This document shows, one piece after another, positions 1-64,000 of a DNA stretch of 64,000 bases (positions are counted from its first letter, which is position 1; each line of letters begins with the position of its first letter). Source of the DNA: Schmidtea polychroa (taxonomy: Eukaryota); assembly GCA_044892525.1 (NCBI GenBank), contig CM097885.1, positions 10,294,001 to 10,358,000 on the forward strand, in the 5' to 3' direction. The position numbers were made by a program, and so were the translations under genes. The notes beneath the pieces were generated by a model that did not search any database, was not told the DNA's origin, and saw only the letters and a list, made by a program, of their open reading frames with translations.

Positions 1-72
1 CCTGGAGAATTGGCAAAACACGCTGTCAGTGAAGGTACTAAGGCAGTTACTAAATATACCGGATCTAAGTAA
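1..72 (+). CDS. H2B: Histone H2B, C-terminal end (gene begins upstream of the window)
   Basis: Frame 1 translates PGELAKHAVSEGTKAVTKYTGSK*, the conserved H2B C-terminus. Confidence 0.97.
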   Translation, partial: PGELAKHAVSEGTKAVTKYTGSK

Positions 73-112
73 ACGGTACGCATTTTTTGTAATTGAATGG
101 TGAAAGTTCAAC

Positions 113-128
113 GGTCCTCTTTAGGACC
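113..128 (+). promoter_or_regulatory. Replication-dependent histone mRNA 3' stem-loop
   Basis: GGTCCT-CTTT-AGGACC (6-bp stem, 4-nt loop) followed by ACAAA, 40 nt after the H2B stop. Confidence 0.9.
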
Positions 129-1854
129 ACAAAAAATGATTGTAGATTATATTTGTATAAAATAATTAAATTGAGATTCATAAAAGTCTTTTATTTTCAT
201 ATTCTAAATTTTGTTTTGTATAATATAAATTTAAAGATCAGTTACTTTTTATGTAATAATTCTTTTTTAAATTCCATCTCATCACTTATTACCTAATCAA
301 AAGATCGAATTTCACTTCACAATGTTTAGTGTCGCACCACCTTGACATCTTGGAAGGCAGTGAATGTGTTAGATTTGTCTTTGTTTCTACAAAGATTCAT
401 TTTACATCTTATTTTCATGATTACAAATCACCCTTGTAAAAGGTAAAGCAGCCAGATCTGTGGCTCTAACTAATAGAGGAAGATTAGGAATCGGTGGATC
501 AAAGGCCTATATATTGACGATTAATAAAGTTCAAGATATTGTGAGTAAACCTCAATAATAATAAACAATTAGTAACTTACAACATCTAATGTAAATCAGG
601 ACATTTTAATTATTAATAACTAACACTTCAAGAATTTGTCATTCCAATGTAAACTTAAAATTTTCGACATCGTGTAATACATCCAAATCCCATAAGTGAC
701 GTAAAATTTTAAGTGAGTAAAACTGTTTTTGTAAGAGCGGACTAAGCTGGAGTCAGTGAGGCCAATAAGTAAAAGTTTTAATCAAAGCTTTACTGACCGA
801 TGAATAAATCTTTATAGTACTATAAAATACTAGGTTCAGCGCAAACAAAGTGATAACGCTAGGCGACAAAACCTTCAAAGACGACGCAACTGATTGTTAT
901 GAATTTACGTTTGCATGTGGGGTTACAAATTGTTCTAGAATTAATCAGTTATATAAATCCCTGTCCAAGTCAATGAGGGTTAGTGAAACGTGGACATTTG
1001 AAAAAATGGATGAATGTGATAAACGATTTAGAGTTACACAATAGGAGTTAGAAAATCTTCTTTTTCAAATCTTCTTCAAGCATTTATTTTTTATAACAAT
1101 TTCAAATTGTGTCTTTCTAGCGTATTTAAACACCAAGGCATGATAATTATTAATAATGTAATTACTGGTCATACATTTAATTGATTTAATTTAATATAAT
1201 TTAATATAATATGATATAATTTAATATAGAATTTAAATATAAAAATTTAACAGAAAAAACTATTTCTACTAACTGATCTCACTTCTACCATTTAACCATA
1301 ATAATTTTATATAGGGGTTTACTAACTCCTTACAATAGGAAAAAGATTTCATTGTTCCAAACGCAAATTAATTGTGTGTATTATTTTTATGTACCTATAT
1401 GTATTCTTTTTAAGTTGTATTAAACATTTTATTTGAAAAAATTATTTGTTCTGGAACGAATCATTGAGGTTTTCATTATTTGTTATGAGTTATCTTTGAT
1501 ATACGAGTACTTTGGATTACAAGTAATGAATTAAGCTCGTTCACCGAGGTACCACTGTAGGTGGGACTAAACTGGATGAATTAAAAATTTGAATCTGTAA
1601 AATATACAAAATTAGATTAAAATAATGACATTAATTTATATCCATTTTAGTAACCAGTACCCCGTAGGGATTAAGAGCAGAATTTGGACGTGCACCGGAT
1701 GAAATCGGCTGAAAATCGCAATTTAGTTCAAGTCAGATACAGTAAAGGAATGTCAGATTCTTATCCTGCAACTCCAAGCTCACTCCATTCAAGATCAATT
1801 TGAGATATGAGCATTGAAGCTGTGAATGAAGTAATTAGGGACAGGGCAGTGACA

Positions 1855-2050
1855 GAGTAACGATGACGAGATCGCACGCAGCGTATTATCGATGGAATCA
1901 ATGAAACTATTGCCAGCAGAAATTTCCAAACAACGGACGCGTGCTGCAGAAGCGACGCTTCTCCAGAAGTTGACCAAGATATGTAAGCCTGGCAAAAAAG
2001 AATGGATTAGACGGAGGGCGCACAAGGAAACTCAAATTGCCGCAAACTAA
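1855..2050 (+). mobile_element. Possible degraded non-LTR (RTE-like) retrotransposon fragment
   Basis: GC-richer island; + frame reads ...KLTKICKPGKKEWIRRRAHKETQIAAN, reminiscent of the RTE endonuclease-RT linker; weak. Confidence 0.3.
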
Positions 2051-3096
2051 ACGTCGAAAAAGATCCTTAAGACCCTTTGCAGATCTCCCTAAATTGTCAC
2101 CGATTTTTGAATTAAATTAACCAGAAATCTCTCTTGTGGTAATACGATTGTTTGGTTAATATTGTTAAATTCGGTACTAACTCTGACTCCATGTACTCTA
2201 TATCTTAATTATTAAGATAAAAATCAACAAATACTTTACAAAAGTGCAACTCCTTTCGTTCTGCACTATTCAAAAAAAACCAAAAGCAAGTGACCCTAAA
2301 GATTCTCTTCTTACCAGTTTAATTTAACACTTCTAAGCCTTTTTTCACGAGATTGTAGTTTTCTCTCTTCGACCAACTGACTTTTGCCCAACCGTGTCGT
2401 TTATTTTTATATTGTTGTTCATGATGCTTACTCAAATAATTGACTTACCCATCGACCAAAATTTTGGAAAAAATAAATAACTGAACAGGCGCCCTCTCGC
2501 CTTTGTTCACAGGTCTCATTAAACAAATTCAAAAATAATCATCTTTATTGATTTTGAAAAGCTTAATTTCATTATCCCCTTGTTTACCGCTAGATTTTTC
2601 TACATGGTTCAGGTTTCTCACTACCTAATAAATTATTTATCTATGTTGTTAGAGTTGGTAAGAAAACCAAATAAAATGTGTATATAAAAGGAAGGCATAA
2701 AAAATATTGGTAAAATCAAATTGATAGACGAGTTTAGAAATTATAATAAAAAATATAATAAGGTGTTCACAGCGAAAGTTAATGCGAAATAATAAATTTA
2801 TTAAAATTAATTAATCTTTAATGGAAAGCCCTGGCCAATGAGAAGCCTGAGCCCATGGGAAACTCGATCATAGTGAGACCCGATCAATCAAATAAGATAT
2901 TCCAAGGGCCAATCTAGGTTAAGCAAATAAATGATTTGGAAACCCTCAAATGTTTCCCTAGGATTCATGGGAGATAATTAATCGCAATTCTGTATCAGAA
3001 GCAGTATAAAAAGACAGCTCAGAAACAGACAAGCCACCAATTGGTTGAAAAAACAAAGGAAAGCTCAAAGAATAAGGCGATGAGTGATCATAAAAA

Positions 3097-4107
3097 TGTT
3101 GGGTTATTGAGTTGGTGATAATTTTAGATGTTACTCTGACTCCAAGCGTGTCTTTATACGATTCACAAATAACACTTGACAACAGAAATCTTTATTGATA
3201 ATTACAAATAAACTTTCAATTTACACTGACAATAAATTCAACACTCTGCTTGGTCACTATACAATGCTTATTACAACACTCAGTGAGGAATAGCACTTGT
3301 GTATAACAGCGGATTAAAAGATCACAAATAACTGATATGTTTATCAACTGGGACTTTATGCTGGTTGTTTTCTTTGACCTTCTTCACAAGTTTATTCAAA
3401 TAATCAAATAACTTCTTTTCGTTTAATTTTTTCAACAAATTATTTTATTAAAATCTTCTTCAATAAGTTTTTTTTAACAATCATTTTCTTTACAATTCTT
3501 TTTCACAATCGTTTCTCCAACAACGTTTCGTCCGAAGTTGTCTAATTTTCGCCAATAATTTTAATTCAAATTGTCTCTCAAATTATTTCACAAATAATTT
3601 CTCAAATCGTCTCACAAATTATCTCTCACTTCTCCAACTTTTTGTTCTAATTTCGTGTCCACACGTTTTCCTTTATATAGTTTGCTTCTCTTGTGGCACT
3701 CCAGATAATCAAGTGTTTTTCCATTTTCTTTCTCCTGCTTTCCCCGACTGTTCCATTTTTCTCTCTGACGGCTATCAAGTTATTTTCCCTTTTCCTTTTT
3801 TGTTTGACCTTCTTCTCCCATCAATTACGTTATCACTGGCAGGCTGTCGAGATAAGGATATTGTTGTTTTCCTTTTTCCCCGATTTCAAAATTCCCTTTC
3901 CTTTTTGTACTAATTAATTAGTACTGACCTTGGATTTTATTTTCCTGTTTGATTCCTTTTATTTCCTATATCTTTCTCATTTTTTAATTTCTTTTTACTT
4001 CCGTTTTCTTTTCTAAGTTCCCATAGATCGTCCCATTTGTCATGGTGAGCTTCCCCCATGTAATTTTATGCATTTCATTATAAATTGTTATTTAGGTATC
4101 CTCAACA
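3097..4107 (-). mobile_element. Probable solo LTR (~1 kb)
   Basis: TGTTGG...TCAACA short inverted termini, AAAA on both flanks, TATA-like (~3673) and AATAAA (~3191) motifs on the minus strand; related sequence near 2136-2510. Confidence 0.5.
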
Positions 4108-5559
4108 AAAAGAAAGATAGGAATTCAAAAAAAGTTGAAAAGATGATTGCCCCTTGAATTATCTACCCCATCGAGTGATAATTATATTGAACGAAATATA
4201 GTGACAAATTGTAATTTGATTGAAATTAAATAAAGTTATTCTGTGGTGGGTTTCGATTTATCTGTTTGAATAAGAACACGAGAATCCAAAGAGAGAACCG
4301 ACGCTAGAAACATAACCCAACAATTTTTAATTAATTTGTATTTATTGAATGTCATTTTCTGGTAACACCCCATTGGTTTCATATTAGTATATCTGTGTTC
4401 TTCTCAACGTTCGCTATAGGTACATGCGTACATATGGAATACGTCATTTTGATTTTTTTTATTGCTTTTAGCGTTTTATCAATTTGTACATTTAATGTTT
4501 TGAACATTCAAACTTATTTTGAATTAATTTTTACGAACCTCAACACAACCAATAATCGTTTTATCCATTTTATTTTTTATTTATTTTAAATTTAATTTCT
4601 TGTTTCACAGCCGACAGCTCTCCAAGAAAGAATCATATGTTATTCTAAACCTTGTTGATGGTTATGATTTACTCGTGTTTTACTTATCTTAAATTAATTA
4701 TGTTTTTTGTTTGTATTAGTTTCGAATCACTAAAATAAATCGAAAATTCCAAGGTCGGAGCCTAAAAATTATTATAATAACTATTATAAAAACCATACTG
4801 TAACCTATTTACATTGTGATATCAATAAATAAAAATATAAAATTTTTTTATAATTTCTTAAAAATAAAACTTTAAAAATAGAAATAATTCTTAATTACAC
4901 TAAATAAATACATTATTAAAAAGAAAATCATTTTCAACAATTCGAAATATTTGTTTAAAATTATCAATTACAAAATCAAATATAAGAAATGTAATTTGAA
5001 CTTGATATCATTTAGTTGATTTCAGCTAGTAAATAGTCAAATAAAATAAAGATGCCGGATAAAATAATCATTGTAATTTAATTATCCACTCAATGAAAAA
5101 TCAGTTTTCAAAATTTACAGAAATCATACTGATGGTTTACATGCTATTCAATTTTTGTGATAATAATCTCATTCCCAAAATGGAAATACCCTACAAAAGT
5201 GAGTTTAATGTTAATAAATTTATTAATATAGTTAATTTTATTAAATTTTCTTGCTAATTAATTCTGATTATTTATAAATCGTTTTCAATTTATTTGTCTA
5301 GTTTTATTAAGTGTTTTTCTACTGTTTGGGTGGTACTTTTTTCAGTTCTGCTTATTTAATATCTCACTGACAATCGTATTACTTTAATTATTCTTGTATT
5401 TTTAGTCAAAATTTTATGATGATTTAAAAAGTAACAAAATGTACTTTGAAAATGAATCTAGATAAAATATTAAAGAATATTATTTTTACATGAAATATGA
5501 ATGAAGAAAATAGCTTTTGATTCTTAAAGTAAAAAATGTAATTCAAAATATAAAAATAT

Positions 5560-6850
5560 AAAATATAAAAAAAAAAAAAAATTAATGAAAAATTTCGAGC
5601 CTTTAAACAAATTTATTAATTCGGCAATATCGGAATTAATATTTATCATCGCCAGACCATTTGCACAATCCAGGACCATTGTTGATCTAAAATAATTTTT
5701 TATACGTTTGAGTATGCTGAAACTTCTTTTTGCCTCTGCTACACTAACTATAAACATTTTTTTTGTATATATATTTTTTGCATATATATTCAGAAAACCC
5801 ATTTTAACTATATATTTTAAAAGCTCGCACTCTTTCGTACAGCCTTCAAAATTGTTTTAATATACTCTTTGAAAAAATTGAAATTCTTCAATATTTATTA
5901 ATGATTCAATGATCTCGTTAAAAATGTGATTGTGAAACTTTACTTCTGCATATACTTGATCTTTTATTCGGTGATTTGTCGCAAATTCTGTAACAATTCA
6001 TAGGTGCTGCTAATTGCGTTGACTCGGAAAGAAACGAAGCCCATGCATTTTTAATTTCCTTGATATCTTCAAAGAGATTGTCAATTTTAATTTCCGCTCT
6101 TGGAGAATTAGATTTATTTAATGCAATAAAACCAGAACCTTCATCTAAATTGTAGATATTAGTACACATTCAAATGATGACAAATATTTTTAAAACCATT
6201 TAGCCTCAACCCGAAGACTAGGTAGCTTAAATTTGTTGATGACTGATAATAAGGATTTTAAATGAAAAGCAAGTGGCTTAAGAGCATCTAGGTTATGAAA
6301 TGTTGTGTAAATAAATTTTTTTTCTTTAAAACCTCCCATCTCTATCATACGATTCTCCAGTTGGAAGGTTCTTTGAAAGTAAACAATATGTAAATCCATG
6401 GTTCGTTGCGTCTTTTGAAATATTTTTTGGGATTTCAAACCGAATAATTTTCATAAATAATTTCATTTGCGCCTGATTATTTTTATCGAGCATTCTAATA
6501 TCTGTACACATTAATATTTCAGTATTCAATAGATTTACTTCAATTCCACTTTCCGTTTGCACGTTCCTCAAATGATCATTTTCATCTGGTAATTCTCTTA
6601 CACTGTGGTTACAATCTCAATGCTCTCAACGGTATTTTCATCCACTTGCTCTATTTTGCTAACCATATCGCTTACTGCAGTTTCAACTGTGGATTTTTCT
6701 TTATTAAATATTGAAAGTCTTTCTGCTTGATTTGATGAATCCTTTATTAAAAAAATGTGAAATCGGTTTTAAACTTTTAATTGCTGACTTCTTAAGTTTT
6801 TTCTTTTTTTGGCGTCACTTTCAAAAGTTCTCTTCGTCTTTTAATTACCA
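5560..6850 (-). mobile_element. Degenerate hAT transposase (ZMYM1-like)
   Basis: ORF 5524..5802 has the hAT dimerisation motif SVAEAKRSFSILKRIKNYFRSTM...NGLAMINI; further broken ORFs upstream. Confidence 0.8.
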
Positions 6851-7656
6851 ACCTTGTTTATTTATTTTTATTTATTACAATAATCAAAGACAGACTACTA
6901 AATATTTAATAAACTTTTATTATACATATTTGAACTCATGTAATAACTCAAAGCCTACTATTTTATATAAAAATTTGAAAATCTGAATTTTAAGGTTTTT
7001 ATTGCTCTACGTAAGTGTGAAATAAACTTGTTAATCGTTTTGTGTAGTTTCAAATAGTGTTTTTTAGAGGCCCTGGTCAAATTACCCTCGTGACTGTCCC
7101 CTCTTCTTGGACCAGGTAATGTAGACAGTTCATACAAGTATTCATAAATCACTCATAAATCTTAAATATGAGGGCTCTGGGAGCAATATGTTTGGAATTT
7201 GTTTACCTGTGTCACCAAAAGTTACTAAAATACTCTTTTCTGAATATAAACGATTTAGGTATTGTGTAGAACATAAATATGTCTCGGTATTGCCTTGTTC
7301 TGAGAGTTACACTTTATGTTGTTTTTTCAGTTCTAATTTTAAAATTATGAAATATATCCTCAGAAACGTTGTGAAGCATAAGTGAAAGCATTGTTAAGTA
7401 TTAAATTCAATATTCAAAATACTCTTACAACAAATATTGTCATATACTTACTGAATAAGACATTTAACACATTAAGGCAAATTTTTATTGCTTCTGATTC
7501 AGAACTGACAGCAACAACTCGAATCAAATAATCTTTTGCAGCGTCTCGTAACCATTGTGATTTTGACTGAAGTTGAACAGAAAACACTTTCTATAATTCG
7601 TTACTTTATGAACTAACACCCAAGTTGTTAATGGAGTTTTGAACAATTTTAATTTT

Positions 7657-8570
7657 CCATGAGACTCAAACTCAAAAGGCACTAAGGGCCGCATAAGGTA
7701 TTTTGAGTACGCCGCAGGCCACCTATAAAAGCTTAAGAAGCACTGTAACATTTTGTATTATATTTAATTAATTTGCATACTTAGTACAACTGCTAGATAA
7801 AGCTATTGCCTCATAACGCTAAATTTAATTATTCTGATTGAAATTTTGAAATATGGGATGAAAAACAAATAACAATTTATATAATCAAAAAAACAATTTA
7901 TTTATTTCAAATACAATTATTTTTGCCCTGAGGTTTCATGCCTCTTTTTCATAACAATTGTTTTTATATTCGGCTTAAATGTATTTGTCGTTCCCGTCTT
8001 CATTAAGGATAACAAATGTTTATCATTAAGCTATGTTCTTTGGTATGTTTTGGTTAATTTAATAAATGAAAATAACTGTTCGCACAAATAAATGGAACCG
8101 AACATTGCCATAATTTTTATGGACACTTTTTTTAAGTTTGATAATTTTTGGGGAAGTATAAATAAAAACCAGGTATCTCCACTTCTAGATACTTAGCTCT
8201 GAGCGTATAATCTGATTGTATTTCAATTAACTCTATCTGCTAGTTTTCTTCTGCTTTTATAACGTCAAAGTTGAATGTTACCGAGAATAATGAAGATTGT
8301 TCATCCGAAGATGATAAATCACTAAATCTATTCTGAAATTCTTCCAACAACAAACCCAGGTAAAGGTAAATATGGATTCAGTATTGACATTATTTTTGAG
8401 TTCTTAGGAAAAATTACCAAATTTTTATGTGATAACCGTGTCTTCCATAAGTTTAGTTTTGCAATGAGATATTTGATATCATCGTATAACTGAGTGATAA
8501 GTTTGTTTTTGCCTTGTAATTTCAAATTAAGATCACTTAAATGTGCAGTAAATGGACCCAACTTTCATCC
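7657..8570 (-). mobile_element. Degenerate hAT (SPIN/Charlie, GTF2IRD2-like) transposase 3' part
   Basis: HLSDLNLKLQGKNKLITQLYDDI...KLNLWK (8328..8561) and FGSIYLCEQLFS (~8065-8105); hAT-like terminus CTCAAACTC...GGGCCGCAT near 7660-7695. Confidence 0.8.
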
Positions 8571-9948
8571 TATATTTCATCCGTGTTTGGTTGTTTGTCA
8601 TCGCAGACTCAGATCCATCACTGCTATCGTGAATTAGCAATTCGATTTTGCTTTCAGGTAACACATCATAATGTTCAGTTCAATTATATCCACTCTTCAA
8701 GAAATATCATAAAACATTTTGAAAGTATCATTAGTTTCGGTTGTCATATAAATCTCTTCAAAGAGCAAGAAAGGTGAGCAAATAACAAATTCGCTCTGTT
8801 CAACAATCTTTGATCTTTTCCAATCGTCAAATTCTTCATATTCCGAATTCCGTTCAAACATTCATTTTTTAAACTGCAAGTCGCTTTTAAATAAACTTTT
8901 TAAACGTCAAAAACTTTTATTTACCAATAACAATAAAAAATACAATTTTTAAAAATTCACCTTTTAAACAACTTCCAAATCAAAACAAAAATGTCCAAAA
9001 TCCAAAATTCGATGTCGAATCCAAAAAATTAAAAATAACAAATTCCATAAAAACATTGTTCCCGTCTGTGTTTGCACACATAAAACATCCAAATTCAGAA
9101 CAAAACGCACACAAACGCGACAATTAAACTTAGGATTGACCACCTGTTTTTAATCTTTAATTTCCAAAAATAAAATGATTTCTTGTCTTAGCAAATAGAA
9201 TCCCATCGAGAAAAACAACTTTGATTCCGGCAATACTATTATAATTCCAAAAGTCTATTATTATTACTATCAATTATTCAAATTCCATTATTACAGTGTA
9301 CCACTATCCAGTAGGTACCCACAGGCCGCGAGTTTGACATGCCTCGTCTACTCAATTAAATTTTAAGAATTTTGATTAATTAATTGGTTTAATTTTCATT
9401 ACACACTACTACATAATCTTAATTTATAGTAATTATATCAAATATTTTTTTGCACATTAAAGAAAATATAAAAATTTACGTAGCACACTTAAAAGTACAT
9501 GTACATTGTTTTTATCTCATCACTATCTAATAATATTCTATTTCTAATACTAAATGCCTAATAATACTTCAGTGACCATGAGCTAGTCTAATTCTAATAA
9601 TTTTAATAATCTAATTACTTTTGATTATTTAATTAATTATTTAATTCATTTTGATCACTTTAGTTTAGTCCAAAGAAAACAAATAAAATATTTATCAACT
9701 TAACAAATTTAATTATTAAAAAACGTAATTCATTTGTAGAGTTTTGAATTATTATTAATTAATACTTAATTAAAGTTCTTTCATTATTCACTTGCAAAGT
9801 TCTAGCAACACAGAGGTTGGGGGGAATCACTGATTTATTGTATAAATAGAATTTCATTTCCAGAATTCGAGAATCGTTAATAATTATATTTCCATGATTA
9901 TTATTGTAATTTTATAAAAATATATTGATTTTTTAAATAATTTTTAAG

Positions 9949-10030
9949 TAAATTCTAACTCTATTGAATATACTGGTGGATTGTTGACAGTAATTGGGAT
10001 GAACGAAGAAAACGTTCACGTTGGTGCAAA
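9949..10030 (+). CDS. Possible isolated coding exon, product unknown
   Basis: AG acceptor and GTAAGT donor flank an open frame NSNSIEYTGGLLTVIGMNEENVHVGA; no family recognised. Confidence 0.3.
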
Positions 10031-10481
10031 GTAAGTGAGACTCATTATATTCAACAGTAATTCGATTATTAAAATTTAATTATTTCGAAATTAGAAAGTA
10101 ATTTATTCACAAGAATTCCTCATATGTCTTCATTCACGCAAGACTAAATAAAATCTCTGCTTGATTATTTATCATTTCATAAACGATGTTCAAATGTAAT
10201 TTTAATGACATTTTTAATATATTTTTAACATATAACGGTAAAGAAAAGTAGGAGAGTTTTTCTCTCATTGTTCCAGGGTGACTTATCTTCAATGTCACAT
10301 TTACATTTTCTGAGGGCATTTGTTTGGATTTGAATTATATTTTTTATACAATAAATTAATTTTGATTTTAATTAATATTTGCTAAATAAAAATTACAATT
10401 AATATTAAAATTAACATGCCATAAATACTCGTGTTAAATAAAAGTATTGAAGGTTTTTAATTTTTTAATTTCGAGTAAAAT

Positions 10482-10749
10482 CCTTGAAAATCGTAAAAAA
10501 ATCATAAAATTTGAGTTGACCTACATAATTGTTGAGTTGACCTACATAATTTTTAATAAAAAAGTTTCTTATTATTTGAGTTGATCTACATAAAAAATCT
10601 AAAAAATATTGAGAAATCTTGAAAATCGTAAAAAACCATAAAATTTGAGTTGACCTACATAATTGTTGAGTTGACCTACATAATTTTTAATAAAAAAGTT
10701 TCTTATTATTTGAGTTGATCTACATAAAAAATCTAAAAAATATTGAGAA
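10482..10749. repeat. Tandem duplication, unit ~134 bp, with internal TTGAGTTGACCTACATAA sub-repeats
   Basis: Two near-identical adjacent copies. Confidence 0.9.
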
Positions 10750-11780
10750 AATCGTAAAAAACGATAATTCGTGGCAAATGTATCAAAATATTATTGTAAA
10801 TAATCGTGTTCATTATATCTGATTGTATTTTAGTCACTAATAGAAAAAATCCTTAATTTTTTTTTCATTTTATTATTCTATTTTTTTTCATTACGATTTT
10901 TATCTCAAAATTCATTTCCCCGCTTAACATAAATATTATTTTATTATTACACGGGAACAACATGCCATGAACATGACTCCGAATATGGCAACCAAGGCTT
11001 GATTATATATTTGATATTAAGGAAACGTGGAAAATTCAACCATATAAGGTCAAACACCATTTAAAACAAACAGAAAATCAGAAAATTATGATATAATAAA
11101 AACAAAATAGAAAAATAGAAATAAAAACATTTAATAACTTGTAAGAAAACAAAAATATGATCACTTTAAAATAGAAAATGTGAACAAATTAAAATTAAAC
11201 CAAAAAATGTCGAAAAGCTACAAGAAAGCGATTTAATTAAAAATTTAAATAAAGAATCTTATTCGAGATAAAATCTAATTTTTAATTAAAACAAAAACAT
11301 TAAAAATAAATTAAATAAAAATTAATAAGGCACTAAAAGACTTTAAAAATTTACACATCTTGTTTTATTGAATCAAAAGAAAATACACAAAATCTATTAA
11401 ATAAAATCGCACTGGATTGAATAAAAGCATTTATACTCTACTCCAATGATACTCAACCTTTTTTCTTCGGGCTACAAACCTATATTTGTAAAGTTACGCT
11501 GGTATGACAAAAAAATCATGAAACATTTTTGAGATTTTAAAAATTATAAACTAAAACAAAACATGGTTGCTCTACTCTATATTCAGCACACTATATATTT
11601 TACTCTATACATTTTACCTCATTCAAATATTTTTTTCACATGTGTTTTCAGGGCAGAAGATTAATAGATACCATAATGTGGTATAGGAGAGTATTAATTG
11701 ATAAATAAATTCCACTTATTTATTTTTAATATTTTCCTTTTAATTTTATTTTCATCATCAACACGAGGTATGAATTAGAG

Positions 11781-12003
11781 CAGTGTTTTTCAATGTGTGC
11801 TCCACGGAGCTCAATGGCTCTTCGGAAAGTTCCAAAGGGTTCCTTAAAATTTTACAATTTCTAAACTGTTTGATGTAACTACTCAAAATAAATGTATGTG
11901 GTGTGAATATCTTTTATTCTAAACTCATTTTTAATATTGAGGCTCCGCATTTGCGAAGAATATAAAATAGTGCTCCGCTGCTAAAAAGGATTGAAAACCT
12001 CTG
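11781..12003. mobile_element. hAT-type MITE
   Basis: TIRs CAGTGTTTTTCAAT / ATTGAAAACCTCTG; 8-bp TSD AATTAGAG/AATCAGAG. Confidence 0.8.
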
Positions 12004-14789
12004 AATCAGAGACTCACGAGATTTTCATTAAAAAAGACAATGATAATAATCAAAGTTGAACAACAACCAAGCGTATCTATTAAATCTCAGAGCCGATGGA
12101 TATGATCAGAATAGTCTCGACGAAATTGTATTTGTTATTGGACATAAACTTACACAGATTTCCATCTATTCATTCTTCGCCCGCTGTATTATGTGATAAT
12201 AATTGAAAATTATCAAAAGTTCCTTGAAATCATAATGTTGGGGTTCTTAAATTTAAAATTTCCAAATATTTAAAAAGGCATATTGAAAATTGAAAATTAA
12301 GAAATCATTGAATTAAAATTTGAAAAACCGGTCAGATGTAAATGAGATGATGGGAAAGATCATGGCGAGAACGGATTCATCAAAATATGTTCATAAAAGT
12401 TCGAAATACAAGAAAACCTACAAAAACAGAAAATAGTTAATTAATTAATTAATTAATTAAAGAAAACACGAGTTTAGTAAACAGAAAGTAAACAAAGTGG
12501 ATTCTGGAAAACTATTATCATGACAACATGAGTAATAGGAAAAAGTGGAAAAGATTGCCACAAGAGAGACACACGATGGGACAATTAATTATTTCTTCCG
12601 AAGGAGAAAAGATGAAAAGGGCTGCGAGGCAAAGCTTATCAAAGCCAGACGATCTAGTTGAAATACCATTTATAAAGGCGATTATTTCAACTATTTAAAG
12701 GAGCTCAAATTCAGAAACAATTGGCATTTTGCCTCAGGTAGTGACGAAGAAATCGACATTAGGACTAAAAACGAAATATTAATGATAGAAATAGCGGAAA
12801 ATAAAATAAAAGAATCAAGTTAAGTCAAAGGAGAAAAGAGCTAATTATTGTTGCAGAACGTGCAGAAAACAACGGTTACAGCGAGACATATTGAAAAGTC
12901 AGAATAGACATTTTATTGCGATATTCGGAGTCTAGTAAATTGTAGATTATACAAATTTGAATACAAATATACGTTGAGTGTTGTTTATCTAATTAATTTT
13001 ATAGAACAAGTGGAGTCAGAAACACAGATATTAATATTTATTTAATTAAAAACTCCATAATACTATCATTTTCTAATGATTTATGATAAATGTTAGGGGC
13101 CCTCTAACAGTAAAAACTAAATCCACATAAAATTAATTACATTTATAAAAAGGTATGTGTGTCGTGTATATCATTGTAGAAAATGATATTATGTAATGAA
13201 ATACCACGTAATGTGATCCTGACGATTATCCAGTTCATGGAGTACATTAATATATACAAATTAAACTAAATTATTTATATTCGTAACCATTTCAAATAAT
13301 TCATTGTATAAAAGTAATTTTTTGAGAAAATATTACCTAAGAGCAAGTAAATAAAATTTAATATCAATTAATTTTATATTTTATTATTATATAGCTCTAA
13401 GTACATGCGAATATTTTCTTTATTCGTTACAACCAATTTGTTTAAATAACTGAACAAATAGTTCTGAATTTAAATTTAAATAAATAATAATTAACTAATA
13501 TATTTATTTAATACATCCAGGGCTGGATCTATTATTAGGTCAACAGAGGCCATGGGGCGCTTCAATTTAGTAAATAAGAAAAAGATACTGGTTTAATGTA
13601 TACGAACAATTTATAAAAAATCTTTTTGGAAATTTGCAAAATAAAAATCTCATTAGAAACTCTAATATTTTTTTAGAAAAATGAGTTATTTCCTATTCAA
13701 ACTATCAACTTATCGGCTAGTGGATTCTGTAAATATTAATATTATTACTATTATCGTCAGATTACTTACATACACGAAGGATAAATTATAATTTATAAAC
13801 CAATTATCTATAAGTTTTTAATTATAAATACTAATTTAAAATAATTATTTTCAAAAAAATAATCAAAAATAAATTTTAAAATATTACTTTAAAATTAATA
13901 AATTTTAAATAATTATTTTAAAACAAACACTCTTTTTTATTTTTAAAAATTCTTTAAAAAAATATTATAATTATTTTTTAGCATAACTATTATTATTCAA
14001 TATACATCAATATACAAAAACTTAGTAAAAAACATTCAAAAACACATATTCAACGCATTCTGCACATTGATTTTCGGATTAAAAGTTATAATCAATGATG
14101 CTTCAGGTATCACATACTCAAAACAATTATCAAAGTTTTTTAATAGGATTTTTAAATCAAAAATTCCTAATTTTTTCATACAACCTTTATTGTGTTCTTG
14201 CACTCGAGTCCAGAGATGACCGCAAGTCTGTCCAATTAATTGATTATTAATTATTTTTTGTTTTTTCTATATAAGAATGGAGAAGAAAATAGCGCATTTC
14301 AAAATAAAAAACCTAGCCAAAGAAAAACAAGAAAAAATCCAGAAAGTAATTGAAAAAACCAGTAAAATAGACTCCTTTCTTATAAAATTAAAATAACATC
14401 AATTAAAATAAAATTATAAAATTTTTTTTTAACATTTCTTTTGAGATGGGGCGCAATAATATAATTTGCCTCAGAGCGCCAGTGAGCCACATCTGACATT
14501 GAATACATTATATTAACAATTATTAATTTGTGCATTATAGTAGAACGAATTTCGCCTTTTAATTGATCTTGGATTAAATAATAAAATACTATTTTTAAAG
14601 AATTTATTACGAGTAATGTGAAGGAAGTTCCCACAAAATTGTCAAATGAAAGAAACATTACTGTAAGGCACGAACAACTCTATAAAATTCTACAAGGTGG
14701 TTGGCTTGCCTTCATCGCCTTCTAACAACTGCATCCTTGTGGCCACAGTGCTTACGTCACCACTGAATGAATTTTCGACAAAAACAACA

Positions 14790-16560
14790 AAGTTGTTATA
14801 TTACGTATGTCTTTAAAACCTGCAGCAAACTCTGATTTTATTATTTTCAAAGACTGTTCGCAAAGGTCATTTTTAACCAAAAATGGTGGTTTCAGTGTTT
14901 AACAGTTCTAGAAAGTGTATAAAATTTGACTGTTTCATTTGAGTGATGTTAATAAGTCTAGATTCAAACCCATTTACCTCCTTCATCATTGTTGACAATA
15001 TTTGATTTTGACCTTGAAATTTTATATTGAGCTTGCTAATATGATCCGTAATGTACGTTAGAAATGCCAGTTCTGCAATAAAAACAGGATTTTTAAGATG
15101 ATTTAACAATTCTACTTTGGATTTCATTCCTAGAAAATGTTTAATTTCATGCACCAAATTCCAAAATCATGTAAGCCAGCGAACATCTATATGTACAACT
15201 AAATCGTACTCTTCTAACACCAGAATAGTATGTAAGGACTCCAACCCACTTTCGAGGTCATCTCAATGTCCAGATCAAATATAGGTCAATTGAATCATTT
15301 TATTTTTTTTTAAAATTTTATTTAATTACTTCTATTTAATTTTTAATCTTATTAATTTAATTTTATTTTATTATGTTTTAATTTTAATTACTTAATTTAG
15401 TTAATTTTTAATTTATTACATTTAATTAATTTTTTTAGGTTTATCTCTTAATAAATTTTAATTATTATTAATATTATTATTATATTTATTTATTAATATT
15501 TTATTATTATTATTACTTCTTTTTATTATTATTATTATCTTACATTTACATTTAATATATTATAACAATAATATTTGAATTTTTACAAAATTTTAATTAG
15601 TAATTATTAGAATTATTATAAAATAAAGCTGTGTTAATTTTAAATAGAAAGGGCATTAATTTTTCAGAAAAAAAGTAATAATAATAATAAAATATTAATA
15701 AATAAATATAATAATAATATTAATAATAATTTAAATTTATTAAGAGATAAACCAAAACAAAATTAATTAAATAACGTAAGTAATTAAAATAAAATATTAA
15801 TAAAATAACTAATTAAATGTAATAAATAAAAAATTAACTTAAGTAAGTAATTAAAATTAGAACATAATAAAATAATTAATTAATAAAATTAAAAATTAAA
15901 TAGAAGTAATTAAATAAAATTTAAAAAAAAAATAAAATTATTCAATTGACCTAAATTTGATCTGGACATTGGGATGACCTTGAAAGTGTGTTGGAGTCCT
16001 TACATCATACTACTCACCAGCTTGAATTACTGGTGATTTAATAGATTTGCATAAATGAAGTTTACAATCTTTACAATCATGTTCAATATATTTTTAAATT
16101 CATTAATTTTCAGTTTAGAAAGAAGTGCTTGTTGGTGAATAATACAACGATAATCTTGGAAGTCTGGAAAATCTAAAACCGATGTGCTGTATCTCCATTA
16201 TATCTCCACCTCTTGTATTGTTCATGAATAAGAGTGCCAACAAATAAAGCAATACTAGTTTAAGTATATTGTTCAATTCCTATTGCTACAGTTTGACGAA
16301 ATAACTGAAGATCGCTTGTCTACTTCTTGATTTCATTTTTATTCTTAAACTCAGCAAACAACGAATCTGCACATTCTTGAAAACACAATTTTACCCTTTC
16401 ACTATTTGAATACGGTTTTTGTTATTCTGCAGCACAACGACTTGAATTTAAATAACACTGAAAAGGGTTTTTTGGTCTTGTTATCATATATGCCTGTATT
16501 TTATTTGGAGCAGTTGACTATGTTGTGGGTATTCACGGAGTTTTGATGTACATAAGCAAG
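14790..16560 (-). mobile_element. Degenerate hAT (SPIN/Charlie-like) transposase, interrupted by the 15224-16014 insertion
   Basis: RCIIHQQALL, DLVVHIDVRWLT and ELAFLTYITDHISKLNIKFQG motifs; the frame rejoins (FKLV|LEEYDL) when the insert and one TSD are removed. Confidence 0.85.
15224..16014. mobile_element. Non-autonomous foldback element with Polinton/Maverick-type ends
   Basis: Long imperfect inverted arms; termini AATAGTATGTAAGG / CCTTACATCATACTACT (revcomp AGTAGT...); 6-bp TSD CACCAG at 15218-15223 and 16015-16020. Confidence 0.75.
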
Positions 16561-16939
16561 TTCTGAACACAAAACATTAGTGATGTTTATGTCGGACGTC
16601 CTCAATTCGTTTTCATTTTTGCTTTATTTATTTTATACAAAACAAATAATTAATTTTGACACAAAAAACATCACACCACTCAACAGGATAATAATTGAGG
16701 GTTTCACACTTGGCACTATGACAGTGCACTTTTATGTCGTAAAGTTTCTCATGCTATCTTTCTAAGCATAACAAATTTGGAATAATCTGTTTGAATAAGA
16801 TCGAAATGTTTATGTGCGACTAATTTATGTTGCATCCTTTATAATTGCATCCTTTATAATCCTTTATAATTGATGGCTTGCTCACAGGAAACCCAGTGAT
16901 TTACGTAAAGGAATTGAAAGGCGCTTAAATTTAAAAGTA

Positions 16940-17693
16940 CACCAATCCCTCGAATTACGCGGTACCCATTTCACGCGGTTTCACTTTTACGCGGTCAAAA
17001 AAATAATATTTTTTTAATGAAATCAAACATATTTGGTGCCAAGTGTCTCTCAAATGCATATATTGCATAGGATTACTCACATTTCAACGACCAGACGTCT
17101 GTAACTTACTCCATTATGCGTGCAGTACGTCAAATATTGTCACTCACGATTATATAAGCCTAGAAAAATTTCACTATCTTAAATTGTGTGAAATATATAG
17201 AATTAGCAATTAAAGAAATTAAAGCGTCAACCTTAAATGTTTGTTGGAGAGAGCTATATGGCCAGAAGTAGTTGAACCTAATCATACAATTCCAGCAAGG
17301 AATGAAACATTTAACGACATCTTAAATGTAAAAAAAACGTTAGGACAAGGTTTTGAAAATTTATAATTCAGTGACACCGATGAATTTTTTATTGAAAAGA
17401 AGAATTGATTTATATGGTGTCAAGAAACGAACAAGAGAATGTTGAAAGTAGCGATGATAGTGATATTACTAATAAACCAAATAAATTTACGTGTAAAGAC
17501 ATTTCTGAAATTTTACAATTGGCCAGTAACTTAGAAAATAAAATTTTGGCCACTCATCCTAATATTGACCGTCCTGTTAAAGATTTTTATTTTCTGGAGT
17601 TTTATTTTATTGAAGTTTCGATTTTTTTACGCGGTTTCGATTTGCACGTTAGTTTCTTGTAACGTATCTACCGCGTAAATCGAGGGATTGGTG
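16940..17693 (+). mobile_element. Tigger/pogo-like internally deleted DNA transposon
   Basis: TIRs CACCAATCCCTCGA(A/T)TTACGCGGT, TA TSD, internal residue AIKEIKASTLNVCWREL. Confidence 0.85.
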
Positions 17694-17706
17694 TATTAAT
17701 AGTCTG

Positions 17707-17835
<129 letters not shown>

Positions 17836-18366
17836 AGAACCTTTTCAATTTTCACCACTGATTTCTATTAACTAATATTGTATTTATTACAACGCTTGAG
17901 TATGAATCAGTAAAGATATCGATGTTATTTTGATATTCACAAATTTTCGGCACTGCCGTTTTCAATGTATGCACAAAAATTTAAAAAATGACTATTTATT
18001 AATTTAATTTACATTAAAGTAATTTTGGTATGCCACTTCAAATCACTTCGCGGCCCGCGTGTTGGACAATACTGGTCTAAAATTTTCAATTATATTTTGT
18101 TTCTTTGCTAATCTTTAAGTGCGAAATTTTGACATAGATACAAGCATGAATTTTCTGAGTCGTTAAAACTTATTGGAATTTTTGAACTCGTATCCGTTTT
18201 CGAATTTTATTTTCGAATCTTAATCAAAAATAAAGCTATGATTAATTATTTTATTCCGATATTATTTCTTTTATCCCTTTTGTTTTTTATATCAGTTTTA
18301 TTTGAAAATGAATGCTGACCGCATAATTAAAATTTCTAATTGATGATTTATTTATAAACAATTTAT

Positions 18367-18776
18367 TTATACACAACTTATACACAATTTATACACAATT
18401 TATACACAATTTTTTACACAATTTATACACAATTTATACACAATTTATACACAATTTATACACAATTTATACACAATTTATACACAATTTATACACAATT
18501 TATACACAATTTATACACAATTTATACACAATTTATACACAATTTATATACAATTTATACACAATTTATACACAATTTATACACAATTTATATACAATTT
18601 ATATACAATTTATACACAATTTATACACAATTTATACACAATTTATAAACCATTTATACACAATTTATATACAATTTATACACAATTTATACACAATTTA
18701 TACACAATTTATACACAATTTATATACAATTTATACACAATTTCTACACAATTTATACACAATTTATACACAATTT
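18367..18776. repeat. 11-bp minisatellite (TTTATACACAA)n
   Basis: Over 30 tandem units with single-base variants. Confidence 0.95.
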
Positions 18777-18926
18777 TTAAATACAAAAATGTTACAATAA
18801 AATTTAAATTTTATTTTCCATGAAATTGTTCGAAACAAGAATCAACTAAATAAGTTACAAAAATATACAGACCACCTGGAAAATTTTGCAGATAGATGGC
18901 GTGTGGATAATAGTTTGTATATAGGA

Positions 18927-18994
<68 letters not shown>

Positions 18995-19989
18995 CGCTTT
19001 ATTCATAATTTCCGTGCTGGAAAACGGTCTTGCTGCGGTTCACAGAAGGATTGATTACTCTAAGTTTCTACTAAATTCATATATAAGAATAATGGCTAAA
19101 TCGTAATCTTTGACTATCTTTTCATAGTCCAATAAACTGTTTCATTATTAATCATGAACAACATAAATATTGTTAATTAATTAAAAAAAAAATTCAATTT
19201 TGTCGACCCCCAGTTATGCATTTTTCATAGAAATCCGTACGCGTTATTTTGTTTATTTCATAGCGGTCACATTCCATGTCATTTTTTCAAATTCTAATTT
19301 TTCCTAATTCTCTTCTAATTCCATTTTTAATTATTTCAACTCATTTCAATGAGCACAACATTAAAAAAAATTTCACAAAGAAATTGTATATATTGTATTA
19401 TTTATAATAAATTTTTTTAGTTATTATTATGTAGAATTTAAATTTTGCATGTTGAATTAAAAATACAAATTGAAAAGTTAAGTTCAAGGTTCAAATGATT
19501 AATTAATATTATTTTACTAAATTAAACGGGACAATAATGTTATGATTTCGGATCCATTTTATTTATGTTTATTTACCTATTGGTATTGTTTTAACTTGCT
19601 ATTCTGTTTGATTAAATTGAACAAATAACAAATCTAAACGTATAAAATTTAAGCAAAGTACAGAAAATAATTAAAATCCAAATATTCAATGAATTATTAA
19701 TGATTCAACCACTTTATCAATACTGTACAGGAACACCATACGTATCAGTTCCTTGATGGTCGTAAATTGGCCACAAAGGGTTCCTTTAATATCCTGAAGA
19801 CAAATTAGATAAAACTTCCAATTAAAAATAAGTATATCAATTTATTTACACTTGAAAAGATTTCTCAATTTTTAAGGGAAACCAATTATTAAATGATACT
19901 CTTAATTTTCACCTCTTTTGTACATATTTTACAATAAAAATAATGACAATAATAATAATGAAAATAGTAATAATAATAATAATATTATT

Positions 19990-20031
<42 letters not shown>

Positions 20032-20491
20032 TGTGAAATGTTTTCAGTTGAGAATTAAATATTTCAATGATTTATTAAGATAATTTTAAATGATTTAAAA
20101 TTTTAAAATTGAAAAATTAAATAAGCTTTTTAAAAGAAGTTTTTCAAGTAAATAATTTTTAAATAAATATATTTTAAATATCGAAATTTTAATAAATGGT
20201 TTTGAAAATATTTTATTCAACGTTGAAAATTTGTTTGAAAATTATGCAATATTTCATTAAATAAATTATGATGTTATGAATTATGACGTTATCTTTTGAA
20301 CCTGATTTAAAAATTAATTTTGAAGATGCGTTAGCAGCTTCTAATAATAATAATATAAGAACTTCTTCCATTTTCACCACTGATTTCTTTTCCATTCACA
20401 TTTATTTATTAAAAACTTGACTATGAATCAGTAAGTATATCGATGTTTTTTGTATCTTTACGGATTAATAGTCAAGTTTTTAAATAAATTC

Positions 20492-20558
<67 letters not shown>

Positions 20559-21418
20559 GTAATAATAATAATTTAATTAATTATAATTTAATTATAAGAA
20601 AGCGCCTCCTTAACTTTGGCTTTACGATATTTTATAATAATATATAATAATATCCATTTTTATTTCTGCTGTTCATTTCCTAATTCCAACGAAATTTATT
20701 TCAAAAATCTAAATAATATAAAAAGCTGGAAATTAGATAATCATACATTAGCTAACCTTAAAAGAGTGTATGTAAAGAGTATATGTAAAGATAATAATTA
20801 TAAAAGAATGCATAATCAAGATTTCTATTATATGCAAATCTTTAATTAAAATTTTTTTAATTTCTATGATTTTAGTTTCAATATTTTAAGTTTTTCAATT
20901 AATGTTTCTGAAATTAAAATTATTTCGTTTTATCAGATCCAAAGTAAATATAAAGTAATATAAAGATAAAATTAAAATAAAACAATATTAAATTTCAATG
21001 TCACACTAATAGATGAAAGTTATTATAAAGGTTTTCCTAGATAACCTCAATGAAACTGCTTTATATTCGTTAATTCGTTTTTATTTCTGTTAAAATAGAG
21101 GGAAATTAACTTCCTTCTTTACAATTTTGCCAAGTTATTTATTTTATGATGAAAATATTAAAAGTTAAAATTTTATATTGTTGAATATTTTCGAAAAGAT
21201 GAGGAAGGGGAATACGGAAATTATCTGGAGAGTATTTGACATTCTAGTTAATGGAGTTGACAAAATATTTATAGCTCTTGACAAATTGTTGATCCTGAGT
21301 TATTAGATAATTATAATTCTTGGATTTTTGTTATTGTAAAATTTATTTACTAAAATACCAAGTTATCACAAACCAGGGGCAGGCAAATGGCCATTCAATT
21401 AAACATTCAATTTGCTTA

Positions 21419-21982
21419 CTATACCATACTATTATATATATATAAGGGTGTTTGAATAAGTTCAAGAAATGGTATAACAATTTTATTCTCCTCCAAAGGG
21501 GCACGTGGATCAGTTTTGAATAATAACCGTTTGTCCATTTCAATATCATAAGATAATGCCATCATTGAACAACCTAGTGGTCGCATCTCAGCCGATTGGG
21601 AATAGAGTTGATCAATATCCGCAATAGAAGAACATATTATATCCCAAGGCATTTCATGTCCAATTTTGGATTCAAATCGAGCTGCTTCCACTTGTGCACG
21701 ATAAACTTGAGATCGACAATCAGGGATCATACCAATCATAACACCTCCAGTACTTTCAGTAATATTAAACAATCTTGTAGCTGAACTCGTCTCAATCATT
21801 TTATCGGGAACTTTTCCTTTTGCATATCTATCGATTTCATTAAGCCAATTTTTAACATTGTTAAACGAATCTTGATCGGTAACATCAAACACAACAATAA
21901 TTCCATGAGCTCCTCTGTAATAAGACGAGGTTATAGTTCTAAATCTTGCTTGATCTGCTGTATCCCATATTCGCAATTTCAT
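21419..21982 (-). pseudogene. Intronless chimeric ORF: Rab1 fragment fused in frame to a proteasome alpha-6 (PSMA6-type) fragment
   Basis: aa1-54 [53 protein letters not shown] is Rab1; aa57-159 KVPDK...[14 protein letters not shown]...[19 protein letters not shown]...FKTDP is PSMA6-like. Confidence 0.9.
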
Positions 21983-22329
21983 TGTATCACAAAAAACTTC
22001 CCACTTCCAGAATTCTATCGATTCAAAAATTCCACCCAGAAAAACCAGAAATCAAATCAAATCTAATCAATAAATCACATTATAAATCTACTTCTCGCGT
22101 CTGTGTGCGCACACCAACAAGAATCGGTCGAACCAGACCGCGCACACAGACGCGATAGAAAAAACGCTAAACGAACTGCCAGTCAGAGGCAATCCCCCTC
22201 TGACTGGTCGAAACAGTGTTTATAAAGTAATTTCGATATTTCCCGACAAAGGACCTAATTGTATTTTTTCACAGACAATTTCATACTTAAGCCATATAAT
22301 CATTATATATTTTGACAGGAGATCGTATT

Positions 22330-23610
22330 CTAAAACCTCTGCTGATAAATAAATCACTTAAGCCACGAAGGTTAATAAAAAGACGTAAGTTACTTCATCC
22401 GTTTTCAGTGAGTGGTTCAATAATTGTTTTGTTCCAGAGGTAAAAGGTCTATATGAAGGATAAAGACATGATATTTAAAATTCCTTGGGTTATAGACAAC
22501 GCTTCTTGTCACCCAGTTTTGGAGCATTCTAATGTAAAAAATAGTTTTTGCCTCCTAATACTACTGCGCTTATTCAATCATTGGACCAATGTATAATTAC
22601 GACGTTTAATCTGTATCACAAAGAATTCTTTTCAATACATTTTGAATAAAATGGATACTGATGTAAACCTTAATTTTATCGACGCTTGGAAAAAACTTTC
22701 AATATTGCATTGTGTGAAACATGCTGGCGTAGCCTTATCCGAAATACGACCATCGACCTTGAATGCCTGTTGGCAAGCTATTTGGCCGCAATGTGTTAAA
22801 AACAAAAATTCTACCGTCACATCAAATACGACAGACGAAGTGTGTAATGAAATAATCACTTTGGCACCAGCTGTTGTAGGTGAAGGTTTTTATAGTTTCA
22901 CCATTAATGACATAAACGAAATGGCTGTTGATAGAATCCTTAACGAAGACGAGTTACTAGATATTGCATCGGATAACGAAGACACTGATCTACAAAATAG
23001 AAATGATGAGGGCGAACAATGCTCATTAACAGCTAATTCAATTCTTGAAGGCAGATCATTTTCTAACTAATGATCATATAATCGAACGAGCTGCGAAATT
23101 TCAATCTGATATGAAATTTTGTATGGGTCGCTACAAGGAGCTGTTCAAAGAACTGCTCAGACTAAGAGCACAACCAAAAATTACTGAATTTGCTATTAAA
23201 ATAAGTAACCCTGTGCGTGAAACTGTCTCTGATAATCTATTAGCAGTAAAATATTTTAAGTCAACGCAAAAAAGAGAATGTGGCTACTATCTGAAACTGA
23301 CTCCGAATAAAAATAACATTAAATACAATATAAATGTTCGTGAATATAAATGTGATTTTTAAAATCTTTTTTAAAATATGTAATAAAAATTTTATAGCTA
23401 TATAATATAATAGCTAGATAATATTAGATTAATAAAATATGTATGGATATATGTACTAAACTACAAAACTTGATTTTGATTCTTTCATTATTAATTTTTG
23501 AAGGAGTTTTTATTTATGGAACCGATCTCTTGTTTTTATACTACTGTGTGTCTTTTTTTACAGTGTTTCGTGGAATGTATCTACCGTGTAAAAACAAGAT
23601 TGGGTAATGT
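22330..23610 (+). mobile_element. Degenerate Tigger/pogo (DDE_1) transposase
   Basis: FSEWFNNCFVPEV, IDNASCHP, FLPPNTTALIQSLDQ and LNACWQAIWPQCV motifs with frameshifts. Confidence 0.85.
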
Positions 23611-24865
23611 TAATGTTTTAGGTATAATTTTTTAATGCAATTATAAATTACACTAATTAACTCAATTCGAGCAACGTCCACCGAGATCCAACAAAAGGAT
23701 CTATATAGCAATTCTTAATAGTAATAATTTACTACAGAGAATTGAAAATTTAAAAAAATAAAAAATCAATAAAAAAGAAATTGGAAATTAAAAATTATTA
23801 TCTCTAATTAACAAATACTTACAAATCCCACTAAATTCGAAACAGAAGAAAGAAAAGAAAATTTAAGAAAGAAAATTATTCCAAAATAATTCTATTCCTA
23901 TCCAGTTTAATTCTCCAAAAGTTCCATTTCTATTTAACTTAATTTCCTGAAAATATTATATTTTTAACTTTTATCAACGAGACTATCAAAATTCTCAACT
24001 TCCCAAACTCAGAGTAAATTGAAAATACAAGTTATCACGAAAAAAAGTAGAACGAAAATCTGAAAACATCCATCCTTTGCATTTGACGAATTTGGCAATT
24101 GAATTCGAGATATATATTAAAGGTTTTTCATATTATTATTTTGTAAATAAAAGTTTGAAGTTACATAATTGTTGTTGTTGGTTTATTATTATTTATATTG
24201 TAGCCGCACTACATAAATTCACCCCAGCTCTCCCAAAACAGTTCATTTACTGGTGACTCGACTGGGTACTACAATATTTATTAACAAACACGCACCTACA
24301 AACATAAATACAATAAACACCAACTATATAAACGTACGAACATATTATACCCATAACACACATTGCTTACTTACATGATGTATGTTTTATGCGTATTTAT
24401 GTTGCTTATAACTTAATACTCTTCGACTAGAATGATTCATCATTATTATTTTTCAATAAATATTATGAATCAAACAAGTTTATTTAACAAATAAATTGTT
24501 TTAACATTATTTATACATGGATTGATTTCATCAAACGTCTAAGGGTCCTATATTCATCCTATTGACTAGTCCTAGCACAGAACTAAATTAATGTCAAAAT
24601 CCAGCCTCACGCGGCTGAGAAAACCATCTACAAAAAATGTTTAATCTTGAATTGCAAAACATCATTTTAATATTCATATAAAATATTTTTATAAATTATT
24701 ATTAAAATTTATTTCAGATAACAAATATCAAATTTTAAATAGAGAGGGACACAAAGTTTTCAACAGTATTTTTAAAATTAATCTCAGCGGAAATAGTTAG
24801 GAAGGCAGCCAGATAAATGTGGCCTGCATCTTACAAATATTGCTCTCCCTTGGCCTAGTGGAAAT

Positions 24866-24919
<54 letters not shown>

Positions 24920-25033
24920 CAGATTCGTATAAATTTGTCGGCTAGGAATGAAACTATCCAGCTATCTAATGTTAAATTGTGCGTAATAAGTTTATCATGC
25001 AATATTAGTATGTTAATTGCTTATCTGAGAAAG

Positions 25034-25096
<63 letters not shown>

Positions 25097-25370
25097 TAAC
25101 ATAATTATTATGGGTTTCGGTAAATATTCTATGAAAAAATGAATGATTATTACAAAAGTCGATTCCAAAAATTTTAATAAATCACTGAGAAAATTTTATT
25201 TGAATCAAATTAGGAATTATTTTTATTTATTTATTTCAATTTCAAATTTAACAATATATATAATTAATTTGAAAGATTTACAAAGCAAAACAATATGCAA
25301 TAGATGACATACCCACCTACAATTGAGGGGTATTACGTAATGCTAGTTTCTTTAATATTTCCCATTAAAT

Positions 25371-25576
25371 CAGGGGTTCTTAACCTTTTCAAACTTATGG
25401 ACCCCATAAATATATAATTGGTACCGACGGACCCTTGAAATGTTAAAAAATTAATAAATTGATAGTAAAACATACATTTTTTAATAATTATTTATAAATC
25501 TGTTTTTTCAGCTTCAAACAAAAATAATAAAAAATTTTTGTAAATAGTTCCGCGGACCACAGGTTAAGAACCACTG
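25371..25576. mobile_element. hAT-type MITE
   Basis: TIRs CAGGGGTTCTTAACC / GGTTAAGAACCACTG; perfect 8-bp TSD CATTAAAT. Confidence 0.9.
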
Positions 25577-26789
25577 CATTAAATAGTAATAATAAGAAAT
25601 ATGGTGAATAATAAATTAAAATCAAGTGTAACCCCCCAAGTGAAAGAAAATCTTAAATCTAAGAATTATTCTATATTTGAGAATTTTTGAAAATAGAAAA
25701 TTATTTCCAAGTTTCAGTTGTATTGGATCAAACCTTGGATGCTCATCAGATAATTTTTATTCTCCTAGAATATGTCTTTTATTTATTATTAACGTATATA
25801 GAATCTTTTATCATTTTCATCATTGATCGATTTCCAATTTCTTTTATCATAAATTATTGATCTGTAGTCAGAAAAGAAATAAAGATAAAAGGATATATTA
25901 ATTTCTATTTAAAAAAAAATGGTTTTGTAGATTAGACCGCAATTTAAATTTACAAACAAAAACTCAAATCATTCACTAAACTTTCATGGATGTAAAAATA
26001 ATCCATTTCCAACAAACCTTTTTAATTAACCTATTTATTTCTAAAAAACTCAATTAAAATTTATAAATAATAAATAAAAATATGTTATTTTTCACAATTA
26101 ACATAATCTGTAATTACAACCGTCAATAGTGGAAATATGTAATACAAATATGTAATATTCTTCATTTTTCGTTCACATTTGTTATGTTTTTTTTTGATAA
26201 AAAATAAAATTTATTAAATAAACCAGTAACGAAAATTTATGTTACATAGGAAAATCACTTTTTGATCTAGTCATAATAAGAGTAAATTAAATATATAAAA
26301 ACTTTTTTTTCAAATTTTACCACTGATTTCTTTTTAGGTGACATTGTATTTATAAAAAAAATTAACGATACATACAGTCAAAATTCGATTTAAGCAACTA
26401 TGTAAAAACATTTTGATTCTAAAAGTTGCTTATTTCGAAATAGTTGTTTAAATCGAGAAAAGATAGGTATTTTTGTAAAATGTTATTGTAATTGGTTGGA
26501 AGGTTATTTAATAATGATTTTATTAAAAAGGAAATACTTTGGGGACAACGTTAGCCATAAATTCACTCTCGTGACGAGAGGTCTTACATTTCTACACTCT
26601 AATAATAGCATTCAAACTACATCAATAGATTTTTGGTGAGTGTATGTTATGAAGAGAAAATTATAAATTAGTTTAATATAAAAATTGTTTTAATTTATTT
26701 GAAATTAATATAATAAATAAGAACACAACTAAAAAATGTAACTCAACATAATTATAATATTAACATAACATAAAAGTATAATAGGTTAA

Positions 26790-27011
26790 CCCTTTCATTC
26801 GGGAATTAATTCTGTGGGTAAATTAATTATCTAGACCATCAAACCTAGTAAGGGGACTCAAATTATGCAAAAATATAAAAAAATAATAAATGTACTAGAA
26901 CAAATTTCAATTTTCTTAAAAAGTACTTCTCACATTATATTTTCGAAAGGTACAACAGATATTCATTACACAAAACTGTGTACAATATATTGTACACTCC
27001 GTATAAAAGGG
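26790..27011. mobile_element. piggyBac-type MITE
   Basis: CCCTTTCATTCGG / CCGTATAAAAGGG termini flanked by TTAA. Confidence 0.7.
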
Positions 27012-27246
27012 TTAAATCATTTAAGTAACCTAACACTGTTATAGATTCTATAAGACAACACTGTTCACATTGAGAATCCATGTTTGAGAATTTCCGGATG
27101 TGACTTCAACAGCTTGTGCAAATCGGATAGATAATATTAATAGTGCGAGTAAGAATGATCAGCCTAACTTTGTGTTGGCATTTATGCACTCTTAAGGTTT
27201 TACAGATTGTAAGAGGAAAAGAAGCTGGACAATTTAAATCATAAGA

Positions 27247-27520
27247 TTGTTTCTAATTATCCGGTTGGATTGTGTATCGAATCTCGTTTATCAATTTTCA
27301 TGTAATGGGTGTAATGCCACATATATTGGAGAAATTTCCTATCATTTATGTATTAGGGTTCTTGAACATTATCAATCGAAAAGATTGACATATATTAATG
27401 AACACAATAAAGTCTATAGAAGTAGAATATGTATGTCTGATTTTAAAATTTTATTTAAAATTTTTAATAAATATAGAACGAGCGATATATAAAGTGTTGT
27501 TAATAAAATCATTAAAAATT
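27247..27520 (+). mobile_element. Penelope-like element fragment (GIY-YIG endonuclease)
   Basis: NLVYQFSCNGCNATYIGE...LCIRVLEH motif; frameshifted ERAIYKVLLIKSL tail. Confidence 0.85.
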
Positions 27521-28182
27521 AAAATACATAAGTAAATTAAAAAATTAAATTAAAATAAAATTATAATAAAATATATTTTAGGAATTTTGAAATGGATTTA
27601 TTAAAAATAATCTAAATTGAAAAATAATTGATTAAATAAACTAAATTAAAAACATTTTTAAAAATTAATAAAATTTGAGTAAAATAATAATTAATAAAAT
27701 GATATTTAAAATGATAAAAGTTTTACATCATTTCTTTATATACGTAGAAAAGCAGTTACATTAAAATTTGAAAAGATTTGTGTCGTTGCTGAAAGTTTTA
27801 TGTATCATATTTATTATTTCAATGAATTTTGAAAAAATTCAATGAGAAATTTACAATTTAAACAAAATGCTTTTAATGGGTTATTTGAAATTATCTATTT
27901 AATTTTGTTTGTTTGCTTATGTCAGTTTAGTTGCAGTCGAATTATTTAGAAACTTGAATTGTTAGGGTTCCATTAAATGAATTTTATCTAATGTTTGTTA
28001 AAAACAATTCAAAAAATAAAATATAAACTATAAAAATCCCATTAATTTATTGATAAAATCATTTTTTTAATCTATATTTTATAAAAAATAAAAATATTAG
28101 TTATAAAAGTATTTAAAAATATATATTCAAAATAAAGTGGCGATAAAATTATCTTCATATTAATAAAGAAATAAAAGATGAG

Positions 28183-28618
<436 letters not shown>

Positions 28619-29678
28619 TTATATTATAATATATTACACAATTCATTTTATTTAGATCTATCGTATTCAAGATTCCTTTCAACTCCAACAAGGAAATTGA
28701 GCCATATATATACTGGAAAACATATATATCCCGTAATCCACGATACCAACCAGATCCAATGTATATTCGGTTCATGTCTCAACTTGACCCCTCTCAATCG
28801 TCCATTATCGAAATTTGTGGGTCTGATAACCAAAGATTTTTGGAGTGTCGTGCATATAATATTGCGGTAAAATTATCAGTTATATATTTTCAGTCATATA
28901 AAATCACTCAACACAAATGATGACCTTTGATCTGAAAAATCAAAATTCACATTTAAGATAAAAAAAAACTTTGAAAAAAAATTTGTAAATTAATTCGGAT
29001 AAATTATGGGAGATTGTCTCAGTAAATATTCTCTGTTAGTTGAATCGCATTTCGTTTTTAATTAATATGAATAAAAGGAAAAAAAATTTATCGTAGTAGT
29101 TAGAATCTTTTTTTATCAAAATCTTCCTTGACAGGCGTGCAAATGAAATTATTAATTTTTTTTCTAAAACCCGTCTCTGGATATTCATTCATTCAACAAT
29201 TCTCTTTGGTTACGATAGAATATTTTACGATTCGACAGAGTTCATTGAGAGATTCATTGAAAAATCTGAAATTTTTCTCATTGTCATTCTAACGCTTTAA
29301 AGAAAAGTTGAAATTATTTTTACTAAATATTTCATGAGTGTTTTGAAGTTTTACTATTCCTGAGCTCTACAAGACTTGAAATATGTTTTTGGGAATTATT
29401 TAAATGATTTCCCGAAGAAATTTATTATTATTTTCCTAGAAAGCTTTCTCCATATTTTCATTTACAAGATACTTTTATTCAAATCTTTAACCTTGAAAAT
29501 TGTCCCGTAAGAGTAAATAATACCTAGGAACAACCTTCAAGAATTATTAATAATATTATTAAGCCAAAGGAAACATGCTCCCTAGTTTATTTACCAACAA
29601 ATCCTATTAAAAGCATGTAAAAATTCTAATTAAGAAGGTGTAATGAGCCAAGTTCTCCTCAAGTCTATTAGTGGAAAA

Positions 29679-30384
29679 CAGTATTTCCCAAACCCGGGTA
29701 CGCGATGGAATTTTGGGGGGTACGCAGGCCTTTTCAATCTTCTATTATCTAAATATTAAAAGAAAAATAAAAAAAATTTAATTAGATTAAATTATCTTAT
29801 TAAAATTTTATTAATACAGAAAAATATAAATATAATCTTGTTGGTTATAGAATGGATAAGATATCCATTTGATATTAATCGATGCCATAAGAATTATCAT
29901 ATGTAGAAGAATAAAGCTTATTAGAAATATCTTCAGATGGTTTCTTGAAAAATAAGCATATGAAATGCTCTTTGCCATCATTCTGGTTACACCTACAATC
30001 AACATATTCTTCTTTATCAGAAAAGGCCCTGAAATGCATCTTTCCTTTTCCAACATCATATTTATGTGAAGTCGCTTTTTCTACATTTGTAGATATTAAA
30101 TCGAAAAAATGAAATAGGCTTTTAGATGTTGAATCTTATCTAAGATTAAAATTAACCAACAGAGAAACAAATTATGATGAATTATTATCTAAGCATAAGC
30201 AATTTCATCCTTCTCATTAATTACAATAAATTAAGTATAGTATTTTTTATTTTACAATATTTCAGTTATAAAAGTATTTAATTATTTATTAATGCTATTA
30301 ATTTAAAGGTCGTATATTTAAAAAAAATTTAATCATTATAAAAAATTTTAAAGCAAAGGGGTACCAAAAGTTTGGAAAACACTG
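29679..30384 (+). mobile_element. Internally deleted hAT element
   Basis: TIRs CAGTATTTCCCAAAC / GTTTGGAAAACACTG; TSD GTGGAAAA/GTGTAAAA; residual transposase C-terminus (...KQFHPSH*) near 30190-30220. Confidence 0.75.
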
Positions 30385-33300
30385 GTGTAAAAAAACCAAA
30401 AGAATAAATAATTTGCATATTATCAAAGATTTTATTTTGTTTATTCTTTCTGGAGTTTTTTCAATAAATATGGTATTGTGGATTTGCCATAACTAAGAGA
30501 ACTTTGGATAACAAGGTTCTGTAAAAACAGCATAAAGAAAGAATCAGACACGTTGGATGTAATGTGCGTCTTCTGATTTCTGTTTGGACAATAACAAGAA
30601 GCAGTGCTGTGCTTGAACAACGATATGGTAGCAAATAAAAGCTTTCTCATTACAAAATAGAATTCACCTTCATTGAATCCAATTCAAGAGCCAGAAAAAT
30701 TCCCGAAATCATTGTAACTTGTGAACTCAATTTGAACATTTGAAAAATACTCAATGGCATTCGAATAATAGGACGACATTTGTAAAATCCAAAAACCAGA
30801 AATATTGAAAACAAAATTAGTAGCTTCTTTTTTTTGAGAATTTCAATTTCGACAAAGCGTAGTAAATTATAAAACTCAAAATTACAAAATTACCAAAGCT
30901 ATATATAAGACCTACTACAATATCTATTCAATATTTAAACAAACATTTTTTTAATTCTAACATGAATTAATTTAACACCCAAATTTTGTCGAATCATCCT
31001 ACAAAGAATCCAAACAATTGGGCTGCCAATCGTTATATTTATCATGGTTCAAATTTTGATCCAAGGTAGATAACTAATAAATTCACTATAAACCGAGGAG
31101 CTAAAATAGCTATTTTCTGTCATGATTGGCAAAATGATTAATGAAATATAAACGGAATTGTCAGATGAATATTTATAAATGAGCCTTATTGAAGGCAGAA
31201 TTATATTTTGGAATTGCTCAAGCGATATCACATAAGCTCGAAACTTTGAGATTTTATGGATTCAGAGATCGAAACTAGAACAATTAACTTGAAGCAATTT
31301 AATGAATGAAACTGCTAAGGAAGAATCGATTAAATTCTCTCTGTCCTGCAATGGATCTGCTGTGTTCTCGACTGATGGATAATGAAGAAAAACTAAGGGT
31401 TTTCTGTAGCATTCATAATGCTTGGAATGTCGTCATAATTCAGAACCCAACAATACACTTTCGGAAGAAAGACGATTGTAAATAATGATGAAAACTGAAA
31501 TTCCAAATTCGAATTGAGACATAGAAAAATTGTATCAATTATTAACAATAAATCAAATTCCAAAGTCAAATTCAAAAAAACTATTTACAAAAAACTTTTA
31601 ATAATATATTTAAATGTTTATTTTACAAAATTTTTTAATTTATCACAAAAACTTTATTTTTTTTTGTTTTATATTTTTTATGAAAAAGTAAAACTTTTTA
31701 GCCCTGAAAATATTATGGTGGAAAAAATTAAACTAATTTGAAGAATATAATACTTATTTATATAGTTAATGAAATAAAAACATTAAAAATGTTTTCGTTA
31801 ATATTTATTAATTTTCGAATAATAAATATTCATCATAAAATCTCCTCTAGGGTTATTTTGGAATTTTTATAGAGGTTTTCAGCACTGAGTTCAGAAATAA
31901 ACGGTGACTGTAATATGGCGACCATTTTATTAGCTAATTTTGCAATACAAACCAATTTTGAAGTTATTATTTTGTAATGATTAAAATAATTTTTAAAAAA
32001 TTTTATTATTTACTAATAATAGTTTACCTAATTGAATTTTCCATAAAAATATCATATCTAAGATCAATGTTCAGATCAAATGATTCAGATCAAAAATGAT
32101 AAGATTAAATGATTTTGTTAAAAATAAATATTAAATTGCATTTAAATAATTGCATAAACATTTTACAAATAAAAATAAAAATATTTAAATTAAATGGCTA
32201 AATTACAAATAACTTCTATTGACTTGTATTGTATGACAATTAAACACACTACAAAAATGTGTTAGAACAAAATCGGATTTACCAAGTTACACAAACCAGC
32301 AATTGATATGCATTTAAATGACATTGATTTCGCTTTTCACAATATTAATATTAACTTACCTATAATAAATTTGTGTATGTGTGTGTATCACAGCCAGAAC
32401 TGATATTGAATTAGCTTCGTTACATTAAATAGGCTCTTACACTATAGAAAGATAGAAAAAAATTGATGATAGAAGAAAAATAAATAAATACACACAAACA
32501 TGGTTCACAACATTTCTATAACAAAAAATACACACAATTGGACATTGAGTAAGCTTCCTGACACTTAATAAGCTTTAAATATTCAATATATTGGATGGTT
32601 CTTTGAAATTAATTATTTCCAGCTCAAGAAATCCATAGAAATGTGTAGTTTCTTATTAAACTTTAGTTAATTTATAAAACCTTTCTATAGAATAACCATA
32701 GATGATAAAATAAGATTATTGACAAAATAGAAAATAGGCCATATTCTTGGAATCAAAAAGAAAACAGTTACGTGTTAAAATAAAATATAGAAAGACTCTA
32801 ATTTAATAAATAAATTAAATAAAAAATGACTTACTTTTTTATCATAAAATCTTAAAGATAATTTAAAATAGTTATATTAAATGAAAGAAATAAGAATAAA
32901 TCCTTTAACATACATAAAATTTAACATAAAATTTTATATTAGTATTAAAACCAAAGCAAAGCTCAATTGATTTATCTTATTTAATGCCAATATAATGATT
33001 ATCAATTGCGCTTTGGTGTATTATGGATTTCGACAAAAAACTTTAATGGATGTATTTTCTGTAAGGGATGTATCTTATTTCAATTTTGACTGTTTGTTTT
33101 AGTATATTTCAGTGACTAGCAATCTTTGTGAAGTTTGTACCTCGCTCTAACCCCACGTGCTCTTTAGTTAAATTAAAACAATGGCATCCAATAGAATAGA
33201 ATTAATTTTATTTAACCACAATTTTAATAATACTGTCAGGAATGCTTTTACTTTTATTTGCACCTTAAATAAAAGTGTTAAGGTAGGTATTTCCAAGGAA

Positions 33301-34884
33301 AAACTATCTTTTCTGTTACAACTTTAATTGATTTGATTTGCTAACTCTAACTTTGGTCTTTGTCTATTCTTTGAATAACTCTATTCTAAATTTTATCTTT
33401 GACCAACTGACGATTGACTATTATTGTCTCTGTTTTTTATACTAGTCTCCCCTAAAATTTTCGCAAACAAAATAATTATTTAAACTTTATTGGGCTGAAA
33501 ACAAGATAATATAATATTGAGAAAAACTAATTTTTTTATTGATTATTTTTTCTTGATAATCTTATTATTTTTTCATTTACCGCTCGGGTTCTCAAAATGT
33601 CGAGAATTTTCCACTTACGTTGAAAAACAAAAGCTCTTTCCATTACCTATAAATATTTAATTATAATAACATCCAATATCTATTTTATAAAGTAATTACT
33701 CGTTGAGTCTATTTACTTTTTAATGCACCACGTAGCTATTATTTATTTATTTTTAATTAATTTGCATTTTTTGAATATCTTTTTCTTGGGACCTACATTG
33801 ATTTTATATTATAACATTTGAATTCGTCGTATTACTTTTCAACCTTACATACTTATTTACCGCGAAATAAGTCACTTTTTATTTTTTCCAATTTTTAAAT
33901 TTTTAAAATTAATTTATTTATTTTTAATTTTTTAAGTTTGTTATATTATCGATTTGTATATTTAAATTTATTGTATATTTACATTTTGCACCACTTTAGA
34001 TGACCTTCAACATAACATATGCTAGGCTACATATAATTTTACGCATACACAAAAAATGTCACCATTTAAACAAGCACATAATTTATGCTAGGAAAATAAT
34101 TTTATCCGTTTTCAACAAATATAATAGTTGGTTTTCGCGATTTTTTTTTTCGCGATCCTTTTTATACTCAATACCCGACTTACAGTGTAAACATGATGAG
34201 AATACGGTATTTCCATGTTAGCCGGTATTCTGGAAGAATCTTTTGCCCAAAAAAACTTTCAAAATTAAAATAATTTTGCAACACACAGATTGGAAGACCT
34301 TGACACTAATAACCTAATAAAATGTTGGGATATTTGTACGAATTGTGATGTCACTCGCTCTGGTTAATATTTACCTTTTTATTTCCATTCTTTTTCATTT
34401 GATATTAAAAGTCAAATAAAACTTTTTCTATGAAATTAATTCATTTAATTTATAAATAATACTAGAAAATATTCATAAAAGATCATAGAATTGTTTACTT
34501 GATTCAATAATGAGATCCTCAGTAAATAACAAAAATCCCTTTGTACATAGATTTGAATCGGAAAAATTAATCAAATACACAAAATATGTTTTGTGTATGA
34601 ATTTTGTTTTGATACGAGTCTTTTTATGAATTTATTTTTGTTTGTTTGAAATGTAAGCCATTAATGTTGATTATTTTATATTTTTAGAAATAATTTTGTT
34701 TGAATTTTGCTAATTTATTGAGACCTTTAGTTATCGAAAATAAACATTAATGATAATTTTAGTAACAATTTATAATAACATATAGACAATATATATTATT
34801 ATATTAACAATATTATTATAATATAGAGAGGGCATAATTATGTATTATGTATTATAAGCTTTATATCATATTTATTATTTTTAT

Positions 34885-35137
34885 TGTATCGACTAATTTT
34901 TTAGTTCGCAGAGGTGATTATGATTTTTCATACGCGATGTTTACAAGTTTACATATTTTCTGTGACCAAGCTAATAAGCAAGAGGTGTGATTCTCAGTAT
35001 ACCAGGAAAAGTATGCTATAAAGCTGAATCAGCAATATTTTATACTTACCTGGCGCGAAGAGAAATCTTCGCGTCTCCTGCATTGTACCGATGAGAGGCA
35101 GAAGCTCGAAACTAGTCTACCACTGGAATTTGCACTG
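34885..35137 (+). mobile_element. U1-headed hammerhead repeat, copy 1 (core mutated)
   Basis: 157-bp flank shared with copy 5; ATACTTACCTGGCG at 35042; hairpin CGCGAAGA-GAAA-TCTTCGCG; core CCGATGA...GAAACTAGTC. Confidence 0.85.
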
Positions 35138-35357
35138 TTGAGAAGATAGGTAAATAACGCGTAAATTATGTAATTATATCTCGGTTTACTGATTAACTTT
35201 GAATTAAATTTCAGTGAATTCGGTATATTATGTCTTTGCTCTATTTCCCTTTTTGCCTCATCGAAACTGATTAGTCGACTGAATTACGTTATTAAAACAA
35301 AATTGGTTAAATAATCATTCCAATAAAATAATAATAATAAATAACATTATTTTCTTC

Positions 35358-35520
<163 letters not shown>

Positions 35521-35536
35521 TATTAAATATTTTTAG

Positions 35537-35621
35537 AACCAAACAGTCCTCAGTCGTCACACGGCCAAAGATATGATTCCATTGAGGATCAGTGGATTCA
35601 GTTCTAAACATATTTATGTTG
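35537..35621 (+). CDS. Possible 5' exon of the Sema-domain gene
   Basis: TTTTAG acceptor, GTGAGT donor, open frame ending KHIYV(G), like the LYVG motif of Sema domains; link to downstream exons not resolved. Confidence 0.4.
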
Positions 35622-36716
35622 GTGAGTTTATGGCATTTTTATTTTATCATAATCTTTTGATAATTTAAAATGAAATCTTTAATGAAATTATATAAAAAAA
35701 ATACAAAAGATATTTTGAAATTTATAATTTCTGAATCACCTTTATTGATATATTTTGCAACTAATTAAAGTTCCGTAAAAAGGTTTCCAGGCGGGACTGT
35801 TAATTACTAGAGTTTGAAGTGGGTTGTTTTTTATTTCTGAAGGTCCACTCAATCTCTTAAAGACTTATCCGATTTGTGTATGAAATGAAAACCATCTCAA
35901 TATATAATAAATAATAAACTTATAAAATGCAGCATAAATAATTAGCATTATTTTTACAAAATGAAGATTCAGTATTTGGTGATGTCATTAGAAATATCAA
36001 AATTAGATGCCCAACAAAAGCAAAGTTCTTGGCAAGATTTTTAAGTTTGATGTCAAAGAATACCATTTGAGACACAATGAAATATATCATTTACTCTTTT
36101 GTTCACCGTTGATTTGTTTTTATTTCCTTTTAAAATTTTATTTATTTTTTTATACTAGAAATCAATTAGTTTTCCTGCGTACTACAAATTGATATATAGT
36201 TGTCATGAAAATAAATGAAATTACTAGACAATGTTAACAGATAAATATCCTAATCACTGCATTTGTGCTGGAAATTCCAGTAATATTCCAGATTATGTAA
36301 ACATATATATATATAAACATAATTAATATTTGGAAGTGAATTCTCCATTTTCGTAATTAAAAATTTAAAAATATTGCTTATTATAAAAAATAATATAAAA
36401 TCACCTTTGAATTGCTTTGATCGAAAATAACATTTCGAATGATTGCTAATGTTACTCCAGGAAATTTATCAACCTTTTTTCCATAATAGTAGCAATTATA
36501 GCCGTCATTAGATCCTATAATTGTTGATAATAATGATAATTATGATTTGTTAGCAGATCTCATCAAATTTATGATCACTGACAGTTGAGTCTGAAGTTTC
36601 TGTAATTCATTAGATTTGAGCATTAAACCATTTACGGAAATGATTTACTGAACTAAGCATGAATATAATCACTGATCCGTGCGTGCCATATTGATAATAA
36701 TGAAAATAATAATGAA

Positions 36717-36828
<112 letters not shown>

Positions 36829-37478
36829 AAGCATTCATAACTATAGTAGTTTTAAAATCATATGAATTGTAATAATAAAACATTTTGTAGAACAAGGATT
36901 ATATACAGAATGATTGAAAATATGTCATATTATTAATATTCTCTTTCGCATTTCATTATAGCAGTATTTACATAATAAATCAAGAAATTATTCAGAGATT
37001 AAATTCTCCTAAGGAACTTTGATTGAAATATTTTTTAATAAGTAAAAGGATAAATTATTTACAATTTTAACTTTTCCAAAAAAATAATTAATATTTGTCC
37101 CTTAAAATAAAATCTGGAAATGAAGAAAAATATCAAAATAATTTATTTTTCTTGTTCAACTTTCACCAGTTGAAATCAATAAAAAATACAAAAACAAGTA
37201 TAGAATGATGGGAGATAAATAATATCGCATTTAGATAATATTCTACAGTAAAATTTTATAATAATAAAAATTAAGATTGTTATTACCACATTAAAATTTA
37301 TAAATTATAATAATAATAACTTCCTCTCATTTCAATATATAAAATGCCAAGTGATGAAGCTGAAAAATATGACGAAGCATATAATAATATTTAACTTAAT
37401 ATCCTGCCTAATGACAATATGTAAATGATCAATCCTCCCATATTAGGTGATTTCTGTCATTAGAGGTAAATTTTGGGT

Positions 37479-37510
<32 letters not shown>

Positions 37511-38154
37511 CGCTATTCTCTCTCAAAAATACCATTTATCTTACCGACAGAAATGATTGTAAAATTTCCCGAAAAATTTCTACTATGAAAATTCTAAATT
37601 CTAATTAAAAATACCAAAAAATATTTCAGAATTGATGATTCTAAATTTTTGTGCAAAACTGTGATTCTGTAAATTGTTTGATCTTAATTAAAAGTTCTAG
37701 ACAGAAATTTTTCTATCGGGAGTTTTCGGATAATTGATCATTTAGGTTTATAAATCAGTAGTAATTATGATAAAATTCAGGCCCCCATTCTACAATTGTC
37801 TTTGTAGAGATTTTCATTTTTGTAATTAAATTACTACATTTTATACGTATTGGTTATATGGAAGTATTTTTAATTAATTTGTTTTCATTTTGTAATTTCT
37901 TCGTCTTTATTTAAAATTACTCGATTAAAACAAAATCTCAATAATTATAGAAAATATATAATACTTACCTAATATTTTTTTTCTTTCAAACTCAAGAAAT
38001 ATAATAACAAGTTACAGAAAAAATTTAAGATATTAGATTTTAGAATAAAAATACAATTTAACTATTACATTATAATATCAATTTCTTTATTTTTATTTGA
38101 TAGGACAATAAATTATTATTTAAAACCAATTTTCGGTGAAATGTTTATAAAGTT

Positions 38155-38308
38155 TACCAGGGAAAGTATGCAATAAAGTTGAATCATCAATATTGTATAC
38201 TTACCTGGCGTGATGAGAAATCTTCGCGTCTACCGCATAGTACTGATGAGAGCCAAAAGCTCGAAACTTGTCAACTATTGGGATTTGTACTGGGTATCAA
38301 AAAGCTTT
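38155..38308 (+). mobile_element. U1-headed hammerhead repeat, copy 2
   Basis: ATACTTACCTGGCG at 38197; CTGATGA (38243) GAGC-CAAAA-GCTC GAAA CTTG TC; followed closely by (TTA)n. Confidence 0.88.
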
Positions 38309-38333
38309 TGTTGCTTATATTATCTTATTATTA

Positions 38334-38432
<99 letters not shown>

Positions 38433-38505
38433 TATTATAATAAATTATCACTGATAAGTGTTTCAATTAAGAGACGATATTTAAACTTGATGTCATATTT
38501 AACAG

Positions 38506-38747
38506 GTTCTCATATTGTTAGTGCTCTACATAATAATTATGGACGAGCTTATATTGCACTCCATTATAACCGATCTGTCACCCACCATCCAGGATCTCCT
38601 CTAGTTACACCCCCGTCAAGTTTTTCCTATGGAAAAGTCAACTTCCTTCAGATATCAAAATTCAAGGATAAAATCTATTTCATTTTCACAGAAACCGCCT
38701 CGGAATTCGTCAACTACCACAATGCATTCTTTGACAAATATAAACCT
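38506..38747 (+). CDS. Exon of divergent semaphorin/plexin-like (Sema domain) gene
   Basis: CAG acceptor, GTAAGT donor; VNFLQISKFKDKIYFIFTETASEF matches the semaphorin F(V)...D.(I/V)YFFFRE.A.E motif. Confidence 0.8.
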
Positions 38748-40240
38748 GTAAGTTTTATATCTTTCTTTGAAAACTTTCTTTCAAATTTGAATATTTTTCC
38801 TTCTGTAGAAAATAATGTAAGAGAACTATTGGACTATTATTACAAAATTATTACAATCATTGAATGAATATCATCAAAATCTAATTCAAATAAATAGTTA
38901 AGCCATTTCAGCACTATTTTATAAAAAAAACTGATGGATTTTCAACTTTCATTAAGCAACAAGAAAAGTAAAAGAAAGATGTAATTAAAATGGAAGAAAG
39001 AGAGAGAAAGAGCAGTTATATTTCTTATTGGATTGATCAAGAATTATTGTAAATTAAAATATTTTTCCACTTTTCAATTCTATTAAACTTAATACGTTGA
39101 CTGCCAAGCCCTTTTCAAGAAAACTTCCCAGAGGTTCAAGATTTTTTTTTGTTTGAGGTATTTTTCAAATCAAACTTGATTAAAAAGTTATTTTGTACTA
39201 ATTAAAAAAGTTAAAAATAAAGTTAGAAATTACGGATATTTTAAATATTGTGCAGCACTCATCAGGGGCTGTCACCAATGAGGGGGTGATGACATTTAGA
39301 TTTCGTGTCTCTCAGGAGCCCTGTAACCTATGTATAAGTTATGCAGTGTTTTGCCTGACTCAGGAGCCATGTCACCCATATATGGGTGACGCTCTTAACT
39401 TTTATGTTAACAATTATATTTTTTTCTACATATAATTTTACAAAGGATTTTCCCAATTTATTATAAATTTCTTTAGTGGATTTCAAAGATTTATATCTCA
39501 TTTGAATAAATAACCTCTACAAATTGATACTATTGATTTGCCAGTTTTAGATGATTTCAATATTTTTAACTCATTCGAATCGTAACAATCTTCACTGCAA
39601 ATTAATACTAACAAATTCAAAATTTCAACAAAATAAAACAAACATATTACTCGGGACATACAAAAACTAGTTGACAATATTCATTTTCAAAATAATTATT
39701 CAAGTTTAGCCAAATCAAATCTTTATAACTTAATTTTACCTTCATCCGTCCCTCGGGTCTTTTTCGATCCGAAGCGATTTTGTTTTGCAAATATATCATA
39801 AAATATTAATACTAAATATCTGTAATTTTGTGACTTTGATTTTGTTCATATGATAAACTAATTTTGGAAAAGAAAAAAAAATATGATACCTGGATTATCT
39901 CTTGTAAAAAAAGTGTGTTACTTTTTTCGGGTCGAAAATACATACTTGCAGAATTTTTACATTCTGATGAATTCAACAAATTTGAAAGGTATATTTTATT
40001 ATTTCATAATAACATATAAGATAAAAATATGTGAGAAAACTCATAGTTGCATAAATTATGTACCAATTTTATTAATTATGTTATAGTAATATGTAAAATA
40101 TAATATACAAATTTCAAAATATAATATTCGAATAAATTAAACTAATTAGAAAATACAATTTTACTATTTCTTAATAACGTATTAACATAATAACGCACAT
40201 GGAAAAATTTAGATTATGTACAAAGTTTATTAATCATGTT

Positions 40241-41190
40241 ACACCTAATTCCGAAATTTAGTAACTTCTATAATCTAAAGAAAATCAATAAATTTATAGT
40301 ATAGGAGCACACAAACTTACCTGTGTGTAGAAATTTATTGTTCCGAAATTTAATAACTTTATTATATGATTTGTTAAGGTGAGAGAAAAATAATTGAACC
40401 AACACAAAACACATAATGAAAACGCATGCAAATTTATTATAGCTTTTTTTGTTCCGAAATAAATAACCATTAACATATTGTTAACATATTGTTAAAATAT
40501 AATTATTTTGAAATTATTAAAATATTTTGTAGGAAAATACTTTTAATTTAGAATACGACAGCTCTACCTTAAGCTTCAGAGAAAAAGAAGAAAATACATC
40601 ATAAAATTCAATTATAAAATAATTTAGAATATAAACTCTTTAGATTTACAGATATTTCTCAGGATACCTTGCCTTTTCGCGAAGGTGGAAATCTGACAAT
40701 GTAAGATTTATTCATTAAATTACAAAACAGAAAGAAATTCACAATTCGTAAATTTAAATAAATTATTTCATTATTTCATTATAAAAATTATAAAATTCAG
40801 CCTTTCCCTCTTTCCTAATTATATTAAAAAATCAATGTCTTCGGTGATTAGTTAATTTTATATCTAACTTACATTTTATTGAAATAATTCCAAATAAATT
40901 CATAAAATGTCAAAATTCCTAAAATACACATGAAATTTATTTATCAATATGTTATATTATAAATGCTGAATAACAGTAATATTTAAGAACTTGAATAATG
41001 ATCTCATAATTATAAAATCAAAATTCAAGTCTTAAAGTTACCTGAAATTAAAAAAATTACCTGAAAACCATTTTTAAGAAATTGAATAAATGAAATTGAG
41101 TAACTTATTTTCACGTAAATGGTGACTCACCTCAACTGGTGTGCACACCAACGTGAATTATAGAGGTTATTAAATTTCGGAATTGGGTGT
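40241..41190. mobile_element. Tc1/pogo-type MITE
   Basis: Imperfect TIRs CACC(T/C)AATTCCGAAATTTA(G/A)TAAC(T/C)TCTATAAT flanked by TA. Confidence 0.6.
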
Positions 41191-41454
41191 ATAACAACAT
41201 GTAAGATAATAACAACGGTCAAAATACAACACGGTTTATAATATGTTGTACAATAATGTATGAATATAAACTGCAAACATTTACAAAATAATCATTATTT
41301 TCCATTCGAAACAAAGTTTTTTAAATCTAAAATAGTACTTTTTAGTAAATGTATAAATATTTTCGATCAGTAAATGTATGAATATTTTTACATACAACAT
41401 TATATAATAACTTGTGATCACTAGTCATCGTAGATTGTGCCATGTCCGTTCTGT

Positions 41455-41880
41455 AAATTACATTATAATAGTCATAACCTTCATAAATTGCCATAGTATG
41501 CGATACACCATCCACAGAATCCGGAACGATACCCTTTGTACGATAAGACACATACAAAAAAGGAACTGCTTGAATAGTAACATACATAGCAGCAACATTG
41601 AATGTTTCAAAAATAATTTGAGTCATTTTTTCTCTGTTAGGTCTGGGATTCAATGGCACTTCATTAAGAAAAACTGGATGTTCATTTGGCGCAAGATTCA
41701 ATTCATTGTAAAATGCATGATGCCTGCTTTCTTTTATAATTCCAGTTCGAACCAATGTTGTGTTCAATTGGAAATTTCAACGTTAAAATACATCCCTTAG
41801 ACTGATTTTTATCATCAACGTAGTTCTCCTTTTAACCCATACCAATCATAACTCCTTGATGTCTTAATCGATCAACAATT
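41455..41880 (-). pseudogene. Actin pseudogene fragment (about residues 34-170)
   Basis: RHQGVMIGMG*K...[10 protein letters not shown], then [42 protein letters not shown]...[12 protein letters not shown]; stop and frameshift; no introns. Confidence 0.92.
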
Positions 41881-42456
41881 TAAAATAGCAGTAAATTCCA
41901 AATTTCAAAAACTTTTATTAATTCAACACAATTTGAAAATTCCACTAACAAAAAAATCCGAATAAACCAAAACATAAAATTAATTCCAAAAAAACTCGAA
42001 ATAATTTCAATTAAAATTCGAAACATCAAAATTGACACACATCAAATTATATCCAACTCGGTACTCGATGTGTGCAAAATCATTGTGCGCACACAAACAC
42101 GAGAACAACAAACAGAACCAAACAACTTGTTTAAATAAAGAATTATCGATTAATAAATCCAGTATAAAAAACAATATAATCTATTAAAAAAAGATATTTC
42201 AAAAATACTTGTTTAATTTGAAAAAAAAAATACTTTGAACTTACATGTTTAATTTTAAGCAAACAGTTAGAATATTAAATATCAAATCACAACAATTAAA
42301 TAATAGTAATTTAGAAAATAACACGAGTGATAAATAATAATTTTTATTTATCAATTGCAAAAATAATGTTATTTTATATAAAATAATTTCTTCAGTTTTA
42401 GTTGTTCTCTTATTGCAAAACTGAAAAAAAACATTTTATTTTAAACAATAGAAAAA

Positions 42457-42746
<290 letters not shown>

Positions 42747-43183
42747 CATCATCATCATCGTCGTTATTATTATATTATCACAAATTATAAAAGTTAATCG
42801 AACATTTTACAACTAGTACTTCATAATCGACTCCTTTTGATTATTTTTGAAATTATTTATTTTCTAATTATTCTTTTGATAAATTAAAATTTGACTTATT
42901 ACTGAATACATAAAAAATTGAATTGATTTTGAAAAGATTATTATATTTTAATAATAAAGAAAATAATTATTTTTTGTTTTGTTTGTTTGAAATTGTATTA
43001 CGGAATTCCTTTCTAAAAATGAAAAAGGTATGAATATTTTATTACGATAGTAAAAAAATTATACCTTTTCTAATTTGGGAAATTATTAGAATTTGATTAA
43101 ATAATTTTGAATATACTTGTAAATATATTTTTAATTATAAATATAAAATAAAAAATTAATGGTTCTTATAATTTAAAATAATG

Positions 43184-43269
<86 letters not shown>

Positions 43270-43284
43270 TATAGTAAAATAGGT

Positions 43285-43740
43285 ATGTAAAATTTTATTA
43301 AAAAATTTCGATAATCATTAGCAACGTGCGATTTGTGAGGCGTTGTTGATAAAGTCATTGAATCCGAAAATTAATGTCCAGAATGCAGTGAATACTTGTA
43401 TTTTAAATGTTTTTAAATAAATTTTTGTATATTGTATGTATTGATTGTTGCTTGTTAAATTAATTAATTAATAAAATTTTTTTAAATTATTAAATTAAAT
43501 TATAAATGTTATAAAATATTTTTTAAAAATAATATATAATTTTAGTTATGATTTTTAAAAATGAAATGTTTTTATTAAATAATAAAATTTTTTTATATAA
43601 TTAATAAAATAAATAAATTTGTTTAAAATCTTTAATTTATATAGTTATTATATTCTACCTGATGATGACAGGAAAACTGTCGAAATATATTGTGAAAAGA
43701 ATGTTTGATTGGTGTTATCTTATAATTATTATTATATTGT
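43285..43740 (+). mobile_element. Penelope-like 3' end/pLTR
   Basis: QRAICEALLIKSLNPKINVQ...VFK* (GIY-YIG tail, related to 27247-27520) followed by an AT-rich tail with a hammerhead motif. Confidence 0.75.
43653..43696 (+). ncRNA. Minimal type I hammerhead motif of Penelope pLTR type
   Basis: CTGATGA-T-GACAG-GAAAA-CTGTC-GAAA-TATA-TT; palindromic ATATAT stem III; partial stem I (TTCTAC/GTGAA). Confidence 0.7.
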
Positions 43741-44261
43741 ATGTTATAAATTGATTATTAACAATGAAATTCTTGAGATGTAAGCTTTGATGAACAAATT
43801 GTTTAAAAAAATTCATTAACCAATATTGGAACGATGAAATAAATTCGTAAGAGGTTGTTGGTAGTCAAATGAGCAATCAATCTTTGAAATCGACCGAGAA
43901 GATATTTGTAAAATTAAGATATTTTTCATGGGGTCAAAAATGTTTTTGTAATTGTAAGTATCATTGATGGTGGTGGCAGGATTTCTCGCTTGGTGTTACA
44001 AGCTCACAACATAGTATTCTTATGTTATTTTATTTTTAGTTTCAGCCAAATTACATTTTATTTTGAATCTTTGCAGACTGTTACATTTCTTATATAGTTC
44101 TTGCGTTTCTCATATATATTACAAATAAGGTACTCACAATTCTTCATTCACATTATATAATCTTTCTTGAATAAGACTTACCATATAATAAAATTTTATC
44201 TTATTTTAACAAATTATATTTTAACAAACTTTAGATTAATTATTATGTTCACTACTTTCAG

Positions 44262-44392
44262 AAAATCCCTTTCACTCGTATAGGCAGAGTATGTCTAGAG
44301 GATAAGCATTTAGATCATTCCTTTTTCACATCTTTCATCAAGTCTACTCTCAATTGCCAGTTATTGCTAGAACAAACTCAATATTCATTAAA
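44262..44392 (+). CDS. Exon of the Sema-domain gene
   Basis: TTTCAG acceptor in phase with 38747; KIPFTRIGRVCLEDKHLDHSFFTSFIKSTLNC matches the SRVARVCKND...TSFLKARLNC hallmark; GTTAGT donor. Confidence 0.88.
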
Positions 44393-45594
44393 GTTAGTTT
44401 TATTATCTAAAGAAAATATCTTATTTTATATTAAAAATATTGAAATTCTATATTTTGTATTTTTCGAACTGGGGTTGACAAATTTCAGAATGAAAATCAT
44501 GTGCTAATAAAAAAACATTCGTGTTTAACCAGAACCTTATCTGACTAAACAATAATATTTTTGTAATTATACAACGAAACAAATTTTTAATGTTGATTAT
44601 TTGATAATAATATTACATAAATTAAATTAATATTAATTTTATAAAAAACTAACCGTAAAAACATAGATTTTAAAATTCTCTCAAAATTAAAATTTCAATA
44701 TGCGTGCTCAATCCAATGAAATATTTAATATTACGCAAAATCACCTAGTTAAGAAATTACTTGTATTAATATTTTGAAAGAATGCATTTCAACTCGACTC
44801 GGTCACGGGAAGTCGGTTAATTTTGTGTGTCAAGATTTGTGTGGCTCATACAAACATTCAAACATACATAAAAAGTGAAGTTAATATAGAGTTTAAAAAT
44901 GTCATCATTTAATGTTAACAAATATTGCTTGGTGTATTCAAACAAAATCTTTGACTGCAAAATTGAATAAAATCCAGCCCTAACCTGACAAGAATTGGAT
45001 CAAAGAATTATAGTGCATGCGAATGACGACTTCGAATGTCAACTATCTTTTTGAACATCATCTACCGGATCAATCTCTCAACAAATGTTTATTACATCCA
45101 TCTTATTAGTTTGCTCTACATGAATTAATATATATGAAATTGCGTTGTGTTTAATGAGGCTCAAATGTCTAAAATAATTAAGGAGGCATGAAAATTCTAA
45201 TGAAAAATTTAATGATAAAGCTGATGGAAAAATTAATATATGAGAATGCGACTGATTAATTGAATAGAATTTTGCGGTGAATCGTTAGTCGTTGATCTGC
45301 GGTCTCGAAACGTAAAATGAACTAAGGATAAAATAATAATTCAAGAGTAAAATTAATATATATATATTCTCTGATTTGTTTTAATATCTTATTATATGAT
45401 TTTCCTAGATAACTAATTTACATTTCTATTCCGATGATTGAAATTATTTATATTATTTTAATTAACTTTTCTTGAAGGTTTTGTCATGCTCGTGTTAAGT
45501 TTCTGAAATTTTCGGTAGGATTATGATTCTAATCTGAGTCTGGGCATTCCTTATTTGATTACAAGATATCCAACAAATATATTATTTCCGCCTA

Positions 45595-46012
45595 TAAGGA
45601 ATAACCGAATTTGTTTTTTCTGTCGATTCCGGATTTCTAAATTCTGATGTTTCAGATTCCGGATACAGTCCGAATAGTGGGTAATCGAGACTATTTACTT
45701 CTTTATATGTTTCTAATTTTTTGAAAATCACTTTGAAAATAATCAATAATAAATATAACAGTTGCAATTGTGTCTATATTATCATTTACCAAAATCATGT
45801 CGAGAAGAATCTGTGTATTATTCACAGCTGGTGGTACAATCCGACTCTGCTATTGGATGCTTGAATTAAATAGCTTAAAATAAGGCTCTAGGACAATTCG
45901 TCCGATTTTAACTATTCGGATCGGTAGTCAATGGTGGTGCCGATTTTAAATAGTTAGTTGAGGTCACTATCCGGTGCGGTCCGGATTCCGGATACTACTT
46001 CGGTTATCCCTA
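45595..46012. mobile_element. MITE with TAGGGATAACCGAA-type TIRs and internal TTCCGGAT repeats
   Basis: TAAGGAATAACCGAA / TTCGGTTATCCCTA; TSD not clear. Confidence 0.55.
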
Positions 46013-47376
46013 GTCTAAATAGATCATAACATCAACATAAACAGAAAACTGATTTAGACATTAAAAATGCCACGTGACAATTACTTATATTATATATTTT
46101 CACCGACATATTCACAATCATCATCAGGTTAAAGCAAGAAATATATAGTTTACTTTCAATATCCATTTTGTTTTTACTTCTATGAAATAAACTTCTGAAA
46201 CAAGATTTTATATTTTTAATTTAGTAATCTAAATCAGCGGATTTTTACCATTTTGCTATAAGTAGACAGGATAGATGTACACGTAATTATTAGTGACATG
46301 TTAGTTCTATTCGCATAAATCAAAATGACGAATGAACACACAATTTTAAGTTAATTCTGGTTTGGTGTATTTTTATATTACCACAAAAAGTGTTACGTGA
46401 ATGTGACGTAAAAATTGTCTGTTTATAGAAGATTCAATTTGGAAATGGTGTAATCAATAGTAAATTCGATCTATTGAGGCAAAGATAAAGAGTTTATATC
46501 TTAAATTTGATGTAGCTTTCTCTGATTCCATCAAATATTTAGAAACTTCCTTCACACCCAAGGGTACACGTACTCATTTAAATCATATAACTTAATTCAT
46601 ATATTCCAAATTTTAATGTTATTTTTGTGGACTTACGCAACAAATTTTATTTTTGTCAGCATATAATTTATTTCATTTATTTTCATTTTGACATAGGGAT
46701 ACATATTTTTTATTATACTAAACACAAATTTTTGACTTTGCCATTATCAAGTGTTTTTGTTGATTTATTTTTGTTATTTTATTATATTGTAAGTTGACAA
46801 AAAGCAACACCTGTTAGTTTCCGCCTCCTAAAACGCTAATGATATATTTCCTGAAAATCCGAATAAGCTTTTTGTTTGTCTGTTTCCCATTGGGAGTTAG
46901 CCATAAAATATTTCAGATTTTTTCGATTTTTCTTTATCAGGTAAGTGTTGTACAGTAAGTATTATTAAGGTTATACAGTAAAATATTCGTAACATGTAAC
47001 TCAGTAACATTTCATACGAAAAAGTCAACAAAGGTATGATTTTTTGTATTCAAATATTGTAAAGAGGATATTTATATTTCTAAAGAACAATAATTAAAAT
47101 TCGCAAAAAGAAGTGAAAATTCAATTGGAGAGATCACAAAAATAAGATAAATTTCGTATATGAGCTGTATTTTTTAAGTTGAAAATTTTCAATTGAAAAA
47201 ACTGTGTAAATTGTTTTCTAAGAATTTTACAAAATTGTATTTTTAACCATTCCACTACCGACAATCTAGTGTAAAGTTTTTATTGATTTTAATAAATACA
47301 ATGGAAGAGAAATTAGTGGTGAAAATTGAAAATAAAAGTTCTTATAATATTTTATTATTATTACTATTATTATTAC

Positions 47377-47484
<108 letters not shown>

Positions 47485-48169
47485 CAAATGAAGACATTTG
47501 AGTGGCAGGGGTTTTCTTTTATTTGATTATGTAAAGTAATAATAGCATCGATAAGGGGCATTGCAAAGAGAAAATGAAAGATTAGAGAAATCAGTGTCAA
47601 AAGAAAATAAATATTTATTAATTGGAAAATTGTTGATGGGAAATCGCTTAATCTTATCAGTGAAATAATTGTTTTAAAATCAAATCTCCAGCCCGAGACG
47701 GATTCGTCAATAGTTCATTGTCAGTTGATATGTTGCGTTCAAATGAGTAAATTTTTCAATATTACTCAAATAAAGATCTTTATCTATTTTCTTATATTAT
47801 ATTTCTGGTTTATGAAAATCTTGTTCTATAAGTTAATCACTTTTTTAGTCTTTTCATTTTTGAAAACTTTTATTGCAAAATCTTTGGAAAATGAATTAGC
47901 ACAATTTGTGAAACGTGCTCGTTTCATTCGTGAAATATTTAGAGTTCCCCAAGTTATCTTATTGTAAAAGATGAGGAACGCTAGAGTCAACATAAATATT
48001 TTGAAAATTTTGAGATATTTTCAGTACTTTTTTCAAAGCATTACTCAAAGCATTACTCAAAGCAAACTCAAAGCATTACATAAATATTAAATTCCCGCCA
48101 AATTAACTTTGGTCAAGTCAACAAGATCTACTTGACCAATTTGATTCATATTATATATAAAAATTCGAT

Positions 48170-48414
48170 CAGTGGTGGCCAACCCAAATCAATCGAAGGG
48201 CCAACGTTTTGGAAAAATACTATCACGGGCCACAATAAATTCATTTAAATAAATATAACTCGTTTTCACGATTCAAGTAAACTTAGAATCAATTTTTAAA
48301 ATTAAAAACATGCTTAATTCGAATATGAATTCTAAAATAGACCAATATTGATTTGATGTTTAAAATTGTGTCCGGCCCACATTTGGGCCGCGGGCCACCG
48401 GTTGGCCATGACTG
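48170..48414. mobile_element. hAT-type MITE
   Basis: CAGTGGTGGCCAACC / GGTTGGCCATGACTG; subterminal GGGCC motifs; imperfect 8-bp TSD. Confidence 0.75.
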
Positions 48415-48669
48415 AATAAGATCAAAGTATTACAATAGTTACATTAAGAGTCTCCTTTCATTTGAATTTCTTTGTTTGCAAGGTTTTGTTTTATTTATGA
48501 AAAATTCTTCGTGGAATGCATTTTTCCATTACGTTACGCAATTTATGAAATGAGAAAAAGGTTTATATATAGAATATGTATTACAATTAAAATAAATACT
48601 TATCAAAATTAAATTAGTTATGCATTATCCGATAGAGAGAAAAGTTGATTATAAGTTAACATTGAAATA

Positions 48670-49400
48670 AATATTTATGCACCAAAGATCAGCGCTTCCA
48701 TACTTACAGAAAGTACATGTCATAAGAAACGAGAAACGAAGAATAGCCAATCGATGCACTGAAAAAAACGAAAAATTTAAAGAACAATCAAATTTCAATA
48801 AAATCCTACACAGAAACGGATACCAAAGTGAGGACATTGAAAGAATGAATTCTACCCCAAAAAAATCTAGAGAATTAACACAAAATAATCAGAAATATTT
48901 CTATCTGAATATCCCATTCATCAGTGACATACTAGACTTCAAGATCCTGAAAGAACTTAAACATACCGGTCTTCCAATTCGGATAGCACATAAATCTTGG
49001 ACATTGAGAAGGGCTCTGACAGGCAACATAAATAGAGAAAACAAATTGCACAATGGAAAACTGCCAGACACCGAAAGATGTGTGCTTTAAAAAAAACATC
49101 GTCTATTACATCACATACAATGTATGCAATGAAATCTACATTGGAAGTACCCTCAGGACCTTGCACCAAATAGTTAAAGAACATTTAGATTCTGGTGGAA
49201 CATCCTCGATAAACAGACATCTCCAACAATGTCAACCAACAGAGGAAAGAAAAAATATTTCAATCGACATAGTAACCAATGGAAACATTCAAAAAAAATG
49301 TCAGATTCAAAGAAGCAATTCTCATCATAAACAGACGGCCAAAAATCAACACTAAAGAAGAAATCAATGAAATCATCAATTTTATCTGTTGTCATTGACC
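48670..49400 (+). mobile_element. 5'-truncated Penelope-like element (RT thumb/linker plus GIY-YIG), frameshifted
   Basis: ILHRNGY, LNIPFISD, C..KNIVYYITYNVCNEIYIGSTLRTLHQIVKEH, then RFKEAILINRRPKIN in another frame. Confidence 0.88.
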
Positions 49401-49978
49401 TTGAGAAAATCTGATAATATATAAAAAATAAAAAATATAATAAATTTAAAAAAAGTAATAATTAAAATAATATAGAAATATTTTAGGAAATATACTTTCA
49501 AAAGATAGGATTTAAAAATCAAAATTGAAACATTTATTGAAATATTTAAATAGCATCTATAAGTGGTTATTGGAGGCTTTATTTTAAAATATTTCGAAAT
49601 ATTTTATTAGGCTTCTAGAAGCTAATTATGGAAGCTTTAAAAAATTTAAAGGTTTTAGTTTCTGTCATTTTGAGTTTTAAATGATATTTATTTTATTTTA
49701 ATTTTAAGTAAAATTTTAAGTAAAATGTTTTAAAAAAAATCCAAAAAAGAAAGTATATCATTATATTATATTATATTTATAACTAATTGCAATCAAGAAA
49801 AAGGAAATAAAAGAAAGATATAAATGTCGGGAAGGTGATTGCTAAATCCCAGGAAATTGACAAGGACTATCTTATAGTCGAAATTTTTTCATTAAATACA
49901 TTATTTGCAGCAAAAGGCTTAAATTATCACTTTATTGTTTTAAATAATGAATGCTGCTACAAAGAAATCATATCTTTA

Positions 49979-50060
<82 letters not shown>

Positions 50061-51878
50061 TCATAATTACATAACGACAGTAATGGGGATCAAAAGTATT
50101 CCTTGTCAAATTTATTACATAAACCTTTATCTTTTGAAGTAGAATCAGTTTTATTTTAATTATAAAACTGAGCAATACTTAAATTTTATTAAGTGCATAA
50201 TTTGAAATTTATTTTCTTTCTTTGATCTATAGACAAGCAATTAAAACTTTGCGTTTTGCTAATTTTTTGTGTCAAACAGGAAATAAACTCCGATTACTCT
50301 ACTTTATACCATTGAAATAATTTCTATAGGAATTACCCATAATGGCAATATTCAATTGAAATTTTGGGAAATATTAGTTCATTTTTCAAATAGAGAAGTT
50401 GACTACGTAGGATTTCTTTGAGTTGAAATCAAATCAGAGAAAGTAAGTCAAAATTGTTCTCCAAGGGTTTTTAACAATAAACCTACAAAGTTGCAGTAAA
50501 AAAGGATGTAATAAATCTTTATTTCGACCATAGATGAATTTTGTTTTCTCATTAAACACAAATTTTCAGCACTGCACTTTCAAGTCAAATCAGATAATAA
50601 TCCACTTGATAAATGCACTGCTGTGAATATGTTGATTTATAGTCGAAATGAAGATAAAAAAATTTAGAAAATAGAATTAAATCATAGGTAAACAAAAATA
50701 TGAATATCAATAAATAAATCAGTAAAAAATCAATTCATACAAATCAATATAAATGATAATAGATCAATAAATTTCTTAAGGATATCCATAAAAATTTATT
50801 TTAATCAAGAGTGATTTAATGTTTTTTTGACAAAGGAAAAAATATTTTAATTAATACCTAACAAAAGTATTTTTTTGATGTTTTCTATGCAAGAAAAAAG
50901 TCAGTGTCCACAGATGCAGAGAAAGGAAGTCGAATGTTATGCGTGTGGTACCTCAGGATACGTGAGAAGAGATTGTCAAAAGGTGTAAAAGGTGTAGCTT
51001 GGGTGGTTATAAAGACGTAGATTGTTACACAAATTTGGAGAGAATGAGATATCGGAGAATCAATGAGAATTTTGGTAGATAACAATAACGATACGAAGCA
51101 GGGAATGGTTATCAAGTAACGAGAAAGGAGACAAGACAAGCAGACAAGGGATTAGTAGCATTCATAGACGAACCAATCGATGAAAGAATAGAAAATAAAT
51201 ACAGAGAATACCCAAATATCAACGCCCCGATAGAAAAGAGATAGTAGGGGCAATGTATTAAATAGCGATGCTGACTCCCAAATTATTATAATAAAAGTAG
51301 AATATAATGTATTATAGAGAAAGATGTGAAAGACACAGAGGTAACGGAAGAGGATAATAATGTAATATGGAAAGTAAACAGATTAATAAAAAAGGATTTT
51401 GCAGAGAGAGAAAGAGAAAAAATACAAATACTCACATTAGATGAATGGAAAAATGATATTATTAGTTTTGATAACATGCAAGGCCGACCAAGTGTAACTA
51501 TTAGAATACAAGGAAATAAAACGTTAAAGACGAAAACGTTTTTCAAAAATTAAGTGTGGGAGGGGGTCCCTAAGTAAAGGTATTACAAAAATTAAAAAAT
51601 AATTAATTATGCAAATAAGTCAGTGATAATCCCATAACGAAAACAAGATTGACAAAAACAGTAGCGAGCGTCAAATTAGTTTCAAATCAGGAACTATTAA
51701 TCACTCATCAACTTTGTCTCAGGAATCACTGGTACAAAATAATTTCCCAATAATTCCCCATTAAGTATAATCCAAATTGTGAGGAATTTAGTTCCTAATT
51801 TCTGTGTATACAATTTGGAATAAAAGCGGGAAGGAAAATCACAAACCAAATAAAGATTTAGAAGAATACTATAAACAT

Positions 51879-51963
51879 TACAAGCTTTGTCATACCCAGT
51901 GCAAATCCCAATAGTAGACTAGTTTCGAGCTTTTGGCTCTCATCAGTACTGTGCAGGAGACGC
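51879..51963 (-). ncRNA. U1-headed repeat copy 3 (5'-truncated) with an intact type I hammerhead ribozyme
   Basis: Minus strand: CAGTA CTGATGA GAGC CAAAA GCTC GAAA CTAG TC TACTAT; complete core, stem II, palindromic ACTAGT stem III, GUC triplet, stem I AGTA/TACT. Confidence 0.9.
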
Positions 51964-52582
51964 AAATGTAAATTGTAAAAGGGCACAATTTAAACAGTCC
52001 TTATAACAAAATACAAGATATACAACGACTGAGAAAACATTATTTTTGCTAAAATAGCACTAGTCAACAATGATATAATCTGAATGTGGAATCTTTTTTT
52101 AAAAATGCGTTTAGTTATTAATATTGTTTTAATAATGGAAATTAAACATACAAATATGTGGTTCCATTATAATGTCGTACAATTTGATAATTTATGTTGA
52201 GATCGTAATTTGCAATTTATTTTCATTCTATTTCGTTTTTATATTCTCGTAATAATACATTTATAACCCCTCCATCAGTAATTTGTCGAGATTGGATTTT
52301 ATTGTCCTGGTTGTTTTAATAAATTGATGAAGTAATTCTCTTATGTAATTTATGTAATTTATGTAATTTCTCTTATGTTCTCTTATGTTTTAGGGATATT
52401 AATATAGTTATAACGAGCCATGGGAATTGGTCTTTTGTCATGGGACAAATTAGGTATTATTGGTGATGATATTCTTAGGCCTGCATCAATTTTATTTAAT
52501 TGAAATAATTAATTGACTTCAGCTAAACAAAATTATCAGAGTTTCAGAGGATTTTGTTAATTAAACTTTAATAATAAAAATG

Positions 52583-52794
<212 letters not shown>

Positions 52795-53844
52795 TTTCCT
52801 AGAAATTCTCAGCCATTTTGTGTTATTTTTTGTCACTCTCGTCTAAAATTGTGATTACAAATTTTAATATATTTATTAGCGAAAAAATGTGGAAAAAGTG
52901 AAAAATATTAAGTGAAAACTTCAGCTAAGGAATTCAATTTTTTCTCTGAATTAAAGGGGTAATTCTCATCAGAGACGAACATCCAATTCTCAACTCCAAG
53001 AAGCAGACAAACAAAATTATCAATTTGATCATTGAAATAATTTAATTTCTTCATCGAAAGAAATAACTTTCTAAAATTTTTATAAATTTTTAATTTTGCA
53101 ATTGAAAGTTAATCAAAAATTATATTGAAAAAAGTTAAAATTTAAAAATTTGATATTGAAAAATTTTGAAATCTCTAAGAATTGAAAATTTATAAGCCGA
53201 AAAGAAATTAGAAATCGTCCAATCAAAAAACAGATAATATAATAAAAAAAACAAAAGCACCTCTTGAGCACCATAGCTCTTTTTCTGTAGAATTATTTCA
53301 TAATCAAAAGATTTTATTTAATAGAAATATATTTTTTCATTTAATTAATTCTAATTTTATTATTATAGTTATAATTTAAACAAATATTATAATTTAAATT
53401 TCAACGGAATGAGTGGGAAAATAGCTTATCGGGAAATCAGTTATCCGTTAAATTATCATTTACGTCAATCATTGGGTCAAGCTAAGTGTAAAACATTCTC
53501 AGGCAGTTTCCTATTTCAATTTTGAAAATTTGATGATTGTTTTTACTAATTCATTCAATCTTTTCATAGATTATAGCTAGCAACGGTGTACCTCAAATAG
53601 ATTTAGTTTCTACTCTAATTCGTCTTAGAGAGCATAAAAATTTGAATGACATTTATTTCCCGGGAATAAAAACTAATACCTAACACAATGTGAAAATGAT
53701 TGAAATTTATTATGAGTTTCATATTATTATGCTTAATAAATACCTTTAGCCAATCGCGCATTTTATTCGTTTTCTATTGGTTATAAATTTTGACCTGTAG
53801 CACTCGGAATATTAGGAAGAGCACAATTTATTGTTTCATCAGTA

Positions 53845-54659
53845 CAGCGTTGCCAACCGTACTATAATTATAGTATTTGTACCATAATTTGTATCTTGTG
53901 TACTATGTACTATTGGAAGTTCTAATTGTACTATAATTTTAACAAATTTATCTAAAACATTTTTTCACTACGATATTTTAATTTTCTGAAAACAATTAAT
54001 CAGAATTTTTCTAAAAAAACTTTAATCAATATTAATTTTTTACAAAACGTTTGACATTTAAGAGGTTGTTATACCCTTTCCCAAAAAATGCTTTCCGAAA
54101 AATAACAATTTTTCTTTTTATTTATAATTCAGTATTTTAAAATATTTTAGCATAAACTTATCAGAAAAAAAGTAAATTTGATTTTTTTCTTATAATTTTG
54201 AATTATAGATTTTTGTATTAATTAAAAATGAATAATTTGATAAATCCTGCATCATCTGTTATGCTTTGATGCTAAAATATTTTAAAATACTGAATTATAA
54301 ATAAAAAGAAAAATTGTTATTTTTCGGAAAGCATTTTTTGGGAAAGGGTATGACTGACGCTTAAATCAAAATAGAATTATGCTATATGTAACTATAAATA
54401 TATAATAAGTATTATTACATATAAATTTATTACTTAATTATCATATGAATTTGTTTGCTATTGTTTTTATGTATATTTTTTAATGGGTCCTGAAGAAAAA
54501 CCAAATATTTTAATTTTTGTTAATTTAATTTTAATAAAAAGTTTATAATAGAAAAGCATTTTTTTGTAGTTTTTTAAATATGTACTATAATTTTTTTGAA
54601 AATACTATAATTTTGTCCATATTGTACTATAATGACATCTTCAAAAGTTGGCAACCCTG
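53845..54659. mobile_element. Non-autonomous DNA transposon with 8-bp TSD (hAT- or P-like)
   Basis: TIRs CAGCGTTGCCAAC / GTTGGCAACCCTG; perfect TSD CATCAGTA; subterminal GTACTATAA repeats. Confidence 0.88.
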
Positions 54660-54704
54660 CATCAGTATATAGTAAAAAAACATATTTAATATTGTTTTGA
54701 AGTA

Positions 54705-55070
54705 CACCAATCCCTCGCTTTACAAAGTCTCTTTCTACGAAGTTTCGCTATAACGTAATTTAGAAAAAACTCATAGTCTCTGTTTACAAAATAAAAATTC
54801 GATTTAAGAATTTTTGATTTTTATTTAATTAGGGAAATTACACCTTACGAATATACAGAAACAGAATACAAAAAATTAATTTTGTTTTGAATTACGAATG
54901 TTTTCTTCAATAATATGAATTGATTAGATTTTTTAATTTATCAATTACCGCTTTTAATTAGAATTCTTGGTTTATATTACCGATAATTAAAATAAAAATT
55001 CGCTTAACGAAATTTCGATTTATGTTCAATTTTTCGGGAAAGACTTAATTCGTTAAGCGAGGGATTGGTG
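54705..55070. mobile_element. Tigger/pogo-type MITE
   Basis: TIRs CACCAATCCCTCGCTT, same terminal family as 16940-17693. Confidence 0.8.
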
Positions 55071-55596
55071 CATTTATTAATTTCTATATTTAACGAATGA
55101 TACTCAATGTATTTTTTGTTGGAATAAGTATCACAAAATGTATTTTCCCGTGTCTTTCTCTTGAACTCTTTCTTTGGAGCATACTGCGCAATGCTTTTCG
55201 GTTCTTTAACGTATGATGTGCAAGTCAAGGTCCGACAGGAAACTGGGGATTCTAAAATGTGAGGAAATAAACTAGAATATTATTTTTATTATGAATATTA
55301 TCACTGAGTTGAACATTATTATTCCTTAAATATAGATGAAATGGCTCCACAGTGATTTTATGTCAGATATTATGGGACCCCAGCACCAATTTATTCAAAT
55401 ATCATAATGTATTTATATATCTGTTCAAGAAATAAATGTATAATACCCATTTATTAATCAGATTCTGTTTTTATTATTTATTTTAATTTTCATTCCCCAA
55501 TTTCGGACTGTTATCCCTAAACATTTCTTGTGAAAACTTTGTAAACCAATATTTAAAATAATTTCATTTAATAATTTCAATTGAAAAATCATTAAG

Positions 55597-55852
55597 GAAT
55601 TTCATAGTGTATACTCACGCAGTGGGAGCTTCGGAGATTGATGAACATTCAGGACAATTTCTCATTATGTTTCGATCTTCCGACCCCATTAATAATAGCA
55701 ACATGTATTCCTCGGTGTTCTGTCGGTACAGTTTAATCAACATTGAAAAAGAATTGGAACGATCAAAATTTGCTGTTTTGAAAAGAGTCAACTACACCGA
55801 ATTTTGGATCCGTAATTATTATTCCAATTGGTTTCCCCTAAACTTATCAAAC
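55597..55852 (+). CDS. Exon of the Sema-domain gene (acceptor either 55596 or 55607)
   Basis: FLIMFRSS...SSVFCRYSLINIEKEL matches the Sema SAVC.Y.L..I motif; GTAAGG donor; the AG at 55595-55596 fits the phase of the 44392 donor. Confidence 0.75.
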
Positions 55853-55877
55853 GTAAGGCTCTTCTTAATTATTAGAA

Positions 55878-55970
<93 letters not shown>

Positions 55971-55971
<1 letters not shown>

Positions 55972-56152
55972 TTCTCTTCGCGCCAGGTAAGTATACAATA
56001 TTGTTGATTCAACTCTATTGCATACTTTCCCCGGTACACTGGAAATCACATCGCTTGAAATTAGCTTGGTCCTAGAAAAAATCTGTAAACTTGTAAACAT
56101 GGCGTATGAAAAATCATAATCACCTCTGAAGACAAAAAAATTAGTCGATACA
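55971..56152 (-). mobile_element. U1-headed repeat copy 5 (flank plus U1 head, ending at a microsatellite)
   Basis: Revcomp of ATACTTACCTGGCGCGAAGAGAAA at 55971-55994 plus ~158 bp flank matching copy 1. Confidence 0.88.
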
Positions 56153-56257
56153 CAGAAACTGTTTACAAGTGCATCCGATTACCTTTAGCGTTTTTAACTT
56201 ATAAAGTAACGGTGTAAAATTTTTTTGTCGGATGTCTCACTTGAATAAAATCAACAG

Positions 56258-56463
56258 TACAAGCATTGTGATACCCAGTGCAAATCCCAATAGTAGACTA
56301 GTTTCAGTACTATGCGGTAGACGCGAAGATTTCTTTTCGTGCCAGTTATGTATACAATATTGCTGATTCAACTCTATTGCATACTTTCCCTGGTACACTG
56401 GAAATCACATCGCTTGAAATTAGCTTGATCACAGAAAAAATCTGTAAACTAGTAAACATGGCG
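56258..56463 (-). mobile_element. U1-headed repeat copy 4 (hammerhead stem II deleted, U1 head mutated)
   Basis: Minus strand ...GCATAGTACTGAAACTAGTCTACTATTGGG: 18 nt lost between CTGA and AAC; head reads ATACATAACTGGC. Confidence 0.85.
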
Positions 56464-56784
56464 AAACATGTAAAATTAGGAAGTCGTATCATTATTGTTC
56501 ATTTAATTGTGAAAGAATAATTTAATTAAAAAGTAGATGCCGATAATTTATAATTTTTTACGAAAATAATTTCAATATTATTAAAAAATATTTTCTAAAG
56601 AAATTCTACAAATTGAATTCAAATTGATCTCTATATTAACAGCCAAGATAAATTTTGTTAGATATTAGAAAATCTAGACAAATAAGTACTGTTTAATTCT
56701 CATCGAAATTTGAAATAAAGTTGAGATGTGTATTCGAACAACGACACCAGGAACCACATGTCGAACCACATATTAAGGCTGTAT

Positions 56785-56950
56785 TTCTATATAAATCTTT
56801 ATGGATATAATCAGTTAAGTCTCTTCTAACTAAATTAATTCCAGAAATAGCATGTGGTAACACATAACTTTCATAAATTGTGAGATACAGGATCACTAGA
56901 GCCCTGAACAATACCTGATGAACAACTTGAAGTGTACAAATAAGGAACAC
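56785..56950 (-). pseudogene. Second actin pseudogene fragment (about residues 139-195)
   Basis: LYTSSCSSGIVQGSSDPVSH, frameshift, then IYESYVLPHAISGINLVRRDLTDY. Confidence 0.8.
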
Positions 56951-59379
56951 ATTTGTCCTTATGTTTAAATAGTATGTACATTTTATTGCTTACCCTTGAA
57001 CAACTCAAAACATGAAATCTAGACGATAATAAGTCTGTTTATTGTTTACAGTCTTCATTTGTGCCCTTTCTAGAGACGAGTATTTGGTGCATCATTTATT
57101 AGAGGAAAGCCGATTTTCAGAAAATTTAAAATTAAAATCTGATATTTATGAGGAGTATTAAAATTAATAAAACATTTTAATTTTCTTAGATTTTCGATTA
57201 ACTCCTCAATAGTAGACTATATATAATAATGTTTTAAATTTTCATCAAAATCACTTGAAAAAGGATTTGCAGAAAATTCGTAAATATCTAAAAAAACATC
57301 TTTACTGATTCATATCATTTTTCAATTTATAATAAACAAATTTTAAAATTTTAAAATATTTTCATTAGAACTTTTTATTTTAAAAATCCATAAACTTTTT
57401 AAAAATTAATTAATTTAATAATTTAATATATTTAAAACAACAACAATCCGCACATTCCCATTTTACAAGCCAAACTATTTTAAAACATTCACAACTCAAG
57501 TGTTCACAGCAATTTGCAATTTAATTTACAGATCCAATCATTTTTTAATAAAATTTTAAAATCAGATAAGCCTATTTTTTCATACAGCTTTGATTGTACA
57601 TATATTTATAAATTACTGTTGAATTATTGACATCAATAGATCCGAAAAAGCATCACTTATACTTGTATCTATTACTTTAATATAATTTCTACTAATAGAA
57701 TCTCAAGTGCGAGTAATTACTTCAACTACTTTAATGCTTCTCTTTACTGCCCATCGAATCATTTCGCGATTTCTCTTAATGTTATTTAATTAGATTTTCC
57801 ATAAATTTTGACAAATTTTTATATTATTTTTGGAATTTAAATATTTTTATATATTATATATTAAATCGTGATTTATTAATTTATTATAATTAAATCAACC
57901 TCTTTCTAAATGGCAATTATTTAAATGTTTTTAGATAATTAAAAATATGCCATATGTCCTCGCAATTTAATTTAATTAGTTTTAGACATATTGATTTCAT
58001 GGACACCAAATTTATAGAATGGCATCAACTAAATCTGAAATTCGATTATCTCTTTTGAACTATAATCGGTTTGCTAAAAACAATATTAACAACCTTAATA
58101 CTATGTCTATTAAAACATCTAAGTAGAAAGTAAGCAATTTGGTGTTGATGTATTGCCTTGAGTGTACGTATGTCATAATACATAACAATGATAGCACATA
58201 AAATAACTATCATTATGTTATAAAGTCTCTATGAAGGTCATGAAGAAACGATAATTGGTTTTCCAAAAAATTATATTAACAACTCTAATTATTATTGACC
58301 TGCTTGATATTTTTTTCAAAACACACTATTTATAAACAAATCTGCTATCCACTTAGAAAATTTCAGCTTGTCATTATTTGTATATTATTCTTGCAGTACA
58401 GTTGTAATAACAAACGGATTTCAACATGAATTGTTTTGGAAATGTATTTCAAGTTTCCAATCATAAAAAGATCTTTTGATTCAGTTTTACATCAAAGCGA
58501 GACATTTGAAAAGTTTCCGAGTTACTTTTATATTTTCTCTATGATTTCTAAATGATTTGATTTTATTAATATGAAATATATAATTAATAAATGCTACTAG
58601 TAGGGTAATGTGTGGACCCGGGAACAAAGAACTATTATGTAATATATGATGTCACAAAGCAGATTATGTAATACCCCTACCCCCGTGGGGAGGGGGTGTT
58701 TTTTATAAAACATTTTTAAAAAAATTTTTTTTTTTAATTTAAAATTTTTTTTTAAATTACGTGACAAAGACATATTGCATAACAAAGGAAAAAATTTTTA
58801 ACAAAAATACATGACTCATCATACTTTTTAAATATATTACGTTGCGGTATTTTAAAATTTAATTATATTTTAATTATTAAATATATTACGTTGCGGTATT
58901 TTAAAATTTAAATATATTTTAAAAACCTATATTGACGGTTAAGTTGACAAAATAAAATTATTGCACATACTTCGCATTATCATATATAGTCTATCGGACA
59001 AGATATTCTGTTCCCCTATTGGTAATGGTCACAAAGGTAAAGGTACTGCTAAAACTTTAACATATTATTACACAATGTATAAAAAATATTATTAGTGTCC
59101 ACACATGGTCATGCAGCAAGTTAGTGTTCCCATCGATAGCTCATCTTAAAGTCTAGTGTAAGATCTATCTAATGATATATTATTATTATAATTGGTAAAG
59201 ATATTATTATTATTATATATAGTCCGAGTTTATCCGACAAAATATTCTCTCCCTTTATGGATAAAGGTCACAAAGGTAAATGTTACTGATGTACTGCTCA
59301 CAAAGGTACTGCTAAACATATTCAAGACAAAACTTTAACAAAGAAAATCTAAATATTATACTTTAAATATACACTCAAA

Positions 59380-59738
59380 CTAAAATTTGTTAACACATCC
59401 ACATTCATCATCTCCACATTTCATAACATTTTCAACAACATGATCTATACAATCGCTATATACACGTGGTTCAGTATCTGTAAATTCCTCCATTTGTTCA
59501 TCAATTTCTTGAATACTTTCCTCATCATCTTGAGTGTTTTCTTCATCAGTTTCATAAAATCCCGAATTTTCACTCTCTGCTACCCAGTCTATATTTAATG
59601 CATTTGTAACAGATAATATATACTCCATTTTCACACCAGATATTTCTGCCAATTTTTCCAATAAAAGGTTTATTACAAATTCTAAATATTAAATAATTCG
59701 ATAATTAATTAATCATATTAACCTTTTTCTGTAGTCAT
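59380..59738 (-). CDS. Small acidic protein, two exons (59738-59723, 59681-59380), function unknown
   Basis: ATG at 59738; a 41-nt GT..AG intron (59722-59682) restores the frame MTTEKEFVINLLLEKLAEI...CGDDECGCVNKF*. Confidence 0.5.
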
Positions 59739-59844
59739 TATTATTAGAATTTGAAAACTATAGTGTATATTTGTTTTTAGAAAATATAGAAAATAGGTGA
59801 AAACAAATATAACTAAATACTTTTATTAAATACAACAACAACAT

Positions 59845-60266
59845 TTAATAAAATATCTGTGAAAGTCTAGCAGACATAAGTTTCCAAATTGGAGAATACA
59901 CATCATTATTATCAACTTTATATCCTTGTATTGCAATTGTTATATACCAATTTTCGTTTTCTTTGAAGCTGATTTCATCAAAGGAATCATAAAACTTTAC
60001 ATATCGGTTGTTGAAAAATGCATGTTGATTACATGATAGATTCGTATTCAAACGTTTGAAAACCTCATCAATAGATTTAATATCTATCATTGAAAGTGTG
60101 CCAGATAAGAATTGAAATTGGGTAGGAATTAGCTTGATCGGTGACACCAATTTCATATTGATTTCTTCTTTTAAAAAATACATTTTGTAGTTGTGGAACA
60201 TTTGAACAGGTTGCACAAGTTCTGGAATACTTTTGGTTTTTCAGTGCTTGAAACTTTCTTTGTCAT
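59845..60266 (-). CDS. Unknown protein, ~140 aa, frameshift near the N-terminus
   Basis: TATAAAA at ~60307-60301, ATG at 60266, 123-aa open frame, AATAAA shortly after the stop. Confidence 0.45.
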
Positions 60267-60433
60267 CGTGAATTATGATTAAAATGAAATGGTACAGGGT
60301 TTTTATACCTATGACTATTGTTTATCATCCAATCAGATTGCTGCATGTCTTTGTTTTAATTGCAATGATATTGCATTGATATTGCATTGATATTGCATTG
60401 ACACATGCTTTATATTATTAAAATTATTATTAA

Positions 60434-60494
<61 letters not shown>

Positions 60495-60752
60495 ATTATT
60501 TCTATTACTAAAAAGACAAAACAAAAAATGGTTAAACATAAAAATTTATTTGGATAAAATTTGACAAAAATGATAATTACGAAGTGTCTTTACCAAAGAC
60601 CATTCGACATATCTCTGGTAGCGGAAATTACAACAGCTACATCCCAAAATGCAAGGGTATTCTACTTCTACTTCCTTCATTTTCCTTTATTATTATCATT
60701 ATTGTTATTATTATTTATTTATTATTATTATTTATATTATTATTATTATTTA

Positions 60753-60822
<70 letters not shown>

Positions 60823-61372
60823 GTTATTATTATTATATTAATGATCTTAGGTTTAGCATTACTCGGTTGATGAAATTCCGATACAATTCAACAAACAATA
60901 TTTAAATTCTTTTAATCAGTTATTTTATTATTGTAAAATAATTCATGGGGAAATATGTTTTCCTTATCTTTTAATCTTTCTTACATAAACAAAGCAAAAA
61001 TATTTGTTGGCCATTAAATTCAGGCCCATAACTGCTAGAAAGTGACTGCTATAAAATTGTCAATTATCAAGAAAACAATACAAGCATTTATAATTTTTGA
61101 ATTTTTCATTTTCAATTCATTTAAACAAATAAAATATATATTATTGTTAGAAGAATATATAAAGTAACAATATTAATTAAGATATTTCAAACCGGAGCAT
61201 ACAATTGTAATATTATTTCTGGTACTTCAATTACATAATCTAGAAAATGGACCATTATTAGTTTAAGCGATATTATTGACAAATTTCACATACATACTTA
61301 CAATTTTTTCTGGATGAGACAAAGAATTGTTTTGCTATGTATAATTTTTATTAAATTTTCTGTAAATTCCAG

Positions 61373-61583
61373 TGTCTCAATTCTTCTGAAGATTTCTCTT
61401 CCTATAACGAAGCCCTTGTATTGAATCGTCTGAAGCCAATCCAGTCGCCACTGTTGATAGATTTCAGTCAAACCATTGGCAATCCAACAACATTCCGAAT
61501 CATAAAATCCATACCAATGACAATAAAAATGAAAGAAAACCAATCAATTTTCACAAATATTGATCTGGTCTTTATCGGTACCG
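61373..61583 (+). CDS. Exon of the Sema-domain gene
   Basis: CAG acceptor in phase 0 with 55852; CLNSS...KPIQSPLL...DLVFIGT(G) matches the V.F(L/I)GT..G motif; GTAAGG donor. Confidence 0.75.
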
Positions 61584-61846
61584 GTAAGGATTTGATTTAT
61601 TGATTAATTAGTGAAATTATCAATTATTGATTGTGAGAATGACAGAAAATAATTAAATAATATATTAAATCAAATTAAATTAAAACATGAATGGAAATAA
61701 CTATTGATGTAACTATTATTTTTTGAGAAATTCATCGTGTTGTTTTATTAAATGAGACAACGGCAAAGTTTGAATGTAAATTGATATTATATCTTAACAT
61801 TGATTGAATATACGTTAATTAACATTTGTATTTGTCAAAATTTTCA

Positions 61847-61942
<96 letters not shown>

Positions 61943-62386
61943 ATTATTATTATTATTATTATTATTATTACTGTTATTATTACTATTGTGAGGCTGTAAA
62001 ATGTGAAAAGTATTAATGTTCAAATGATTACTAATATGACGCTCATTCAATTAAAGTGTTATTTTGTTTTAATAAACTAAAAAGTACATGTAAGGAATAA
62101 GTTAAATAAACCTAAACTTAATTAATTAACTAATTTAAATATTGTATATTAATTAATTTAGAATTTAATAAGTATGGTATGTAAATAATAATTGTATAGA
62201 TCATATTAATAATTCAAATGTAAGTATAATTATAATATAATTATATAATTTAAATTAATAGAATGATTGTAAAATGATCTTTTCTTGCTCCAGATATTAT
62301 TGGTGTAAAATAATCCTCTTGTTTGAATTTTGTGAATCAGAATAAATATTTGAAATTCGAATCTTTAATTAATTTAAATGGATACT

Positions 62387-62990
62387 GTGAGGTGTTTTCA
62401 GCTGAGAATTAAATATTTCAATATTTTATTAAGACAATTTTAAATGATAATTAATTGACTATTTGAAATAACTTTTAAAAACATTTTTAAATTGGATTTT
62501 TTAAATTGAAATTTTTAAATTTTTAAATTAAACAAGCTTTTATTAGTAAATCATTTTTAAATAAATATATTTTAAATATGTAGATTTTAATAAATGGTTT
62601 TTAAAATATTTTATTCAACGCTGAAAATTTGTTTGGAAATTATACAATATTTCATTAAAGAAATACTTGGAATTATGACGTTAACTTTGCACCGGATTTA
62701 AAAAATAATTTAGAAGATGTGTTAGCAGCTTCGAATAGATACAATTAATACTTGATTCACACAGTCTAGCAGTACATATCTGAGGGTTAATAATAACGTT
62801 GAGTTGTTGGAAAGTCTCATTTGTCACTGCATTTTTCACAGGCTTCACAAAAGGAGCAATATGACGAAACTTGTGAAAAATTGTATGTTGTGTTGGCTCA
62901 TTAACTGCCAATGCTAGCACATTTCTCTTATTGTTCAAACATTACAAAGATTGGGATTCATTCTACATATATGCAATCGGATAACAGGTA
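62387..62990 (-). repeat. Dispersed repeat also present at ~20032-20345
   Basis: ~310-350 bp of clear alignment between the two loci, sharing the same left end; class not identified. Confidence 0.7.
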
Positions 62991-63124
62991 AATATATTAA
63001 ATTGTTGAGTTAATATTACTATGTGGTAGGGAAAAGCTAACTTTTTATGTCCTCGATCAAAATAAGAAACTCAACACAATAAGTTTTATTTGCACTACAA
63101 AATCTGCACTACAAAAATTGTCCC

Positions 63125-63690
63125 TAAAGGAGACCGCCTCAAGTTGAACGAATCTGATATCGATTCTAAAGGAAATGTTAACTAACTTTCGCTTTCAGAT
63201 TAATCTTTCTTCCGCCGTTATTATGATTCGCAATGTTTTTCGCTCTTTTTACAGCGAAACGAATTTACAAGCAAATTGATACTGGTTGATACGGGCATTG
63301 ATACACAATTGGATACCAGTGGTACTATAACAAAGTTTGACGTTACTGGAATTCAGATGACCTTCTTTGAAACTTCTTATTAGGTGGCGTATCTGTATGG
63401 TAAGAGAAAATGCCACATAATAGCTGAGAATTTGGTAAAGACGTGCATTTAAAATAACAAGAATTGTATTCGGTTTTGAAGTACAAAGTAAAATTCAACA
63501 GATTCCTTTATCGAAACATCTGAATCAGTTCTCATTCAAGATCCCAATGTTAATATTTTACTTTAAGAAGCAGAAAATATCAAAGGCCATTCAAATTGAG
63601 AATTCAACTGGAAGAGTCGATTGGTGCGGATAATTGCGGTCATTTGTTGGTATTTGTGCGATGCATTAAAGAAAAGAAAAGTTGAAATAA
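63125..63690 (+). mobile_element. Highly decayed mariner-like transposase
   Basis: Faint motifs DRLKLNE, DSQCFSLF, LIHNWIP, WNSDDLL in mariner order; many stops. Confidence 0.3.
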
Positions 63691-64000
63691 TTTTCTTTTG
63701 TAACTCATTGCAATTGACGAAGAAAAGTTAAATATGAGCAGAAAGTAAACACGGTTCATACAATTTATATAGTAATACAAGTATTTGGACAATAAATTGC
63801 ATGCTAATTTTTAAATTTTAAAAGGAAATTGTGAATATTTGTGATGATAGTTATGAGGATTTCACATCATCAACCCTTCTTTATAAAAAAAGTTACAAAA
63901 ACATAAATTTATATATAAATTTAAAGTATTACTAATTTATAAAATTTTCTGTAAATTTTTACCCAAAAATAATTTACAGAGAAATTTTTTAAGCAAAATT

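What the first reader, a model, noticed from the sequence alone, without database searches (positions are those of the whole stretch)
21419..21982. In-frame Rab1-proteasome alpha6 chimeric ORF
Seen: a 187-codon uninterrupted ORF joins the Rab1 switch II region (G3 motif altered to DTADQ; no P-loop or prenylation tail) to an internal PSMA6-like segment at ~21820-21815, then to a third unrelated tail. No introns. Inference: mRNA fragments stitched together by reverse-transcriptase template switching or a capture element. An open frame despite divergence could be chance or a young chimeric gene.
Basis: partly seen in the sequence, partly recalled or inferred. Interest (0 to 1): 0.7.

Follow-up and report, generated by a model that had tools for sequence, protein, structure and literature searches.

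The report
Solo LTR carrying Rab1-proteasome gene pieces
The fused Rab1-proteasome reading frame is real, but it is not a new host gene: it lies inside a lone terminal repeat left by a very abundant retrotransposon whose repeats have picked up pieces of housekeeping messenger RNAs, an unusual place for such cargo.

Summary
The 187-codon Rab1/PSMA6 frame is confirmed. It is not a free-standing gene. It lies in a 763-bp solo LTR, 21453-22215 (minus strand): TG...CA ends, a 5-bp target-site duplication, about 1000-fold higher contig depth than the single-copy flank, many different flanks at 22215, and one sister contig leaving the 3' end into a tRNA-Met primer-binding site. Parent-like contigs place the Rab1 piece at 21979-21809 and the PSMA6 piece at 21816-21507. 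They overlap by 8 nt in one frame, as template switching predicts. The 'third tail' is the LTR's own end plus about ten codons of flank, so the stop codon is accidental. Both pieces are crippled fragments. Most likely they were captured stepwise into the repeat during reverse transcription, amplified with the family, and left here by LTR-LTR recombination. The frame may stay open because in full-length copies it leads into Gag; earlier notes claim this for sister families, and I could test only six codons. No listed contig bridges the junction itself, and the superfamily could not be tested. Known mechanism, unusual location: cargo inside the LTR.

The parts
21453..22215 (-). Solo LTR, 763 bp, begins TGT and ends TCA
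   Evidence: Ends and TSD. Depth jump, 23 X1 contigs and 4 X7 contigs leaving at 22215 into differing flanks, and one X7 contig leaving at 21457 into four LTR-end letters plus a PBS-like motif.
22216..22220 (.). Target-site duplication, upstream copy (5 bp)
21448..21452 (.). Target-site duplication, downstream copy (5 bp)
   Evidence: the only CA+TSD match within 3 kb of the read-defined 5' end; chance of a 5-mer match at a given place about 9e-4
22179..22207 (-). Hairpin 1 (11-bp stem) at the LTR 5' end
   Evidence: z = -5.4 as RNA for 22080-22215
22095..22155 (-). Hairpin 2 (16-bp perfect stem); function unknown, no Rfam match
21983..22094 (-). U-rich leader with a TATAA word at 22084-22080 (promoter role inferred only); 21958-22054 is the least shared bin of the LTR
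   Evidence: motif; depth 931 in X1 against 6,000-76,000 in the other seven LTR bins
21809..21982 (-). ATG (21982-21980) and Rab1 mRNA piece: switch II to just before G4; G3 glycine and the following glutamate changed
   Evidence: parent-like X9 contigs leave at 21979 and 21809; 5 of 49 near-invariant columns differ
21809..21816 (-). 8-nt zone where the Rab1-like and PSMA6-like contigs both align, same codon phase: the template-switch junction
   Evidence: table 7; phase
21507..21816 (-). PSMA6 mRNA piece (about residues 54-156 of 246)
   Evidence: parent-like X9 contigs leave at 21816 and 21507; 12 of 47 near-invariant columns differ
21453..21506 (-). LTR 3' end read in frame (18 codons), with the only AATAAA of the LTR at 21487-21482; sister copies have other sequences after the PSMA6 piece
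   Evidence: loose ends at 21511 in X1 and X5
21419..21452 (-). End of the ORF in flanking DNA (TSD, AT-rich flank, accidental stop); not part of the element
   Evidence: single-copy X1 contig 20608-21492, depth 7.67, no differences

Best explanation
The ORF is cargo of a high-copy LTR retrotransposon family, and this locus is a solo LTR. Shown: LTR ends, TSD, very high repetition, a PBS behind a sister LTR, two internal sense mRNA pieces overlapping in frame. Inferred: during reverse transcription the enzyme switched to co-packaged host mRNAs at short similar stretches. A PSMA6 piece came first (shared by about ten times more contig depth, more diverged); a Rab1 piece was added later in a subfamily. 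The pieces lie between a TATA-like word and the only AATAAA, so probably in a long R region; an insert made while strong-stop DNA is copied would pass into both LTRs and spread with the family. One copy inserted here beside a decayed pogo-like transposon, and LTR-LTR recombination removed the internal part. The frame now runs into flank and stops by accident; this copy most likely makes no useful protein. The frame probably stayed open because in full-length elements it is translated as the front end of the Gag frame, so continuity matters and amino-acid sequence does not. That last step is the weakest (about 0.6).
For: Depth in X1 is 25,506-76,190 over the four PSMA6 bins, 6,194 over Rab1, 60,111 and 27,377 over the hairpins, against 10-17 at 21182-21375; X5 shows the same pattern. 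23 X1 contigs leave at 22215 with agreement 0.48 (many flanks). The X7 loose end at 21457 carries the motif that PMC3587641 describes as a PBS complementary to tRNA-Met. TG...CA with a 5-bp TSD falls exactly on these read-defined ends. Sinbad LTRs also run TGT...TCA. The loose ends of X9 continue as Rab1 (ELDGKT before, NKLLVGNK after) and as PSMA6 (VVATQ before, a GF..GH.A stretch after), matching homologues. Tan et al. report microsimilarity of median 6 bp and two-gene chimeras made by a Pao element. Neutral simulation: at 10-12% divergence the 176-codon frame stays open with probability 0.05-0.07 (stops only) or 0.001-0.012 (with indels). The 19 loose letters past the LTR end hold no stop in the ORF's frame (read by hand).
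Against: None of the 32 pieces shown (of 3,281) bridges the Rab1/PSMA6 junction with 31 letters on each side. Only one listed contig shows the PBS. No internal gag or pol sequence was obtained, so read-through into Gag rests on six codons and on unchecked earlier notes; the LTR end plus PBS also forms an ATG in another frame, where Gag could start instead. Depth is a sum over contigs and no copy number. X9 is only guessed to be RNA, and its 88-90% identical contigs may be sister copies, not the parent. At 3% divergence an open frame is unremarkable (0.14-0.41). TG...CA with a 5-bp TSD is common by chance (61 pairs in the window); it counts only because the ends were set by reads. No empty-site joint appears among the 15 of 17 joints shown.
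Confidence: 0.85

Rival explanations
1. Same solo LTR and capture, but the open frame has no role: it is a neutral passenger (or an upstream ORF) and Gag starts at its own ATG at or after the PBS.
For: An ATG arises across the LTR end/PBS boundary in another frame (loose end, read by hand). Sister contigs show indels and a 70-bp go-back joint inside the PSMA6 piece (tables 5, 5c, 7). Tan et al. note that young captures are often in frame simply because they are young.
Against: Two junctions and 176 codons stay in one frame despite many amino-acid changes; low neutral probability at 10-12% divergence. Three earlier notes report in-frame ubiquitin-Gag fusions for sister families (unchecked).
Confidence: 0.3
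2. A young, functional chimeric host gene (retrogene) making a Rab1-PSMA6 fusion protein from this locus.
For: Intact ATG-to-stop frame; a promoter-like and a poly(A)-like word in the LTR.
Against: The stop comes from flank; the AATAAA lies upstream of the stop, so a transcript ended there would lack it; G1, G2, G4, G5 and the prenylation tail of Rab and more than half of the proteasome subunit are missing; conserved residues are changed; this copy carries the minority letter at three listed sites, two of them amino-acid changing; no protein with both parts among 375 stored homologues.
Confidence: 0.04
3. Assembly artefact joining two repeats or two cDNA-like fragments.
For: No listed contig bridges the junction; repeats are where assemblies fail.
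Against: A matching TSD on both sides, an in-frame join at the overlap of the two parents, a 100-bp X7 contig identical to 21818-21917 at depth 33.6 in a run whose single-copy flank is almost uncovered, and an X1 contig crossing the 3' boundary without differences (X1 may be the source sample).
Confidence: 0.04
4. Capture by another kind of element (Helitron, Pack-TIR) or an L1-type processed pseudogene.
For: Strong hairpins at one end; a pogo-like DDE remnant lies directly upstream (weak E-values 0.03 and 0.14).
Against: No terminal inverted repeat beyond the first two letters, no poly(A) tail, both pieces lack their mRNA 3' ends, 5-bp TSD around TG...CA, PBS behind a sister copy. The depth profile separates the LTR (thousands) from the pogo remnant (119-414 in X1).
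Confidence: 0.03

Closest known systems
LTR-mediated retroposition in metazoans (Tan et al. 2016, PMC5131818; passages and section 5 read)
   Same: Partial mRNAs, sense orientation, short similarity at switch points, two parents in one chimera (their example is carried by the Pao element BATUMI), further amplification as part of the element.
   Different: In their Drosophila set the retrocopy replaces part of the internal ORFs between the LTRs and exists at one or a few sites. Here the cargo is inside the LTR, survives in a solo LTR and belongs to a very high-copy family.
Bs1 of maize (as described in PMC5131818 and PMC7264820 passages)
   Same: Pieces of several unlinked host genes carried and amplified by an LTR element.
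   Different: The passages describe the pieces as flanked by the element, not as part of its LTR; plant host.
BEL/Pao elements of flatworms: Sinbad (PMC554778, one passage) and the Flow families (PMC3118150, passages)
   Same: LTR termini TGT...TCA as in Sinbad; earlier notes assign the cargo-bearing LTR families of this genome to BEL/Pao.
   Different: Sinbad's LTR is 386 bp and no host cargo is mentioned in the passage read. Membership could not be tested here without RT or integrase.
GalEa Copia elements (PMC3587641, passages)
   Same: Same 12-letter tRNA-Met primer-binding site and TG...CA ends.
   Different: Their LTRs are 133-217 bp. The PBS reflects the tRNA used and does not define the clade.
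Burro/GYPSM1 giant Gypsy elements of planarians (PMC6431247, passages)
   Same: A planarian LTR element that has taken host-derived domains, including a ubiquitin-like one, into its polyprotein.
   Different: Burro's domains lie in the internal ORF behind an N-terminal Gag; here crippled fragments lie in the LTR.

Membership tests
Solo LTR of an LTR retrotransposon | TG...CA termini | tested here: met
   22215 and 21453
Solo LTR of an LTR retrotransposon | 4-6 bp target-site duplication at both ends | tested here: met
   5 bp, at ends defined independently by contigs
Solo LTR of an LTR retrotransposon | Dispersed copies with different flanks | tested here: met
   About 1000-fold depth over flank; 23 X1 contigs leave at 22215 with agreement 0.48
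Solo LTR of an LTR retrotransposon | PBS directly behind the 5' LTR in full-length copies, absent at the solo copy | tested here: met
   One X7 contig (depth 20.7) shows it; motif identity from PMC3587641; no such motif at this locus
Solo LTR of an LTR retrotransposon | Paired LTRs around gag/pol and a polypurine tract in full-length copies | not testable with these tools
   No genome held; two metagenome scans empty
BEL/Pao superfamily | RT/RNase H/integrase phylogeny and domain order | not testable with these tools
   No internal sequence obtained; assignment comes only from unchecked earlier notes
BEL/Pao superfamily | Terminal letters, TSD length and PBS type compatible | tested here: inconclusive
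   TGT...TCA as in Sinbad, but that paper calls such ends common to many LTRs; the same PBS occurs in GalEa Copia; a 5-bp TSD for BEL/Pao is recalled, not from a call
LTR-mediated retrocopy (Tan et al. 2016) | Partial, sense mRNA pieces, possibly from several parents | tested here: met
LTR-mediated retrocopy (Tan et al. 2016) | Microsimilarity at switch points | tested here: met
   8-nt overlap of the two parent-like alignments at 21816-21809; whether it is a perfect match was not displayed; the two outer junctions were not resolved
LTR-mediated retrocopy (Tan et al. 2016) | Cargo replaces part of the internal ORFs between two LTRs | tested here: not met
   Cargo lies within the LTR, upstream of the LTR end and PBS
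LTR-mediated retrocopy (Tan et al. 2016) | Introns of the parent gene lost | not testable with these tools
   Host genes not available
LTR-mediated retrocopy (Tan et al. 2016) | Co-transcribed from the LTR | tested here: inconclusive
   X9 covers all LTR bins, but it is only guessed to be RNA and contigs cannot show level or strand
L1-type processed pseudogene | Intact mRNA 3' end with poly(A) tail and TSD around the retrocopy itself | tested here: not met
   Both pieces are internal; no poly(A); TSD surrounds the LTR
Functional Rab1 GTPase | G1-G5 motifs and C-terminal prenylation cysteines | tested here: not met
   Only Pfam Ras positions 48-107 of 162; G3 altered
Functional proteasome alpha-6 subunit | Full N-terminal helix and complete sandwich fold | tested here: not met
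   Only residues 53-157 of 246
Pack-TIR / Helitron capture | Terminal inverted repeats, or a CTRR 3' end without TSD (definitions recalled) | tested here: not met
   (25 longest of 216 inverted pairs shown)

The most novel reading that the evidence does not exclude
A retrotransposon lineage in this flatworm-like genome gains from loading its LTR with pieces of essential, highly expressed host mRNAs (Rab1, PSMA6, probably actin; DUSP12, eIF4A-III and others in earlier notes) kept in frame ahead of Gag. The benefit could be camouflage: small RNAs against the LTR would also hit essential genes. Or the released N-terminal fragments act as decoys for proteasome assembly or Rab partners. The LTR would then be a serially reloaded, selected cassette, not a passive trap.
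Probability: 0.15. Interest if true: 0.75.

Novelty: new variant of a known kind. Interest (0 to 1): 0.45.

Why it matters
For this locus the result is deflationary: a repeat remnant, not a new gene, and such copies will be mis-annotated as Rab or proteasome paralogues. For the family it matters more. Cargo inside the LTR is copied twice per insertion and survives in every solo LTR, so the genome holds very many diverged fragments of essential mRNAs. That bears on piRNA/siRNA cross-targeting of housekeeping genes, on RNAi and read mapping in this animal, and gives a large natural series for testing where template switches happen and whether selection acts on frame rather than on protein sequence. 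The phenomenon was already noted by four earlier findings of this scan in the same genome; this adds a new cargo pair, a resolved junction and signs of stepwise capture.

Tried and rejected
No genome is held for this window, so copies, full-length elements and host genes could not be fetched. Protein searches found no Rab1-PSMA6 fusion and no close PSMA6 relative: near lengths, best PSMA6 identity 56% among 120 shown of 4,344; longer, 120 shown of 155; shorter, none; representatives, 150 shown of 28,044; 0 of 375 stored proteins match both parts; exact sequence not in the collection. Rfam: nothing in the window at gathering scores or in 21400-22300 at E up to 1, so snoRNA, hammerhead and similar readings of the hairpins have no support. 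No tRNA genes. Two exact-pattern scans of JGI metagenomes were empty; 35 IMG/VR hits to a 15-mer showed no extended similarity (longest alignment 49 nt at 76%). A two-mismatch PBS-like site at 59571-59585 lies in an acidic ORF with no CA before it: rejected. My first TSD search missed the true end because its range stopped at 21420 (corrected). The single-sequence structure prediction was uninformative (mean pLDDT 34) and is used neither way. The bacterial promoter scan does not apply. No RNA holder was listed by the run search; this says nothing on expression. X5's flank contig stops at 21444 in a TA run, so presence or absence of the insertion in X5 is open. An X7 contig leaving at 21819 could be a sister LTR with another upstream module or the host gene's intron; I could not tell and do not count it. 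Literature searches returned no paper describing host mRNA pieces inside LTRs in frame with gag; the library lacks most subscription journals and Repbase, and no supplements were read.

Full report
Observation. The minus strand of 21419-21982 gives 187 residues and a stop. Residues 1-60 match Pfam Ras and 55-167 Pfam Proteasome. The best solved-structure matches are Rab-1A and proteasome alpha type-6. tblastn with homologues puts Rab1 at about 21985-21820 and PSMA6 residues 55-156 at 21814-21506. The window is AT-rich, microsatellite-rich eukaryotic DNA; earlier notes call the genome flatworm-like (unchecked). No protein with both parts was found in four searches (0 of 375 stored proteins).

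The carrier. Upstream of the ATG lie two strong hairpins with no Rfam match. My first reading was a captured chimera on some mobile element. Earlier notes on this genome then pointed to LTRs that carry host-gene pieces, and I tested that here. Contigs of four public runs were laid on 20600-23500. In X1 the summed depth is 10-17 on the flank at 21182-21375 and 931-76,190 in the eight bins from 21473 to 22248; X5, from another study, shows the same shape. This depth is no copy number, but a thousand-fold step marks a high-copy repeat. Twenty-three X1 contigs leave at 22215 into sequences that disagree with each other, as expected at an element end. One X7 contig leaves at 21457 into four letters ending in CA, followed by the motif that PMC3587641 describes as a primer-binding site complementary to tRNA-Met (passage). 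In the window these two ends are TG at 22215 and CA at 21453, with the same 5 bp on both sides, the only such match within 3 kb (chance about 9e-4). A TSD by itself is weak, since 61 TGTT...CA pairs with a 5-bp repeat occur in the window; it counts because the ends came from contigs. No PBS follows this copy. It is a 763-bp solo LTR.

The cargo and its joints. Contigs of X9 (guessed to be RNA) leave the window sequence at 21979 and 21809 into the Rab1 residues expected before and after the piece, and at 21816 and 21507 into the PSMA6 residues expected before and after (read by hand). The two parent-like alignments overlap by 8 nt at 21816-21809 in the same codon phase. The PSMA6 bins have four to twelve times the depth of the Rab1 bin, and the leader bin is lowest. 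The PSMA6 piece departs from 12 of 47 near-invariant columns (20 homologues) and the Rab1 piece from 5 of 49 (330 homologues); some PSMA6 departures may be the host lineage's own. Both facts fit PSMA6 first, Rab1 later in a subfamily. A 100-bp X7 contig identical to 21818-21917 at depth 33.6, in a run that barely covers the single-copy flank, suggests that the Rab1 piece is itself multi-copy. Against: none of the 32 pieces shown of 3,281 bridges the junction with 31 letters on each side, and only 24 of 588 loose ends and 40 of 344 differences were displayed.

How it most likely works. Reverse transcriptase switches to co-packaged mRNAs at short similar stretches; Tan et al. found such stretches at 25 of 29 junctions, median 6 bp, and a two-gene chimera carried by a Pao element. 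Here the inserts lie between a TATAA word (22084) and the AATAAA (21487), so probably in a long R region (inferred; no transcript ends were mapped). An insert made while strong-stop DNA is copied would be passed to both LTRs and spread with the family (inference from established retroviral replication). One copy landed next to a decayed pogo-like DDE remnant (weak E-values), and LTR-LTR recombination left the solo LTR. Neither fragment can work as its parent: the Rab piece lacks G1, G2, G4, G5 and the prenylation tail and has an altered G3; the PSMA6 piece is about 100 of 246 residues.

Why the frame is open. X9 contigs differ from the PSMA6 piece at 15 of 147 and 17 of 141 letters. If that is divergence from the parent, a neutral 176-codon frame would stay open with probability 0.05-0.07 from substitutions alone and 0.001-0.012 with indels; at 3% divergence it would be 0.14-0.41 (my simulation with assumed rates). 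The 19 letters past the LTR end in the X7 contig hold no stop in this frame, which is only six codons, and an ATG forms there in another frame. Three earlier notes report that sister LTR frames run through ubiquitin into Gag; I could not check this. I put the front-end-of-Gag reading at about 0.6 and the neutral-passenger reading at about 0.3. Cellular ubiquitin inserts acting as cleavage signals in pestiviruses are a recalled parallel (one search gave a listing only).

Comparison with what is known. It works like LTR-mediated retroposition but fails one of that paper's features: there the cargo replaces internal ORF sequence, here it is in the LTR. TGT...TCA ends match Sinbad, the PBS matches GalEa Copia, and neither is diagnostic, so BEL/Pao membership is untested. 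Planarian Burro elements carry host domains internally. Seven searches found no paper on host mRNA pieces inside LTRs in frame with gag; the library is incomplete and no supplements were read. Papers seen: PMC5131818 (passages and section 5); PMC3118150, PMC6431247, PMC3587641, PMC7264820, PMC6238403 (passages); PMC554778 and PMC2774666 (one passage each).

A second candidate in the same window. 41415-42124 (minus) runs TG...CA with a 5-bp repeat, shares a 22-letter motif (20 identical) and a roughly 37-letter stretch with this LTR's 5' part, and holds a decayed actin piece. Its ends were not checked with reads and its 5' part does not fold better than shuffles, so it remains a candidate.

Verdict. 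Observation confirmed, interpretation partly supported. The locus is a solo LTR of a high-copy retrotransposon family with two host mRNA pieces inside the repeat (confidence 0.85), not a young host gene (0.04) and probably not a misassembly (0.04). New variant of a known kind; interest 0.45, because the family-level feature is unusual but already seen several times in this genome and its function is unproven.

Noticed in passing
window 41415-42124 (-): Candidate second solo LTR (710 bp, TG...CA, 5-bp repeat) with a 5' motif like that of the main LTR and a decayed actin piece (stop and frameshift; Pfam Actin E 6.6e-21). Ends not checked with reads.
   Followed up: partly
window about 22250-23315 (+): Moderately repeated, decayed pogo/Tigger-like transposase remnant directly upstream of the LTR (Pfam DDE_1 at E 0.03 and 0.14; X1 depth 119-414).
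   Followed up: partly
window 21819 and 21816, run X7: One contig continues upstream of the PSMA6 piece as spliced PSMA6 with one difference from X9; another continues 255 or more letters into a different sequence that could be an intron or another LTR module.
   Followed up: no
window 21659-21728, runs X9 and X7: A go-back joint (about 70-bp duplication) inside the PSMA6 piece in some sister copies, depth 127 in X9; different sequences also follow the PSMA6 piece at 21511 in X1 and X5.
   Followed up: no
window 31052-31261 (-): Dymeclin-like exon (Pfam E 1.2e-07); the solo LTR may lie in or near an intron of this gene on the same strand.
   Followed up: no
window 48671-49352 (+): Fragments resembling the end of a Penelope-like element (weak GIY-YIG match, E 0.008; Penelope label recalled).
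   Followed up: no
window 15230-16005 and 54056-54366: Two long imperfect palindromes (about 77-79% self-complementary), probably MITE-like or foldback elements.
   Followed up: no
window 59383-60240 (-): Two unexplained open frames (131 and 102 residues, the second very acidic); only a weak INTS5_N match (E 0.002).
   Followed up: partly
window 20891-21084: Another short repeat with an end at 21018 (20 X1 and 25 X5 contigs leave there into differing flanks).
   Followed up: no
window 5527-5856 (-): hAT dimerisation-domain remnant (E 0.0013).
   Followed up: no

What the first reader, a model, noticed from the sequence alone, without database searches (positions are those of the whole stretch)
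55971..56463. Head-to-tail dimer defines a ~360-380 bp monomer that carries its own upstream flank
Seen: equivalent positions in copies 4 and 5 are 360 bp apart (about 378 after restoring the 18-nt deletion), so 56153-56257 is probably the rest of the unit. Established: tandem partial multimers are typical of retrozymes copied from circular RNA. Inference: ribozyme-to-ribozyme monomers would include the next unit's upstream flank, letting an external snRNA-type promoter survive retrotransposition.
Basis: partly seen in the sequence, partly recalled or inferred. Interest (0 to 1): 0.72.

Follow-up and report, generated by a model that had tools for sequence, protein, structure and literature searches.

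The report
U1-headed self-cleaving repeat in a flatworm
This is a broken copy of a very abundant 377-base jumping repeat that carries a self-cutting RNA motif and begins like the cell's U1 splicing RNA, and each repeat unit does include the stretch just upstream of that U1-like start, although nothing yet shows that this stretch acts as a promoter.

Summary
The monomer claim holds. Copies 4 and 5 lie 359 bp apart (377 with the 18-nt deletion). The spacer (56153-56243) is repeat DNA: its summed contig depth is at least 2,700 times that of unique flank, and divergent contigs from three studies join it to the ribozyme tail or to the next flank. On the minus strand the unit runs flank, a head matching the first 16 nt of planarian U1 snRNA, a hairpin, a type I hammerhead with palindromic stem III, and a tail. 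The cleavage-to-cleavage RNA folds strongly (z -5.05), with the tail pairing to the next unit's flank. This locus is dead: about 1.3 units, no intact ribozyme. The family works like a non-LTR retrozyme, probably moved by Penelope-like enzymes. The promoter is not shown: the proximal flank also pairs with the U1-like head and the tail, so RNA structure alone could explain its conservation. Promoter survival through tandem units is already known (newt satellite 2, Sm-alpha, Penelope). A U1-derived head in such an element was not found in ten literature searches.

The parts
56354..56463 (-). Copy 4 upstream flank, 5'-truncated at -110
   Evidence: 92.6% to copy 5; junction with unique DNA bridged by contigs in X1 and X5 (records 8 and 24)
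56335..56353 (-). Copy 4 U1-like head, decayed (4 changes against copy 5)
   Evidence: most contig depth carries the intact letters at 56335, 56340, 56346 and 56349
56320..56343 (-). GC-rich hairpin after the head (10 bp in intact copies)
   Evidence: fold of copies 1 and 2; pair counts (no compensatory change)
56279..56316 (-). Type I hammerhead remnant; 18-nt deletion removes most of the core and stem II; predicted cleavage after 56296
   Evidence: alignment to copies 1-3; deleted form at single-locus depth, intact letters as loose ends in 114 X1, 67 X5 and 13 X7 contigs
56244..56295 (-). Tail, 52 nt after the cleavage site; about 56282-56261 pairs with the next unit's flank; frequent 3' end of other copies near 56244
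   Evidence: 41 X1 contigs leave at 56244 into TAA-rich letters
56153..56243 (-). Spacer, 91 nt: the remainder of the monomer
   Evidence: high summed depth and bridging divergent contigs; single copy in the window
55995..56152 (-). Copy 5 upstream flank, 158 nt (candidate promoter). About -64 to -42 pairs with the tail, -45 to -27 pairs with the head, -63 to -84 varies between subfamilies
55971..55994 (-). Copy 5 intact U1-like head and half hairpin; 3' end of the insertion at +24
   Evidence: first 16 nt identical to Schmidtea mediterranea U1A1, 18 of 19 to U1B1
55880..55970 (-). (TTA)n array abutting the 3' end: likely target site
34885..35137 (+). Copy 1: -157 to +96, core changed (CCGAUGA)
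38151..38318 (+). Copy 2: -46 to +122, core intact, stem III palindrome broken, followed by (TTA)n
51864..51966 (-). Copy 3: ribozyme with intact core and palindromic stem III, plus tail; no head
   Evidence: weak Rfam Hammerhead_HH9 match, 20.3 bits, E 0.84, far below the cutoff of 52

Best explanation
The locus is a dead, partial-tandem insertion of an abundant non-coding retroelement family with a 377-nt unit that works like a non-LTR retrozyme. SHOWN in sequence: unit length and order, the U1-identical head, the hammerhead anatomy, high abundance, strong self-pairing, and 3' ends next to (TTA)n. INFERRED: (1) master loci with two or more units are transcribed, most likely from the U1-like +1 with the flank serving as an snRNA-type Pol II promoter. 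(2) The hammerheads cut at +76, working as dimers because stem III is a 2-bp stem on a palindrome. This releases a 76-nt leader and 377-nt monomers in the order tail, spacer, flank, head. (3) Monomers probably ligate into self-paired circles in which the flank pairs with both the tail and the U1-like head. (4) A Penelope-like reverse transcriptase/endonuclease nicks ATT-rich DNA, primes inside the RNA (often about 50 nt past the cut site) and copies back across the junction. New copies therefore have the flank in front of the head again; long copying runs give partial tandems such as this one.
For: Unit and spacer. Hammerhead core with 4-bp stem II and palindromic stem III in copy 3, matching the published description of metazoan type I motifs (PMC4209133 passages). 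GC 36% and a size within the 150-450 bp range given for such repeats. Fold: z -5.05, 0 of 100 shuffles; natural 359-nt unit folded as a circle z -4.34, 0 of 40. Only 1 of 132 background tiles in the window scored below -5, an 11-bp minisatellite. Tail-flank duplex: 0 of 300 shuffles as low for copy 4, 3 of 300 for copy 3. U1 identity: 16 of 16 nt to U1A1, about 5e-8 by chance within one unit; nt 12-16, outside the splice-site-pairing part, 2e-4. All four insertions span the cut site, and three carry flank directly before the head. Two of four 3' ends abut (TTA)n, P about 4e-5, computed after the fact. A Poseidon-type enzyme is reported to nick ATT and to prime internally, 3' of its hammerhead (PMC11167929 passages). 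Copies 4 and 5 share the same letter at 3 of 3 checked family-polymorphic sites, as one insertion event would give. Organism B contigs cover about -63 to +21 and the ribozyme region.
Against: No test of promoter activity, cleavage or circles was possible. No flatworm PSE consensus was found; schistosome snRNA promoters are described as highly derived. The Drosophila core ATTC-CAA is matched at only 5 of 7 positions by eye, in a part of the flank that varies between subfamilies and differs in copy 1. The proximal flank is complementary to the head (0, 9 and 0 of 300 shuffles for copies 5, 1 and 2), which an ordinary U1 promoter has no need to be. No compensatory base change was seen in 4 copies. 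The copy 2 tail duplex is not significant (55 of 300). The folding z depends on register: -0.6 to -5.4 across nine 326-nt windows, and flank-head-tail registers also reach -4.7; the antisense strand also folds (z -2.9 to -3.4). No array with two intact ribozymes was seen. The partner enzyme is unidentified: the nearby GIY-YIG fragment is below the Pfam cutoff and found no homologue. Rfam finds neither U1 nor a hammerhead at gathering score.
Confidence: 0.5

Rival explanations
1. Same retrozyme-like family and monomer, but the flank is not a promoter. A 16-19-nt U1 fragment was captured once, for example by a template switch, and is kept because it forms one arm of a hairpin in the monomer RNA. 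Transcription comes from read-through or from a promoter elsewhere in the unit.
For: The conserved proximal flank is fully accounted for by pairing with the head and the tail. The -63 to -84 region varies. SINEU elements have U1 heads and no recognisable promoter.
Against: The U1 match begins exactly at U1 nucleotide 1, as expected if the start site came with its upstream DNA, though a full-length copy of the RNA 5' end would give the same. One organism B contig aligns from -62 to +14 and has 140 further letters that do not fit (record 11), as a true U1 gene with a similar upstream region would; its letters could not be read.
Confidence: 0.3
2. A non-autonomous Penelope-like element copied from uncleaved multimeric RNA, or spread as DNA (satellite or extrachromosomal circles), with no circular RNA stage and a ribozyme that is weak or dispensable.
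For: Partial tandems and tails are standard for Penelope-like insertions. Unprocessed RNA was the dominant substrate for one such enzyme in vitro. Only 1 of 9 Xenopus retrozyme dimers cleaved in vitro. Insertions that span the cut site fit multimers as well as circles.
Against: The tail-to-next-flank helix and the low circular folding energy suit a discrete monomer, although a multimer can form the same helix. Loose ends at the deletion show the intact stem II letters in many contigs.
Confidence: 0.14
3. The U1-like motif is not from U1. It is the complement of a consensus 5' splice site, or a by-product of an inverted duplication that formed the hairpin.
For: The first 11 nt are the complement of a perfect 5' splice site (general knowledge), and the flank holds a near-complementary arm.
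Against: Identity to planarian U1 continues for 5-8 nt beyond the splice-site part, and those bases are not paired with that arm beyond nt 12.
Confidence: 0.04
4. Two independent insertions or a local duplication separated by unique DNA.
For: The spacer has no second copy in the window, and copies 1-3 end near its edges.
Against: Spacer depth is thousands of times that of unique DNA in two DNA-like runs, and divergent contigs bridge both boundaries.
Confidence: 0.02

Closest known systems
Metazoan non-LTR retrozymes (PMC7229834; bioRxiv 10.64898/2026.07.22.740005)
   Same: Type I hammerhead in a non-coding, low-GC unit of a few hundred bases, found head to tail; self-paired predicted monomer; proposed dependence on Penelope-like elements.
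   Different: The unit carries a U1-identical 5' end. The word searches of the NAR paper found no promoter or snRNA discussion beyond T7 constructs and a reference. This locus has no two intact ribozymes, and circles are not shown.
Newt satellite 2 (Coats et al. 1994, seen only as cited in PMC2220036)
   Different: There the promoter was reported as functional; here it is untested. A U1-derived transcribed head is not mentioned in the passages seen. Sequence homology was not tested.
Schistosoma Sm-alpha elements (review PMC6765202)
   Same: Flatworm hammerhead repeat whose promoter ends up at the 3' end of the cleaved monomer, so tandem copies are needed to propagate.
   Different: Sm-alpha uses Pol III and is tRNA-related; here the head is U1-like and no tRNA gene was found.
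SINEU of crocodilians (PMC4494074)
   Same: Short retroposon with U1-derived sequence.
   Different: SINEU has no recognisable promoter and its transcription is an open question; the paper names a ribozyme only in a reference. Here only 16-19 nt of U1 are present, upstream DNA travels inside the unit, and a hammerhead follows.
Penelope-like element pseudo-LTRs (PMC4209133, PMC8557442, PMC11167929)
   Same: Palindromic stem III hammerhead, partial tandem, 5' truncation, tail past the ribozyme, ATT-rich targets.
   Different: No reverse transcriptase frame: the ATG in the ribozyme core closes after 17 codons in copy 3, and ORFs over the unit are short or run into the microsatellite.

Membership tests
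Non-LTR retrozyme | Type I hammerhead in the unit | tested here: met
   Complete core, stems I-III in copy 3; intact letters in many contigs. Below Rfam cutoff.
Non-LTR retrozyme | Head-to-tail unit of about 150-450 bp | tested here: met
   377 nt; junctions bridged in other loci.
Non-LTR retrozyme | Non-coding, GC under 45% | tested here: met
   GC 36%.
Non-LTR retrozyme | [quoted passage not shown] | tested here: not met
   Copy 4 deleted, copy 5 truncated. The locus is therefore not filed as an active retrozyme.
Non-LTR retrozyme | Such two-ribozyme arrays elsewhere in the genome | tested here: inconclusive
   No genome held; no listed contig piece spans a whole unit.
Non-LTR retrozyme | Self-cleavage and circular monomer RNA | not testable with these tools
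   Only contigs were available, and RNA status was a guess.
Newt satellite 2-like snRNA-promoter repeat | Functional PSE (and distal element) upstream of the start | tested here: inconclusive
   No flatworm consensus; weak, unconserved match to the Drosophila core by eye.
SINEU | Head derived from U1 or U2 | tested here: met
   16 of 16 and 18 of 19 nt to planarian U1 variants; short.
SINEU | Element begins at the snRNA-derived head, without its own upstream sequence | tested here: not met
   Three of four insertions carry 46-157 nt of conserved flank before the head.
SINEU | Tail shared with a partner LINE; target-site duplication | not tested
   No partner sequence available; no duplication obvious at the junctions printed.
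U1 snRNA gene or variant | Full U1 fold with stem-loops I-IV and Sm site | tested here: not met
   No Rfam U1 match at gathering score or at E up to 10; similarity ends by nt 16-19.
Autonomous Penelope-like element | RT plus GIY-YIG reading frame | tested here: not met

The most novel reading that the evidence does not exclude
A retrozyme family has taken over the promoter and first 16-19 nt of a U1 gene. The same DNA is read twice: as an snRNA promoter in the genome, and as the RNA strand that masks the U1 splice-site-pairing sequence inside the circular monomer. Each new transcript would release a 76-nt capped leader with a free U1 5' end and no Sm site, while the circle carries the external promoter to new sites. 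This would be a worked answer to how an snRNA-headed retroposon can keep a promoter that lies outside its transcript, the question left open for SINEU.
Probability: 0.3. Interest if true: 0.75.

Novelty: new variant of a known kind. Interest (0 to 1): 0.5.

Why it matters
Non-LTR retrozymes are known, but how most of them are transcribed is not addressed in the parts of the papers read here. A very abundant family whose unit contains an exact U1 5' end marks a candidate start site to the base, which makes the promoter question directly testable in a planarian-type animal. If the start is used, cells would make many RNAs that begin with the U1 sequence that recognises 5' splice sites, and the masking helix suggests selection to hide it in the monomer. 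If the promoter fails the test, this is an ordinary new retrozyme family with a captured U1 fragment.

Tried and rejected
Own genome: not held, so no genome-wide count of arrays or comparison with native snRNA promoters. Rfam: 0 matches at gathering score. Metagenome scan for a U1 head followed by a hammerhead core: 110 loci, none related to the element (best BLAST matches 14-26 nt, E 0.024 or worse); read as chance. Ribozyme pattern in viral and prokaryote contigs: 0 and 0. No RNA holder listed; run X7 is only guessed to be RNA, so its coverage is not used as evidence of expression. Organism B lacks depth over 56072-56146 and 56197-56246, which proves nothing; one of its contigs is identical to copy 5 over 87 nt and may be carry-over. 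Covariation on 4 copies: none. A hammerhead-like 11-mer at 31230 is not a remnant. The nearby GIY-YIG fragment gave no structure or homologue. The frame check was one base off and was redone. The fall of depth from the ribozyme region towards the far end of the spacer fits 5' truncation from a start near 56244 but is only a weak hint. Earlier-findings look-ups by sequence, relatives and words found nothing on this family. Literature searches without a report of a U1-headed hammerhead element or a planarian retrozyme; the library lacks most subscription papers, and repeat databases were not searchable. The original newt promoter paper is not held. Supplements of the 2026 preprint were not seen and may list invertebrate families.

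Full report
Setting. The window is about 25% GC with many (TTA)n and (AT)n arrays. A hairpin at 40980-41039 scores 55.4 bits against mir-753, below the cutoff of 62; I recall that family as planarian. The repeat head matches Schmidtea mediterranea U1, and earlier unchecked notes on this genome call it flatworm-like. I treat the host as planarian-like by inference. No whole genome is held.

Observation. BLAST of the region against the window finds five copies in four insertions: 34885-35137(+), 38151-38323(+), 51864-51966(-) and the pair 56243-56463(-) / 55970-56152(-). The pair matches at 125 of 135 positions at offset 359 and at 35-40 of 135 at neighbouring offsets. Copy 4 lacks 18 nt present in copies 1-3, so the unit is 377 nt. 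The part unmatched within the window is 56153-56243.

Is the spacer part of the unit? Contigs of four public runs from four studies were laid on 55972-56720 at 80% likeness: 9,235, 4,045, 283 and 28 records. In X1 the bins inside the spacer have summed depth 0.61-1.15 million against 223.7 in unique flank, at least 2,700-fold; in X5 at least 5,000-fold. The tool states that this is no copy number, so I read it only as 'very abundant'. Of 32 pieces shown (13,820 not shown), 4 bridge tail to spacer (X1 r7, X5 r23, X7 r28, r31) and 11 bridge spacer to flank (X1 r3-6, X5 r19-22, X7 r26, r28, r30). They carry 8-37 other letters, while the X1 record of this locus itself has 0, so most come from other loci. 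X7 r28 crosses both boundaries. The deleted ribozyme form sits at single-locus depth (315.8 in X1, 27.8 in X5), and 114, 67 and 13 contigs show the intact stem II letters as loose ends.

Anatomy (RNA sense, minus strand here). Flank; head at +1; a 10-bp GC-rich hairpin; a type I hammerhead with an interrupted stem I, a 4-bp stem II with a 5-nt loop and a 2-bp stem III on the palindrome ACUAGU; predicted cut at +76; tail (hammerhead numbering from general knowledge). Passages of PMC4209133 describe this as the usual metazoan type I form, which needs a second copy to be active. Only copy 3 has core and palindrome intact. A cut-to-cut monomer is tail 52, spacer 91, flank 158, head and 5' ribozyme half 76, so it does contain the next unit's flank.

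The head. Supplement 8 of PMC6312358 (part 2 of 3 read) lists 11 S. mediterranea U1 variants. By eye, the head equals U1A1 for 16 nt and U1B1 at 18 of 19; the other nine match less well at the 5' end. A 19-nt U1B1 motif hits copies 1, 2 and 5 with one mismatch each, with 0 hits in 100 shuffles. The chance of a given 16-mer in one unit is about 5e-8, and of nt 12-16 alone 2e-4. Most contig depth carries the intact head where copy 4 has decayed. The similarity stops there; Rfam sees no U1.

RNA structure. The stretch from the cut site to the end of copy 5 folds at -90 kcal/mol, z -5.05, 0 of 100 shuffles. The natural 359-nt unit as a circle gives z -4.34, its antisense -2.93. Among 132 background tiles (14 start points skipped for simple repeats) only a minisatellite scored below -5. 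The z varies with register from -0.6 to -5.4 and is lowest for the cut-site start. Two helices matter. The tail pairs with the flank at about -64 to -42: 0 of 300 shuffles as low for copy 4, 3 of 300 for copy 3, 55 of 300 for copy 2. In a cut monomer or circle this partner is the next unit's flank. The head pairs with -45 to -27 in all three intact heads (0, 9 and 0 of 300). No compensatory change appears among four copies. These helices support the monomer, and they also weaken the promoter argument, because they explain why the proximal flank is conserved.

Insertion pattern. The four insertions run -157 to +96, -46 to +122, the ribozyme to 53 nt past the cut, and -110 to +24 of the next unit. 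All cross the cut site, so the template was a circle or an uncleaved multimer, or the copying was at DNA level. Three have flank directly before the head, which a transcript started at +1 of a single unit could not supply. Two 3' ends abut (TTA)n (2 of 14 arrays; P about 4e-5 after the fact), and 41 X1 contigs leave the unit at 56244 into TAA-rich letters. Passages of PMC11167929 report that a Poseidon enzyme nicks ATT, primes inside its RNA downstream of the hammerhead, and uses mainly unprocessed RNA. That is an analogy; the partner here is not identified.

Promoter. Evidence is indirect: the U1 match starts at nucleotide 1; organism B contigs cover about -63 to +21; one of them fits from -62 to +14 and has 140 further unlike letters, as a true U1 gene would, but its letters were not shown and it may be a truncated copy. 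Against: no flatworm PSE is available, the match to the Drosophila core is weak (compared by eye), and the -63 to -84 region varies. I put promoter function at roughly even odds.

Comparison with what is known. Non-LTR retrozymes: PMC7229834 (passages and Discussion) and the 2026 preprint (parts 1-3 of 5; supplements not seen). The need for tandem copies to restore a promoter is stated for Sm-alpha and Penelope elements in PMC6765202 (passages). The newt snRNA-type promoter is cited in PMC2220036 (passages); the original is not held. SINEU has U1/U2 heads and no known promoter (PMC4494074 passages). Passages of PMC8557442, PMC2770079, PMC11410931, PMC5786205, PMC8490949 and PMC1761439 were also seen; none showed this family. 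Ten searches found no U1-headed hammerhead element, within a library that lacks most subscription papers and all repeat databases.

Verdict. Observation confirmed with corrections. The family works like a non-LTR retrozyme; this locus is an inactive 1.3-unit copy and fails the two-ribozyme criterion. The general mechanism is known; the U1-derived head, and its masking by the candidate promoter region, appear to be new. New variant of a known kind; interest 0.5.

Noticed in passing
window 21419-22051 (-): One open frame joins a Rab/Ras fragment (PF00071, E 1e-20) to a proteasome subunit fragment (PF00227, E 2e-17); looks like a chimera of captured gene pieces.
   Followed up: no
window 41342-41776 (-): Actin fragment (PF00022, E 3e-21), probably a pseudogene piece.
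   Followed up: no
window 40980-41039 (-): mir-753/bantam-like hairpin, 55.4 bits against a cutoff of 62.
   Followed up: no
window 48671-49400 (+): Frame-broken ORF pieces with a weak GIY-YIG match (E 0.008, below cutoff), possibly a decayed Penelope-like 3' end; no homologue found.
   Followed up: partly
window 15230-16005: Inverted repeat with 208-nt arms at 85%, MITE-like.
   Followed up: no
window 20032-20341 and 62386-62732: A second dispersed repeat family (76%); the first copy abuts an (AAT)n array.
   Followed up: no
window 18365-18776: Minisatellite of 37 copies of an 11-bp unit whose minus strand folds with z about -9.
   Followed up: no
window 55981-56056, run X20 record 11: A contig of a second organism fits from -62 to +14 of the head at 84% and has 140 further unlike letters; it could be a true U1 gene with a related upstream region.
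   Followed up: partly
PMC6312358 supplement 8: Neighbouring S. mediterranea U1 genes start 425-437 bp apart on two scaffolds, close to the 377-nt unit length; the unit might descend from one U1 gene repeat. Speculative.
   Followed up: no
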